Shown: positions 1-64,000 of the stretch, piece after piece
How the letters are laid out: each line of letters opens with the position of its first letter
Numbering within the stretch: position 1 is the stretch's first letter
Assembly (NCBI GenBank): GCA_977018835.1
Contig: OZ361261.1
Coordinates: 2,356,001-2,420,000 of the forward strand
DNA from: Minutocellus sp. GHC0000111
Taxonomy: Eukaryota
Length of the DNA stretch: 64,000 nucleotides
Direction of reading: 5' to 3'
Made by a program: the position numbers and the translations under genes
Notes under the pieces: model-generated
Told to the model about the DNA's origin: nothing
What the model saw: only the letters and a program-made list of their open reading frames with translations
Databases searched by the model: none

Positions 1-260
1 TCCGTGATGCGGTGCGTTTTGCACTGTAATACGCCATTGTTGAACATCTTGGATACCTCTCGCAGCTTGCTCAAATCGTGGAAGGAATCTGAGAACGATG
101 CAATTATTGCCGCAACTTCTGGACCGACATCTGCAAGGCCCACATCTCCGTTGGGCTTTTGCTTCTTCGGAGGGTCCTTCCGCGATGAAGCAGGCAGATC
201 CAATTTGCATGCCGCTGTATCGGCGGACCTCTTCTTCGTACTAGATTCCTTTGGTTCCAT
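1..260 (-). CDS. F-box-like protein, 5' part only (runs off the window start)
   Basis: Hand translation from ATG 260: MEPKESSTKKRSAD...LADVGPEVAAIIASFSDSFHDLSKLREVSKMF, which fits an F-box-like pattern. The frame stays open to position 1. Not in the ORF track. Confidence 0.5.
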   Translation of the reverse strand, partial: MEPKESSTKKRSADTAACKLDLPASSRKDPPKKQKPNGDVGLADVGPEVAAIIASFSDSFHDLSKLREVSKMFNNGVLQCKTHRIT

Positions 261-620
261 GGTTCTTCTTCACTTGAAGTGGCGAAGATATTTTCTGACT
301 GGTTTTTTCGATCGGACTGCATTCGGCAGCGCCATTCAGGAGACATACCGGACGACGGACGGACTGACTCAAGCAAATAAATTCAGCCAAAAACCGACAT
401 CTTGTGTTGAGAGCAAGATACGGCGCTTTGCAGCGTATTCCGATCGCACCAAGGCTCCGAGAAGCCCTGATACTAATACCAACCAAACTCTACAGGCGGA
501 ATACAGTTGCGCGACTTGTTAGCCATTTGAAGCCGAACAGACCAAAACTTTGCAGGTAAATTCCCAGCCGAATTTTTCCCAACGGCAGAAAACCAACGGA
601 CCAATAGTACCCAGGCAGTC

Positions 621-2696
621 ATGTCGACCCCCATTGCCCCCCTGACGCTGGGCGGAGGTGGTGGCGCCGGACCGTCCCCGCCAGGCGGACCGGGCGGTGG
701 CCGGGCGCGCAAGCCCAAGAAGAAGAAGACGCTGGGCATCCGCCCCGGCGGCGGCGCGGCCAAGAAAGCGTCTGCCGATGGTGCCGGCAAGAAGAAGGCG
801 TCGGCGTCGGCTGGTGCCGGCAAGAAGAAGGCAGCGGTGGGCAAGAAGCCGACGGCGGCCAAGGCCAAGAAAAAGGACATTTCGGCCGAGGAAGCAAAGA
901 AGAAGGCAGCTGTTGCGGAGTCCGAGCCCAAAACGGCCGAAAAGGAAGAGAAATCGACCGAAGACGACAACATGCTGGTCGCGGAGGATGCGACCGAAAT
1001 CGATCGTATCGCCAATGAAGCAGCCGCCGCCTCAACCGTGGTGGCCGAAGAGGACAAGGAGGCCGAACAGGCTTCGAAACCAGCTGCCACTACCGGAAGT
1101 GGTACCGGCACCACCAAGCGGCAGCGAGGTGGGCGCAAGTCGACCTCAGGTACCATTGCCATCGGCTCGACGCGCAGTCGGATCGTCCCGGGAGGTTCCG
1201 GTGCTGCCTCAGCCACTGCTGCTGCTGCTTCAGCCATGGTTGATGCAACAAGTGAAAGCGGCGCTGCTGCAGCGGGTGGAGCGATGGTAGCTGCAACAGA
1301 TGGCAGCGGTGGGGGCGCCATGACCCTCGTCGATCCTGGTGCAGCCCTGCCGACCCCTCTCGGCGGCGCAAGTGGTGCCACTGCTGCCGCGGTGGTGGGT
1401 CTTCCAGCTCCGCCAATTGGCGGTGCCAGCGTCGGTGCTGGTCTGATGGAGATACCCCCGCCCAAGGCCGGTGAGAAGACCATGGGAGACTACTGCACCA
1501 AGTTCCGCACTCCGCGGGTGCCCAAGGCCGACAAGCAGGCTGGTGGTAAGAGGTCGTCGAGCGGTGGTGCCAGTGGAGGAAGCGCCAAGAGGCGCAAAAA
1601 GAAGGGAGCTGTGGATGGTGCAGCAGAAGGTGGCAACGAGGACACCGCAGCTGGCGCTGGTACCGGTGGTGAGGGACAAGAGGCAGGCACATCTGCTACT
1701 ACCGAGGATGGTGCCGCCTCGCAGGAGGCCGGTGCCACCGGCACTGGTGCTGGTGCCGACGATGGTCGATCGGGACCTCTTGTCGAGGTCATCAACGGTG
1801 AGATTGTTATTAAGGAGGCCACCCTGACTGTTGGTGCTCGCAGAACAACCCAAGAGATTGACCGGGAGATGGGAGCCGAGGGAGACGAGGCCGCCATCGT
1901 TGAAGAGGCGTCGGGCGTCACCGCCACGTATACCAGTTTCACGGCCCGACAGAGGCCGCAGCATTGGGGCGTCGAGGAAACCCGTACGTTCTACAACGCC
2001 CTTCGTCAGTGCGGCACAGACTTTACTCTGATGACGGGGTTCTTCCCGGCTGGTAATGGGCAGCGGGGACGAACGAGGAGGCAGCTCAAGTCCAAATTCT
2101 TGGCCGAGAATCGTCGCAATCCAAAATTGATTGAGCTGGCCCTGAAGAATCGAATTGCGTTTGATGTGTCGGTATTTGGACCTGGCGCTCAGGAGGCCGT
2201 CCAGAAGGCGAGGGAGGAAGTGGACAATCCCAGTACTGCTTCTGCTCCTACGCCGGCTCCGGCTGCTGCGGCTCCAGTTCCTGCTCCCACGCAAGGAGAC
2301 AATGGTGACAGTGCTACTGGCGGTACCACTAGATCTAATCGATCGAGGGGTAGAAGCGTTCAATTCGCAGATGAAGCACCAATCCAGGAAGCGGGACCCA
2401 CTGGCGACAACAATATTCCCCAAGCGCCGGCAACAGCCGAGAGCACAGCTGCTGTGGAAGTGGAGGAAGCAGCGGCTGTCCCTGCCGTTCCTGCTGCTGT
2501 TCCCGGTGTTGGCCTTCTTGGTGCAAGCAGTGCCGCGTCGGGCAAGCGGGGGGCCAAGTCCAAGGCCAGAGCTCGACCTAGCAAGGCCAAGCCCAAGGGC
2601 AAGCCCAAGCTTCCCACGAGGAATGCGGCGGGCAAGAAGAAGGCCGCCTCGACCAAAAAGAAGAAGGGACCTGCTGTTCAGGTTACCGATGTGTAA
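621..2696 (+). CDS. BDP1: TFIIIB B'' subunit (Bdp1-like), SANT/Myb domain
   Basis: 691-aa ORF with GPLVEVINGEIVI and the SANT-like WGVEETRTFYNALRQCGTDFTLM...RTRRQLKSKFLAENRRNPKLIELAL, embedded in low-complexity sequence. Confidence 0.8.
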   Translation: MSTPIAPLTLGGGGGAGPSPPGGPGGGRARKPKKKKTLGIRPGGGAAKKASADGAGKKKASASAGAGKKKAAVGKKPTAAKAKKKDISAEEAKKKAAVAESEPKTAEKEEKSTEDDNMLVAEDATEIDRIANEAAAASTVVAEEDKEAEQASKPAATTGSGTGTTKRQRGGRKSTSGTIAIGSTRSRIVPGGSGAASATAAAASAMVDATSESGAAAAGGAMVAATDGSGGGAMTLVDPGAALPTPLGGASGATAAAVVGLPAPPIGGASVGAGLMEIPPPKAGEKTMGDYCTKFRTPRVPKADKQAGGKRSSSGGASGGSAKRRKKKGAVDGAAEGGNEDTAAGAGTGGEGQEAGTSATTEDGAASQEAGATGTGAGADDGRSGPLVEVINGEIVIKEATLTVGARRTTQEIDREMGAEGDEAAIVEEASGVTATYTSFTARQRPQHWGVEETRTFYNALRQCGTDFTLMTGFFPAGNGQRGRTRRQLKSKFLAENRRNPKLIELALKNRIAFDVSVFGPGAQEAVQKAREEVDNPSTASAPTPAPAAAAPVPAPTQGDNGDSATGGTTRSNRSRGRSVQFADEAPIQEAGPTGDNNIPQAPATAESTAAVEVEEAAAVPAVPAAVPGVGLLGASSAASGKRGAKSKARARPSKAKPKGKPKLPTRNAAGKKKAASTKKKKGPAVQVTDV

Positions 2697-2950
2697 ATAT
2701 GTTAAATTAAAATCAATTGGGAGCATGAATTGATGTGATGTGCCAGGTTCGGAGAACTTTATCGTCGGCGAAGTAGGGACCTACGTAGCTACGTAGCTCT
2801 AGCGCAGCAGCAACGCAGCCATCGCCAGCCGGCCGGATGACGCGTCACATACCTCGTATGGTGGCGTAGCGTCCCGGCCAGAGCCAACGCCGAAGCCTCG
2901 CTCGAGGGCCACATTCGAGGCCACAATCGAATCCCTACCGCCGGGCCGGC

Positions 2951-4714
2951 ATGATGGTGATAATGATGATGCAGTGGCGTTCTTTGTTGCACCCAACCAC
3001 CCTCATGGTGCTGGTCACATGTTTTGGGCCTCTTGTCCAATCCTTCCAACTGCCAGCACATCCCATCACGATGCCGAGAGGGCAGACTGTGAAAGCATCC
3101 TTCTCGTCCGCCCTTTCGGCCGTGTCTTCGTCGTCATCAGTGGCACATGTGGCGTTGGTATCGGGTTCGGCCGAAAGCGGATACGGCCAAACCAGCCCAG
3201 AACCGAATCCAACCTGGCAGCAAGTGTGCGATCAGCTGGCGTTGCGTCTCCCGCACTTTGCCGGAACTTTGAGCGACGGTAGCGAAACCGACGTCATTCA
3301 AACCAAATCCATCAAGGCGGTCGAGATCAGCCCAGGTGATCTCAAGGGCCAGGACGTCGTCTTGGCCTTGGGTGTTTGCACCCCCGAAGAACAAGCCAGG
3401 CTGGTAGCTGCACTGGATGCTGCACAGGATTCGTTGGTGGCGGTACTGGCCGATCCGACCTGCGGCGAAGAGGCACGCTCAAAGCAAAAGGCTGGCAAGT
3501 ATGTGCAATCATCCGGGATCTCCAACGCTGTTGCCTCCATCATCCCATGGTCGGCAACTGCCACCGGCATGCGAGTCTTGACCAAAACGAACACGCTGCT
3601 CGAACGAAAATCCAGCGAGGACTACATCTTTGCCGTGCTGTTTGCCATCCATGGCCTCGGAGTGACTACAATTGATGCCGTCAAGAGTGATCTCAACCCA
3701 AGCTGGGAGAAGGGACCTTTACGCAACGCGCAGGAATTCAAGAAGATGGCCGACTGCTGCGGACCGCAGATTGTAGCGGCCATATCTGATCCCCAGACCA
3801 AGCGCGCCATTGATTTACTAAATGAAGTGGATCTGCGAGATCAAGTCGGCTCTTACAGAGATATTGTATCAAATGAAACACCCGAGCTTGAGGAATTTAC
3901 CCTCTGCATTTTGCAGCAGAATGATTGCTTCGGCTGTGATGCACCCATCCTCGACAGACCAAAGGTACCAGTGCTAAAGGAGTGGAGAGGCAAACCACTG
4001 GATCAGGAAGCGGCCAAGCAAATTCTCATTGGACATCTGGACCATCCAGACGCTGCAGATTGCTCCAAACGAGAAGACTGGTCGTGGAGGATCGTCGTCG
4101 GCGCAAATCCTGCGTACGACGCCTTTCCCATGCAGCACCAAATTTTCTATCCATCTGGCAAGGGTAAGTCGCTTTGGTATGATCCCGTCTTTTGCGTGGA
4201 GACGTTGGACAACGAGCGCATATGGTGCAAGCGGCATTATCGAGTCACACCGAGGCGGCATTGGTCGGCGGACGAAGCTGGCGCTCCGGAGGGAGCATCG
4301 CCAGGTGCTTGGACTCTGAATACGCTGGACAACGGCATGGTGAGCGAAGAGAAGTGGACGACCGTCGACGCCGCCGATGACCTCAGCTGGGCAGTATTGC
4401 ACTATTCTGGTGCAGCTCGTAGAGCAGGGCAATCTTATGTTGGTGCCTTGCTTTGTACTCCAGATGGGCAGTGGCCGGAAGATTGCAAGTCAGGCGAGGG
4501 ATTGGAACGTATCCGAGCCGCCTTTCGCAGCTGCGATCTCGAGCTGTGGGAGTTATTTGGAGGGACGACAGAGAAAAGTTACATGTGGGCCGACACATAT
4601 ACAAAATGGAAGGAGGACAACCCACCGCCCTTGGACCGTATCGGTGACATATCCATTACAAGCTGGCGTGACAAGGAGCGCAAAAAGGCATCTGCCGAGA
4701 AGCAGAATGCATAG
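2951..4714 (+). CDS. VDR: Violaxanthin de-epoxidase-related (VDR) lipocalin protein with signal/transit peptide
   Basis: WSWRIVVGANPAYDAFPMQHQIFY, LWYDPVF, LDNGMVSEEKW and DDLSWAVLHYSGAARRAGQSYVGALL match VDR motifs. Hydrophobic N-terminus ends in VQS-F. The exact start Met is uncertain. Confidence 0.85.
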   Translation: MMVIMMMQWRSLLHPTTLMVLVTCFGPLVQSFQLPAHPITMPRGQTVKASFSSALSAVSSSSSVAHVALVSGSAESGYGQTSPEPNPTWQQVCDQLALRLPHFAGTLSDGSETDVIQTKSIKAVEISPGDLKGQDVVLALGVCTPEEQARLVAALDAAQDSLVAVLADPTCGEEARSKQKAGKYVQSSGISNAVASIIPWSATATGMRVLTKTNTLLERKSSEDYIFAVLFAIHGLGVTTIDAVKSDLNPSWEKGPLRNAQEFKKMADCCGPQIVAAISDPQTKRAIDLLNEVDLRDQVGSYRDIVSNETPELEEFTLCILQQNDCFGCDAPILDRPKVPVLKEWRGKPLDQEAAKQILIGHLDHPDAADCSKREDWSWRIVVGANPAYDAFPMQHQIFYPSGKGKSLWYDPVFCVETLDNERIWCKRHYRVTPRRHWSADEAGAPEGASPGAWTLNTLDNGMVSEEKWTTVDAADDLSWAVLHYSGAARRAGQSYVGALLCTPDGQWPEDCKSGEGLERIRAAFRSCDLELWELFGGTTEKSYMWADTYTKWKEDNPPPLDRIGDISITSWRDKERKKASAEKQNA

Positions 4715-4786
4715 AGAAGAACCCAATAGCTACATAAGTGAAGTTCATAAGTTATGTATATTTTTACAAGTGATGCTCGACTGTTA

Positions 4787-6354
4787 TCAATCGCAAATTT
4801 GCATCAAGTGCCTCATTGAGGTGATCCTCTCTGACCGACGGAGGCCCTCAGTCTCCAAGAGATTTAGCTCTTTGATTACAGCATCCATGGTCTGGTGTCT
4901 GCATCTCGGATCGACCTCCAACATCTGTTCGATAGTTCGCACAATATTCTCAGGCCTTCCGTAAAAGCTCCTTCGGCCCGGGGCACTAAGTTCGGCCACT
5001 AGGCGCTCTGTATCAAGCTGTACAGTCTTCCGCTTAACAATATCTTCGATGTGTTCAAAAGGACGTTGCCCCGTAATCAATTCATAAAAGGTCACCCCCA
5101 AGGAGAACACATCCGACGTCTCTGAAGCACACAGAGGATCGTGCCAAACTTCTGGCGCGGTGTATCGAGGATCCAATCTATCCTTGGCATCCTTGAGGAT
5201 GGTGGCCTTGTTGCCAGATCGGATTCGGGCGAGGTCAAAATTCACCAGCTTCACTTGTACTTCATCCTCTGCTTCAGTATCTTCATCGTCCCGGTCATCC
5301 GATTTGCACAGAGGTGTCGAAACACCGGGAGTAGAACCAAATCCATCACCGGGAGGCACCACGACGATGGAATGCGGCTTTAAGTCGCGATGAATAATGT
5401 TAGCCTTGTGGCAGTGCTTGAGGCCCTTGGCCACGTGCTCAATAATGAGCCTCTTGTCTTGCCAAGTGAGCTTGGACGAATCCGAGTATCCTCCAAGGTT
5501 CGCCCTTTCTCAAAGTATTCGTGAGGGAGCACAAAGTCGGCCGGATTGGCATCAGAGGCAAAGAAATCGCCGGTTCGGATTATGCATGGATGCGCACTTA
5601 TCAATCTTAATGCCTCCTGGTCATGGAAGATGGCCTGCAGTTGATGTTCCCGCTCATGGGGAGCTGCGTACAGGTCGTGGTGATAGACCTTCAAAATTGT
5701 GCGGGGCCGGGTAGTGATGTATTTGTGGCTTGCAAGAAAGACACTGTGCGAGTCGTACTGACTAATCTTTTCTTCAATGTTGTAGAGTCCAATCTGCTTC
5801 AGCGTCCGCGACGGAGCTGGATTGCTTCCAACGATGGCATCGGAAATATCATCATGCAGCGATGTGATGTTGCGGCATCCATGAGGGAGCTTCGTTGGAT
5901 CTGTCAATCTGCGCATAGCATAGTCAGTGTTGATTTTGAGGACTCGGTCGGCCTGGTCGTCCATAATTCTAATGCCAGCACGAGGGTCCGTGATGAGGAT
6001 TACGGTATCCACATAGACTCGGCTCAGAGCAGCATGCTTTCTCAGACGTGAGGCAAGTATCTTGCTCTTCTTATTGGCCAATGGGATGGGCGAGGGAAAT
6101 GCGTGCCCCGAGTCGAATCGCCACCGATGCTTGTCGCCTCTAATGATACCCGTGAAGTGCTTTACCTCCACATGATAAACGGCATTTCTCCCGAGGACAC
6201 AAATGTCGTACTCATACGGCAGATCTCCAGGTCGAGCACATGCTTCAAAATTGTGAATAATGCGATAGTCTGGTGGTAGATTCTCGGAGAGATACTTGAT
6301 GGCCGCAGCTTCGCTCTCGGTTTCGGGCTTTCCGATGCAGTGAATTTGAGCCAT
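4787..6354 (-). CDS. NERD nuclease domain + Ser/Thr kinase-like (probable pseudokinase) fusion, bacterial-type; one frameshift near 5490
   Basis: NERD motifs SEAAAIKYL..LPPDYRIIHN, EYDICVL..AVYHVEVKHFTGIIRG and SPIPLANKK. Kinase motifs ILKVY, HRDLKPHSI, VKLVNFDLAR, YTAPEV and SDVFSLGVTFYELITGQRPF. ORFs 5380-6408 and 4787-5434 join at TLED/DSSKLTWQDK. Confidence 0.8.
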
Positions 6355-6786
6355 GTTGCTTGCTAAAATGACGAGGGCACCTCTCGTATCTATCTTGTTA
6401 TGTTCCAATTGGATGGAGTTATTATGTGCTGGTGTTTTCTTGTTTACAATGCCGAAACGTGCTCTCTATGAGTGTGGTTATCGGCAATAGGCGGAAACAA
6501 ACCCTCGTTGGCAGCGGCTTGCGCTTGTAATAAACCGCGGTTGTGCCGTTTTTGCTGGCGGCGCTCGTCATGTCATGTAATGCTTTGTCAGGCAACGATT
6601 TTTTGGATGCCAGCTGCCCATTATTGCGCCGTTGGTGTCACTTTGTGACAAATTTTAGTTTTTGAGGGTTGCACAAGCTACGTACCTAGGTACGTTGTGT
6701 GTACCTAGGTACCTAGGTACGACGTAGAAAAGAAAGGGCAGACGTTGCATGTTGACAGCCACAAATTATCCAATCCAAAAGGCAGG

Positions 6787-8733
6787 ATGAACGACGAAAC
6801 CGAAGGCAAGAGGAAGCAGCAGGACAGCACCGGCGCCTCGCCAATTGCCAAGAAATCCAGAGGAGAGGAGGATGATCAGGAGCCCTCTATCATTGACATT
6901 GCCTGGAATCATTACCGCTCATATCTGGATTCGACTGAAGAGGATGAGGAGGGTGGTGACTTCGATGAGCTGCTCGAGGTGATTTCAATTTTAGCAGATA
7001 TCGTGCCATCCCAGCAGCCCATCAATATCAAAGGTGGTGACCTTTCAACTCTAAAAGAGCGCCTCGATAAAAGCTCATCATCGACCGCGGCCAAACTCCA
7101 GACAATCGAGGGGCTCCTGCCGGTCTTGATCAGTATTTGCTATCTACAATTGGGAAGCCATGCCATTGATTTGGCATTCGCCTCCACCGCCGAAGAGGAG
7201 GGAGAAGAGAGCGCACTTGATAAGGCACCAGAAGAGTATCTAACTTTGTCCTTGCTTCATTTCCCGCCAAATGCAGCAGCATTGTCCATGCTTGCCAACT
7301 ATCTTCGGATGAATGCGCTTGCGACAACCCAAGATGTGTGTTATCTTTATGAGAAGGCCGCCAAGCATGCACATAGTATCCGGTCTTTGGCCATTTCATT
7401 CCTAGAAGATGAGGAGGTTGAAGACGAAGCAAAGGAACGGGTCGAGCTTTTGCTGCTGAATGGAGTGTCAGGTTGTGAATTCGAAGGAGGTGATGATGAA
7501 GATGAAGAAGGCGAGGGTGACGTCGTTTCAGACTCCGAGGTTGAGGCCACATCTTCATTCATGGCCGCGCTTTTACTTTCTATTCTGGGAAAACACGACG
7601 AAGCCGCAGTGTACCTGACAAAGTTTGGCGTTACTCACCGCATCCATCCAGACGTATGGCGTGGAGTCAAGACCGTGCATACTGCCAAGCCAAAACAAAT
7701 CGATGCCGCCGATGACTCACCAATTTCAGCTCCTGCATCCTTTCGTTCTACTGAAAAAGGTTCAGGGGGTGTTTTGCCACCGAAGCTTTACAAGGAGCTT
7801 TGCGATGTGTTTCAGCCAAATGTTGTGTACTGGAAGGAGTCGGATTATGACCATCGTGGATATTATTCTTATTTCCTCGACCTCACAAAAGAGATGGAGA
7901 AATCGCCTAGCAACGTCATTGAGGATGTTATTGTCAATCACCTCTTACCTCTCGCCAAGCGCGGACTATCAGCCGAGGAAGGAGAAAAGATTGTTGGTGC
8001 CGAGTGGTGGTGCCACCATCGCCCCATTTCTGCAAATCTCGGCCATAATCTCCATTTTGATACGGACGAAGCTCTGCTTGCGGAGGAGCAATCCATCACT
8101 CATCCAATCATGTCGTCGGTTCTTTACCTTACTGGCGGAACAGATGGCGAGCAGAGCAAGGCAGCGCCGGGAGGCTCTACCATTGTATTTGATCAGAAGC
8201 CAGATGCGAAAGAAATTGCGCCAAAGATTTGGGCTAGCCAGGCACGGAACAATAGCTACATGATCTTTCCTGGCGACATGCTTCACGGGGTTCTTCCTTG
8301 TCCAGGGGGTGAATCCACTGATGCATCGGGACAGTCCAATACTGAAGCAGAACATCGATTGACCTTTATGGTCGGGTTTTGGACTCGCAGAGTGCCGGAT
8401 AAAATGAACGACAGAAGGATTTACGGTCCGTGCGGACCGATGCCTCCTGCAACGGAAGACCATACTTGGGTTCGAGAGATTGCCTCGGGTTACAAAGATG
8501 GCGCCGGCGGTGGCGACGCCTCAAATCAAGATGGTATCGGATCATTTGAACTGCCGTGTATTTCGCCGGCGTGGGAAGTACTGGAGTCTTCGAATGGCGA
8601 GAAGAGAGAAAAAGACGAAAAGGAGAAAGAAGAGTTTTTGCAAATGCCGGGCACTCTTGATCACCGCTTCTTTGTGAGAAATGCCCCGAGATGTTTCTAT
8701 GATAGCCTCATGAATAAGGACGAGTGCTTTTAA
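6787..8733 (+). CDS. 2OG-Fe(II) oxygenase-like protein with helical N-terminal region
   Basis: GAEWWCH, HNLHFDTDE (HxD), HPIMSSVLYL, GGSTIVFDQ, FPGDMLHGV (distal His) and RLTFMVGFW. Confidence 0.7.
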   Translation: MNDETEGKRKQQDSTGASPIAKKSRGEEDDQEPSIIDIAWNHYRSYLDSTEEDEEGGDFDELLEVISILADIVPSQQPINIKGGDLSTLKERLDKSSSSTAAKLQTIEGLLPVLISICYLQLGSHAIDLAFASTAEEEGEESALDKAPEEYLTLSLLHFPPNAAALSMLANYLRMNALATTQDVCYLYEKAAKHAHSIRSLAISFLEDEEVEDEAKERVELLLLNGVSGCEFEGGDDEDEEGEGDVVSDSEVEATSSFMAALLLSILGKHDEAAVYLTKFGVTHRIHPDVWRGVKTVHTAKPKQIDAADDSPISAPASFRSTEKGSGGVLPPKLYKELCDVFQPNVVYWKESDYDHRGYYSYFLDLTKEMEKSPSNVIEDVIVNHLLPLAKRGLSAEEGEKIVGAEWWCHHRPISANLGHNLHFDTDEALLAEEQSITHPIMSSVLYLTGGTDGEQSKAAPGGSTIVFDQKPDAKEIAPKIWASQARNNSYMIFPGDMLHGVLPCPGGESTDASGQSNTEAEHRLTFMVGFWTRRVPDKMNDRRIYGPCGPMPPATEDHTWVREIASGYKDGAGGGDASNQDGIGSFELPCISPAWEVLESSNGEKREKDEKEKEEFLQMPGTLDHRFFVRNAPRCFYDSLMNKDECF

Positions 8734-8949
8734 TTCGACAGCACTTGGGTCTACATATCCAGGGGCGCAAGACATATCAGTGATCCATCTTTGACACTAT
8801 CCAGTTAAAGTATTTCAATCAATTTTAACTAGAAGGGTGAGGTAGTCGCCAATGCTAAACCTGATGCTATTGTATTTCGATCAATTTTAACTTATCAAAT
8901 CTATCGCCCCCTTTGTGATGTGTCCAGAAAGAATCGTTTGTAGCCCGAT

Positions 8950-10831
8950 TTATCGCCTCCCACTGCTCACTCTCTTGGATCGGACATAGGAAATCTTTCG
9001 AACACGATTCATCCCCTTGACCATCAAGTGGGTTATGTCGGCAGCAGTCATATTTCTGGTATCAATCCCATCGATGGCCACAATACGGTCCTTGTGCTGA
9101 AGCATTCCCTTTAGTGGAGATCCCTCCTTGATCCTGTGGATGACAGGTTGGCCGTTGACAGTATCAATCGCCACCCCAAGTTTTCCAGGAGGCGCGTAAC
9201 ATTCATTTCTCATGGTCGCTAGAGTCTCCTCTTCTTCCACATCGTCCATCTCTCCGTATTCCGCTGACAAGGCATCTGTGGGCTTAATGCGAGTATAAGA
9301 TGCCTCCTTGCTCTTCCTGCTCGAAGAACTCGTAGTCGAGGCCACAGACATTTCATCTCTCTTGCTCTTTCCAAGACGCGTCGACAAGTCATAACCAGAA
9401 ATCTTATCCTCGAATGTGAGAGTCTGAACTCCATTCCTGTACCAGGCAGAGTTCTTGTTTCTCTTCTTGGACTTCTTTTCGCTCTTCCGAAGATGCTTCT
9501 TCGTGAACGAGTTGACGGACGGAACGCTGATTCCAGGACTAGCCCCCTTTTGTGATGAAAAGGAGTAGTTGTCTTCGCGACCAATACGTGCAATGCTCTG
9601 AATATTGAATGTATCCTCGGTGGGTTCCTTCGCTACCGTCGGCTTGTAGCGAACTGCCAGCTTTGGATTTTGGGAAATGTTTCGGCGGCTGCGATAAGAA
9701 AGGACAAAAAGTAGAAATAAAATGTGAGGAAGTGCTTCGTCGTGGAAATTTTGTCTGATATACTCATCTTTCTAATGCGCATAAAACTCACCGATGCACA
9801 ATGACAGAAAACAAAACTAGAACAGCAACACCACTGAGAGCAAGCGCGGTGATCCCAACGGCCTTGTTTGTGCCACCATTGCCAGTATTGTCGATTGTCG
9901 AAATTCCAACACCACCACCTGGCATGTGTCCCTTGGTACTGCCACCGGTCCGTACAGCAATCGATGCGAACTCAATGCTCTCAAAGTATGGAGTCCGGCG
10001 TTTCCAGTCTTCGCCACTTTCCTGCTCTTTGAGGATGTCCACCAAATTGATCTCGAACTTATCAAAGACATGCTCGAGCATCTCGGCGAATTCCTCGATG
10101 GATATGATCGGACTGGACCCATCTGTACGATAGTACTGGGCAGTAATCACCGACTCCACCTCCACGGCCATGTTCTTCGAGGAAAGATGACGCTGCATGG
10201 GACTTCGAAGGTTGCGATTTCCTTCTCCATTATCTCCTCGAAAATCATCTCCAGCTCGATTGATCTGGGGTTGAGCCGACCCACCGAGCTCCACCATGCT
10301 CAGTCCTTGTTCAATCACCCCAACGCTTCGAACCGAGATGTCGTATTTGCTCTGTGCGTCAAAGATTTTCTCGAGAAACAGCGTGACGGCCATACTGAGC
10401 ATGGCCTGCCGGGCCGAGTCCATTACTCCATCGACCGGTCCCAGGGTAAGGACGACCGTCGCCGAAAGATACGTCGGCCACTGATCCTTGATGCTTGAGG
10501 GCTGGGAGGGGCTGTCCAACGCCGCCTGGGCCGTGGCCGATTGGTAGTTTTGAGTAGTACCATCCTCGGTGCTGGTAGGGTCCATCATTTGATCGCGCAG
10601 GACCTGTCGCATCTTGGTCGTGACGACGTGCCCATCGAGAGAAGTGTGCGGCTTGAGGGCCTCGTTGTGATACGATAGCATGCGCGCCGAGACCAGTTGC
10701 GTCGAAGTCGGCGACAGGAGAAGGACCGCCGAGAGGATTGCAGCAAACATCTTAGAAATCGCTACCATTGCCAATCCTGGAAATAATGCGCTTGCCGTGA
10801 CCCCTCGCCTCCCACGGTGCACCGCCATCAT
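8950..10831 (-). CDS. Single-pass membrane protein with C-terminal PDZ domain; 2 exons (intron 9791-9689)
   Basis: Signal peptide and TM segment AVGITALALSGVAVLVLFSVIV. Splicing CG|gtgagt...cgcag|C gives an open frame into the PDZ APPGKLGVAIDTVNGQPVIHRIKEGSPL. Start could be 10831 or 10768. Confidence 0.75.
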
Positions 10832-11318
10832 CGTGAAATGCCGGACTGATCCGTGGCCAAAAATTTTTGTTCTGTGAGAAAGTCGAAAGTAGCGGTGAGT
10901 GGAGCTGATCGAATCGAGCACAAGATGTGCTGGAAATCAAGCCAGGCGCTCAACACGGCAGCTAAGACGAGTCAACCTATCCTTCGTCGAGGATGTTGCC
11001 CAACTTTTCTGTTCGCTTGGCTAATATCGAACAAGGAGTGGAGCTTCGAAGCTGGCGTTGAGTTTGGGTGCGCGAGGGTGGCGGTGCGGCCAATGGCCGG
11101 CGTGGCGATGCCGGCTCGCAAATACATGTTCAGGTAAATCTGTACTTTTAGTCTTCCTCGAGCTACGTACGTAGGATACGTACTAGTAGCTACGTAGTAA
11201 GTGCGCTGCTTCTCGGCTCTGCAACGATGGCAAACCAAACGACGGCGCCGGAGTGAGAGGCAGATACCGGTAGATACGCCCACTACTTCACCCAGGCGAC
11301 ACATACCAACACTCCAAC

Positions 11319-13462
11319 ATGAACCAAACAACCCGGCGGAGACCCCTGCCGGGCTCCGCCGCTGCAATTTCAGCCTCGTCGTCGCAGCCGGTATCTTCCG
11401 ATGCGACGTCTGCGTCTGCTCGTTCCACGAACGGCAGCAACGGCCCAGCAATGCTGGCGTCTGCCTCCCACGCTGGTAATAATCACACTTCTTCGTCGTC
11501 AATGATGAACGGCGGCTCGTCCTCGTCGGCAGCAGTAACAGCCCCGCCTCGAAGCGGTGGGTTTCCCGGTCGCGTATCTTTGCGTCAGAATAGCGGCGCC
11601 AATGGAACTGCAAACGCAAACATTAACAATGGACACAACCCAGGCATGAACGGTCATGCAACTCCAAACTCAGCGACCGCCACCCAACTGCCCCTCCTCA
11701 CCAGCACGCAACGACAAAAGCGCCGTACCAAGCTACGGCATCGGCGTCGTTTGGCAACTATTCTCCAAAAGCTGTTCGGTATCAAATTTCGCAGTTGGCC
11801 AGAATCATCGTCATTTGTTTGCTTTTTGTCGTCTTGGGGCTGGTCGGCATCCTGTGCAGCGTCCTTTGGAGGGGGCTGCATTCCCCTGTTGCGACGGATA
11901 TTGGCCACGTGGATGGCATTGTTGATGACGATGCAGGACCAATTGTGGATGATGATCGCCATCCTCGCAATCGCAACAATCGGCCGCATCATCATCACCA
12001 TCAGCTCAACCAGCTGAGCGAGCACAGGGTCAACACGCACAACGATTTGGATGAAGGAGCTGGAGGAGCGGGCGATGGTTCGCATCTGGAGAACAATGCC
12101 GTCCATCCCGACGATATCGGGGATGGGGAGGACGACGGGGTGACGGATGCCGCGGCGGCGGCGCTGGCGGCTGCGACGGCCGCCAAGGCCAAGGAGCGGG
12201 ATCGCGCGGAGGAGGTGGCCCGGCAAGCAAATGCCATTGCTGATGCTGATGGTGCTAGTGATACTGGTGGAAAGGCAAAGCCAAGCGGCAAGACTGGTAT
12301 TGCTGACGATGGCATTGCAACGAATGAAGTGCAAAAGACAAAGAACGCCAGTGCCAATCGACAAATGCCGACGTTCAAGCTGCAATTGGAGGGTGCGCCG
12401 CCGTGTACAGAGCTCCAACCTGCGGACATATCCTTCACGTTGGTGACGCAACTATCGACCGATCGGTTATGGATGATGGAACAGCATTGTCATCGGTGGG
12501 GGCTGGATGCGCCCATTTCCGTCGTATTTTTCACCGACGAAACACCTGAGAGCATCACGGATCAGTTGCTGGCATTGGGCTGTCGTCGCGATCAGCTCAC
12601 GGTCCAAACGTTGTCGACCAAGGCCTACGGCAAGACGGAATATCCCGTCAACAAAATGCGCAACATGGCATTGGCGGTGGTCAAAACCTCTCACGTCATG
12701 TATATCGACGTGGACTTTTGGGAGGCCGAACGACTTCGGGAGGTATTGGAGATGGACAGCATCAAGGAGGAATTCGCCAAGGATCACAAGCTCGCGGCAG
12801 TTGTCCCGGCATTCCAGATTATGCGCCAATGCAAGGAGTATCGCGACTGCCGAGAAGAAAATTTGGCCAAAATGCCCAACACGACGGAGCAGATGATGGA
12901 CCTGGTCAAGAATGCGTCGGCAGGGGCTTTCGATCCGACTAATCGTGGGGGACACGGCAGCACCTCGTATGGGGCGTGGTATCTGCAGAAGGAAGGTGAA
13001 ATGTACGACATCCCCTGCTTCAAGTCCAAGCGATATGAGCCGTATTTGGCATTTCGATACTGCCAGGACCTGCCCCCGTTCCAGGAGCAATTTACTGGAT
13101 ATGGCAAGAATAAGCTCACGTGGGTGATGCAAATGAGGCGTATGGGCTGGGATTTCGTCCAGCTTGGTCAGATTTTCCTGGTTCATTATCCGCATTTGGA
13201 CAGCGCTTCCAGATTAGAATGGAACGAAGGTCCCAAGAAAATTCAAGATCCTGTCAAACTCAAGGATGGCACTGTGAGACGAAGGGAACCAAAGGAGGTT
13301 GACAATGTCGATTGGAGCCAATATCAGCGGGGACAAGTCGATCAATTGTACGTTGACTTTCGGCATTGGCTCGAGACTGATGTACCAGACAATGCCAGGG
13401 TCCAGCCCTGCAAGGATGCCGTTGACGATGATAGTATGCTGAGGATCAATAAGGATGAGTAG
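11319..13462 (+). CDS. Glycosyltransferase family GT49 (LARGE/B4GAT1-like), type II membrane protein; frameshift near 11750
   Basis: TLVTQLSTDRL, YPVNKMRNMAL, YIDVDF (DxD), YEPY, FTGYGKNK and FLVHYPH. TM segment IIVICLLFVVLGLVGILCSVLW. Confidence 0.8.
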
Positions 13463-13878
13463 TCACGATATTCAAGCTACAGGTAGTCATAGAGAAACTA
13501 CATATTCTTTTGATGTTATTGGTTTATATTCTATTCGTTTGGTGCGCAAACAGAGCATTGTTCTATCTATTCTGTTTGTCGCAATAGATTAGTGGGGTGC
13601 CAAGGCGACAGAGTTGTCGCGGCAAGCATCGTAGGAAATGAGGACGAGTTACACCACGCGCTGCTTCAAAGAGAAGTGGCATGTCAGAAGTTCCTGGAAG
13701 GTGTCTTTCGCGATGAATGGATTTTTTTCTGTGTTTTCTGTGTAGGTAGCGCTAACACCTGTCAACTTCTGTGGGTAACAACTTACTTACTCGAAAGTAA
13801 GAAATGATTCTCAATCAAAGATACTTGCCGCGGCCAACCCCGCCGCCTGGCCCCGGAAGCACTTTGCGTTGGCCCTAC

Positions 13879-14224
13879 CTACAAGCTTCCATCGTCGATG
13901 GGGTTCCACTCGCCCTTGCCGCCACCGCCGCCGCCCTGCTTCTTCTCCTTTCGGTTGGGCAGGTGATCATGCTTGCGGGCAATGTTGCGCTTGGCCGATC
14001 CTTCCTCGACTCCCCTGGTCTCGGGAACCTTCTTGTCGTTGTTGATACTGCGGATTGATGCCAAACGATCGGAAGTGTTGAAGAAGATGAACGAAGAGTT
14101 GTGAGAAAGATCGCCAGGTGTCAACGAACTGAAAGTAGCGGCACATGCTATTACCCCGAACGACACACAAATGAGATCAGATAAATGAATGAACACAAAC
14201 AATAACTCACGCCTTCTGCGTCAT
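13879..14224 (-). CDS. 60-aa basic microprotein with KKxGGGxKGxW motif; 2 exons (14224-14211, 14047-13879)
   Basis: ATG ACG CAG AAG GC|gtgagt...ccgcag|T ATC AAC gives MTQKAINNDKKVPETRGVEEGSAKRNIARKHDHLPNRKEKKQGGGGGGKGEWNPIDDGSL. An A/C-rich leader precedes the ATG. Confidence 0.65.
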
Positions 14225-14639
14225 GCTTTGAGTTGTGTTGATTGAGTTGGTTGGATTTGGTTTGTTGTTGTTCGTTTTATTTGATTTATGAGAGGGTTCG
14301 ATGAACGACCGAGCACCCTGAAGCGTCTTTGCATCTTGGCTCCGGGCCCCACAAAAAGAACGCCGCGATGACATCCGAAGAAGGTCGGCTTCTTGTGATA
14401 GCTCTCCGGGTTCTAGATTACAGTCGAACAAGTCCATGTACTGTAAGTGCGTCGCAAAAATAGATGAGTAAAACGAAAAATCAAGCAGCGGTTACAGAAG
14501 CGTTTTGCAAACCCGTGACGTCGGAGGGAGTTCTTCGAAAAATTGCGCCATCGGCTGATCAAATTAGTTGCTCAAGTAAAGAGTAACGATAGAGGCGGTC
14601 CTGGCACAACCATAACCAACCAACCTCGACGGGACGACA

Positions 14640-15482
14640 ATGAGTCCTTCCGAAGTAGCAGCTGCTGCGGCTTCAGCAGGAGGAAGCCCACCGAAAACCC
14701 CTCATCGCCAGCAACAACAACATGTGGAAGTGATGCAAGAAAATGAGGACTATCAAGTTCTGGTTGATGCCCGGGTTGAGGCGGGCCGAAGGCCATCCGT
14801 CGAGGTTATACTGCGTCCTGATCCATGGACGTCTCTTCGCGGTGAAATGTTGCTGGAACAAGAGGATGTCGAGTGCACTCCGACTCGTGCTGGTCTCGTC
14901 AAATGCCTCCAGACCGACTTTGATGACGCTGCTGCCTTCGGCATTCCCGCCATCGAATCTGCTCGACCCATCGACGGTACCGTCGGCAGCGTCAACCAAA
15001 AGGGAGATTCTCTCATCGACCGAACCATCGATTTGCAACGTCACATGAGCCGAGTCCAATCAGAGATATCTTTTGATCATAGCATCATGGCAGAACAACT
15101 CCAACGTCGTCATCAACGAGGCTGGCTAACTTCTTCGTCTCAACAGGAGCAGGGCACTTTCGACAGCGAAGATAATAGCTTCCTGTTCAACTCTCCTCGG
15201 GGAGTGACCACGTTGGCTCCCTTCTTCCAACCTCGCTCGACGACGCCGAACCATTTGGCGGATTCTACCGGTATGAGCTGTGGCGTCCTCTCCACTGCCT
15301 TCAAGAGTAGTCTCATGGTCTGCACAAATGCCAAGGCCGTCGCCCGTAGCAAGTACGCCTCGGCCGCTGAAACGCACGCAAAGAGTGTCAGCGGCGCAAG
15401 TCAGGAGCACACGGTCAGTCTAACCGATAGCCAAATGACATCGGAACTTCGCCTGGTTAGCATTGCCGGCCTTGACTCTTAA
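14640..15482 (+). CDS. Hypothetical protein (280 aa)
   Basis: Intact ATG-TAA ORF with no recognised domain. Confidence 0.5.
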   Translation: MSPSEVAAAAASAGGSPPKTPHRQQQQHVEVMQENEDYQVLVDARVEAGRRPSVEVILRPDPWTSLRGEMLLEQEDVECTPTRAGLVKCLQTDFDDAAAFGIPAIESARPIDGTVGSVNQKGDSLIDRTIDLQRHMSRVQSEISFDHSIMAEQLQRRHQRGWLTSSSQQEQGTFDSEDNSFLFNSPRGVTTLAPFFQPRSTTPNHLADSTGMSCGVLSTAFKSSLMVCTNAKAVARSKYASAAETHAKSVSGASQEHTVSLTDSQMTSELRLVSIAGLDS

Positions 15483-15904
15483 AAAGCAAACAACCAACAC
15501 CTTCACAAAGAATGAATGGCGCGCGCAAAACGACTACACTCGTGTCGAAGCGCTTTCGTGCCAAATAGACGAAACTGACAACAGTTCAAACTACAACAGT
15601 GAACACGGAAGGCGAACTCTTCGCCCCTTGACCCATCCACAATTGAATATATTTTTGACACAGGAGAATATGCTCAAGTCAGCTCGATTGATAACAACCA
15701 CACCTGACGCATACACTTAATAGAACAGCAAGAGGCGAATAATCGTCTCTCCACCCCCACCCCCTTGACTGAACACACACGCCAAGGCCCTTGCACACGC
15801 TGTACAAATCTTTTATTAGCGCTAACTTTCATAAACTATATATTTATTTGATGATTGAAAAATATATATGTCTTCTTATAACTTTTCGTCGTCCTCTAGG
15901 ATTC

Positions 15905-16702
15905 CTAATCCAAAAAGAAAAGGCTCGCGAATGCAGCAGATACTGATATCATGAAGGTGAGGACATTGTGCGAATTGATGGCTAATCCATCGCTCGTGAA
16001 AGGATTGTCAGCAAAGCATTGATCCATCTGGTTTGACCACTGCAAACCAACCCGAAAGCTGGGCTGATAGCCACCGCCACGGCAAATGTTGCAGTCGTCT
16101 TCGATTCCGCCACAGATGTTGATCTGGATGGTGCTAGAATTAGAATAAGCACCTATGGTCGTATTGTACCGCCCGTTCATCACGTCAGGACACACAGTTC
16201 CCCAGCCATTCTGTGAGCTGAGACCGCAAGCATTTGTCAGAGTTCTATCGGGAGGGACAGACCCAGTTCCAAAGTCAGACCCTGAGCAAGTACACTGATA
16301 GCATGGAGCTGTTCCCCTATAGGAGTCGCTGCTCTTGCAGTACTGAACGTCGTCGGGGTTTAAATTAGAGCCCGTATGACGCCCGATGATCAGCCAGCAC
16401 TTATTCCATTCATCGCAGGGCATGTCGCCAACGCTTGTTGGGATGGGTAGGTCTTCGATGCATAACTTGACTTGTGGGTTGGGGGGTGAGATCTGGGTCG
16501 TTGGCACTGTAAGCATTACTGGCACATCTGATTCAATGTCGCCTCCTGCCATGAACATCTCAAAATTATCCTGGTAGCTCGGATCGACATAATCCGCGAG
16601 TGGAGCGCAGGAAACCGGGACGGGCGAGTCTTCGGTTTGAGCAGCTGCGCAATGAGCAATGAAGATGATGGCGGCTATCGGTAGTGAAAGTAGGCGGTAC
16701 AT
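15905..16702 (-). CDS. Secreted Cys-rich protein with hydrophobic C-terminus (possible GPI anchor)
   Basis: Signal peptide MYRLLSLPIAAIIFIAHCAAA, many Cys residues, and C-terminal VLTFMISVSAAFASLFFLD. Confidence 0.7.
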   Translation of the reverse strand: MYRLLSLPIAAIIFIAHCAAAQTEDSPVPVSCAPLADYVDPSYQDNFEMFMAGGDIESDVPVMLTVPTTQISPPNPQVKLCIEDLPIPTSVGDMPCDEWNKCWLIIGRHTGSNLNPDDVQYCKSSDSYRGTAPCYQCTCSGSDFGTGSVPPDRTLTNACGLSSQNGWGTVCPDVMNGRYNTTIGAYSNSSTIQINICGGIEDDCNICRGGGYQPSFRVGLQWSNQMDQCFADNPFTSDGLAINSHNVLTFMISVSAAFASLFFLD

Positions 16703-17107
16703 TTGTGCTGGTCAAATCAACGAAGGATTGAATTTGCAAATTGTCAAGTTCCGGCGGGCTGGTATTAATGAACTCCAGGAGGGTTGAGAAATGAGATACA
16801 ATTTGAAGCGCGCAAATCCTTTGGGTTCGCTGGTGCCGCTCGAGTTGATTCCCATGGTTGAACGGAAGGAACAACAACGAAGCGAAAGTCCCGTTGCATG
16901 CTGCCGCTGCGCTGCAGCATGCATTTTGCTTTGGTCAACACCCCGAAAGAGTCACGAGCTGTCTTCACGGAACCAATCCGGCCGGCTGCGTTCGAAGCAA
17001 CCAGAAAGAACCAGAAGCGCGGTGGTATCTTCCGCTGACTTGCTTGCTTGCTTGACTTCATCCCGACGAGCGGATAGCACAAAGTATCGGCAGCTTGAGC
17101 CCGAACC

Positions 17108-19421
17108 ATGATTGCAACAAAACCGGCAGGAGCCGAAGAGGAGAAGAAGACCGGCGAAGGAGCGGTACCGCCGCCTCCCCGGCCTTCCTCCTCATCAGAC
17201 AAGTCGCACATACCTTTCTCAGGCATCACTTCCACGTCTCCCCATTCCAACGCTCGAAGAAACACTGGAACGCTTCCAGAAGGTTGTCTACGCCATCCAA
17301 ACCCCGGAGGAACGGGAGCAAACCAAGACCGACGTGGAGGAATTCATTGCCAGCGGTGACGGGCCCAAACTGCAATCGATGCTGATTGCATACGACGAGG
17401 AGGGAGAGAGGAATGGAACGCTCGGCAGCTACATCGAGGAGTTTTGGTCGGACGCCTATCTTGCTCCTGATACCAGCGTGGTGATGAATCTCAACCCATT
17501 CTTTCTATTGGAGGATGGGCCAGATGCCAAGCTTGCCAAGTCACAAGTTGGTAGAGCCGCGAGTCTGGTCTTTGCAAGCGCCAAGATGGCCAGCTTACTC
17601 CGTCGGGAGGAACTAACGCCCGATGTGTTCAAGGGCAAACCGCTGTGCATGGATCAGTTCAAGGCTCTGTTCGGCTCATGCCGCGTTCCGAAGCAAGATC
17701 GAGATGTGGTGGAGGTTGTCCATGACTCGTCTCATATCGTTGTGCTTGCCAAGAATCAGTTTTACTACTTTACCGCCCTATGGCCGGACGGGACAGTTGC
17801 TGTGAGTGAAGCCGACATCAAGGAGATTCTGACGGCCATTCTGCACGATGCCGACAAGATGGACCAGGAGATGTCCATCAAGCAAGCGCTTGGTGTGCTC
17901 ACCACCCAGCCACGTAAGAAATGGGCCAAACTGCGGGAAAATCTGGTCCAATCAAGCCCTCACAATGCCGAGGCATTGGAGATTGTCGATTCGGCGCTCT
18001 TTGTGTTGGCCTTGGATGACTATGCCCCCAGGGATGTGCATGAGGGAATCGCCAACATGCTGCACGGCACTTACAAGGTGGATTGCAAGACCAAGCTGGA
18101 GCACGAGGAGATGCTTCAAACTGGAACCTCGTGCAATAGATGGTACGATAAGCTGCAGATCATTGTCTGTGCAGATGGCAGTGCCGGTGTGAATTTTGAG
18201 CACGCCGCAATTGACGGACATACCGCGCTGAGATATGCATCAGACGTGTTCGCGGAAACGATTGTGAGTTTTGCCCAGAGTATTACCCGAACTATTTACG
18301 GAAAGGGGAGCCCCGAGAGCATCACCGATGTCATCAAGGCAGGTGTAGAGTGCGCGGCAATTGCTGTGGATGCGCAAGGTCGGCCCTGTGGCGTGGACAC
18401 CAGTCCCAAGAAGCTGGAGTTTGACATCCCCGGAAACATATTGGACCAAATTTCTTATGCCGAAGCATCCTTTGGTGATGAGATCTATGCGTCCGATACC
18501 TGTGCCCTGGAATTCAAGAAGTATGGCAAGAATTTCATTGTTGGTAACAAGATGAGCCCCGACTCGTTTGTTCAACTTTCCATGCTGGTGGCCTACTACA
18601 GTCTCTACGGCAAAGTGGTTTGCCAGTATGAGCCTGTCCTCACTAAAGCTTTTTATCATGGACGAACGGAGGCTATGCGGACGGCAACCTCTCCTGCCGC
18701 GGCCCTATGTGAAGCGTTCACTAGCCGCTTTACATCAAAAGAAGAAAAGCTCAAGGCTCAACAAAATGCCGCAAAGGAGCACTCAGCCCGCGTGAAAGAG
18801 GCGGCTGGCGGAAAGGGCGTTGACCGGCACCTGTATGCTTTGAAGTGTCTTGCCCAGAAGAAGAATATGGCGATGCCTAAATTCTTTGAATCGAATGGAT
18901 GGAAGGCCCTGAACCACACGGTCCTTTCGACATCTAATTGCGGTAATCCCGCCCTTCGCCACTTTGGGTTTGGTCCAGTCGTACCGGACGGCTTTGGAAT
19001 CGGTTACGTTACCAAGGACGACGGTCTACAGTACAGTATTTCGTCCAAACACCGACAAACGAAGCGATACGCACATGCTTTGAATAATGTTTTACTGGAA
19101 TTTGAGAAAACCATGAAGCCTTTGAGCAACGTTCGAGTCTCACGTGGATGTGAAATTCAGAGTTCTCTGCTCCAAAAGAGAGATTCTGCCATTGAGTACG
19201 CCGAAGGCCTTGATTACTTTGGTGAGCTAGCAGATTCACCGCCGTCAGCTCCGCCTTCAACTCATAGTGAATCCATTTCTCGGAGCGACTCAGCGGGATA
19301 CTTTGCGCGTGTGGTCCGGCGCGACTCAATAATGACGGAGGAGCGCTTGAAGATGGCGGGAAAGCTTGTTGAAGCCCTCAAGCTGGACGACTCTATCGAA
19401 GAGGTTGAGAAGGAGAAGTGA
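17108..19421 (+). CDS. Choline/carnitine O-acyltransferase family; frameshift near 17205
   Basis: LPRLPIPTLEETL, PLCMDQF, NRWYDK, NFEHAAIDG (catalytic His), SPDSFVQL, FYHGRTE, GVDRHL, LSTSNCG and GFGPVVPDGFGIGY. Confidence 0.9.
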
Positions 19422-19499
19422 TTCCTCACCATAATTGTAACTACTCATTGCTGCAGAAATAATCAGAAGCAATGAAAGAAATTTATGGTTCTACTTTGC

Positions 19500-22400
19500 T
19501 TAGTTTGCAGTACAAGTTTTCCTTTGCTCTTCTCTCAGTGCATCCCATTCCTCGCGAGAAAACAAGTTCCTCATATGAATTTCAGCTTTGATATCGTTGA
19601 AATAAAGGTGCTGAATGTCGACTCCGATCTCAAGCACAAGCCAACGAACCAATGCATTAGCCGAATCAACGGTGTGCCCCTCACAAGTCTTATAAACGTC
19701 GCCGTCTTCTTCGGTCCACATTTTAATTATGTCGTCCCTTTCTTCTGTTGACTCACGATAATCATTATTAAAATTGCACAAAATTTGTTCCACCAAATTG
19801 AGTGGACTCCCTTCTTTATCAAAGTAAGTAACCATTGGATCTAGGCCGTGGGATATGAAGAGCTTCATGATCCTGAAGGTTATGTGAGGACCAACCGCGG
19901 CATCGCACAGTTTGTTGTCGAATAGAATACGCTTGCTGCACCGCTCTGCGTTTTCCGTTATCGCAATAAATTCTCGAACTTCGGGTCTGCAAAGAAACCA
20001 CTCTATGATTCGATAATTCTTGTCGACTTTCTCCTTTGTGCGCTTGATCCATGCAACAGGATCTTTCTGGGCCAGATTCGTTTCCTCCCTTAAACCAACC
20101 ACTGGGTCGGTGGAGAAAAAAATACTTCTTACGAGGCGTAGTGGGAGGCCTTGGTACAGATACTGGATTTCGAATTCATCGTCTTCATACTTGTCAAGAC
20201 CAATTAGATCAATCAAGAGGTCTTTACGCTTTCCGAAATATTTGCTTGAGCTATCAGTCTCCGTAAAGTATTTCACAAACGTCTCCAGACCAAACAACAC
20301 ATTTTGGCTGGAACAATAGAAAACTCTCTCGGTGATTTTGTGAACAAGGGTGGTTTCGTTGAAGCCTTCTTCTAGTCTTTTGCGTTCGAGAATGAGCGAG
20401 AGAGCCCAATTCATAATTTTAGGATCCCGGCGGTGAAAGATTACGTCGAAAGCACTTTTGTATTGGTCACCAATGCGATAATTTATGCCATGCAGCAACT
20501 CCCATCGGGAAGGATCAAAGAACCGAGCTAGATTTCTGTGGCGATCCACACCAAATGGTCTCTTGCAATCAGGCAGTGTCAACGCCAGTTCTTTTGTACT
20601 TTCAATGCCCTTTTTTATTTCGTCGAGGGTCTTCCCATTGCTTATACCCTCCATTGCATGTTGTGTGCACCTATATATTTCACTCGCCGCATCGTCGACG
20701 CGATCAAGGGTGTTAAAGAGTGGGCAAAATGCATCCCATTTATTTCGATCTTTTACCATTTTGCGCAGAGAAACGTCGATTGAATACTCAACATCTTCTT
20801 CTCTGGAGATATCAAAAATTTGGGTAAATGATTTCATCTTGCAAAAACAAGCAAGCATTGAAATGCAGCAACCTTCGATAACAACGTCGCCCACAAATTT
20901 TATGATTTCCCCACGCATTTCCCCACGCATATCTCGATCGCCGTTGAACAATTTAATCGAAGAATAATGCTTCCATATGTCCAAGGACGTTGCAATGTTG
21001 ACAAACTGTTTCCAATTTTTGATTCCAGCCTCGGCCAAACGCCAAAAATTGTAGTCGTCAATCGCTGTTAGGATGTGGAGAGCCGATAGTTCCGTCGGTT
21101 GAAATTCGACTGCGCATTTTACCGTTGCCTCAGAGCACGTGTCTGCACGTGAAGCGTTCTCTTCAACTTGCTGCTCCAATGTTCTGTAGTCTAGGTCCTT
21201 CGGGCGAGAAATGACCTGGTAAGCTATGAATCGCCTTGCCTCACTTCTTAGCAGTTCGTTGGTGCTGCAAGTGAGAACAAGATAGTGCCAACGCTTCGGT
21301 AGTACGCCTTCGAGCTCTCCTATCGTCTGAAGATAGGTGAATGCTTCCTCGCAGCGCGAAGAGGAAAATTTATTTCTAACCGACATTAGTAACATGTGGA
21401 TGGGGCTCTTTTGGCTGATTTCAGAGCGTATATTTGCAATGTTTTTTTCTTCCTCGGTCAATCCGTCCTCCAATCCATCAAAGATCTTCTTCTCGTCTTC
21501 AGTATACTCATAGTTCCATATGTAATCGCGACGTCGGTTTGAGAGATCTTCCTCGGTTTCGACGAAATCAATTCGAGCGGCCTGGTCTTCACTGAGTACA
21601 GTGTTTAGGCGGCAAAAAGAAGAATCGTCGTCGAACTGGTCCCGATCGAGGCCGCCCAAGAGCAGATGAGAATATCCATTCTCGCAAAGCCACCTCACGA
21701 TCAGTAATTGTCCATGGGAGAGGGCAACATACAAAATGTTTATCCCATCCCTTGCCTTGAAACTTTCGGGGTCGACCGTTTTGATGTTGACAAGCCACTC
21801 AAATATATTGATTGCGCCGCAGCAAGCCGAAAATCCAAGAAGAGCCTCACCGACAGTGGTGCCTGGACGGCACTCGCTTATGTCAAGATTGGGAGAGCTA
21901 GGAGCGTAACGCCGGTGGCTAGCTGTTCGCCAGAGGCCATCTGCAATATTGAGAGCGAATGCACGAGGAAGACTTGGCTTCACTTCCTTCCTGCAGTATG
22001 GGCAAGTACAAAAACCAAGAGTGAAGGAGAGATCGTCTTGCTCCGCCAGAACTTGGTGGGCTAATTCCGCCCTTTCTTCCGGAGAGGAATTTTCATCGAG
22101 CTCCTCTTCTTCTGCTTCTCTTACTTCTGGAAAGGTGTACCGGAATAGACACTGTTGGTGAAAGCTGTGTCCACAAGATAATGCATAGGGGTCAGTCATA
22201 TTCTCGAGGCAGATTACACACTCGTCATGGTCGTCATCACACTTCATCTCGTCATCATCAACGTCCATTTGGAGCTCTGAAGCTGGGGGGAACAACAGCG
22301 GAATGTTAAGATCGAGATATGAATACCCCTCACCACCTTCGCCATTATTCCTCGGCTTGGTTAGGAACTGGAAAAAGACCAATAAATCGAGGACAACGAA

Positions 22401-24104
22401 GCAAGAAAGCCGTGGCAAATCGGCTGCTGTGAATCCTGGTTCCTCTGAATAAGCAGTCTCTAAGAAGTACGAGACCAGCTTTCCATGACCAGATTGTTCA
22501 AACGACTCTAGCGGAATTCGGCCAGCAAGCTTTGAAGCAACGTAGACTTTCACTTCGACACCGAACAGCTTTTCTTCACTAGAGTGTTTCTTTATACCCT
22601 TGACATTTGACCACACGCTGTCCCAAAAGTCGCTAAGCTCGCCGTTATTTGGGGGGATAAAGCGAGTCATTTTCCCTGGCAACTGATGTGCAAAGATATG
22701 ACGACCATAACTACCGGTGTAATCTTTGTCACGCGGAAGCATCATTCTTTCAATGATAGCGCTACTAGGTTGGTACACACTCCGCTTATCCCCAGAGGAC
22801 TCAAGACTTTCTGCAACAATGCTATCAACCCAACCAAGAACAGCCTTTTCAGCAATCTTTTCAGCATTGTTCAGATACCACAGCCCGTCAAGTAAATAGC
22901 TATCGGCCCTGTAAGATCGCACCGACGGAGGTGCCTTGAATATTTTTAGAAGCCATGTTGCGCTGTCGTGATGGCCTGCCTTTACTGCTGAACAGAGCAG
23001 CGAAAAAAGACATTTCTTATCCTCTTCACTTCGATTCTGGATGTAGCGGTCAATATCAAAATCAGATTGTGATGCATTCCACCAAGGGCAAGCAAGCCCG
23101 CCGAATGTTTCTCTGATCCTTGGAAGAGAAAATTTATCGTTGTCTTTCACATAATCAACATGGAACTCACTCCGTTTGACATGGTAATGTCGCATCCATC
23201 GGTCCACTGCGTTGCGTACGCGAGGCTGCGCCTGGTACCTTGCCTAAAAAAATGTGAGGAATGAAATGTGACGTGAGTCTTCGGCTATGGCTTCGTACTT
23301 CTTCTCTCGAAGGTTCACTAGAACTTTCTGCACCAATGAATGAACATCTAGGCTACCGTCTTCAAATGTTCCGATTTCCTCCGCGGCATCAAAGCATTGC
23401 ATTTTCTGAATTGCCATCGGCAGACTGAAACCGCAAGAAGAAACAATTGGCAAAACGTACATTTGTTCTACCTTGAGGAAAATCGCTAGCACCCCAAGGC
23501 GTCCGTGATCGATAGCCAAGCTGAGAGGTGATTTGAGGTCATCGTTGAGGGTGGAGTTCCAATCCCAGTGATTCGTTCCTTTGGACCGGAAACCAAAGTA
23601 AGACTCGCTGTATCTTAGCAACCAGCGAACAAGAGGGGCATTTCCACCTTGGACAGCAAGGTGTAGAATTGTGTTCTTCTTGTCATCCGTGGAGTTCATG
23701 GATACCGGCGGTGGAAATTTGGTCGGTCTGATTCTCTTGCTCCCAGCCTTCTCCCCTTCATCATGGGGTGTAGGACAAAGCAGTTCCCTCACAAGGTATA
23801 GACATCCTCGGCGAGCGGCCTCTAGAAGTACCATCTCTCTCAGGACCGCATCATCTCCGATCTCCTCTCGAAGCATGTCACGAAGCAGCAACGTCCCTCT
23901 GCCTGCTGCAGGCGCCTTCCACCGTGAAATTTGTTTGTTGCCAGCTGTAGCACTAGCATGCTGCCAATATTTCCATCGACTGGTTCCTTTCTCGTCATCA
24001 ACCCGATGACGAAGGTCGCGGTACCTGTCCAATACCGTGGCGATCGGACGGGGCAAGCTCACCGTGGCATCGCGATCACCAGTGGCTCCCAGTTCAGCAC
24101 TCAT
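19500..24104 (-). CDS. Large ankyrin-repeat + RING finger protein; probably one intron ending near 23244
   Basis: Ankyrin motifs NTILHLAVQGGNAPLVRWLL, SPLSLAIDHGRL and NILYVALSHGQLLIVRWL. RING CVICLE..LSCGHSFHQQC...CPYCR. A polypyrimidine-AG acceptor lies at about 23244; the donor was not determined. Confidence 0.7.
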
Positions 24105-24639
24105 CACAGCCAACCTTTCAAATGGCAGGGCAGTAGGCGTTCGGGTATCTGGTTCGGTATGACTTCCACTTCAACACGCCCGAGAGGCCTGCCTTGCTGC
24201 CGATGATTTTGTGCTGTTCTTCGGGCCGGTCGCTTGATGAGCGGCAGCAGCAGCGCCGCCCCAGCTGAGCGCGATTTGTGTTTGTCCGCCGTCCGCTGGT
24301 TGATGTCAAAAGATCGCCATAGTAAGATACTGCAACGATGAGCATGACCAGAACCGCCACCAGCACCACCAGGCGCAGCCTCACCATCGTTTGCGTGGCT
24401 TTCACGGCCTAATAGCAGGCGCTAGTGCGTCAAGTCTGACGACGCACCAGTCGTCCAGAAAGCCAAGTCTGCGGTCAGCAAGAACATCATTGAGGCGCAA
24501 AGTGAAAGTAGAAAGTGACGCACGTCCATTGGCATTCTTCAACTCCAAGAAGGAGGCTGACAAGTTGCCAACTCACCATGAGGCAGATAATATCGCCCCG
24601 CCATTACTGTTGCGCCCATGGATCCATTTGTATCAAAAG

Positions 24640-25497
24640 ATGCCCAAGCTGCCCGTTCCTGGCACCAAACTCGATGTAGCTTTCACCTTGGCCAGTGCAC
24701 TCGTGTTGACATGCATCGATTACGGATCGGCCCTGTTCCTCGGTGGATGGCCGACCCAATCCAAGCACGCTCGAGCCGTCGCTGGTTCCATCGCCACGAT
24801 ATTTCATTCTACCGTCCTGGTTCTGGGGCTGGGCGCTGCCCTCTCCACCCAAAAGTACGACCCCAGTGGTCATATGGACGACCATCCCGATTGGTGGGCG
24901 GATGGGGCCCATGCCCTCATCCAATTCTGCACTGGCTACATGATTTACGATGCCGCGGTGCAATTCATTGCTGATCGGTGGCAAAAGGGCGTGGGGCCTG
25001 TTCTGAGTGCTGCCGATTACATGTTTCTAGGACATCATGCCGCGACAAGTCTGTACATGATATCGGCGAGATTATGCGAGGCTGGACACATGAGTGCAAT
25101 GATATTAATGCTGACGGGTGAGGCGACGGCACCCATTATGAATGTACTGCGCATTGCTCGCACTGCGGCCAACGATGAGATCAGTGCCCACTCCATCCTC
25201 GGCCGTGGTTTGCTGCAGATGATTTATCCGTATGTGGAGTATCTGTTCGCTTTGCTGTATGCCAGCTTTCGCATTGTTATTGGTCCGATTTGCGCTGCTC
25301 ATTTGACTTACGATATTCTATTGACCAAGAAGGGACGGAAGAACGTACCAGTCGGTCTGAGCATTGTGTGGTTGACAATGGTATGGGGCGTGCTGTTTGG
25401 CAGCATTCCATGGATCAAGGGTGCATTGACGATCCTCAAGGCCGGGCTCAATGTTGCAAGTGGGGATAGCGCAATCTCTTCAATCGATCCGGAATGA
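24640..25497 (+). CDS. TLC (TRAM/LAG1/CLN8) domain membrane protein
   Basis: FCTGYMIYD, FLGHH, GEATAPIMN and LYASFRI with multiple TM helices. Confidence 0.75.
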   Translation: MPKLPVPGTKLDVAFTLASALVLTCIDYGSALFLGGWPTQSKHARAVAGSIATIFHSTVLVLGLGAALSTQKYDPSGHMDDHPDWWADGAHALIQFCTGYMIYDAAVQFIADRWQKGVGPVLSAADYMFLGHHAATSLYMISARLCEAGHMSAMILMLTGEATAPIMNVLRIARTAANDEISAHSILGRGLLQMIYPYVEYLFALLYASFRIVIGPICAAHLTYDILLTKKGRKNVPVGLSIVWLTMVWGVLFGSIPWIKGALTILKAGLNVASGDSAISSIDPE

Positions 25498-25639
25498 TGA
25501 AGGGTGTGATATTTTACAAGAATCTAGGAGTTTCAGTACCCATTCAATTTTTATTTCTTACTGATGATTACAAACTACATGCTTCCATAGCATTATACTT
25601 TGCAGATCCTCAATCAGTTTTATCCCCGTTGGGGATGGA

Positions 25640-28618
25640 TTATCTTTCAATCAAAAACGAAGTTGAAGTCGTCTGCTTCAGAGAAGTGATGCGAGGTGTC
25701 CTTCTCTTCTTCTGGCGCTTCTTGCGTCTGTTCGTACGTCCGAGGTTACTACCCTGCGATAGGGAAGTTCCCTTGCTGGTACCGGAGGTGGACTTCTCAC
25801 CACGTCGCTTCTTGGAACTGGTAGCATCTGGCTTGGGAGTAATCTTCTTACTGGTTGCTGGCCCAGCAGTGCCTCCGTTCGGCGTCAGCCTATTCTGCCG
25901 CTTGGACTTGCTACCTCTGCCGCCGCTCTTGGGCCTGCTCTTTGACGCAACGGATAGCGGTGAGTCTACCATAGCGTTGCTGCTGGGAGCTAGTACCTGC
26001 GTGGGGATACCGCCGGTAGAGCCTCTAAAGAGGGAATCGATCCTCTCTTTCGACAAGCCACTCGAGCCTAAGGTTGCCTTCTTTGACGAAGAAGTTGAGC
26101 CCTTGGCATCGCTGGGTTTCTTCTTGGCCGAGGAAGTAGGCTCCTCTGACGAAGTAGGCTCCTCTTTCACTTCCTTTCTCCGTTTCTTGGACCCTGCCTT
26201 GTCAGGAACAGGAGTCTTGGCTTCAACGATACCAGAAGCCACGGGAGATGGAACAAAGTCACCGTTCCTACTTTCACTACCTACCCCATCAACTCGAAGA
26301 GCACTCAAAGGCGTCTTAGCCTTCTTTGCGATGGTACTGATATCCTTCTCGAAGCTCTTTTTGGCCTCGTCAAAGACATCTCGCGCCGAATCACGGAGCT
26401 TCTGCTCCTCTGCCTCGCGCGCAGTGCGGAATTGAGCCCTGGCGGTATCCACCTCCTCCCGCCATTCCACCACCTTCTCCTCGAAGGTCCTGGACCGCTC
26501 CTCCAGATTCTTCTCACGTGAGGTCAACGTCGCCTCTCGGACCTTCATCTTGGTTTCGAGGAGCTTGAATCGGTCTTCCATGGCCACCTGCTTCTCCTCC
26601 AGAGCCTTCTTGGCACTCTCGATATCCGAAAAGAGGGACTTGGCCTTCTCGGCAGAGGCAACAGCGGTGGACTTTTGGGCCCGGTTCTGGATCTTGGGAG
26701 TAGAGTCCCTGCTTCCTCCATCCTTCTTCGTGGCGGTGGTTGCGGCCGTGGGAGACTTGGTATCGGCGCCGGTGGTATCGGAAGAATCAATCGACACAAC
26801 GGCAGCGGAAGATGACGACAGTGAACCACCCCGACCATTATTGCCAATACTGGCCGCAGCCTTGGAAGCCGGTTGCTTGGGCTTCGTAGGCTGCGTCTGC
26901 TTCTTCTTGGCACCGATGCCAACACCTGTCCTTCCCGGTAGCGCTTGTTGGCCGGGCTGCCGCCCTGCACCAATCAGCCTGCGGCTTGGGGTGAGGGCTG
27001 CCAGCATACTACGCAGACCTCCACCGATATTGCGCGATGGGGGAGGCGGACGACGATGGGCCGTCATGGCAGCAGTGGCGGAAGCAGCCGAGGATTGGAC
27101 GTGGTGCGGACGTACAGCCAAAGCAGATGCCGGTGCGGCATGACCACGGCCCATGACCATGCGTTGCTGCTGCTGCTGCTGCTGCTGCTGCGCCCTGCCC
27201 CGTCCAGGAGTAAAGATTCCAATCACGCTATCCTTGGCGAACTTTTGCATCGACTGCATCGAGGCATGAATGACGCGGGCCGGGGTGGACATGGGCCGCT
27301 GCGCTGACGGCTGGGCGTACGACGGGGGAGCGGGGGGCATCATCGTCGTGGTAGACGTAGACGTAGTAGATGTGGTGGCAGCTGGCATCATCTGATTATG
27401 ATGGGGAGGAGGACGATGGTGTGGCTGGTGATGAGGATGGTGACGAGGATTGTTGTTGTTGCTGGCCCGGGAGCTCTGCTGGGAGTACACCGTGCTGGCA
27501 TCGTCGGCGTACGGCTGCACCGGAGCCTGGTGCTGCTTATTGATCGGCAAATATACAAATGAATGAAATGGAAGGCGGATGAATAGGTAGATGTGGATTA
27601 GCTTTGCATCTGCCACATACAGGACTGTATCGCATACTCGTACAATCTCTTGTAGCGTCTCACGTACCATTGGTACAAACGACAAGACAAAGTCAAAATA
27701 CAAATGCCATACGCCATACACGTGCTACATACCATCGTCATACCGGCCGACGGTGCATACTGCTGCTGCTGCTGGCTACCGTTGCCACCACCACCACCAC
27801 CCTGGCCACCACCATTGCTGCCACTGCCGTTCGACTGGGAGTTGGTCTGGCTGCTGAACTGCGACATGGTCAGATGGCTGCAGTGGTCCAGATTGTTGTT
27901 GCTGCTGACGGGCGGCTGCTGAGGTGGCTGCTGCTGCTGGTTGTAGTTCTGGTGGTATGGTGGCTGATACGATGGCAGCTGCTGGTGGGATTGCTGCTGG
28001 TGGTGGTGGTAGTTGTGGTGGCGATTTGTAGCCGACGACATTGGCTGCTGCTGCTGCTGCTGATTCATTCTGGGCGGCTGAGGCGGGGGCATCTTCTTGG
28101 CCGACGACGAGGCTACCATACTACTGCGATAGCTATTGCTGTTATTGGCGGCGGTGGCAGATGAACGGCGGGATGGAGACCGAGCGGACGCCGACGACGA
28201 CTTGCCCTCCGCCTCCTGCTGCTGCTTCCTCCGCTTCCGACTTCCGACTTGCCGCAACCGTGTCGTTATTGTTGCTGCCGCTGCCGCTGCTGGACGATCG
28301 AGTTGACGACTTCTTGCTGCCCTTGGCGGCGGTGCTGCGGCTACTCCTGGACGACGTCCTGGCAAAGTCCTCCGTGCCGTCGTCATCATCTTGCGCCTCG
28401 TCGTCGTCGGTATCATCATCGTAATTCTGCTGCGACATTTGGAGGAGGGTGGCGCTGCGCTGCTGCTGCCGACGGCGGCGGCTCGACGAGGACGAACGCT
28501 TGCGCTTGGACTTGCTGCCAGCAGCGAAGGCAATGGAGGAGGAGGTGGCGGCATTCCGAGTGCCGTTCTTGGCGGCGATGGAAGATGCCATACGGGCAAA
28601 GTGGGACGACATCTTCAT
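25640..28618 (-). CDS. Low-complexity Q/S/K-rich protein with coiled coil; intron about 27732-27536, frameshift near 28245
   Basis: Three overlapping ORFs, donor ATG|gtatgt at 27732, and a coiled-coil segment IESAKKALEEKQVAMEDRF... Confidence 0.55.
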
Positions 28619-29002
28619 TTTGTTCTTCTCAAAGTCCAACAGAACAAAAGAGATTTGGATACGGTGGATTTTTGTTCCGTTTCAATTATTTGCGAAGAAG
28701 AGGCGATGGTTCAGCCGGATCGGTCGACTTACGCCGAGGAAATGCTCTCCTGTGGACGATCAGCACCCTTTGACGTGGCTGCTGCGGCTAGCCTAGCTGA
28801 TAATACTGGTTGCAGCTCGCGGTGCCAAACAGTCAACAGCGGCGGCAGATCCATTGTGGCAGCCATCAGATCGGTTGCGTTGCTGCCTCGCGATCGCATC
28901 GATCGCAGCCAGATTATCGGGGCTGCGCTGCAAAAACCTTTAGGGGGCTCTCCCTTTTTCATATCGCCTTTTTTCGCTTCAGCCGTTCAAAGCAAGGCGA
29001 CC

Positions 29003-30313
29003 ATGGGCAAGAAGAGCAAGCGCCGCGGAGGCACCGGCGGCGGCGTCGGAAAGAAGGGTACCACCGCCAGCGGCGGAGCATCCAGGGGTGGTGCTGCTAC
29101 CGCTCGCTCGTCGGGCTCGGTTCGTCATCAGCCAGCAGGAGGAGCACGAGGCAACAACTACGAGCTCGTACGACACGCCCATCGATGCCCTCGCTCTGCT
29201 GGAAAGCGTTAAGGAGCCGCTGCCAAGTCTCAAGGGCATCATCTCGACGAACGACGACCCCGACGCATGTGCAATCTGCTCAGGTCCCCTCACATTGGGC
29301 CGACGATATGTTGTGGCACAATGTTGTGGGAAACGCGGCTGCGACGCGTGCTTCGACGAAGGCAAGGTTGGATACGCCAGTGACCTTCTTGGGCTCGATC
29401 GCTGCACCTTCTGCAACTCATTGAAGTGGAAGGAGGCCGCTATTCTCCGGAGGGAGGCCATGGCGGGAAATGCGTGGGCGCAGCATTTCTACGGAACTTC
29501 CCTCGACGAGCTTGAGAAAATGAGGAAGCTGCTTCCTGGTACCAGAGGGCGGCCTCGCACGGGCATCCCGAAGCCTTCCTGGCCCTTGCGGGAATGTACG
29601 GGGATGGGTTAGGATGTCCTCTCGACCGCAAGCTTGCTCGGATGTATGCGGAGAAGGCCCACTCTCTTCATCCTCAACTCGGCGTGCGGTGCAACCGAAT
29701 TCTACTCAGTGTTGCCATGAACCTATCCGACGACGGATTAGTAAAAGAGGCCGACGCAATCCTTCGTGATTTGGTGCATCAAGACGAAGATGCTCTCGAC
29801 GGGGACCTATGTGAAAGAACCGCCGCGTCTCTCTATACTATGGGACTATACCGCCTTTCGGGGAAAATGCGCCTCAAAGCTTTCTGTCTTGGCCAGCTCG
29901 GGTCCGCTTTCAGTGCAGCCGAATGTTACTTCGTTATCAGAAACTATCCTCTCTGTAAGTTGTGGCTGTCGGTTGCATGTCAGACAAAAGGTTGGTTCTT
30001 CAAAGAAGAATTTCAACCTCACGGAAAAAGCTTTTGGGTGTCTCATGAGAGTCGGCGAGATGAGTTCCGAATCGAATTCCGCGAGGTCCGCGACTCGTGC
30101 GGTGGGTGTGGCGCCGCACTTGAGGGCGATATGCGCAAGTACTGCCGAGGCTGCAAGGCATACTGTTACTGTAGCAGAGAATGCCAAAAGCTGCATTGGA
30201 ATCGCAAGAAGGATAGTCATAGGGACGAATGCAACAAAGCCAAGGAACATTGGGAGAAGGCAGTGGAGGCTATCCGCAGTGGCAAGGTCATCTTGCCGAA
30301 GAAGAATGAGTGA
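29003..30313 (+). CDS. RING-like + Sel1 repeat + MYND zinc finger protein; 2 frameshifts
   Basis: MGKKSKRR start, CAIC...CCGKRGCDAC...CTFC, AMAGNAWAQ, and MYND CGGCG...CRGCKAYCYCSRECQKLHW...HRDEC. Confidence 0.75.
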
Positions 30314-30812
30314 GTCAATTGAGGGAGTGAGGAGAAGTCTACTGACTACAGCTGTGCAGCTGTAGCAAGTACCGCCATGTTGCTTGGTACGAACGTAGAA
30401 ATTTCGAATAGTGATTTCAGAAACAGGATCTGCACATGCCTAGCGGCATTCTTTGTCAATTTATACACACATGGCATGCAAGACTACTAGCAATTGTCCA
30501 TACCCCTATTTCATACCACCATATTTTATTTTCTCTTCTTAATTTTAACACTTATTTCCTTTCTACTCGGTAACCTGGTTGCAGAGCGCCCACCCGCTTA
30601 CCGTGGAACCATCACGTTCTATCTTACTAATGTGGGTGGGTAGGAATCTTTAAATTAATGCATGCGTTGTCCCACGCCTATTCGGCACCGTGAAGCATTG
30701 AAAAGATTTGACCTTGCAACGATTCTCTTCATTTTTCTATCAAAACTCATCATATCATCACATGGCTCAGTACATGTAGACAAATACAAGAGTATTGCAG
30801 CTACTTGTCAAC

Positions 30813-31677
30813 ATGCCAAAGAGTAGATCCCCCCCAAAGACAATCGACGCAAGTCCAACCCAATGTAGCTGCATCTTCTTGGCCCTTGCAGAGGGTACTA
30901 TCCACTCAATCCTATCGTATGCTGCCCCACGTTACCAGCGTGCTCATTTGCTCTGCCAACTCGGACTTACTTGTCATCCCATGTCTAAAGCTGTACGCGA
31001 AGGTTTTCACCTAGTGTGGAAAGCAATTCATCTCCAAGATTATGGTGCGGCAAATCCAGCTGTGCCCAGGAGATCGTCGAAGCGGCTTTGTAGAAGTCCG
31101 AAAGCTAATGTTAGAGCATCCCACATGGCCGTTATTGAAAGAACGAAGTTTGCTGTGGGATATTTAAGTGAATTGGCGACGTCAAAAAAAAAGCTTAACC
31201 GTTCGTCGGCTTCGCTGGGCCCTTGATGAATTTGAACCCTGTGTCCACTATCGCTACGTCACAAGCCATTTAAATGAATGCTGTCAAGCAGATGCTAAGG
31301 ACACAGTTATTTTAGAATGCGTCCGGGAATTGATAGAAAACTTTGGTGCCGATCCGAATCTTGCCACCATACCTGATGAGGGTTCGTTCCACGGTGTGAC
31401 TCCACTCATTATTGCGTCGGCCATACCATCTGTGGTTCGATATCTATTGGACGCGGGCGCATCTCCCTTCACTGTTGGTAATGCAAAATTTACCTGGGAA
31501 GAAAAGGGCTCCAGGAACGTCAAGGGCTCACGTACACCCTTGGAGTTTGCGAGGGAAATGCGCGAGGCTGAGATCGCCCAATGGGGGGCATGGGGGGAGG
31601 AGCCCGAAGATGCCTTACTGGGTGAATGCATTGCATTGCTCGAAGAGGCAGAGAATTCTAAACACGGATCTACATGA
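30813..31677 (+). CDS. F-box-like + ankyrin repeat protein; frameshift at the A-run near 31190
   Basis: FLALAEGTIHSILSY (F-box-like) and VRELIENFGADPN..GVTPLIIASAIPSVVRYLLDAGA (ankyrin). Confidence 0.55.
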
Positions 31678-31833
31678 AATCAGATGATACGAAGAATGAG
31701 AAGTCGTAGCTAGCTTCAGGTAAGGTGCGGTTTGGGGGCAGACGCTCTGGGAATCCGAGGTTTTCAACCGAGAGCTAATCAAGACTTGTTCGGCCAGTGA
31801 ATTGCAGAGAATAGGGTGTAACGTTTTGCTATT

Positions 31834-32294
31834 TGTGGGTACCGCACGGTGGGGATGAGCTGGCGACGGTGGTTAGCAGCAGGCACTAAAACTGCATTCC
31901 TGTAGTGCCCAGTTTTTCTGCTGACCACCACCTTCGCCTCCTCTCGTCTCAACTGACCAAGCCACAACCATCTGCGATTGCTGCCGTTGCAATTGCTAAG
32001 TCAGCTTACAGTACCGGCTCCCAGAGCCTGTCTCTCTCTCTCAGTAGTTAGTTAGTTTTAAATTCCCTCAAACCGCCTCCTCACCCTCTAAGAAGTTTCA
32101 TTTACCGCCGACCTCACCCTCTAAGAAGTTTCATTTACCGCCAATGCCAGCTCCAGTTCACGTAGTTAAACTGCATTTCATGTTCTACTAAGTTGCATAG
32201 AGTTGGGAGAATCAGCGGAGGGAGGTGCTGTGTTCGATGTATCATCGCGACGCGACGTTGCCGTGCATAAACCTTAGGCTCGCCTTATGACGGC
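31834..32294 (+). repeat. Left terminal repeat A1 of the YR retrotransposon (contains block B at 32110-32247)
   Basis: Matches 36961-37426 except two substitutions (32012 T vs 37139 C; 32110 G vs 37237 A) and one extra CGACG unit in the right copy. Confidence 0.95.
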
Positions 32295-32348
32295 ACAGCT
32301 TGTCTCCGTACCCCCGACGACGCCGGCAACGACCTCTCTTGCTTCTCA

Positions 32349-32798
32349 ATGGCCGACGAGTCCAAAAAGATAATGAAGACTCAAAATCCTTTCGTCTACC
32401 CCAGCCACATCAAGCTCGTCCAATCGGCCAACGCTCCCACCCCTTCCTCGGATTCCGACTCCGACAAATCAGAGCCAAGAACCAGTCCGAAAAAGAAGCA
32501 AAAGACGGGCGGCGCCAGCGGCAGAGCCCACCAGCACGAACACTTCGTCACGTTCGACATCAACCCCGGCAACTTTGCAAAACGGTATGGCAAGAAATCC
32601 GAGCCCTATGAGGACAGACCTGAAATTAATGGCTGTAAATTCTGCCCTCCATTCATCCTGATAGGTGTCTGCGGCGCCGGATCCTCGTGTAAGCTCAAGA
32701 AGTCGCATGTCAAGAGGCCTCTTAAGGCATCGGAGAGAGGACCCGTCGAGCAGCACGTCGAGAAATGCGATCGGAAGTACGAGGAGGCGGAGGAGTGA
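32349..32798 (+). CDS. Gag-like ORF1 remnant with CCCH-type zinc finger
   Basis: CPPFILIGVCGAGSSCKLKKSH, located between the left repeat and the RT. It is short, so possibly 5'-deleted. Confidence 0.55.
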   Translation: MADESKKIMKTQNPFVYPSHIKLVQSANAPTPSSDSDSDKSEPRTSPKKKQKTGGASGRAHQHEHFVTFDINPGNFAKRYGKKSEPYEDRPEINGCKFCPPFILIGVCGAGSSCKLKKSHVKRPLKASERGPVEQHVEKCDRKYEEAEE

Positions 32799-33529
32799 CG
32801 GATCGGGTGGGCACGGAGGCGTGGCCCACCCTCGGAGGATGCTGGAGAAACATCTCGGCCAGCCGGCCGAGCTCGTCCCTCCAAGCGCCGTCGAGTGCAG
32901 CCAGACACGTCGGCGTCGATCCGCCCCGGTGGCTCCAGCCGCCCAAGGTTATCCGGCACCCCAAAATCCGGCGTGTGCGGTCGCAACGACATCAGCAACC
33001 AATCCAGGCTCTCCGGTGCCCCTAACACCGGAGCAGAAGGCCGAGGCGTTAGCAGTGACCTTCGGTCGGGTCCTGGTCCCCCTGACACCAGCGGTGATGC
33101 CTGCGCCGACAACAGCATCTCAGGCTCTGGCTCCAGCACCACTAACGCTGGCGGTGCGGAAGCCACCGACAACCTCTTCGACCGGCTAGGCCAGCGAGAG
33201 AAGGATCTCCTAGGTAAGCAGCCCCAACCCGAAGCACAGTCTCCCCCTGGTTCCCCTACGCACAGTGAGGAAGTAGAACCGACACGCCAAAATGGTAAGT
33301 GAGACCAACAGGTGAAGAAACACCTACAACAAACGGGGCAGCCCAGCGCCCACAATGGGCCCACCACGGTCGGACAGACCCGCATGCTCGTGAACGTGCA
33401 GCATGTACATATCTCACCTTTTTCTCGCCTTATGCAATTCCACGTGGGAACTAGAGCCCATCTTCGATGTTTCAACCTTGGTGCAGTGCGTCCGATGAGC
33501 AGTCGAGTCCCCGTCGGCCACACCGAAGC

Positions 33530-35640
33530 CCACGGAGTTCAGATTTGAGCTCTTGACGGAGGCCGCCGCTCACAATTGGTCGGTCCTCAAGAAATGCGAT
33601 CGTTCTCTGAGCAGGGCACTCGAGGCGCAGGGCGGGTCGCCACTCCAACCGGGATCGGAGTTCAGAGACCTCTGAGTCTTCTGGAGCCGATTCATGGCCG
33701 GCACCCGCTGTGGCCCCGCTTCCGCTCCATTCTCGACAGTGGATCCGACTGGGCCCCCTCGATCCGGTGGGCGACGAAAGCAGACTGGACAGCGTGACAA
33801 AGAACATCGGCCGAGGCAACCACAAATCGGCCAGGGATAGGCCGGAGGTACTCAAGGACCAAGTTCTCGACGACGTGACCCGCGGTTTCGCCCTCCCTCT
33901 GCCAGCAAAGGTCGCGCCCCTCATTCCTGGAGCGGGGGTGGCTCCGATGGGTTTTTGGCAGCACAGAACTCGATCAGCGAGGCTGGCGAGATCATGCCCA
34001 AGGACCGCCTGACTCACGACCAATCCTTCAAGATCGGTGCCGCACGGTCCGTCAACAACAGAGTGCGCATGGAGGACCACCAGCCAGTGGTGTTCGGCCA
34101 TGCCCTCCGGCGAGTGATCCACTACATCGTAGACGCCCGTCACAAGCATCCCCGTGCTCCCATCCTCCTGCAGAAGGTCGACTTCAAGGCTGCGTGTCGC
34201 CGGGCCCACTTGGCTCCCAGCACGGCCGTCAAAACGATCACCACCCTGGATGGCATTGCCCTCATGTCCCTCCGGCTGACTTTCGGCGGCCGCCCTTGCC
34301 CGAGCGAATGGTGCAACATGTGTCCGAATCGGCGGCCGACCTGGCCAGGGCCCTCCTGCAATGCTCGGACTGGGACCCGTCAGAGCTCCACAGCCCCCAG
34401 CAGAAGCACTTGGGTCGCCCCAAGGTGGAGGGCGACGATGTGCCGTTCGCGCCGGCCCTGGACATGATCGTAACCCTTCCCGACAACAAGGATGGCATCG
34501 TCGAGCCGCACATCGATGACCTCATCGCCGCAGCCCCTGACCTGGGCGACAACAAGGATCGGATGTCCGCTGCCACCCTCCTCGCCATCCACGCGCTTGG
34601 CCGACCGGTGTCCGACAGCGAGCCACTGCCCAGAGATGACCTTGCCTCCATCAAGAAGCTGCTCGCCGAGGGGACGCCTTCCGAAGCACTGTGTCTCTTG
34701 GGGTGGGATGCTGACACCCGGCGGCTCCTACTGAGGCTCCCTTGGAGCAAGCACCTGGCCTGGCGCGATGACATCCTTCGGCTCCTCAGAGCCCGCGGCG
34801 CCACCAGATCAGAGCTGGACACCTTGGTCGGAAGGCTAAACCACGTCGGATGCATCATTCCAGCCGCACGACACTTCCTCAGCCGCCTTCGGGATCGGCT
34901 CTGGAAGGCCCGCCGCCACGGCCGCCAACGGTTCGACTCTGAGGATGCAGAAGACCTCAACCTGTGGCTCCGCTTCCTCCGAAGGGCCGCCGATGGCATG
35001 AGCATGAACCTCCTCACGTGCCGTTGCCCCACCCACGAGCACACAAGTGACGCCTGCGAGCACGGCATCGGCGGATGGTCCTCATCCGGCAGAGCGTGGA
35101 GATTTGCCCTCCCCGAGGAGCCATGGGGCCGGTTCACACTCAATTGCCTGGAATTCCTCGCCGCCGTCATCGGTCCATGGATCGACCACATCGAGGGCAA
35201 CCTACCAACCCTCTCCTGCGCACTGTCGGGGACCGACAGCACCACGGCCGAGGGATGGCTCAGGAAGTCGAACTTCGTGTCTCACGGCGCGAAGGATGCC
35301 GACGTAGCGGTCAAGCTGGCCACGGCGCGGAAACTAGCCGACATGCTCATCGAGACCAACACCATGCTGCACTCACAGTGGTTCCAGGGGAAGCGCAATC
35401 CGGAGGCCGATTCTCTTTCTCGTGATGCCGATCTCTCTGATGCTGACCTCACGAAGTTGCTTCTGTCATCTCCCGAATGTCAGCTTCCCTCAAATTTCAG
35501 GATTGCACCACTACCCAACGAGATTGCTTCCTGGATTGTCTCGCAGGCACGGACGCTGCCCGTCAGGAAGCAGTTACAACGGCCACTGCCGAGAAGCACG
35601 CTCTCGCGTGGAGCCGCTGGACTGAGTTCCTGCAGCTCAT
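33530..35640 (+). pseudogene. Reverse transcriptase + RNase H of the YR retrotransposon, frameshifted, Tyr codons lost
   Basis: GSEFR, HPLW, RGNHKSA, KDRLTHDQSF, KVDFKAACRR, LRLTFGGRPCP, HIDD (YxDD position), LGW..DTRRL, SDACEHGIGG, LEFLA, TDSTTAEGW and NPEADSLSR. Confidence 0.9.
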
Positions 35641-36765
35641 CGGGACACCGGGGACGACGTCTTCCTCGACAAGGCATCACCCCGAGACCGAACAGTCATT
35701 CTCGGCGCCTTTGCCCACGCCGTCCGACAGGCCAGCTTTTCGGGGCCAAAGTTTTCGCGACTGGCTGCGTCGACAGTCCGAGATGCCGTCTCACATGCAT
35801 GCTCGTCCTTCCGGCACAACCAGCGCAGGGACCCAGGGAAAGACGACATCGGCCAGCCTTCATTCCTTCTACAGCGGCAGTTCCGAGGACACAGCCAGTC
35901 CGACCCGGCCGAGCGGCCGGAGAGGGCGATCACCTGCCGGCTCCTCCGAGAGATCGCCTCCGTCAGGGAAACGGAAGAGGACCGTGCAGTGCAGTCGGGC
36001 AACTAGCCGCCGTCGGCGCCTTCTTCTTCGCGATGAGGTCTTGCGAACGAACACTCCAGAGTCAGCGGTGAGCGCAGGACCAAGCTGCTCCGCCTCCGCA
36101 ACATCCAGTTCTACCGCGGCCAACGGCGCATGTGTCACAACGACCGGTCCCTCCTTTCAGCAGACTCTGTCTCCGTCACCTTTGAGTTCCAGAAGAACGA
36201 CGAGCGTGACGTCACGATTACGCAACACTGCACCCACGACGCCACCCTCTGCCCAGTTCGAGCTTGGGCTGCCCTGGTGAAACGAGTCCTAGGGCACCCT
36301 AGTACCAACAGCGACACGCCGGTTAATGCCTTCGTGGTCAACGGCGTATTAAAATACATTCCTGCCACCCGAACAGTTGACAAGATCCGAGCGTCGGCCA
36401 CAGTGATTGGAGAGGACGTCCTGGGCTGCCATCCCTCTGAATTCGGATCACACTCCATTCGCAGCGGAGCAGCAATGGCAATGTATCAAAATGATGTTCC
36501 CACGTACACAATCATGCTGGTAGGGCGGTGGTCCAGTGACGCCTTCCTCAAGTGCATCCGTCGCCAGGTCCAAGAATTTACATCCGGAGTCTCCACACGC
36601 ATGATCCAACGAGGTTCCTTCTTCAACGTGCCCCACGCACACTCGACGAGCCATCGCGAAGACCCAAGGACCCCAAATTGCCGCCAATCCTTCGCCGGCA
36701 TCAACAGTATTGGCCGAAATGCCGGCTTCGGGACTCCAATGCCCCCCTTCGCCCTGTTCACCTAA
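35477..36765 (+). pseudogene. Tyrosine recombinase of the retrotransposon; catalytic Tyr replaced by Cys
   Basis: AFFFAMRSCE (Arg), FEFQKND, LCPVRAW, GSHSIRSGAA (HxxR), GRWSSDAFLKCIR (TGC at 36553-36555). Overlaps the RNase H in another frame and has several frameshifts. Confidence 0.9.
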
Positions 36766-36821
36766 GCACGACACACATTATATTGGCCGATCTGTGCTAC
36801 GGAAAGGAGGAGGGGGAGAGG

Positions 36822-37437
36822 GACCTCACCCTCTAAGAAGTTTCATTTACCGCCAATGCCAGCTCCAGTTCACGTAGTTAAACTGCATTTCATGTTCTAC
36901 TATGTTGCATAGAGTTGGGAGAATCAGCGGAGGGAGGTGCTGTGTTCGATGTATCATCGTTGTGGGTACCGCACGGTGGGGATGAGCTGGCGACGGTGGT
37001 TAGCAGCAGGCACTAAAACTGCATTCCTGTAGTGCCCAGTTTTTCTGCTGACCACCACCTTCGCCTCCTCTCGTCTCAACTGACCAAGCCACAACCATCT
37101 GCGATTGCTGCCGTTGCAATTGCTAAGTCAGCTTACAGCACCGGCTCCCAGAGCCTGTCTCTCTCTCTCAGTAGTTAGTTAGTTTTAAATTCCCTCAAAC
37201 CGCCTCCTCACCCTCTAAGAAGTTTCATTTACCGCCAACCTCACCCTCTAAGAAGTTTCATTTACCGCCAATGCCAGCTCCAGTTCACGTAGTTAAACTG
37301 CATTTCATGTTCTACTAAGTTGCATAGAGTTGGGAGAATCAGCGGAGGGAGGTGCTGTGTTCGATGTATCATCGCGACGCGACGCGACGTTGCCGTGCAT
37401 AAACCTTAGGCTCGCCTTATGACGGCCATGTATCATC
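36822..37437 (+). repeat. Right terminal complex: block B (36822-36959), repeat A2 (36961-37426), short B-end copy ATGTATCATC (37428-37437)
   Basis: Direct sequence comparison with 31834-32294. Confidence 0.93.
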
Positions 37438-38456
37438 GTGGGTAAATCGATTCCACGATTAACACTCGGAAACACCTAGCATAAGTCTCCTTTTGAAAAT
37501 GGCAAATGCTGGCGTGGAATAGAACTACAGGGCAAAACGGCCCAAAATGTCACACCTTTGTCACACCTTCTAAAATTTAATATTCGTAGACAGCATATTT
37601 CCCTGATTTAATATTTTATTCTGGAACGAGTATTAGAACGGAAGCCTATTCGTAACTCCTAGGAGCAACCAAGATTCGCTTCCACGCTCACACTGCCCTC
37701 CTGTCTGCATCTTCGCTCCTTGCTTCCGCGCGGAAGGCAGAAGGCAGACACTCAGATGCTGCGCACGTAGTAGATTGCAAGATGATGCCGCCTCCCATCA
37801 AATCACGTCGTCAGCGCGACAATGGGCCAACAAAATACACCCATCTAAGAAGTTACGAGGACAGGCATCTGTGACAGACGAATGCGAAGACGAGGAAGAC
37901 AAACTATGCTTTCTAGACGAACACCCTGGACGAGAACATGATGTCTACATGTGCCTCAAAAATCAAAGCAAGAAAAGGTGTCGATGACATCTACATGAAT
38001 TGCCTTGACTCTGTTTATCTCACCCTCAAGACAGATGACAATCTGATAAACGTTTACGTAGATTCAACATGTGTTTACACCGGCAGATCCCAAATGTAGC
38101 CGATTTAGAACTTCATTCCGAGTCGCCTTCGCAAGCAGCAAATGTCTTACGAGAAAAATATGCACGGAAGTAAATTGGCTACATGTAGATCTACGTAGCT
38201 AGTTACCGGTGCATGAAATTTTCCTGACAAAGAACGAGAAACCGAGTTTCTGATTGTCTGACTGCATGAAAACCTCGCGCTGCTACGTCCCAATTCCTAC
38301 AGATCAAGATTGACACTGCTTGAAAACAGGTACCATGGTACATGTATGGTAGGATAACGTAATGCTCCACTAGTAGCTAGCAATAGGATTCCTACCTACG
38401 ATCGTACGTAGTTGAATGTGTTCTCTCATTTATTTACAAAAAAATATTACATCTCC

Positions 38457-38462
<6 letters not shown>

Positions 38463-38492
<30 letters not shown>
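38463..38492. repeat. (AT)n microsatellite flanking the MITE
   Basis: About 15 AT units directly left of the TIR. A short ATATATAT follows the right TIR. Confidence 0.95.
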
Positions 38493-38495
<3 letters not shown>

Positions 38496-39254
38496 AGTCC
38501 CAAAATGCGCACTGTCCCAGTTCGCGAACTGGGATCCCAGTTTGCGAACTAGGATTTATTTATCCCAGTTTGGAAACTGGGATCATAGGCACAATCTCAG
38601 TTTGCAAACTGGGATCAATCGAGAAATAATGAATATTTAGCATGGATGATATCGCCTTTGCTTCTCCTCGCTTCATTTTTTCATAGTGAAGCAACACAGC
38701 CCAAACCTGGTCCAGACGTCCAGACGACATTAGTGCCGGAGCTGATACTCAATAAATTGGCATTAGCTGATACTAAATACATATAGTGAATAAATAATAA
38801 TATCTAGCTAGCTGCTTCTGGCAAATATAAGTCATGAACTGTACATGCACCTGTGCTATGCCGGCATCATGTTGCTACTGTACCAGTACATGTAGCTTGC
38901 AAATTCAAGATATGATGCACAGTGCAACTTGTATTGTAGATAGATCTACCAGTACATGTACAAAATAGTCGTTGTGCATGAGCCAACACCGGCGCGGCAG
39001 TTACCATTCTGGCACTTGCCGAGAACACCAGTTTCCAAACTGGTATTTATTATTGTTCCAGTTCGCGAACTCGTCTGGTTCCCATATTCGGATTAGCTTA
39101 TTTATCTCAGTTTACATTCTGGTAGTATCAGTGCGCAAACTGGGATCCTAGTTTGGGAACTGGGGCCCAGTGCGCAAACTGGGATAAATGAATCTCAGTT
39201 CGCAAACTGGGATCCCAGTTCGCGAACTGGGACAGTGCGCATTTTGGGACTAAC
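38493..39254. mobile_element. MITE / non-autonomous DNA transposon, 762 bp
   Basis: Perfect ~58-bp TIR GTTAGTCCCAAAATGCGCACTGTCCCAGTTCGCGAACTGGGATCCCAGTTTGCGAACT, extending imperfectly to ~90 bp. AT-rich non-coding interior, with TA repeats on both sides. Confidence 0.9.
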
Positions 39255-39261
39255 ATATATA

Positions 39262-41408
39262 TCAATGGCGGCCCTGAGTAACCGTCTTCTTTCTTCGGTG
39301 GGTGCGCGGCTTTTTCATCCCCTTGGTCACTTTGACAGAATACCGAATGCATGTGCTGGCGCTATCTGTCGACTTTACCGCATTGGCCTCGGGCACTTGC
39401 TGATCACCTTCCGCGTTACAATTGCAGGCTGGGCTGCTGACACTGTTGCTGGCGGAAAGCTCGTGGTTCTCGCTTGAAATGTGTTCCTTTGACTCATTGT
39501 TCTGGTCTTGGCATTTCTCCTCGGCCAGTGTGTTGAACATTGCTTTTGTTTGCGCAGCTTTGTCCTTGCTCTTCTGTAAGTTGGAGAGGTAGTGAGATGC
39601 AAGGACCCCCATGCCGCTGAACAGGCCATCAGCAGCGGGCGCTGCCTTGGTATCATTTGGGGGCAGCAGCAATGCCTTGTCGATGTCGGACTTTTGGCCA
39701 GCATCGGGCGGTTCACGAGCACTCGCTTCTTCGGCACTTGGCTTCGTCACGTCGGCATCGACATGCTTGGTGTCGTCATTACGTTGATCAACGCTACTGG
39801 ATTCCGGTCCAGTAGAAGGGAAGATGTTGGGTAAACGAATAAGACTTGTGCCTTCCAAACGAGGTAGCACACCAAACAGAGCCGAAGGGTTTGCACTTCC
39901 TTCGGCATGTTTCGTGGCAACATCCTTGAAATATTCTTCTTCGATCCCGGGCTGGTTGGAATTGAAGGGAACAACGCGAGACTTTATAACTTGAGACTTC
40001 GACTGACCATTGGGTCTACCCATTGGCTGATGAATCTTTTTGGACATTGTAGGTGGGGCTTTGGTCTTGGAAATATCTTTGAGATTTCCAACAGCTTTAC
40101 ATGTAGTGCTTGGCTTCGCAACTGATTTGATTCGAGGAATGCTACAAAGACTCTCAGCGCATGCGTCTTGAGCAATCGGCGGCGACACCCTTTGCTCTTC
40201 AGCTGGTTCCTTCACATCGATTCCTTCATCTTTGGGCTTGACTGTATCTTCGATGTTCTTGGAAGATGGAAATGTACTACCACTGACATCAACTTCGCTG
40301 GGAGGGGGCGATGCTTGCGTAGGATTGGTCATAGAGCGGCGCAATCTTGAGCTGGCCTTCTTGGAAGTATCATCAGTCAGCAGCGAAGCTTCTTCCTTTT
40401 TTTGTGACGGCGTTTCAGTACTTACGCCTTTGTAAATTATTTCAATGGTAGGATGCTTGATAGAACTGTTTTCGCTCTCCGAAACAGGATTAGGGAAGTC
40501 GTCAGCAGAAGGATGTGCGAGTATGTCACCAGGTCGAAGTTGTTTGCACGCCTCCATTGCAGAGGTGGGCACCTGTTTCACGAGGACGGCACCATCGGTA
40601 TCGGTCTTGATGGCAAGTCCAAGAGGACCACGCTGATTGACGGTAACAGGGATAATGACATCCTGGACGATATCACCGCCTTGTCGGATGGCAACGAAGC
40701 GAATCGGTCGGGTGTTGGATGCACATACTTCTTTGAATTGCTCCGTTGTGAAGGGGATATGATTCATGAAGCGATCAGACGATGCCTCGGCCTTGTCTTT
40801 GCCCTCCTTCTTCGTGGATGAGGACGAATCCTTTCTCATATTCCCCCAGATAATGTTTCGAAGTTTGCTTTTGTTGGGAGTACCCGCAGAAGCTTGGTTC
40901 GGAGGAACGCTGGTAGGACCGGTGACGACCGAAAGGTCGTCATCATCCCCAAACGCATCGTCGTTGTTGGCGCAGTTATGGACGTCGGACCATTCCTCAT
41001 CCTCGCCGACGCAGATGAGTGTGACAGCGGAAGCATGTCGGTACAGGCACTGTAGCCAGTATACGCGCTATAATCAGTGCAGGCGCTGTATCCAGTACAG
41101 GCGCTGTATTCGGTCCAAGCAGTGAAAATTGTGCTCTCGTCATCCCAGCACTTGCAAGAGTCGCCACTAGAGGAGCCACCCAACCAACCGAAGAAGAAGT
41201 CGTAGAAGGAATTCGAATGCAGCATCGCATCACCACTATCAATAATGGGATCGACAACTCTGTCAACATGGCAGAGAAACTTGTCGATCCCGTGATCGAG
41301 AGTGCTGTTCATGGTGTCATCAACATCATCACATACTACGGTCGATGAACCATCTATTTCATCATCGACGAGAGATGGTCTATGAGTGGGTAGCACAGTT
41401 GTCTCCAT
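39262..41408 (-). CDS. Hypothetical protein with PDZ-like segment; frameshift near 41025
   Basis: ORFs 40836-41408 and 39262-40839 can be joined through ...EDEEWSDVHNC...NIIWGNMRKD. PDZ-like RGPLGLAIKTD...LRPGDIL. Confidence 0.55.
41041..41115 (-). repeat. Four 18-bp coding tandem repeats (T-x-Y-S-A-C/Y)
   Basis: TEYSAC TGYSAC TDYSAY TGYSAC in ORF 40836-41408. Confidence 0.85.
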
Positions 41409-41979
41409 CTTGGCCGCTAGCTACAGTATCTCTTGGTCGCACGTTCCACCATGCAAAGTTGGCCAACCATGCGATCGTCCCCCCAAAATGGCGTTGAGCC
41501 GCTGGTCGAATGGGCATCGTGCTACCCATGCTTCCGAAAGATCTCTTAATTATCACAACCGAATGCAATCGTTTGATTAAGTAGGAGCTCCATAACAAAG
41601 GGCTGGGCCGTGCTCCCTTTTGTTGGGTATGGGTTCTCCGTCGTTGGGCACCAAACTGCAGTTAGGAAGCATTTGTTCTGGCACTTGCATGGATCAAGTC
41701 CGCACGTCCACTGTGCGCTCCGACATGGAGCACATCACCTTCTCTGATTGCCGTGGTGCATTTGAGACGTATCGATTGGTATGGTGGTGACTGGTGGCAA
41801 CAGATAAGGCAGAGAGGTGGCGTCGTCCAACTGCTGGGCGGTATGGGATTTTGTGTTGTTTTGTGGTGCCTCATTTTCAGTAAGGGGGTTCATTTGAATT
41901 TTGAGGTTTCGGGAAGGCCCCAAAATGTGGAAGACGGCAAAGCAAAGCAACTAAGCAAAGCAGCAACCCATAGAGTAAG

Positions 41980-44298
41980 ATGGGGAAGAAGTCGAAGGCC
42001 AAGCGTCGCACCGGCGGCGGCGGTAAGAAGAAGGCCACCGTCGCTTCCAATACTGCTGTTTCTACCCGTCCGAAGGCACAGTCGGTGCTGACCAGCGCAA
42101 TTGAGGGGAAGCCAAGAGCCGATGTGACTTCCAGCACAAGCACCACCCTTGCACTGCCCTCGTCCTCGCCCAGCGTCCTTCGGGGCATCATCTCCACCGA
42201 CGACGATCCAGGTAAATGCGCCCTCTGCCAAAAATCTATCCTACCAGAAGAATTTGCCAAGTATGTGTTCTCCCCGTGCTGTGGAAAGCATTGTTGCAAA
42301 GACTGTTCCGAAAGTGGGCGTTGCACAACAATGATTTCAAAATTTGCTTGGTGCCAAACGGTGCATCCTCTGCAATGTTAGGAGTGCAAAGCGGCACACA
42401 GCTGAAAAGAACGAGGCTCATTTGGGGAAAGCGTGGGCCCAATTTCAATACGGCCAAACTCTCGCAAAGAGGGTTGCCACTCGCTGGTTCAAGAAAGCTG
42501 CGAATCAGGGTCATCCTAATGCATGCCTCGAACTTGCTTTCACCTTCCGCCATGAAGATAAATGGGTTTGTCATCGGGATCTTGAACTCGCCAAATCGTA
42601 TGCAGAGAAAGCAAAATCTCTCTACTCGGGGTTTCGTCTACGTGCAAATCGTGCTCTATTCAGCATTGCTCAAGAATATGCACAGGAACAGGCAACTGAA
42701 AACGCCATTGTCATCCTAACCGATATCGCGAACGAGACGGATACCAGTGCTCTTGACAGCTCTTTGTGCGAAAAAGCTGCCGCGTGCCTCTATGGCCTAA
42801 GACAATACCAGCTCGCTGCAAAATTGTACACCAATGCATTTTTCCGTGGTGTGGTCAGATCGGCCCTTGGTGTATCACTTTGTCACGCCTACTCCAAGAA
42901 TCACGCTCTCAGCAAGCTATGGTTTTCTATTGCCTCTCAAATGAAAAATCAGTATGTTGCTGTTGATGGTTCCACCAAAAAGGAGTTATCTTGGTCGGAC
43001 GTCAAGTCATGGCAGGATTATATCCAATCCAATCTCCGCAAGAACCGAGACTCTTGCGGTGGTTGCGGTGCCGCTCTTCAGGGCGATACGCGTAAGTACT
43101 GCCGAGGCTGTAAGGCATACTGCTACTGTAGCAAGGACTNNNNNNNNNNNNNNNNNNNNNNNNNNNNNNNNNNNNNNNNNNNNNNNNNNNNNNNNNNNNN
43201 NNNNNNNNNNNNNNNNNNNNNNNNNNNNNNNNNNNNNNNNNNNNNNNNNNNNNNNNNNNNNNNNNNNNNNNNNNNNNNNNNNNNNNNNNNNNNNNNNNNN
43301 NNNNNNNNNNNNNNNNNNNNNNNNNNNNNNNNNNNNNNNAAGTGGGCGTTGCACAACAATGATTTCAAAATTTGCTTGGTGCCAAACGGTGCATCCTCTG
43401 CAATGTTAGGAGTGCAAAGCGGCACACAGCTGAAAAGAACGAGGCTCATTTGGGGAAAGCGTGGGCCCAATTTCAATACGGCCAAACTCTCGCAAAGAGG
43501 GTTGCCACTCGCTGGTTCAAGAAAGCTGCGAATCAGGGTCATCCTAATGCATGCCTCGAACTTGCTTTCACCTTCCGCCATGAAGATAAATGGGTTTGTC
43601 ATCGGGATCTTGAACTCGCCAAATCGTATGCAGAGAAAGCAAAATCTCTCTACTCGGGGTTTCGTCTACGTGCAAATCGTGCTCTATTCAGCATTGCTCA
43701 AGAATATGCACAGGAACAGGCAACTGAAAACGCCATTGTCATCCTAACCGATATCGCGAACGAGACGGATACCAGTGCTCTTGACAGCTCTTTGTGCGAA
43801 AAAGCTGCCGCGTGCCTCTATGGCCTAAGACAATACCAGCTCGCTGCAAAATTGTACACCAATGCATTTTTCCGTGGTGTGGTCAGATCGGCCCTTGGTG
43901 TATCACTTTGTCACGCCTACTCCAAGAATCACGCTCTCAGCAAGCTATGGTTTTCTATTGCCTCTCAAATGAAAAATCAGTATGTTGCTGTTGATGGTTC
44001 CACCAAAAAGGAGTTATCTTGGTCGGACGTCAAGTCATGGCAGGATTATATCCAATCCAATCTCCGCAAGAACCGAGACTCTTGCGGTGGTTGCGGTGCC
44101 GCTCTTCAGGGCGATACGCGTAAGTACTGCCGAGGCTGTAAGGCATACTGCTACTGTAGCAAGGACTGCCAAAAGATGCACTGGAATCGCAAGAAGGATA
44201 GTCACAGAGATGAATGCAAGGAAGCCAAGGAACATTGGGAGAAGGCAGTGGAGGCTATTCAAAGTGGCAAGGTCATCTTGTCGAAGGAAAAGGGGTAA
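41980..44298 (+). CDS. RING-like + Sel1 + MYND protein, paralog of 29003-30313; spans an assembly gap with a false duplication
   Basis: MGKKSKAKRR, CALC...CCGKHCCKDC...CILC, WFKKAANQGHPNA and MYND CGGCG..CRGCKAYCYCSKDCQKMHW. Frameshift near 42345. Confidence 0.75.
43140..43339. other. Scaffold gap (200 N) flanked by an apparently identical 828-bp overlap (42312-43139 = 43340-44167)
   Basis: Run of N, with the same ORFs repeated at an offset of 1028. Confidence 0.95.
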
Positions 44299-44552
44299 AA
44301 TATACATGTACATGTAGGGCTCCAGCACCGGTGATATCGTTTTACTTGGTAGATCTACTCGGGGGTCATTCCGGTACAGAACGAGAAACAGAGATCTACA
44401 CATACCTACTAGGTCCGGTACAAGTAAGGCTAGCAATGGTTACCTCCATATCTCGTCTTTTAACATTAATATTGGCGTATATTCCTAACCCGCTATATTC
44501 TTCGGGCAATATCTCGCCTCTTTGCCCGGTGCTTTCGCTGCATGATTAAAAA

Positions 44553-45967
44553 CTATGATGCACCGGCGGCAGCCTTCTTTGACCTCTTGGCCCGGCTACC
44601 TGTTGAGTTGTTGTCCCCGGCACCCCCGCCCTTGACGCCATCAGCGTTGGCCTTGGCCCCGCTGGCAGCCTTTCTTTTTTCTGGGGGGCCGCCGGTACTA
44701 TTGGCTTTGGCCTTCCCTCCTCCTCCAGTGCTACCGCCTCCCTTTGCACCTCCAGCGGATCCTCCCTTGGCGCCCGTGTTCTTGATTCTCGGTCCGCCGC
44801 TGCCCGAACTCTTGGACCCTCCCGCTCCGCCTGCCGCTGCTCCGGCGGTCGCTCCGCGAGTCATCTTGAAGTTTCCATTGCCATTGTTGCCCGCCTTTCC
44901 ACTCTGCTTGCCATCGGCCGAAACGGCCGGAAGACCCACCTCCACCGGAGGCGAGGAGGGTCCGGCTGCACCTGCGGCAGCCGCGGCAGATCCTCCGGCC
45001 GAGGCCCTACCGCTACCACTTCGGGCCAACGCCGCCGCAGCGGCCGACCCACCGGACGCATGCCGACTCCGACCGACGTTGCCCTGGGGTACCGTCGTGG
45101 AGGAAGGCAGACCGGCAGCGGCACCGCTACCTCCGCCAGTCGACCCACCGGGAGGGACTCGCTGCCGGGCCGAGTGGTGGACGCGGAAGCCAAACACTCT
45201 GGGCACGTACTTGCTCTTGGAATCCAACGGGTCGGGAACGAGGTTGTTGAACGTCATAAGGAACAGGTGGGGGAAGGTCGTGCCGAAGGCCGCCCCGTCG
45301 ACGGCCCCGGTGCCCGACGCGGTGCCCGGGCCGTGGTGGGAGGAGCGGGATCGGATCGGCGGGGGGTGGTACACCGACTGGCAGCGGGGGCAGTAGATCT
45401 TGACGGTGTCGGCCCCCATCTCATCGCGCAGGCCAACGGGGAGGACGGGCTGGCCGTTGCACTGGATGAGAGGACAGGTCCCGAACTCTTTGGCGGCGTA
45501 CTGTACGAATTTTAGGTGGATGCAGGTCGGGGAGGGGGGAATTTGGGTGAGTTGTTGAGCTTGCGACATTGAATTATCATGACATTTCAAGTAAGTAAAG
45601 CGAAGAAAGAAACAGAGCACCACAAAGCACCGCAACAATACATATGCAGCAGCATCCTTACCTTGTTGTACATGGCATCCAAGCCATGGGCGGTTATGAT
45701 GTACCGCGCATGGATCAGCCCGTACAGCGTACACGCGCTCTGGGTGAGATGGGAGTCGTCGGAATCGTCCGGACCGATCCGGTCCAAAATGAGATCGAGA
45801 CAATCCGAAAAGTTGGAAACGCATGCCCGGAGACCGTACAGGTTGAACCCATCCTCGATGTACGATCGCTCGACCTCGCAGAACATCTCGTGTCCCTTGA
45901 GGCCGCAGAACCACTGGATCCAGGGCTCGTCGTGGCCGGACGCCGAGGAATCCTCGTTGTAGGCCAT
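44553..45967 (-). CDS. CSNK2B: Casein kinase II regulatory beta subunit; 2 exons (intron 45661-45501)
   Basis: WIQWFCGLKGHEMFCEV..YIEDGFNLYGL, LYGLIHARYI, FGTCP..C..QPVLPVG, VKIYCPRC, DGAAFGTTFPHLF and YVPRVFGF. Splice AAG|gtaagg...cag|TAC. Long Gly/Lys-rich tail. Confidence 0.95.
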
Positions 45968-46668
45968 GGTGTTCTATTTATTGAAATATCGAATAACAAA
46001 CGCTGCAAAATACTGCGCCTCGTTGGTGTTTCGATTGCCTGGGTATCAATCCAATAGCTAGAGATGCCGCGGGGTCCTCTTAGGCCTTGTTGGGCGGATC
46101 GAGTTCAAAAAATCAGATCGGCACCTTTTGACTTGGCACAACACGTACTTTATGTGCCGGAATTTTTCCACGAGAAAAATCCCACCCCCAAAAGATACAC
46201 ACAGATACTGCAGCTACAATAGAACAAGCTCCGTAGTAGACTGGTTGCTTTTCAACCCTTGGTCGATAACTGGCAGCGCAGATGGCTGGGCTGGGCTGTG
46301 CGTGCGTGTGATGAGGGCCGTCAGTGCTCCGTCCGTCGAGAGATGGGGCCGATCGATCGTTCCAATAATTGTTTTTCGCGATACCGCCGCGATTTCCCGT
46401 CGTGCGGCAGATGAATATGTGCTCTGAGGATATACAGTCCTGCTCGGCCGTCCAATTGCGAAATGTGCCGGTCAACTACCTCTGCCTGGGGGCGGTGAAG
46501 GTGTCGTTCCGGTCCTGATGATATCTTCTTTGTGGCCTTCAAGCACGCGATGCCAGGGCAAGGCTCTTTCATCGTCATTCCGAAAAAGCTCGGTCTGACC
46601 GCCGGCCGAAACGCTGAAACGAGCTTCATTATTTTGTTGCTTGCGCTTGTGCCGAAATTTGAAGCACG

Positions 46669-49600
46669 ATGGCCGGAGGTAAGAGAAGGACCGGAGCTGC
46701 CTCTGCAGGTGCAGGCGCTGCATCAGGTGGTGCTGGAAGCAGCACCAGTCGTCGCAATGCCTCGCGCCGCCGCCGCGCAGAGCCGAACCGCTACGCCGAC
46801 GACCGGCCCGAGGCTCTGCTGACGGCCGCCGACGGCTCTGCTGCTGCCTCTTCCGCCGGTGCTGCTAATGCTGCCGCTTCAGGCGCTGCCAATCCCTCCG
46901 AACCAGCGCAGAATGCATCAGGTGCCGCATTCAACGAAGCGGCCGGCTTCACGCAAAAGGGCGCGGACGGAGCGCTGCCGGACGGGACCATTGCCCACCG
47001 CGTCTCGGTCCTGCCGGCCCTCCGCTACGTCCGGCCGGGATACCTCCAGTCGGCCGTCGATACGCTCAAGCAGCAGCAGCAACTAAAGGCCAAGAAGGAA
47101 GAGGAGGCGGAAAGAAAGCAGACGAGACAGACAAAGGAAGGTGGCTCGTCTACAAGTGACGGTGATAAGATGGAGGTGGATGCACCAGCCGATGGTGCCA
47201 AGATGCAGACGGCTGACCATGACGACGGTAAAGACAGCAAGCCATGCTCGAGCCGCAGTCCCAGCCGTCGCAGCAGCTCGGCCATGGACGATTCAGCCCA
47301 CAACCACCATCGTGCCAAGGGTTCCTCCTCTATACCTCAGGCGCACTGCTATCCATCGTCGGATCCACGATCACCGTCGTACATCCCACCTCTCCGACGG
47401 CAGGAGATATTGGCCCAGCTTCGAAGCGATCCGGCCCTGACGCCATTGTTTGGACCCAGCATAGGTCTCCTGCACAAGGCACGGAGGGCAGTGGAGGTAT
47501 TGGTGGCACTGCTGGTGCTGGGATTGGTGACGACCTTGGCGTGGCAGCCGGTGGAGCATCCGGTTCCACCCTCCGACCGGATTGGGACGGGGTGCGGTAC
47601 AACCAGTTCTACTACCCTCAGGATTATGTCAATGACGAGGATACAAGTGTGGACCAGGAGAACAATGCCGCAGATACTGCTACGGGAAGTGCCGCTCCAG
47701 CAGATGCTGCAGATTCTGATGCTACTCCTAGAAAGCGCCTCCGACTTGCGCCGGGGGTTCTGCCCGTATCTCGAGCCGTGACAGTACTGGCCATGACCAA
47801 GGATCCTGCTACTACACCTGCTGCTGATAGCGAGAAATCAGTGTCGTACCGATATATGGCAGTGGGTGATACTGCTGGTTTCGTTACTTTGTACACCACC
47901 GAACCCATCATTTCTGAGGTGGGCAGGCTGGCCACCACGTCGTCCATTCGAGATTACGAGTCCGAACTGGCGATACGCAGCCGGCCGCAGAAGCTCAAGC
48001 GCATCGCCGCCGCGTCGGTCGCCACATCTGCTTCCGGTGGCGGTGGGAGTCGGCACGGCAGCGACGACGAGCAGGCCGTGGCGTAGCGCCGAGGCGGGAT
48101 TCGTTTCGCGGGGTATCGCACTGTGATTGATTCCAGCCGCCCCCTCGTCGCGCAGATGCCCAATGCCGTCGAGGCCATAGCCTTCAACTGCACCGGTACC
48201 AAAATCGCCGTCGCGTCCAAGTTCGAGGTGGAGCTGTTCGATTGCCTCACGGGGACGATGCTGTGGTCGTGTCCTACATCGCGGCTGTTTGGGGTCAATT
48301 CAACGGCCGCGGTTTCCATATCGGACAAGGGGCGATTGGTCCTTGCCGAGGGTGCATCCAAGATGGCCCGTCGAGCTCCGTTGAAACTGTCGTTCCATCC
48401 GACGCGTGAGGATGGTGACATTGTCGCTGGATATGAGTTCGACGTTTGGAACAAGAAGGATCAGGAAGAAGAGGACGTGGCTGGTATAGCGCTGGAGGAC
48501 CGCGACATGAACCTTGTTTCTCCAGTGCTTCAATTTGCCACATCACATCAAAAGAATAGTTCGGGGATGGTCACGTCGTCCAAGGTCAAGGTTCGAGGCA
48601 TCATTCCATCCGCGGAGGATACTGGATTGCCTTTTGCGTTGGGATCTCGAGCGATGGCAATTCACGACGAATCCAACCCAAGCCGCATGCTCATGGTTGT
48701 GATCAACAACAACCCTCGAGCAGATGACGTCGAAAAGGACTTGGCTTGGAGGAAGAAGAATTCCAACTCAGGAATGCAGCCATTTCCTCATCTGCAGGAG
48801 CTGCTGCTTGTTGATGCTTCCTCGCCATCGTTCAAGGTACTGCACCGCACTGTCCTTCCCTCTCGCCCAGGTTCCAAGGCAAAGATTGTCACTGTCGAAG
48901 CACTATGCCAGAGTCTAGGTGGAACATACACGGCTCCAGCGACTTCGTGTAAAGGAGGGATTCGCCTTTACAGAACCGAAGGTCTTGTCCATCTGGCCAC
49001 CTATGGAGAAGGCATCAAGCTTCACAGCAGCACCATCATGTGGCAAGATATTTTTATTGTTAAGAGGGGCAACAAGAAGGGACGCGCCGAAGAGCGAGAA
49101 GACGAATTACTCCTGAGAACCACCGATAGTCCTACAAGCTCTGAAGAGCCAGCAAGCTCGACCCCTGCAGCGGCAGACTACACCGACCTTATGCTTGTCG
49201 GGGTCCCTGGAGCCTTCCGCGAGCCCATCGACTTGAATGATCGCATTCATATCTGGGATTTGGCGGATGTAGGTTGGGGCGGGACGAAGCTTCCCGCAAT
49301 CACTCTCATTGCACCTCCCAAGTCCAACGGAATTGCCTCCCCTGGCTCCAGCGTTGGTGATGCTTCCAAGGGTGGAGGCGGCGGACGGTTCATCATCTCC
49401 AACCAGAGCGGTGATTGTCGCCAATTTGGGTCCAAGATGGTATCTGAGTGGCCTGGTAGAATGTATCCTGCTGGGTACATTGTTCTTGACGATAACGTTG
49501 AGTACGTGGAAGACGAAGACGAGCTCGATATTGTTGTGGATAACCATCCCATCGACCTCCTTTCACAGGGCAGCTCGGATTTACTATTTGGCATCGATAG

Positions 49601-51432
49601 TCCCGAAAAGAGAAGGAGCAAACCTCAGGTGGAGTCCGTCGACAATGATCTCAAGAAGGCACTCGAGGCTAGCATGTATGATGCCGACGTCGATGTCCTT
49701 GGCGTCGATACCAATAGCTACAACAAGTCCTCGTCGACATGTCTTCTTTCTGCACAACCGGAATCGCACCTGAAGGAGCATATTGACTCATCCAACGGGT
49801 TGGTTGGTAATTCGACTGACACCCAAATGGGTGAGAGCGAATTCGACGCCATGTCGCTCTTACCGAGTGCGCAAGGCATCAAAGAGCTAGCTGATAAGAA
49901 CCAGCAACCAAAGAGTCCAAGTCTGGTGACTTGGAGACCGAGACGAAGGAGGTTTCCAATAAAGGGCCTGGGAAAGAAAAAGAAAAGGGGGCAGGGCCAG
50001 AGGCAAAAGGCCGGGTACCGGTAATAAATTCGAGGCGCTACTGAAGGAGATGGTTGATCCAAAATTGCAGGCCATTATGACCCAACGAGAACGTTGGTCC
50101 AACGGGGAAGGTTCAGCCCTTCGGCAGAAGGCAATGGAGACTGTCGCCAGTAGCAAAGACACTGGAAATTCACCGGCTTGCGAAGCATGTCTTGGGCGTC
50201 CAGTGCACCATCGATGCGGCTCTCGTTTGAACCCCGTTGCCGTTGAACGGGCCGAAGAAGAGCGTCGACTCCAAGTTGAAAAGGAAAAGTTGCGTCGAAA
50301 GGTAGAAGGCAATCGCAAACGCAGGGAAGTCAAGCGACAGAAGCTCCTTGAGGAGCAGGAACGGTCTGCCGAGGCTATGCGCCTCCTACAGGAGGAGGAA
50401 CAGCAGCAGAGAGAACGGCAGAGAGAACGGCTTCGCTTTGATGCACTTGCTAGGCAGGAAGCTGTAGCGAGACAAGAAGCTGCTCAGATGCAACAAGATG
50501 CTTTGGTTTTGATGGGCCAAGGCAGTGCAGCGGCACCTGCGTATCATCCACCTATTCCTTCCGCGCCACTGCCATATGCTCCTGGCATTCAAAACGCAGC
50601 CGTGGCATCCCAGGCGGGACAGGGTGCTTTTGCGTTTATGGGCCAACGTCCTCCCGGCTCTGCGTATCCGCATTCTGCGGCAACAATGACGATACCCAGT
50701 GCACCAGCGGCCGCTGTTCCAGCAAAGGTATTGGCGGGGGCGCCAATTCCTCAGGGTCCTCCGGGCACGAACACCCCACCATCGAATCTCACACCTCCAC
50801 CAACGACCAAGCCAGAGCCATCGTCTGTACAAGTACCGACTGCCAGTGCTCGAAAGTCACCGCAAGAAGAAGAACAAGAACGCCAAAATGTTGCTCTTCA
50901 ATTGCTTGGTATGGCACCAATGCGTTCATCTCCGCCATCTGCACCGGCGCCAGCACCGATTGCACTGACACAACCGGCAGCGCCACCTCCCTCGGGTCAC
51001 TACCCTGCGTACCAGGCGCCCGTGGCGGGAGCTCAAGGGAACGGGTATTTTCCCTCGACCCTCCCGCCACCGCAGCAGCAAGTTCGTCCGCCAATTCAGA
51101 ACGCAGCATTATCTGCGCTCGACATTCTTGCCCATCAAAGCCTATCCGGCACTGACACTAGCAGGCGTCAAACACAAGTCCGAGCTCAACGACAACCGCC
51201 CGTTCAATCCAGTGCTGCATCCGCAGCTCTGCTACAAATGGCGTCGATAGCATCTGAACATCAACCTACTCAAGCAAGCACTACGGATGCTCCCACCTCG
51301 AGCCAGTCCGCAAGCCAACCGCTGGGCGGTATAAATGTAGCGCCACAAGGGGAGCGACCATCGCCTCCAACCTCTTCTCTTCCGCTGAAGAAAAGAGATC
51401 CCATGCATCACGACGATAGTGGCGCTACATAG
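46669..51432 (+). CDS. Divergent RBBP5/Swd1-like WD40 protein with long Pro/Gln-rich C-terminus; about 4 frameshifts
   Basis: WD-like strands (YMAVGDTAGFVTLY, AIAFNCTGTKIAVAS, IHIWD). WPGRMYPAGYIVLDDNVEYVEDEDELDI resembles the RBBP5 post-propeller motif. Joining the four ORFs into one gene is an inference. Confidence 0.55.
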
Positions 51433-51528
51433 CTATTAATTAAAAGTAATCCAATGGGGTCGATGATAGAATTTTTATATAGGGATCCCTAATTGTATTA
51501 TCATAATTCGCAAATGGGATCGTACTCT

Positions 51529-53220
51529 TCATTCAACAAGCTCCACCCAAAGGTCGAGATGCCACTGATCCTTTTCGGGAAAATAGTCAGTCCCATCCAA
51601 AAGCTCCGACAGCTGCTTGAATTTTTCCGAATCATCTCGAGGTTTCCCTCTTCTTCCATATCCTAGCAGCTTCTTCCAACGAGTGTTGTGCTTATCCAGC
51701 GAATAACCTCTGGCTCGGCTATAGTACTCGTGATGGGGATGACTCGGAGGAACGCCCAGGCTGAGAGGTTCTGATGGGACGAAATGATATGGATCCGAGC
51801 TGACAGATTCTTCGCCGGTAGTTGCGTTGGCCATTAAAAACAAAGGCATGGAGCCCTTTATGGGTTTAGCCGAAAGAAGAAACTTTTGCTCGACACCTTC
51901 CAGCTCGACCTCGACCTTGGCCGTCTCTTTGTGGGTGAAATGCATGAGGCCATAGTCGACTTTATCCACAAGTCTAGATGCAAGCTCAACCGCCTCGCTA
52001 CGCGCATTCGCTACAAGGAAGCTGCGATACCACACAGAGGTTCCAGGTTCGAGGCGGAATTTAGGCACAATGACCGATACATCATAATTGCGGAATGTGT
52101 TGTCTGAACGAGTTCGCCAGTCGCTCCACTCTTTGCAATTTTCATACGAAGACGCACCCGGTCACAAATCTCGAATGAAAGACGGTGCGAATTGGCAGTA
52201 TGGCCTACCTTCCCGGCGCTTTCGTTTTTCTCTTTCCAGATGTTTGTCGCGGCCAAATACCAGGGCGAGGGAAGGACTGTCGTCTGTCATTTGGGCAGAG
52301 CTTACATTGTAGCCCCCGGTCTCTCGGACGTTGCACCCTTGGCTCACATTCTTGAAAGGTCCATGGCCTGATTTGATAAGTCTACCATCGGGGCGACTGA
52401 TGCATCGGTGAGGCAAAGCACTCACTCGAGTACCTCCCCATGGCGCGTTGAGATGGTCAAAGACCAGATCTTCTCTAGCACTAAAGTTGTGAACGACCCA
52501 CGTCAATTCAATCACGCCTTCACCAAGATCTCGAGTTTGACAATAATAGAGCAGAGGCGATCGGTGCATCGTCCTTACCTGTGGGACGAGTCCAAAGTTG
52601 CACGTGCGGACCGATCGTCCATCATCGCCGAGCTCACCCCCCAGCAGAGGGCAGTACAAACTTTTCATGCCTGGATCGGTGCATTCCTTTGGATCGATAT
52701 CACCAGGAATGTAGGCCCCACTGTTGTGAACAAAGTACTTATAATTGTAGCCGCAGGTGTTAAACCGTTCCTTGACCGCTGGCGATACAGGCCCAGCCTT
52801 GGTCAAGGATGGCATACCATTGTACTTCATGCAGACTGCAACAAACTGCCACACCTCATCGTTCCATGGGGACATGTGCTTGTAGGATGGATCACGCCAC
52901 GACGGTGGGGTGCTTTCCCCAAAGCAGCCCCTCAACGAGTACACTTGACCTCCCCGACCAATTCTCAGACAGTAATTGGCATTTTCATCGTCCTCTTGTG
53001 TGTGTTTTATTTCGAGCAAGAATACCTGCGTCTCGTCAAGGCCCTCCTGCCACGTACTGCCGCTGGGTTTGTAGGTCGTTGAGAAGGATGTCGTGCCAGG
53101 CGATATGCCATCGAGCGGCTCGGATTCTGGAAAGACATCGAGCAGTGGCGAGGGGGATTGTTTGCCATCCAGATCAGCGATATGCGCCGCGCAAGTGTCG
53201 GCTGCAGTGGAGTTCTCCAT
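51529..53220 (-). CDS. Uncharacterised beta-rich protein with one in-frame TGA at 52162-52164
   Basis: ORFs 52162-53220 and 51529-52068 are in the same frame: ...PSFIRDL*PGASSYENCKEWSDWRTRSDNTFRNYDVSVIVPKFRL... Confidence 0.6.
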
Positions 53221-53793
53221 TTGCTATATGCACAGGAGCGCAATGCCAACAAAGACAATCCTGAGTGATTGCGGAAAGCAAGAGAACGCACGGCCAATAA
53301 GTAGTGGTGGAATCCTGTGACCTGTGACCGCTGGAATGACCGAGCTCGGGAGGAAGCGAACGCGCCTTCAAGCTACGTAACTCGCTCAGCGCTTGTGACA
53401 ATAGCAAGGGTATGTAGCACTGTGTGTGCAACCCTTTTTCTTGCGACGGTAAGTGGTGCTGATCTCCGCTCTGCTTCTTATCTCACTGCCTCGTGTCTGC
53501 TTGAGTTGTGGTCAAGCAGCAGCAGGCAGCAGCAGCAGCGGCGCAGCAGCAGCGGCGCAGCAGCAGCAGCATCTTGCTTGCCTTTGCATCCAGATCCGAA
53601 GCACAACACCCCGATTTGATTGATTGTCTCAAGAGAATCCAAATGGCGACTTTTGGCGCCAAATTGCACCTCGACAAATTTGAGTGCTCCTCTACCTAGG
53701 ACGCTACCGAACCCGCTAAGCATGAGAGCGATGGATGAGGCAACCTGCCTTGCAACCTGCCGCCACAACACCGCTACGAATCAAAAAGGAAAG

Positions 53794-55719
53794 ATGGCCA
53801 GGATAAGGATTCTCTCCGCTTATCGCACCTTGGTGGTGCTCCTCGCGCTATCATTTTCTCGCACATGGTCAGTCGATACCGCCACAACCAACGATCACAC
53901 CGATGTCGAACACACCGATGTCGAAGAAGATGGTAAAATTAAGGTATCGACGAAGATAAATCTGCGCCTTCACAACACTTACTCCAAGATGGAAGAATTG
54001 GATCAGGAATCTGCCTTTAAGCAGCTCATCGAGCAGTGCTTTGATAGTGAGCTGCCACGCATCGAGGCGTTGGCTGCATCTTCCTCCTCATTGTCGTCAG
54101 ACTACAAATTAAGTCATGTTCGAGTGCGAATATTAGAGCAATTTTGGGGCGACGAATACAAGATAGAAGCCACGTCGTCGTCATCATCATCCAACAAGCG
54201 TAGACAACAGGAAGCGGCGAAGCTGCAGCCCCTAATCGTCCGTCTCATTGTTACTGGAAGATATGCCGAACGAGGGCCGACATTTCAGGTGGACGATCAG
54301 TTGCCTTCTTCTGCTGACTTTTATACGACCGTCAAATCCTTCTTTGATGGGGGAGGTGGAGATATTGCGGTTGATGAGTACATCCCTGGCCTCCAAGAAA
54401 TTTTACCTGGTAATGTTGCCGCATACTTTATGGAAATTGAAGAGATCGAGTTGCTGGAACAGAATGGAATTGTGATCAAGGACGAACCTAATAAGAGAAA
54501 TGAAGTGGATGGCAAATTGACCAGACCCGGATTGATTGCCGGCTTCGTCTTGCTTGGCATTGCCACTATCTGCGCCCTGATAATGTTGGCAATCAGGTTG
54601 CGCAGACGCCATCGCTTCATCCATGGTGAATTCATTCTGACCCGCGGTCCCAGCAAGCAGGGTGCCGTCTACCTACCAAGCGAAATCGATCTAGAAAGTG
54701 TCGGAGGGAGCATCGTAAGTGGAATGTACTACTCCTCTGCTGGTGTTGATGTTTTGACAAATTCTGAGAAGGGCAACAAGGAGATCAATAATTTGTTGCC
54801 TCCAAGATCGAGCGAAGAGGATACCGACAAAGACGAATCCTTCACTATTGGCGACGGATCGTCTGATGAAGCTGAAAGTATCAAAGGAAACCACGATTCC
54901 TCCTTCCTACAATTGCAGCCAAATCGAAATATCACAACTACCGGGACGAATCGCGACGAGGTTGTTGAATACAAAGATTTCAGCAATATCGACATTGAAG
55001 CTCAGGCCAAAGCCCGTTTGATGAGCTATCTCGCCAAATATTCTAACGAAGCCAGCGAGGATCACGAAAGAAAAGAAGGTGTGGAGGAAAAGTCGACGAT
55101 TGACGAGATATCCCGAACGTCTGGCGATGGAAGTACTAGTGCGGCATCTTTTGCGAGTCAAGAGGCTAGTTTGTTGAAAAATCTTGGCGTTGTGGGAGCC
55201 CTTGCTGGGGAGGTTGAGGATGATGGAGAGCACGGAGGCAACAAGGATGCTGAATCTGTTTCCAGTGGGACAAGCAAAAACGAAGATATCGACATCACGA
55301 GTGCTGAAACGAATTTATTGAGAAATTTGGGTGTTGGTCCTTTACTGCTTCCAAATGAACCAAATGAACAAGATGATGAAGAAAAGTCGACACAAAGCAA
55401 TCCTCCGACGACAAATGATGACCACGTGGTAGAAGAAGATGAGGATCGAGAAGAAATATCAAACGAGTCCGAGCACAATATAGACGAGGAAGCGATGGGC
55501 AACGATACGGAAGTAAATGAAAAATCAAGTTCTTCAGTTTCAGAAAGTGACGATGAAAATAGTCGAGGCAACGGTCAAATTGGGCGCTCCGAACGAAATG
55601 TACTCGTCGGTGAGAACGACAGCGAATTACAATCGAGTAATTGTAGCGAAGTCGAAGATATTGAAGAAAAAGAAGAAGAAATCACCACCAGTAGTTTCAA
55701 AGAAGACTCGGCTAAATAG
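53794..55719 (+). CDS. Single-pass type I membrane protein with acidic cytoplasmic tail
   Basis: Signal peptide, TM segment GLIAGFVLLGIATICALIMLAI followed by RLRRRHR, and an acidic low-complexity C-terminus. Confidence 0.7.
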   Translation: MARIRILSAYRTLVVLLALSFSRTWSVDTATTNDHTDVEHTDVEEDGKIKVSTKINLRLHNTYSKMEELDQESAFKQLIEQCFDSELPRIEALAASSSSLSSDYKLSHVRVRILEQFWGDEYKIEATSSSSSSNKRRQQEAAKLQPLIVRLIVTGRYAERGPTFQVDDQLPSSADFYTTVKSFFDGGGGDIAVDEYIPGLQEILPGNVAAYFMEIEEIELLEQNGIVIKDEPNKRNEVDGKLTRPGLIAGFVLLGIATICALIMLAIRLRRRHRFIHGEFILTRGPSKQGAVYLPSEIDLESVGGSIVSGMYYSSAGVDVLTNSEKGNKEINNLLPPRSSEEDTDKDESFTIGDGSSDEAESIKGNHDSSFLQLQPNRNITTTGTNRDEVVEYKDFSNIDIEAQAKARLMSYLAKYSNEASEDHERKEGVEEKSTIDEISRTSGDGSTSAASFASQEASLLKNLGVVGALAGEVEDDGEHGGNKDAESVSSGTSKNEDIDITSAETNLLRNLGVGPLLLPNEPNEQDDEEKSTQSNPPTTNDDHVVEEDEDREEISNESEHNIDEEAMGNDTEVNEKSSSSVSESDDENSRGNGQIGRSERNVLVGENDSELQSSNCSEVEDIEEKEEEITTSSFKEDSAK

Positions 55720-55895
55720 ATCTGAATATAAGGACGCAGAGGGAATAAAAGTAGATTAAACCCTATGAAGATTCTAGATCTACGAATGCAACCTCATGAT
55801 TTTTTCGTGATTTGCAGCGGCACAAAACAAAAAGAATGCGAATAACAAAAAGCACGTAATCTCAAGGGAAAATCGAACAGTCAGCATCCTTTGTT

Positions 55896-57068
55896 TTAAT
55901 AAAGAGCAAAAGGGATATCCGCTGAGGGTGAATCGAACCTCCGACCGATGGATAGATGTTTTCCTCTACAGTCCGCCGCTCTTGCTGATGCGTTGACGAT
56001 GACATATGCCAGCGCAGAAGAAAACGTGGCAGCTATCGCCGGTCTTGTTTCTTGATACAGTTGCCGACCAACACTTTTGCTGACTTGAGATTCAATGCTC
56101 GTATCTTGATTCCCATCAGAAGTAGTAGTGATTATTTCCTCGACTGTAATTTGCTCATCTGCTGACCGCCCTGGAAACATGCGCTGGAGATATGGCGACT
56201 TGACTGCCGCGGTCAAGCCAGCAAAGTAGATTGCCATTACCAAAAGGTCAGCTGCTGCCATTGATCCCAGCAAACTTTCCAAGTTGAATGAGTTGGCATT
56301 GTTGCTCTCGAGCGAATCGCCCAATATCCTGGCCGTTGCAAACAGATTGACCGTCCCGCCCACGTACGATGAGCAGATACATCCAGCAGCGACGGCTGCA
56401 TCCAAGGGAGGTAGAGACCACCGACCCGCCCTGCCGCCCAACAGCAAGGTGCCAACGAATGAAATTATGCATCCCAACACCGATCCAAGCGATCCAATCG
56501 CAAATGGAAGTGAAACAGATTTGATGGTTGCCTTGACGACATCTCTTTTCTCACTACTAGTACCGGTATCTTCTTGTTCCTTACATTCATTTTCATTCCC
56601 TCCGAAGCCCGTCATGAGCATCAGGGCTAGACTTGCCGGTAACAGCTTGGTCCAGCAAATACCATACAACGGGTGAGACGTTGGTGCACCAACGTTGGAC
56701 AGGACCGATGCCACCAGGAGGGACACGATGGGGCCGCTTCCCGCCGAGCCGGCTGTGGCAGATATGGCCAGAGTCGCCAGAGCGGATGCAGCTAGATTGC
56801 CGCCGAGAAGAGACAAGGAAAGCGCTGTAGAAGATGTTTTGTCGCTGCGTTTGGAGTTGCGGTTGGAGATGCGACCATAAGTTGGAGGCAAGGGCGGTGG
56901 GGATGATCTGACTGTTGTTGAGCGCTTGGCGGTGGTGACACTTGAGGCGGTCCAAGAATGAGGTTGGAAACCGGCACATGATCTAAAGCAGCCGAGAGCC
57001 ATAACCGCCATCGCAAAGGCAGCGGGCATGGTTCCGCCTCTTTGTCTCTTTCGTTGCTGTCGACTCAT
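55896..57068 (-). pseudogene. DUF819-family membrane protein with bipartite targeting signal, C-terminally truncated and fused to the tRNA remnant
   Basis: LLPASLALML, PFAIGSLGSVLG, SSYVGGTVNLFATA and AAADLLVMAIYF. The last ~27 residues are translated tRNA and terminator sequence. Confidence 0.7.
55918..55982 (-). pseudogene. 5'-truncated, intron-containing tRNA-Tyr(GTA) remnant
   Basis: Minus strand AGAGCG-GCGGA-CTGTAG-[aggaaaacatct]-A-TCCAT-CGGTC-GGAGG-TTCGATT-CACCC-TCAGCGG-A, followed by a T-run. The 5' acceptor strand and D-loop are absent and the stems have mismatches. Confidence 0.8.
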
Positions 57069-57291
57069 GACTGCTTGTCTTTGCTTGGGTTGTGCCCGCT
57101 GCAAAGCACGTACGTCAACGCCAGGTGCTCATTGTTACGAGCTCGTATGGGTGGTGCGGTGAATGACAGGCAGTGCAGTGCCTTTGGATGAGAGTGTTCC
57201 GGGTTTCTTTGAAACGAATGCATGCTCGCCTGCAGTGGTGCAGTGGACCTCATTCTTCCTCCATCGGAAACTTGGGAAGTGACGGACTAGA

Positions 57292-57895
57292 ATGGCATCA
57301 TCCGCATCCAACCTTGCCGACGAAACCATCGCAGCAACCGATAATGAAATGGAGGACGAAGGTGTAGACAAGCTAACGGACGACTTTCAGTGGACTGCCG
57401 CCACCATCGTGCAATCCGTCGTGGTCTTCTGCCTTGCCGGTTGTGCCGAAATTCTCGGCGGTTGGTTGGTATGGGCTGCCGTTCGAGGTGACTCCAGCAC
57501 GACGGGGAAGAAGCCCTGGTGGTATGCTCTGGTCGGTTCAGTAGTTTTGGTGATATGTCAGTTTTGCCAAAGAGTTTTGTGCGTTTGTTTGGTGACAGAG
57601 AGATGGAAAGAAAGACCAAATGCATTTGCTGCTGCCATCGCCAACATTCATTTATTTATCTGACGCCACGTGCGTTTTTCAACTCTCCTCGACGAAATTA
57701 CCAGATGGTTTCATACCTTGTCTACAGCCGACCGATTCATTTGGAAGAATCTACGCGGCGTACGGAGGATTTTTCATTGTACTATCGTTTCTGTTTGGCT
57801 GGGCCCTCGATGGCGACAAGCCTGATCTTGGTGATGTGATAGGAGGGAGCATCGCCTTGGCGGGCGTTTTTGTTGTCATGTTTTGGCCGAGATGA
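57292..57895 (+). CDS. ynfA: YnfA/UPF0060 small membrane protein; 2 exons (intron 57557-57704)
   Basis: FCLAGCAEILGGWLVW...VLVI-T|gtcagt...ccag|AT-GFIPCLQPTDSFGRIYAAYGGFFIVLS..WALDGDKPDLGDVIGG. Confidence 0.88.
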
Positions 57896-58572
57896 TGACT
57901 ATACATGAGAAACATATTGGCGTTGTAGTTGCAACCTGCGATGAGAGCGTTGGTGTTGCGTTGCGGACAAGGGGGCATTCGTATGGTAGTGCAAGAATGG
58001 CGCCGTCCTTGTTGGCAGACAAGAATTTCGAGCTTGCGTCTTCACGTTGCCGATTATTCCTACGAGATGCGACCCTTATGCTCTCGTCTGAAGTAGTGGA
58101 CGTTGTAGTATATCAAACTTCAGTCAGTGCAATTACTCGCGGATTGTGGTTTTCAGCCGAGTGCCGACATGACGATAAAACACCTCACATCGATCCATGT
58201 ACAATTTGCCGTCCCTGAGACGAAAGCAAACACCTCAAGGAGCTATGGCGGGCCGTTAGACAGCGTACCAAGGGTTTAGGGCAATCTTTTGGTGAAAGGC
58301 TCTGCCGACACGCCTATGATAGAAGGGAGAAAGCCAAGCTTTTTCCTGCTCCGCCCAAATTATATTTATTGTCAGACAGCTTACTAGCTACGTAGCTACT
58401 AGAATCGATAGGCCATTATTGGTATTATTGACACGCTAGTAGTAGATAGGAAACCCGATTGTTGAATTTGACACAGCTCCAATGATTCGGCGATTTGGAT
58501 GCCTCTTGTCGCCTTGTGTAGGCGTAGGCGGATGAAAGCTTCCCCGACCCTGCTCGTACTATCGAGATCTCC

Positions 58573-61500
58573 CTAAATCAATCTTACTTTTCGTCGTCTC
58601 AATCTCTCCATTCGATTCCTTTTAGACGCCAGCGCAATGGTTGTTGTATTCGTCGTCATACAAGGAAGCTCCAGCCTCTTCTTGAGCATTCTTGCATTCT
58701 CTGACCCAAGTGACGTCGCCATATTTTTCCATTTTGGAAATTTTCGAGGCTCGCGTATTGCAATAATGGTTCTCATACTCAGAGGAGGGCAGAGAATTCT
58801 CTTTGTGCGAATCGCCCTCATTGATGGTGAATGGAACCGGACCATAGTAGTGGTCTTCTTCGCGCTCTTGTTTCACCTTTACCCTACCAAGCGGCCCATT
58901 GCAGTGCATTGGGTGCCGAGCCATCTCTCTGAGCCTATTGCGAACCAAGTCCACCGCTTGGCTGATAGGATAGAACCAAGGTTGTCCGAAATGCATTGCA
59001 TCGCTGTTACGCAGCATTTCAACCATTTCGTTGATCTCTCGGCACGCCCAAATGCCAATGTTGATCTGCTCCTCCCGCTCTTCATGTTCATTGAGAACCT
59101 CCCTCACTTGAGACATTGTGTTGGCCCCTGGGCCGATGAAAAAATCAGAATCCACTCTTCCACTTTCCGTAGCGACAAATGCCGCGACAGATCTCGCGCT
59201 CGACAGGAAATTCCCAACGGCTCTGGCCATGTTGTCGTTGTCGCCAGTCCAAGTACCGGACGGGTCGGGGATAAGAGTCTTGGCGCACAGGTCGCCAAGG
59301 TCTACATGAGCGGCTGCAATTCTGCTGCTGGAGGCGGGTCGAACCGTGTATAGAAGACTGAGTGCCTCCTCATACGTCTCAATTGCGTTGGGGGTATCGC
59401 CTTGGAGCTCGTAGGACTTGCCGATCCGCATCGTGAGGGTACACAAATCTTGAAGAAGAGCAAGCTCGCATTCATCTTGAGCCCCAAATTCAGGAATGGG
59501 ATCGATCATCATTCCTTCCATGGTCGTCTTGGCAGTTGTAAGCCATTCACTGGCATCACTCAAGACCTGCTGGATTTGGTAAGAATCACCGGGGATGTCA
59601 TTGTCCTCAGAGAGGTAATCGATGCCACTTCTGGAATTTCTTGGGACTCGGCAATCATTTTTTTCGCCTGCTTGAGGAACACCTGACCCCTTAGGTTGTA
59701 CATTGAGGCGAAAACATCCTCCGGCGGAACATCCTGCTCGGCATATACCGCCTCTGCGCCCTCGAGAAGACGAATGGCCAAGTCAAACTCCTTGCATTCA
59801 GACATACCGAGAACTAATGAAACAAAGTTCGATTCCTTCATCTCGTGATAATCGCCTGGAAGGGGACGCAAATATTCTTCGAGGAAGATACACTGCTCAT
59901 CCCGAGATTGAGCTTCGTTGAATTGGAGTAGGAGCTGTCGAGTCTTTCGATCGGTCGTTTGGATTCCGTCAGGGCAACGGTAGAACAAAAAGGGATCGCC
60001 ATTCCAAGCTGCTGCACCACAGCGCGATTCAACGGAATACCCATTCGCCTCCTCCAGTAGAAGCTCGTTGAAACGATCGATATCTTTCTGAGAACGCAAA
60101 AGACCTGTAACGTTGCAAATCACATCGTCGGTACTGCAATTTCCTTCGGCCCACGCTAGAGCCATTGGGACGAGCGCTGGTGCCTCTTCGGACACGTAAG
60201 AGACAAATTCATTCAACATTTGCTCGCGCTTCGAATTTGGCCGATATGATAGATCGACAACACAGGAACGCTGGTCCTTTGCGTTTGGAGAGGAGGGACG
60301 TTCCGCTTCGGTGCTGCTTGCATTCTGCTTCTGCGAAGACACTTCCTCCACTTTTTCCGGATTCTTCTTGAGCCAGCATTCATGGATTCTGACAAAGCTC
60401 TGGGCAAACTGGCAGAGTGTTTGACGGGCAGTGCGACCGTCTTCGTTGACGATCCTATCAGGGTCGCAACCATCAAAAGCACAATGAATCGCGCTACCGT
60501 TCGTGAGCTGAATGCGAATATCTAACTCAAAACAATCGGTGACTGCCTTCGGCTCGCCGCTACCCTCGATGAAGTTGGTGTTGTCGTTGCGAAACGCTTG
60601 GATATTGATTTCTTTGTGCAGAATCCCCTTGGAGCCAAAGCCACCTTGCGACCCATCAGGAACAATGAATTGCCCCCCATTGACGAGAACCCAGGCCCCA
60701 AGAGTAGTACAACCGCCAATAGACACAGTATCGAAATGGGCGCAATGGTTGTTCTTCGTTCGTGCTCCAGGTTTGATGAATGGTTCGACAAAGGAATCGA
60801 CACTGGTGGTCGTGTGGTGAAAGAATGGTAGCTTCCCATCGTTGCCATCTTCCACCATCATGGCCGCATCAGGCACGTCCTCCGCCTCGGTCTCGACATC
60901 GGTACTGACCGCAGGACTGGCACAGAGCTTTGCCTTGACCTCATGCATTGATACAGGCGGACTGGAATTGTCGGTACCCGTAGGGTCGAGGATCCCTGCA
61001 GTCTTGGCAACGTCGTCCCTGGAAACGTTGTGTTCAACACCCTCGACCCGGACCAGCTTGTTGGCGATGTTGCCGTTGTTGATATCCCCGATGATGGCAT
61101 TAGAATCGCTTGCCAACGTGAGCATTGTATTTGCGACTTCCTGATTGGCAGATACATCAACCGAGAGCCTGGGCTCGTTCTGATCCGATAATTTATTCTC
61201 CTTCTTCTCTTCTGGCATCGCCTTCTCTTCTTCTTGCTCAAGGCCATCAAGCCTGGCCAAGACGTAGTTCACCTCCAGTAGTGCCCGTTGGAGAATGCTT
61301 TCATCGATGCCAGCATAGGATCCCTCGTCATCGGTGTCAAATAGGCAGAGAAACGTCTCCCCACTCTTGGTCAGGGGCGCAAACCCAATGCGCTCAGTGA
61401 GGTATTCTCTAACGAAAGGACAGGATCGAAGGATGCCACTGACCGAGTCACCCTGACAATCCCAGGGGATCATATGATGGGACGGATCAGTACTCAGTTC

Positions 61501-62901
61501 CGGATCAGATAGATTCTTGATGATACTGAGAAGGAGTTTGAGCTGTGAAATGGAACGGTTGGGGGAGGCGAATTGTGTGAGCAATGGAACTGGTTCAGGA
61601 ATTCAAAGCCCATAACGAAAAGGTAAGCTATGTATAAATCCCACTCACCCCATCTACCTTCTGTTCCATCGTGGCATTGGCCATATCATCGGTGGTCATC
61701 AGCTTCTCCAACGACCTCCCGTCATTGCCACCGCCGCTGCTGCTACTGCTGCAGGTGGTGCTACTGGGCGTGGGCATACTCTTGGCCTTGGTCGTATCAG
61801 ATTGTGGAGATGAACCAAGCGGCGATGGTTCGACATTGGCAGTGGTAGGAACGCCACTGGCCTTGATATCAGGCGTCTTTGGAGGGGAACGAGGCTGAGC
61901 GATGGCCAAATCATCATCATCCATCTTCTTCTCCTCTCCATCATTATCATCGCCGTTGCTTTGGGACGTCGCCAAAGGTCTGGCATGAGTGGAGCACTTT
62001 GCAATTGCATCCCCCATGCCAATATTGGGTTGCAAAGCGACCGTAGCAACAGTAGCGACCGTAGCGACTGCGTTATTGGATTTCATCACCTTCTGGGCTG
62101 CAGAATGTTGCTGGGCTTGCTGGGTTGTATCGTCACCCTTCTCCTCTTCCTCCTTGGTGTCCTTTGGGGGGAGGACAACGTGCGGGACGGAAAGTTGATC
62201 TGCAGGAGGTAGTAGCAGATTAGCGCTCCCGGTATTTGCTGTAGCAGATGAATCCTTGGAATCGACGATACTGCTGCTGACCTCCTCCTCCTCCTCCTCC
62301 TCCTGCGGATTATTCTCCTTGACCTGCTCGGACTGGTTGGTCTCGGTCGTCAAGACTTGCTTCTCCTCGGCTTCGGTAGCTGCATCCTCCTCCTCACCGC
62401 TCTTACTAGTCTCCATACTCGGCTTGATGGCAATGTCGGTCTTGTCGGGTTGGTCCTTGGCTTGGAGGCCATCTGTCAAATAAGTTATGTTTGGGTTTTG
62501 TTCCAAGTTCGAAGGTGAAAGCGTGGAGTTTACAAATGTAAATGAGATTGATTGTTCTTCTTGTTCAACAAATATGCAAGGCAAACGAACCAAACTCATT
62601 CTCTCTGGTGACAAATCAATCATTGGTGCACTCTGACTGCACGTTGGTAACAGCCAAACGCGGCTCCTCCTCTCATAGGCCTCCTTGGTCGTCGAGGTAT
62701 CTTCCGATGACACGCAAAAGCTCGGAGGCGGGCTGTGCCGATCGAACCAAACTTACCGGCTGCTTCTGTGGCTTGGGGGGCATCATCCTTGGTTTCCTTC
62801 ACATCGTGGGTACTATCTCGCTTCATATCGGGGGCCAGGGCGTCCAGGAGCACGGCCGCGGCTGCGCCGCCGTGCGAGACGTCGTCGGCTTTGCTTCCCA
62901 T
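58573..62901 (-). CDS. Large multi-exon protein with PUB-like domain and TPR-like helices; introns and frameshifts not fully resolved
   Basis: MGSKADDV start at 62901. LKLLLSIIKNL..P....H..I...VREYL...GF is PUB-like; IGKSYELQGDTPNAIETYEEALSL is TPR-like. Consecutive minus-strand ORFs. Confidence 0.5.
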
Positions 62902-63136
62902 GGTGTTGCGAGAAAATGACTTGGGCAAGAGGCTGAAACTGAAAAACGAAGAAGAAGAAGAGAAAAGGAAAAAAGATTCAAAAAGAAGACAAGGGAACGC
63001 CCATGGCGGAAACCGCCACGCACTGCCTCGCGTATCGGCGGTCGACACTTTGACTTAGCTACGCCTTGCCTACCGCGACCTACCGCCACACTTTGCAAGT
63101 CGCGCTGCCTATCGCGACGAGAATCACACGCTCACC

Positions 63137-64000
63137 ATGGCCTCATCAACTGATCGCACCGTGCGCTGGGCCATACTCGGCACCGGCAGCATCGCCACGG
63201 ACATGACGCAGATACTCAAACAGCTCCCTTCCACCGAGGTACTGGCGGTGGGCTCACGTACGCAAGCCTCGGCCGACCGATTTGCCGATCGGTGGTCCAT
63301 CCCCCGTCGCTACCCTTCCTACGAGGCGGCATGTGCCGATCCCGACGTTGATGTGGTGTACGTCGCGACGCCCTCGCTGCGTCATCCGGACGACTGCAAG
63401 CTGGCCCTGAACCACGGCAAGGCCGTCCTCTGCGAGAAGAGCATGGCTCCCAACGTCGATGCGGCGAGGGAGGTGCTGGAATTGGCCGCCTCCCGAAAGC
63501 AGCTGTTCGTCCACGGAGTTTGGTCGCGCTTCTTCCCCGCCATGCAGGAGATTCGCAAGATAATTGCCAGCGGGGACATCGGACAGGTCCGATCGGCGCG
63601 TGCGAGCTTCTGCCAGGACGACGGAGCCGGTTCCTGCTCGGCGCTGTTGGAGACGGGCATCTACTGTGCCCAGTTTTTGCAGTGGGTGCTCTCCGATCCG
63701 TCGGATGCGACTGGTGGCCATCCCATCGTGCGGGGTGCCACCCGACGGAACCATGCCGAGGCCACGCATCTAGATGAGCACGTGTCGGCATTGCTGGAAT
63801 TTCCCGGGGGGAAGATGGGCACCTTCGAATGCAGTCTGGCGCACTGCAGCGAACGATCGGCGGCAGTGTACTGCACTGGTGGGGTCATTGAGATCCCCTT
63901 TCCCTTTTGGTGTCCTACCAAGTTTCGCGTAACCAAGATGTCGGGTCAGGGTTCGCAGAATTGGGAGGAACCGGTGGTGACGGAGATTGCCCTGCCCGAG
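63137..64000 (+). CDS. Gfo/Idh/MocA family NAD(P)-dependent oxidoreductase (dihydrodiol/xylose dehydrogenase-like), runs off the window end
   Basis: Hand translation: MASSTDRTVRWAILGTGSIA...AVGSRT...DPDVDVVYVATP...GKAVLCEK...WSRFFPA. Not in the ORF track because it has no stop in the window. Confidence 0.88.
   Translation, partial: MASSTDRTVRWAILGTGSIATDMTQILKQLPSTEVLAVGSRTQASADRFADRWSIPRRYPSYEAACADPDVDVVYVATPSLRHPDDCKLALNHGKAVLCEKSMAPNVDAAREVLELAASRKQLFVHGVWSRFFPAMQEIRKIIASGDIGQVRSARASFCQDDGAGSCSALLETGIYCAQFLQWVLSDPSDATGGHPIVRGATRRNHAEATHLDEHVSALLEFPGGKMGTFECSLAHCSERSAAVYCTGGVIEIPFPFWCPTKFRVTKMSGQGSQNWEEPVVTEIALPE

Follow-up and report, generated by a model that had tools for sequence, protein, structure and literature searches.

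The closest described parallel to the locus analysed here comes from Bigelowiella natans, in which integrated NCLDV and virophage DNA undergoes TpA hypermutation (Mettrop et al., bioRxiv 10.64898/2026.01.13.699255). The main text of that preprint reports that 231 of 302 de novo mutations lay in two viral regions and were nearly all A>G or T>C at TpA, that the NCLDV region is single-copy, and that TpA-depleted coding sequences are enriched in reverse transcriptase (RT) and DDE domains; it proposes an ADAT2-like deaminase and makes no mention of diatoms. In the element described below, A>G and T>C changes at TpA likewise occur on both strands, strike mobile DNA and spare host genes. Here, however, the host is apparently a diatom, and the changes strike a multi-copy retrotransposon and have nearly saturated it. 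The preprint's main text describes neither a 3′-pyrimidine preference nor spared terminal repeats nor 2–5 nt duplications, all of which we observed. Moreover, whereas de novo mutation was shown directly in B. natans, the evidence here consists of star-like divergence among copies and one TA/CA difference between paired repeats. The first-pass annotation knew of no described mechanism for such a process, a statement that does not stand beside the preprint, where both this signature and an adenine-deaminase hypothesis already appear. A literature search of limited sensitivity, which shows absence only weakly, found no report of the signature in a diatom. The TpA signature is known from this one preprint, and what our study adds is its quantification across a family, a TAY motif, a profile of mutation along the element and the accompanying duplications.

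A second point of comparison is repeat-induced point mutation (RIP), which in Neurospora and other ascomycetes converts C:G to T:A, mainly CpA to TpA. Both processes inactivate transposons in genomic DNA through dinucleotide-specific transitions on both strands. Their direction is opposite, as the first-pass annotation recognized: TpA is lost here rather than gained, and RIP-type TG>TA changes numbered 0 of 2772 after removal of TA-derived sites. RIP also requires pairing between homologous sequences, and its changes tend to be coordinated by strand, whereas our element shows no strand clustering and its most repeated parts are spared. A 5′ T or U preference for A>G is shared with AID/Pol eta somatic hypermutation (WA/TW) and with ADAR, but their dinucleotide exclusivity is far weaker, and ADAR acts on RNA, on one strand, and favours a 3′ G.

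The element lies in the window, that is, the whole 64,000-nucleotide stretch of DNA that was analysed (Table 1). The host was taken to be a diatom because a gene at 2948–4711 matches a cluster of violaxanthin de-epoxidases that is most frequent in Bacillariophyta and because Thalassiosira profunda was the only match carrying an organism name in a search with the RT. By the features that PMC4157794 describes for Ngaro and PAT-type elements (RT/RNase H, an overlapping tyrosine recombinase (YR) and split direct repeats B1-A2-B2 downstream of the YR), all of which have counterparts here, the element is a predicted Ngaro-like tyrosine-recombinase retrotransposon. It differs from Ngaro in that its left end is a 3′-type A-B-Z module instead of the usual 5′ end and in that its proteins have no Pfam match at curated cut-offs, the class being assigned by features rather than by a tree.

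Table 1. Features of the element, in window coordinates (o/e, observed over expected)
Feature	Position	Strand	Remarks
Left repeat module (A + B + short Z)	31833–32294	+	Near-identical to 36960–37426; TpA o/e 0.89
ORF1 region, Gag-like role assumed from position	32295–33300	+	TpA o/e 0.54
RT/RNase H frame	33409–35770	+	2-nt duplications at 33670, 33754, 33952, 34319 and 35645 break the frame
TpA-depleted element core	33541–36240	.	16 TpA, o/e 0.17
RT "AYRR" Tyr to Cys (TGT)	34195–34197	+	Y in 83/95 aligned relatives; siblings C11 H2
RT YxDD Tyr to His (CAC)	34509–34511	+	95 relatives: Y 78, F 17; siblings H12 C2 Y1
Tyrosine recombinase frame, overlapping the end of RT/RNase H	35477–36765	+	Duplications at 35645, 35991, 36006 (in-frame) and 36044
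Recombinase putative catalytic Tyr to Cys (TGC)	36553–36555	+	Y in 35/35 aligned relatives; siblings H6 Y5 C1
B1 split direct repeat	36822–36959	+	
A2 split direct repeat	36960–37236	+	One TA-to-CA difference at 37139
B2 repeat (to 37374) and Z segment	37237–37426	+	At the B/Z junction other copies enter varied flanks

Neither RT nor YR was matched by Pfam at the curated level, intact relatives included, and a PDB sequence search with the RT gave 0 matches. In place of such sequence matches, both proteins were identified from the predicted folds of intact relatives: P0005 matches retroviral and Ty3 RTs (best E = 1.8e-10), and P0121 matches Cre and XerH (E = 2.2e-5 for Cre). The recombinase, which follows the RT/RNase H on the same strand, also has a weak match to PF00589 (E = 0.062). 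A methyltransferase domain had no Pfam match, but Pfam also missed the RT; the model of P0005, which is of low confidence at 770–807, has no further domain-sized region. Loose ends of other copies occur at 32248–32249, the B/Z junction, and other copies diverge from the left A-B-Z module at about 32060 and 32297. Between the paired repeats we confirmed the TA versus CA difference seen in the first pass (32012 T, 37139 C); the other substitution is CG versus CA (32110 G, 37237 A), and there is a 5-nt indel. The paired repeats of this copy may stem from local rearrangement, and they date nothing reliably.

An earlier hand count of about 16 TpA in the element core was exact, against 100 ApT, and in the same dinucleotide count CpG o/e is 0.94. 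The depletion trough spans approximately 33400 to 36000. RTAY, the best-represented TA class in host DNA of the window, has no site left in 33853–36290, where 20.9 are expected from composition. The caveat that GC-rich host coding sequence can also be TpA-poor is true, yet the core is lower still: the minimum 1-kb TpA o/e outside the element in the 64-kb window is 0.31, and among the 38 outside 1-kb windows with a GC content of at least 0.58 the minimum is 0.35 and the mean 0.59. The frame at 34194–36068 contains 0 Tyr in 625 codons, as had been claimed, but Tyr is present in each of the 13 long host ORFs examined (3–45 residues); this Tyr-free frame is a composite that follows the real RT frame only between the duplications at 34319 and 35645. 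Terminal repeats and host genes keep their TpA, but ORF1, for which the same had been stated, does so only partly and has TA-type variants at 32371, 32535–6, 32951 and 33084. Within the 64-kb window, TpA loss is confined to mobile DNA and host genes are spared. No second transposon class with the signature was found in the window, where a MITE-like repeat has a TpA o/e of 0.96, and the host zf-MYND paralogues show no directional TA loss (13 kept; 6 TG/CA in each direction).

The lost sites include conserved tyrosine codons of both RT and recombinase. The first-pass annotation read HIDD, AACRR and FLKCIR as former Tyr motifs, and Tyr is indeed present in most relatives, with His, Cys or Tyr in sibling copies; the third site is presumably the catalytic Tyr of the recombinase, a role that we take from Cre, and position 36554 gave a G>A difference in 4 of 4 sequencing runs. 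Four further candidates held up: KHLAW (siblings H14 C1), LLTCR (C8 H8), MLHSQW (C8 H6) and RGHSQSDP (H12 C3 Y1). LGCHP did not; it has Cys in the intact relatives P0121–P0123 and is absent from the variable columns described below. Because Tyr is intact in the close relative P0121 (94% identical) and in distant relatives, the polarity of change is TA to CA or TG. The further suggestion that removal of TAA and TAG stops lengthens ORFs applies only in a minor way, since these are cold contexts. In the RNA contigs no TA-restoring difference was seen at Tyr sites 34195, 34509, 34851 and 35370, but such contigs drop rare variants, and an intact master copy may therefore still exist.

The distant relatives are metagenome and genome contigs, 33–45% identical (80 of 281 kept, plus 6). 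They mostly retain Tyr at conserved RT sites, although short contigs may hide per-copy changes, and 0 of 86 loci, mostly short contigs and perhaps collapsed consensus, had a comparable depletion of the RT region (o/e 0.36–0.78). Among viral contigs, 40 pattern matches included 0 related sequences.

The substitution spectrum was obtained from 40 predicted proteins of other copies (siblings) on 28 contigs, as told apart by length, some of them possibly from one copy, which we assumed to belong to the same or a conspecific assembly. These are gene-model proteins and not DNA, with synonymous changes invisible. Dropped before counting were P0263, which is identical to the window, the near-duplicates P0250 and P0271, four sites read as window-private CpG changes and one mixed-frame site; short-contig relatives were kept out of the sibling counts (outgroup or unused). 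Three or more siblings covered 1289 codon columns, of which 179 varied. The frequent variants (Tyr/His/Cys, Ile/Thr/Met, Val/Ala, Leu/Pro, and Thr/Ala after T) are those that a change of TA to CA or TG would produce. At the 22 Tyr-type codons, the 40 sibling proteins carried CA 123 times, TG 103 times and TA 57 times; CG, expected about 222 times if the two transitions were independent, was observed 0 times. TpA sites retained in the window were changed in siblings at 92 of 520 visible chances, compared with 143 of 12,619 for other A-to-G changes, a background inflated by CA/TG swaps. By site, the comparison is 28/45 versus 52/1042 (P = 6e-23), the excess over other transitions that the first-pass annotation had predicted. 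In the 1088 columns free of TA sites, background rates were 0.0055 for AA, 0.0034 for CA, 0.0008 for GA, 0.0039 for CpG, 0.0015–0.0018 for other G>A and 0.0006 for transversions. The copies are thus young by their background change of about 0.1–0.5% per site, with about 80% of the Tyr-codon TpA sites changed.

One reading of these counts is an artefact or neutral composition, whether assembly error, GC-rich codon use, GC-biased gene conversion or misread CpG decay. The low TpA of host GC-rich genes and the somewhat raised rate of CpG transitions lend it some colour, as does the fact that CpG can also yield CA/TG swaps. It is contradicted by the absence of any Arg (CG) allele at the 22 Tyr codons, where outgroups have Tyr, by the roughly 100-fold rarity of other A:T to G:C changes, and by independent read data. 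Four public runs, for which the library type is not recorded, gave 40 listed differences and 88 beyond the list; of the 40, 26 were TA versus CA/TG differences or swaps. In four Illumina RNA runs TA-type differences or CA/TG swaps made up 21 of the 32 listed, including a synonymous CTA to CTG at 34730. The presence of the alleles in Illumina RNA contigs indicates that they are real and not long-read error, although the RNA libraries possibly contain DNA. We therefore give this reading a very small chance.

ADAR-type editing of transcripts followed by reverse transcription shares the 5′ T preference, and the alleles are carried by RNA-run contigs. Editing of a sense template, however, would give A>G on the plus strand only, whereas every well-covered copy mixes CA and TG; adjacent changes fell on the same strand in 218 of 414 pairs (null 0.516, P = 0.33), so that the one-strand clusters which the first-pass annotation had named as a sign of ADAR are not seen. 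A 3′ G is also cold here. These observations contradict ADAR-type editing, which we consider highly improbable.

Among 14 well-covered copies, TA outcomes agreed no more than when shuffled (91 pairs, sd 0.088 versus null 0.093). The copies look independently mutated, on both strands. These results support the central claim of the first-pass annotation, a TpA-specific, two-stranded A:T to G:C hypermutation that is confined to the element and destroys conserved tyrosines, and none of the tests by which that annotation had proposed to overturn the claim did so.

The mutated context extends beyond the dinucleotide. The A>G rate at TpA was 0.39 and 0.42 with a 3′ C or T, and 0.08 and 0.10 with a 3′ A or G. 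The target motif is T-A-pyrimidine, with leak to A/C-A-pyrimidine. CTAG was changed at 0 of 53, with ATAG an exception (17 of 71). Adenines outside TA share the 3′-pyrimidine bias (24/394 versus 3/466 sites, P = 4e-6), suggesting a single agent whose 5′ requirement is not strict, although some CA-context cases are possibly misread swaps.

A non-deaminase form of the same post-insertion host process could also be considered, either thymine modification at R-T-A (TET/JBP-type oxidation) or an error-prone Y-family polymerase (Pol eta/iota-like, WA/TW) at work while marked DNA is repaired. Because TpA is palindromic, A>G after T on one strand reads as T>C before A on the other, so thymine chemistry fits equally well. 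The second-best context, AA/TT, is that of the WA motif of Pol eta, and gap-filling repair could also yield duplications. However, TA exceeds AA by about 70-fold per strand (0.39–0.42 versus 0.0055), far above the preference of Pol eta, and A:T transversions are not raised (0.0006, the same as for G:C). The papers listed by our literature search on diatoms and 5-hydroxymethyluracil all concerned dinoflagellates, judged by title. We regard such a process as unlikely, though the most credible of the alternatives to a deaminase.

The changes are also unevenly distributed along the element. At RTAY sites between 34195 and 36133, 93–100% of copies were mutated (13 of 13 sites), compared with 46–88% at the five sites between 36295 and 36553 and 75% at 33595. 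TpA o/e in the terminal repeats is 0.86–0.89, although the left repeat has 24 TpA of which 11 belong to the cold YTAR class. The effect weakens toward the element ends.

This profile bears on the possibility that copies are born mutated, through an A-mutagenic RT or the editing of double-stranded cDNA during retrotransposition. A star-like pattern of independent copies is compatible with descent from one master. Two rounds of synthesis could leave both strand types while avoiding double hits to CG, and some duplications are common to several copies. As a point against a later attack, independence among copies also fits mutation while each copy retrotransposes. Yet the terminal repeats undergo the same cycle and keep TpA, RTAY mutation declines toward the ends, the paired repeats differ as TA versus CA at one site, and the same signature arises de novo in the non-retro DNA of B. 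natans, as the main text of Mettrop et al. describes it. Given the positional profile, mutation at retrotransposition is disfavoured, and we judge it improbable.

Our preferred reading, to which we give a probability of about 0.6, is that most inner TpA sites are converted to CpA or TpG on both strands, probably once the copy has inserted and probably through a host TAY adenine deaminase; both the enzyme and the timing are what we infer. An enzyme of the TadA/ADAT2-like type would fit because such enzymes act on A after U in tRNA. The body of the element would be marked as foreign or silent, and A in TAY would then be deaminated on either strand of the resident, double-stranded copy. Replication would fix the deaminated A as G, after which the site, no longer TpA, would escape a second hit. 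Contigs from RNA runs cover the element region, which fits poorly with strict silencing, though those libraries may have contained DNA. The first-pass annotation called the process repeat-targeted, which is doubtful: the family is multi-copy, but its multi-copy terminal repeats and the MITE-like repeat keep their TpA, and the hypermutated NCLDV region of B. natans, described as single-copy in the preprint's main text, implies that repetition is not required.

If a host enzyme is the cause, a eukaryote would possess a natural editor of DNA adenine, and the process would be a second kind of mutational genome defence, of opposite polarity to RIP and present in two SAR lineages. The family makes the question testable by offering many young copies and a defined motif for enzyme screening, and its positional profile can be compared with methylation and chromatin maps. 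The family also carries a warning for diatom genomes, whose GC content, annotation and transposon dating are distorted by this TpA process.

Finally, the element carries small tandem duplications. Compared with other copies, all nine excess stretches of the window among those listed are tandem duplications, of 2, 2, 2, 2, 2, 5, 3, 4 and 2 nt, for which chance adjacency is at most 0.11 each; 42 other indels lay beyond the list. The siblings contain 30 in-frame insertions of one residue over 15,289 codons, and 27 of these copy the adjacent residue. They also have 20 apparent deletions, but 16 reflect the window's own duplication at 36006, which leaves 4. In seven long contig pieces of run X16, length arithmetic that presumes X16 to be without the window's duplications gave 18 letters inserted and 0 deleted. 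We propose that a separate, insertion-biased process adds tandem duplications of 2–5 nt and thereby frameshifts genes; these duplications likely arise when staggered nicks are filled in, or through slippage, within the chromatin that undergoes the TpA changes. The duplications may have a cause separate from the TpA changes; they are not enriched near TA sites (8 of 30 within 6 nt versus 7.4 expected). A broader and tentative idea, which we think has less than an even chance, is that diatoms and chlorarachniophytes share a SAR-wide DNA defence based on a chromatin-guided TAY adenine deaminase, a natural base editor, to which diatoms would add staggered-break microduplication, such that element bodies would lose tyrosines and reading frames while terminal repeats are spared. 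Five duplication positions are common to 2–3 copies whose TA outcomes mostly differ, and these shared duplications are hotspots or earlier events. Host ORFs in the window remain long and intact, up to 1247 codons, which makes a genome-wide assembly fault an unlikely source of the duplications.

Among the distant relatives of the Ngaro-like element, low synonymous TpA is found in intact loci (L002, positions 1501–2500; L069, positions 1–2000; and the reverse transcriptase reading frames of L043, L049, L052, L071 and L076). In these loci, T-ending codons are used before A at 0.05–0.28 of their use elsewhere, and 500-bp windows reach observed/expected (o/e) TpA ratios of 0.08–0.16. It is possible that these lineages evolved under the same pressure, although this reading is weak because coding DNA generally avoids TA. 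Three other relatives of this eukaryotic retrotransposon (L081, L082 and L086) lie on long contigs assigned to bacterial MAGs, probably because eukaryotic DNA was misbinned. The L086 copy is degenerate, carrying six stops, and shows no TpA loss.

Within the element, an identical 3-nt duplication occurs in two or three different copies at each of window positions 35574, 35809, 35866, 36619 and 36703, and the copies sharing a duplication mostly have unlike TpA outcomes (changes to CpA or TpG). Either these sites are duplication hotspots or the duplications predate the TpA changes. CpG transitions across 33301–36765 are approximately 2–4-fold more frequent than other G>A changes (0.0039 versus 0.0009–0.0018), a pattern compatible with methylation at CG sites in the body of the element.

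Features of the window outside the element
Feature	Window position	Strand	Description
Duplication, 828 bp	42312–43139; 43340–44167		100% identical; copies flank an N gap
Sel1 + zf-MYND paralogues	29516–30313; 43363–44298		Pfam on 29516–30313 only
Two neighbouring ORFs	4787–6465	minus	NERD-type nuclease-like domain, then Ser/Thr kinase-like domains
MITE-like element	38485–39262		97-nt inverted ends; a short palindromic motif repeated internally

Directional TA loss is absent from the differences between the Sel1 + zf-MYND paralogues, and the AT-rich MITE-like element is not TpA-depleted (o/e 0.96). The 828-bp identical pair is probably an assembly artefact. The apparent domain make-up of the ORF pair looks bacterial. 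A (TA)n run adjoins the MITE-like element.
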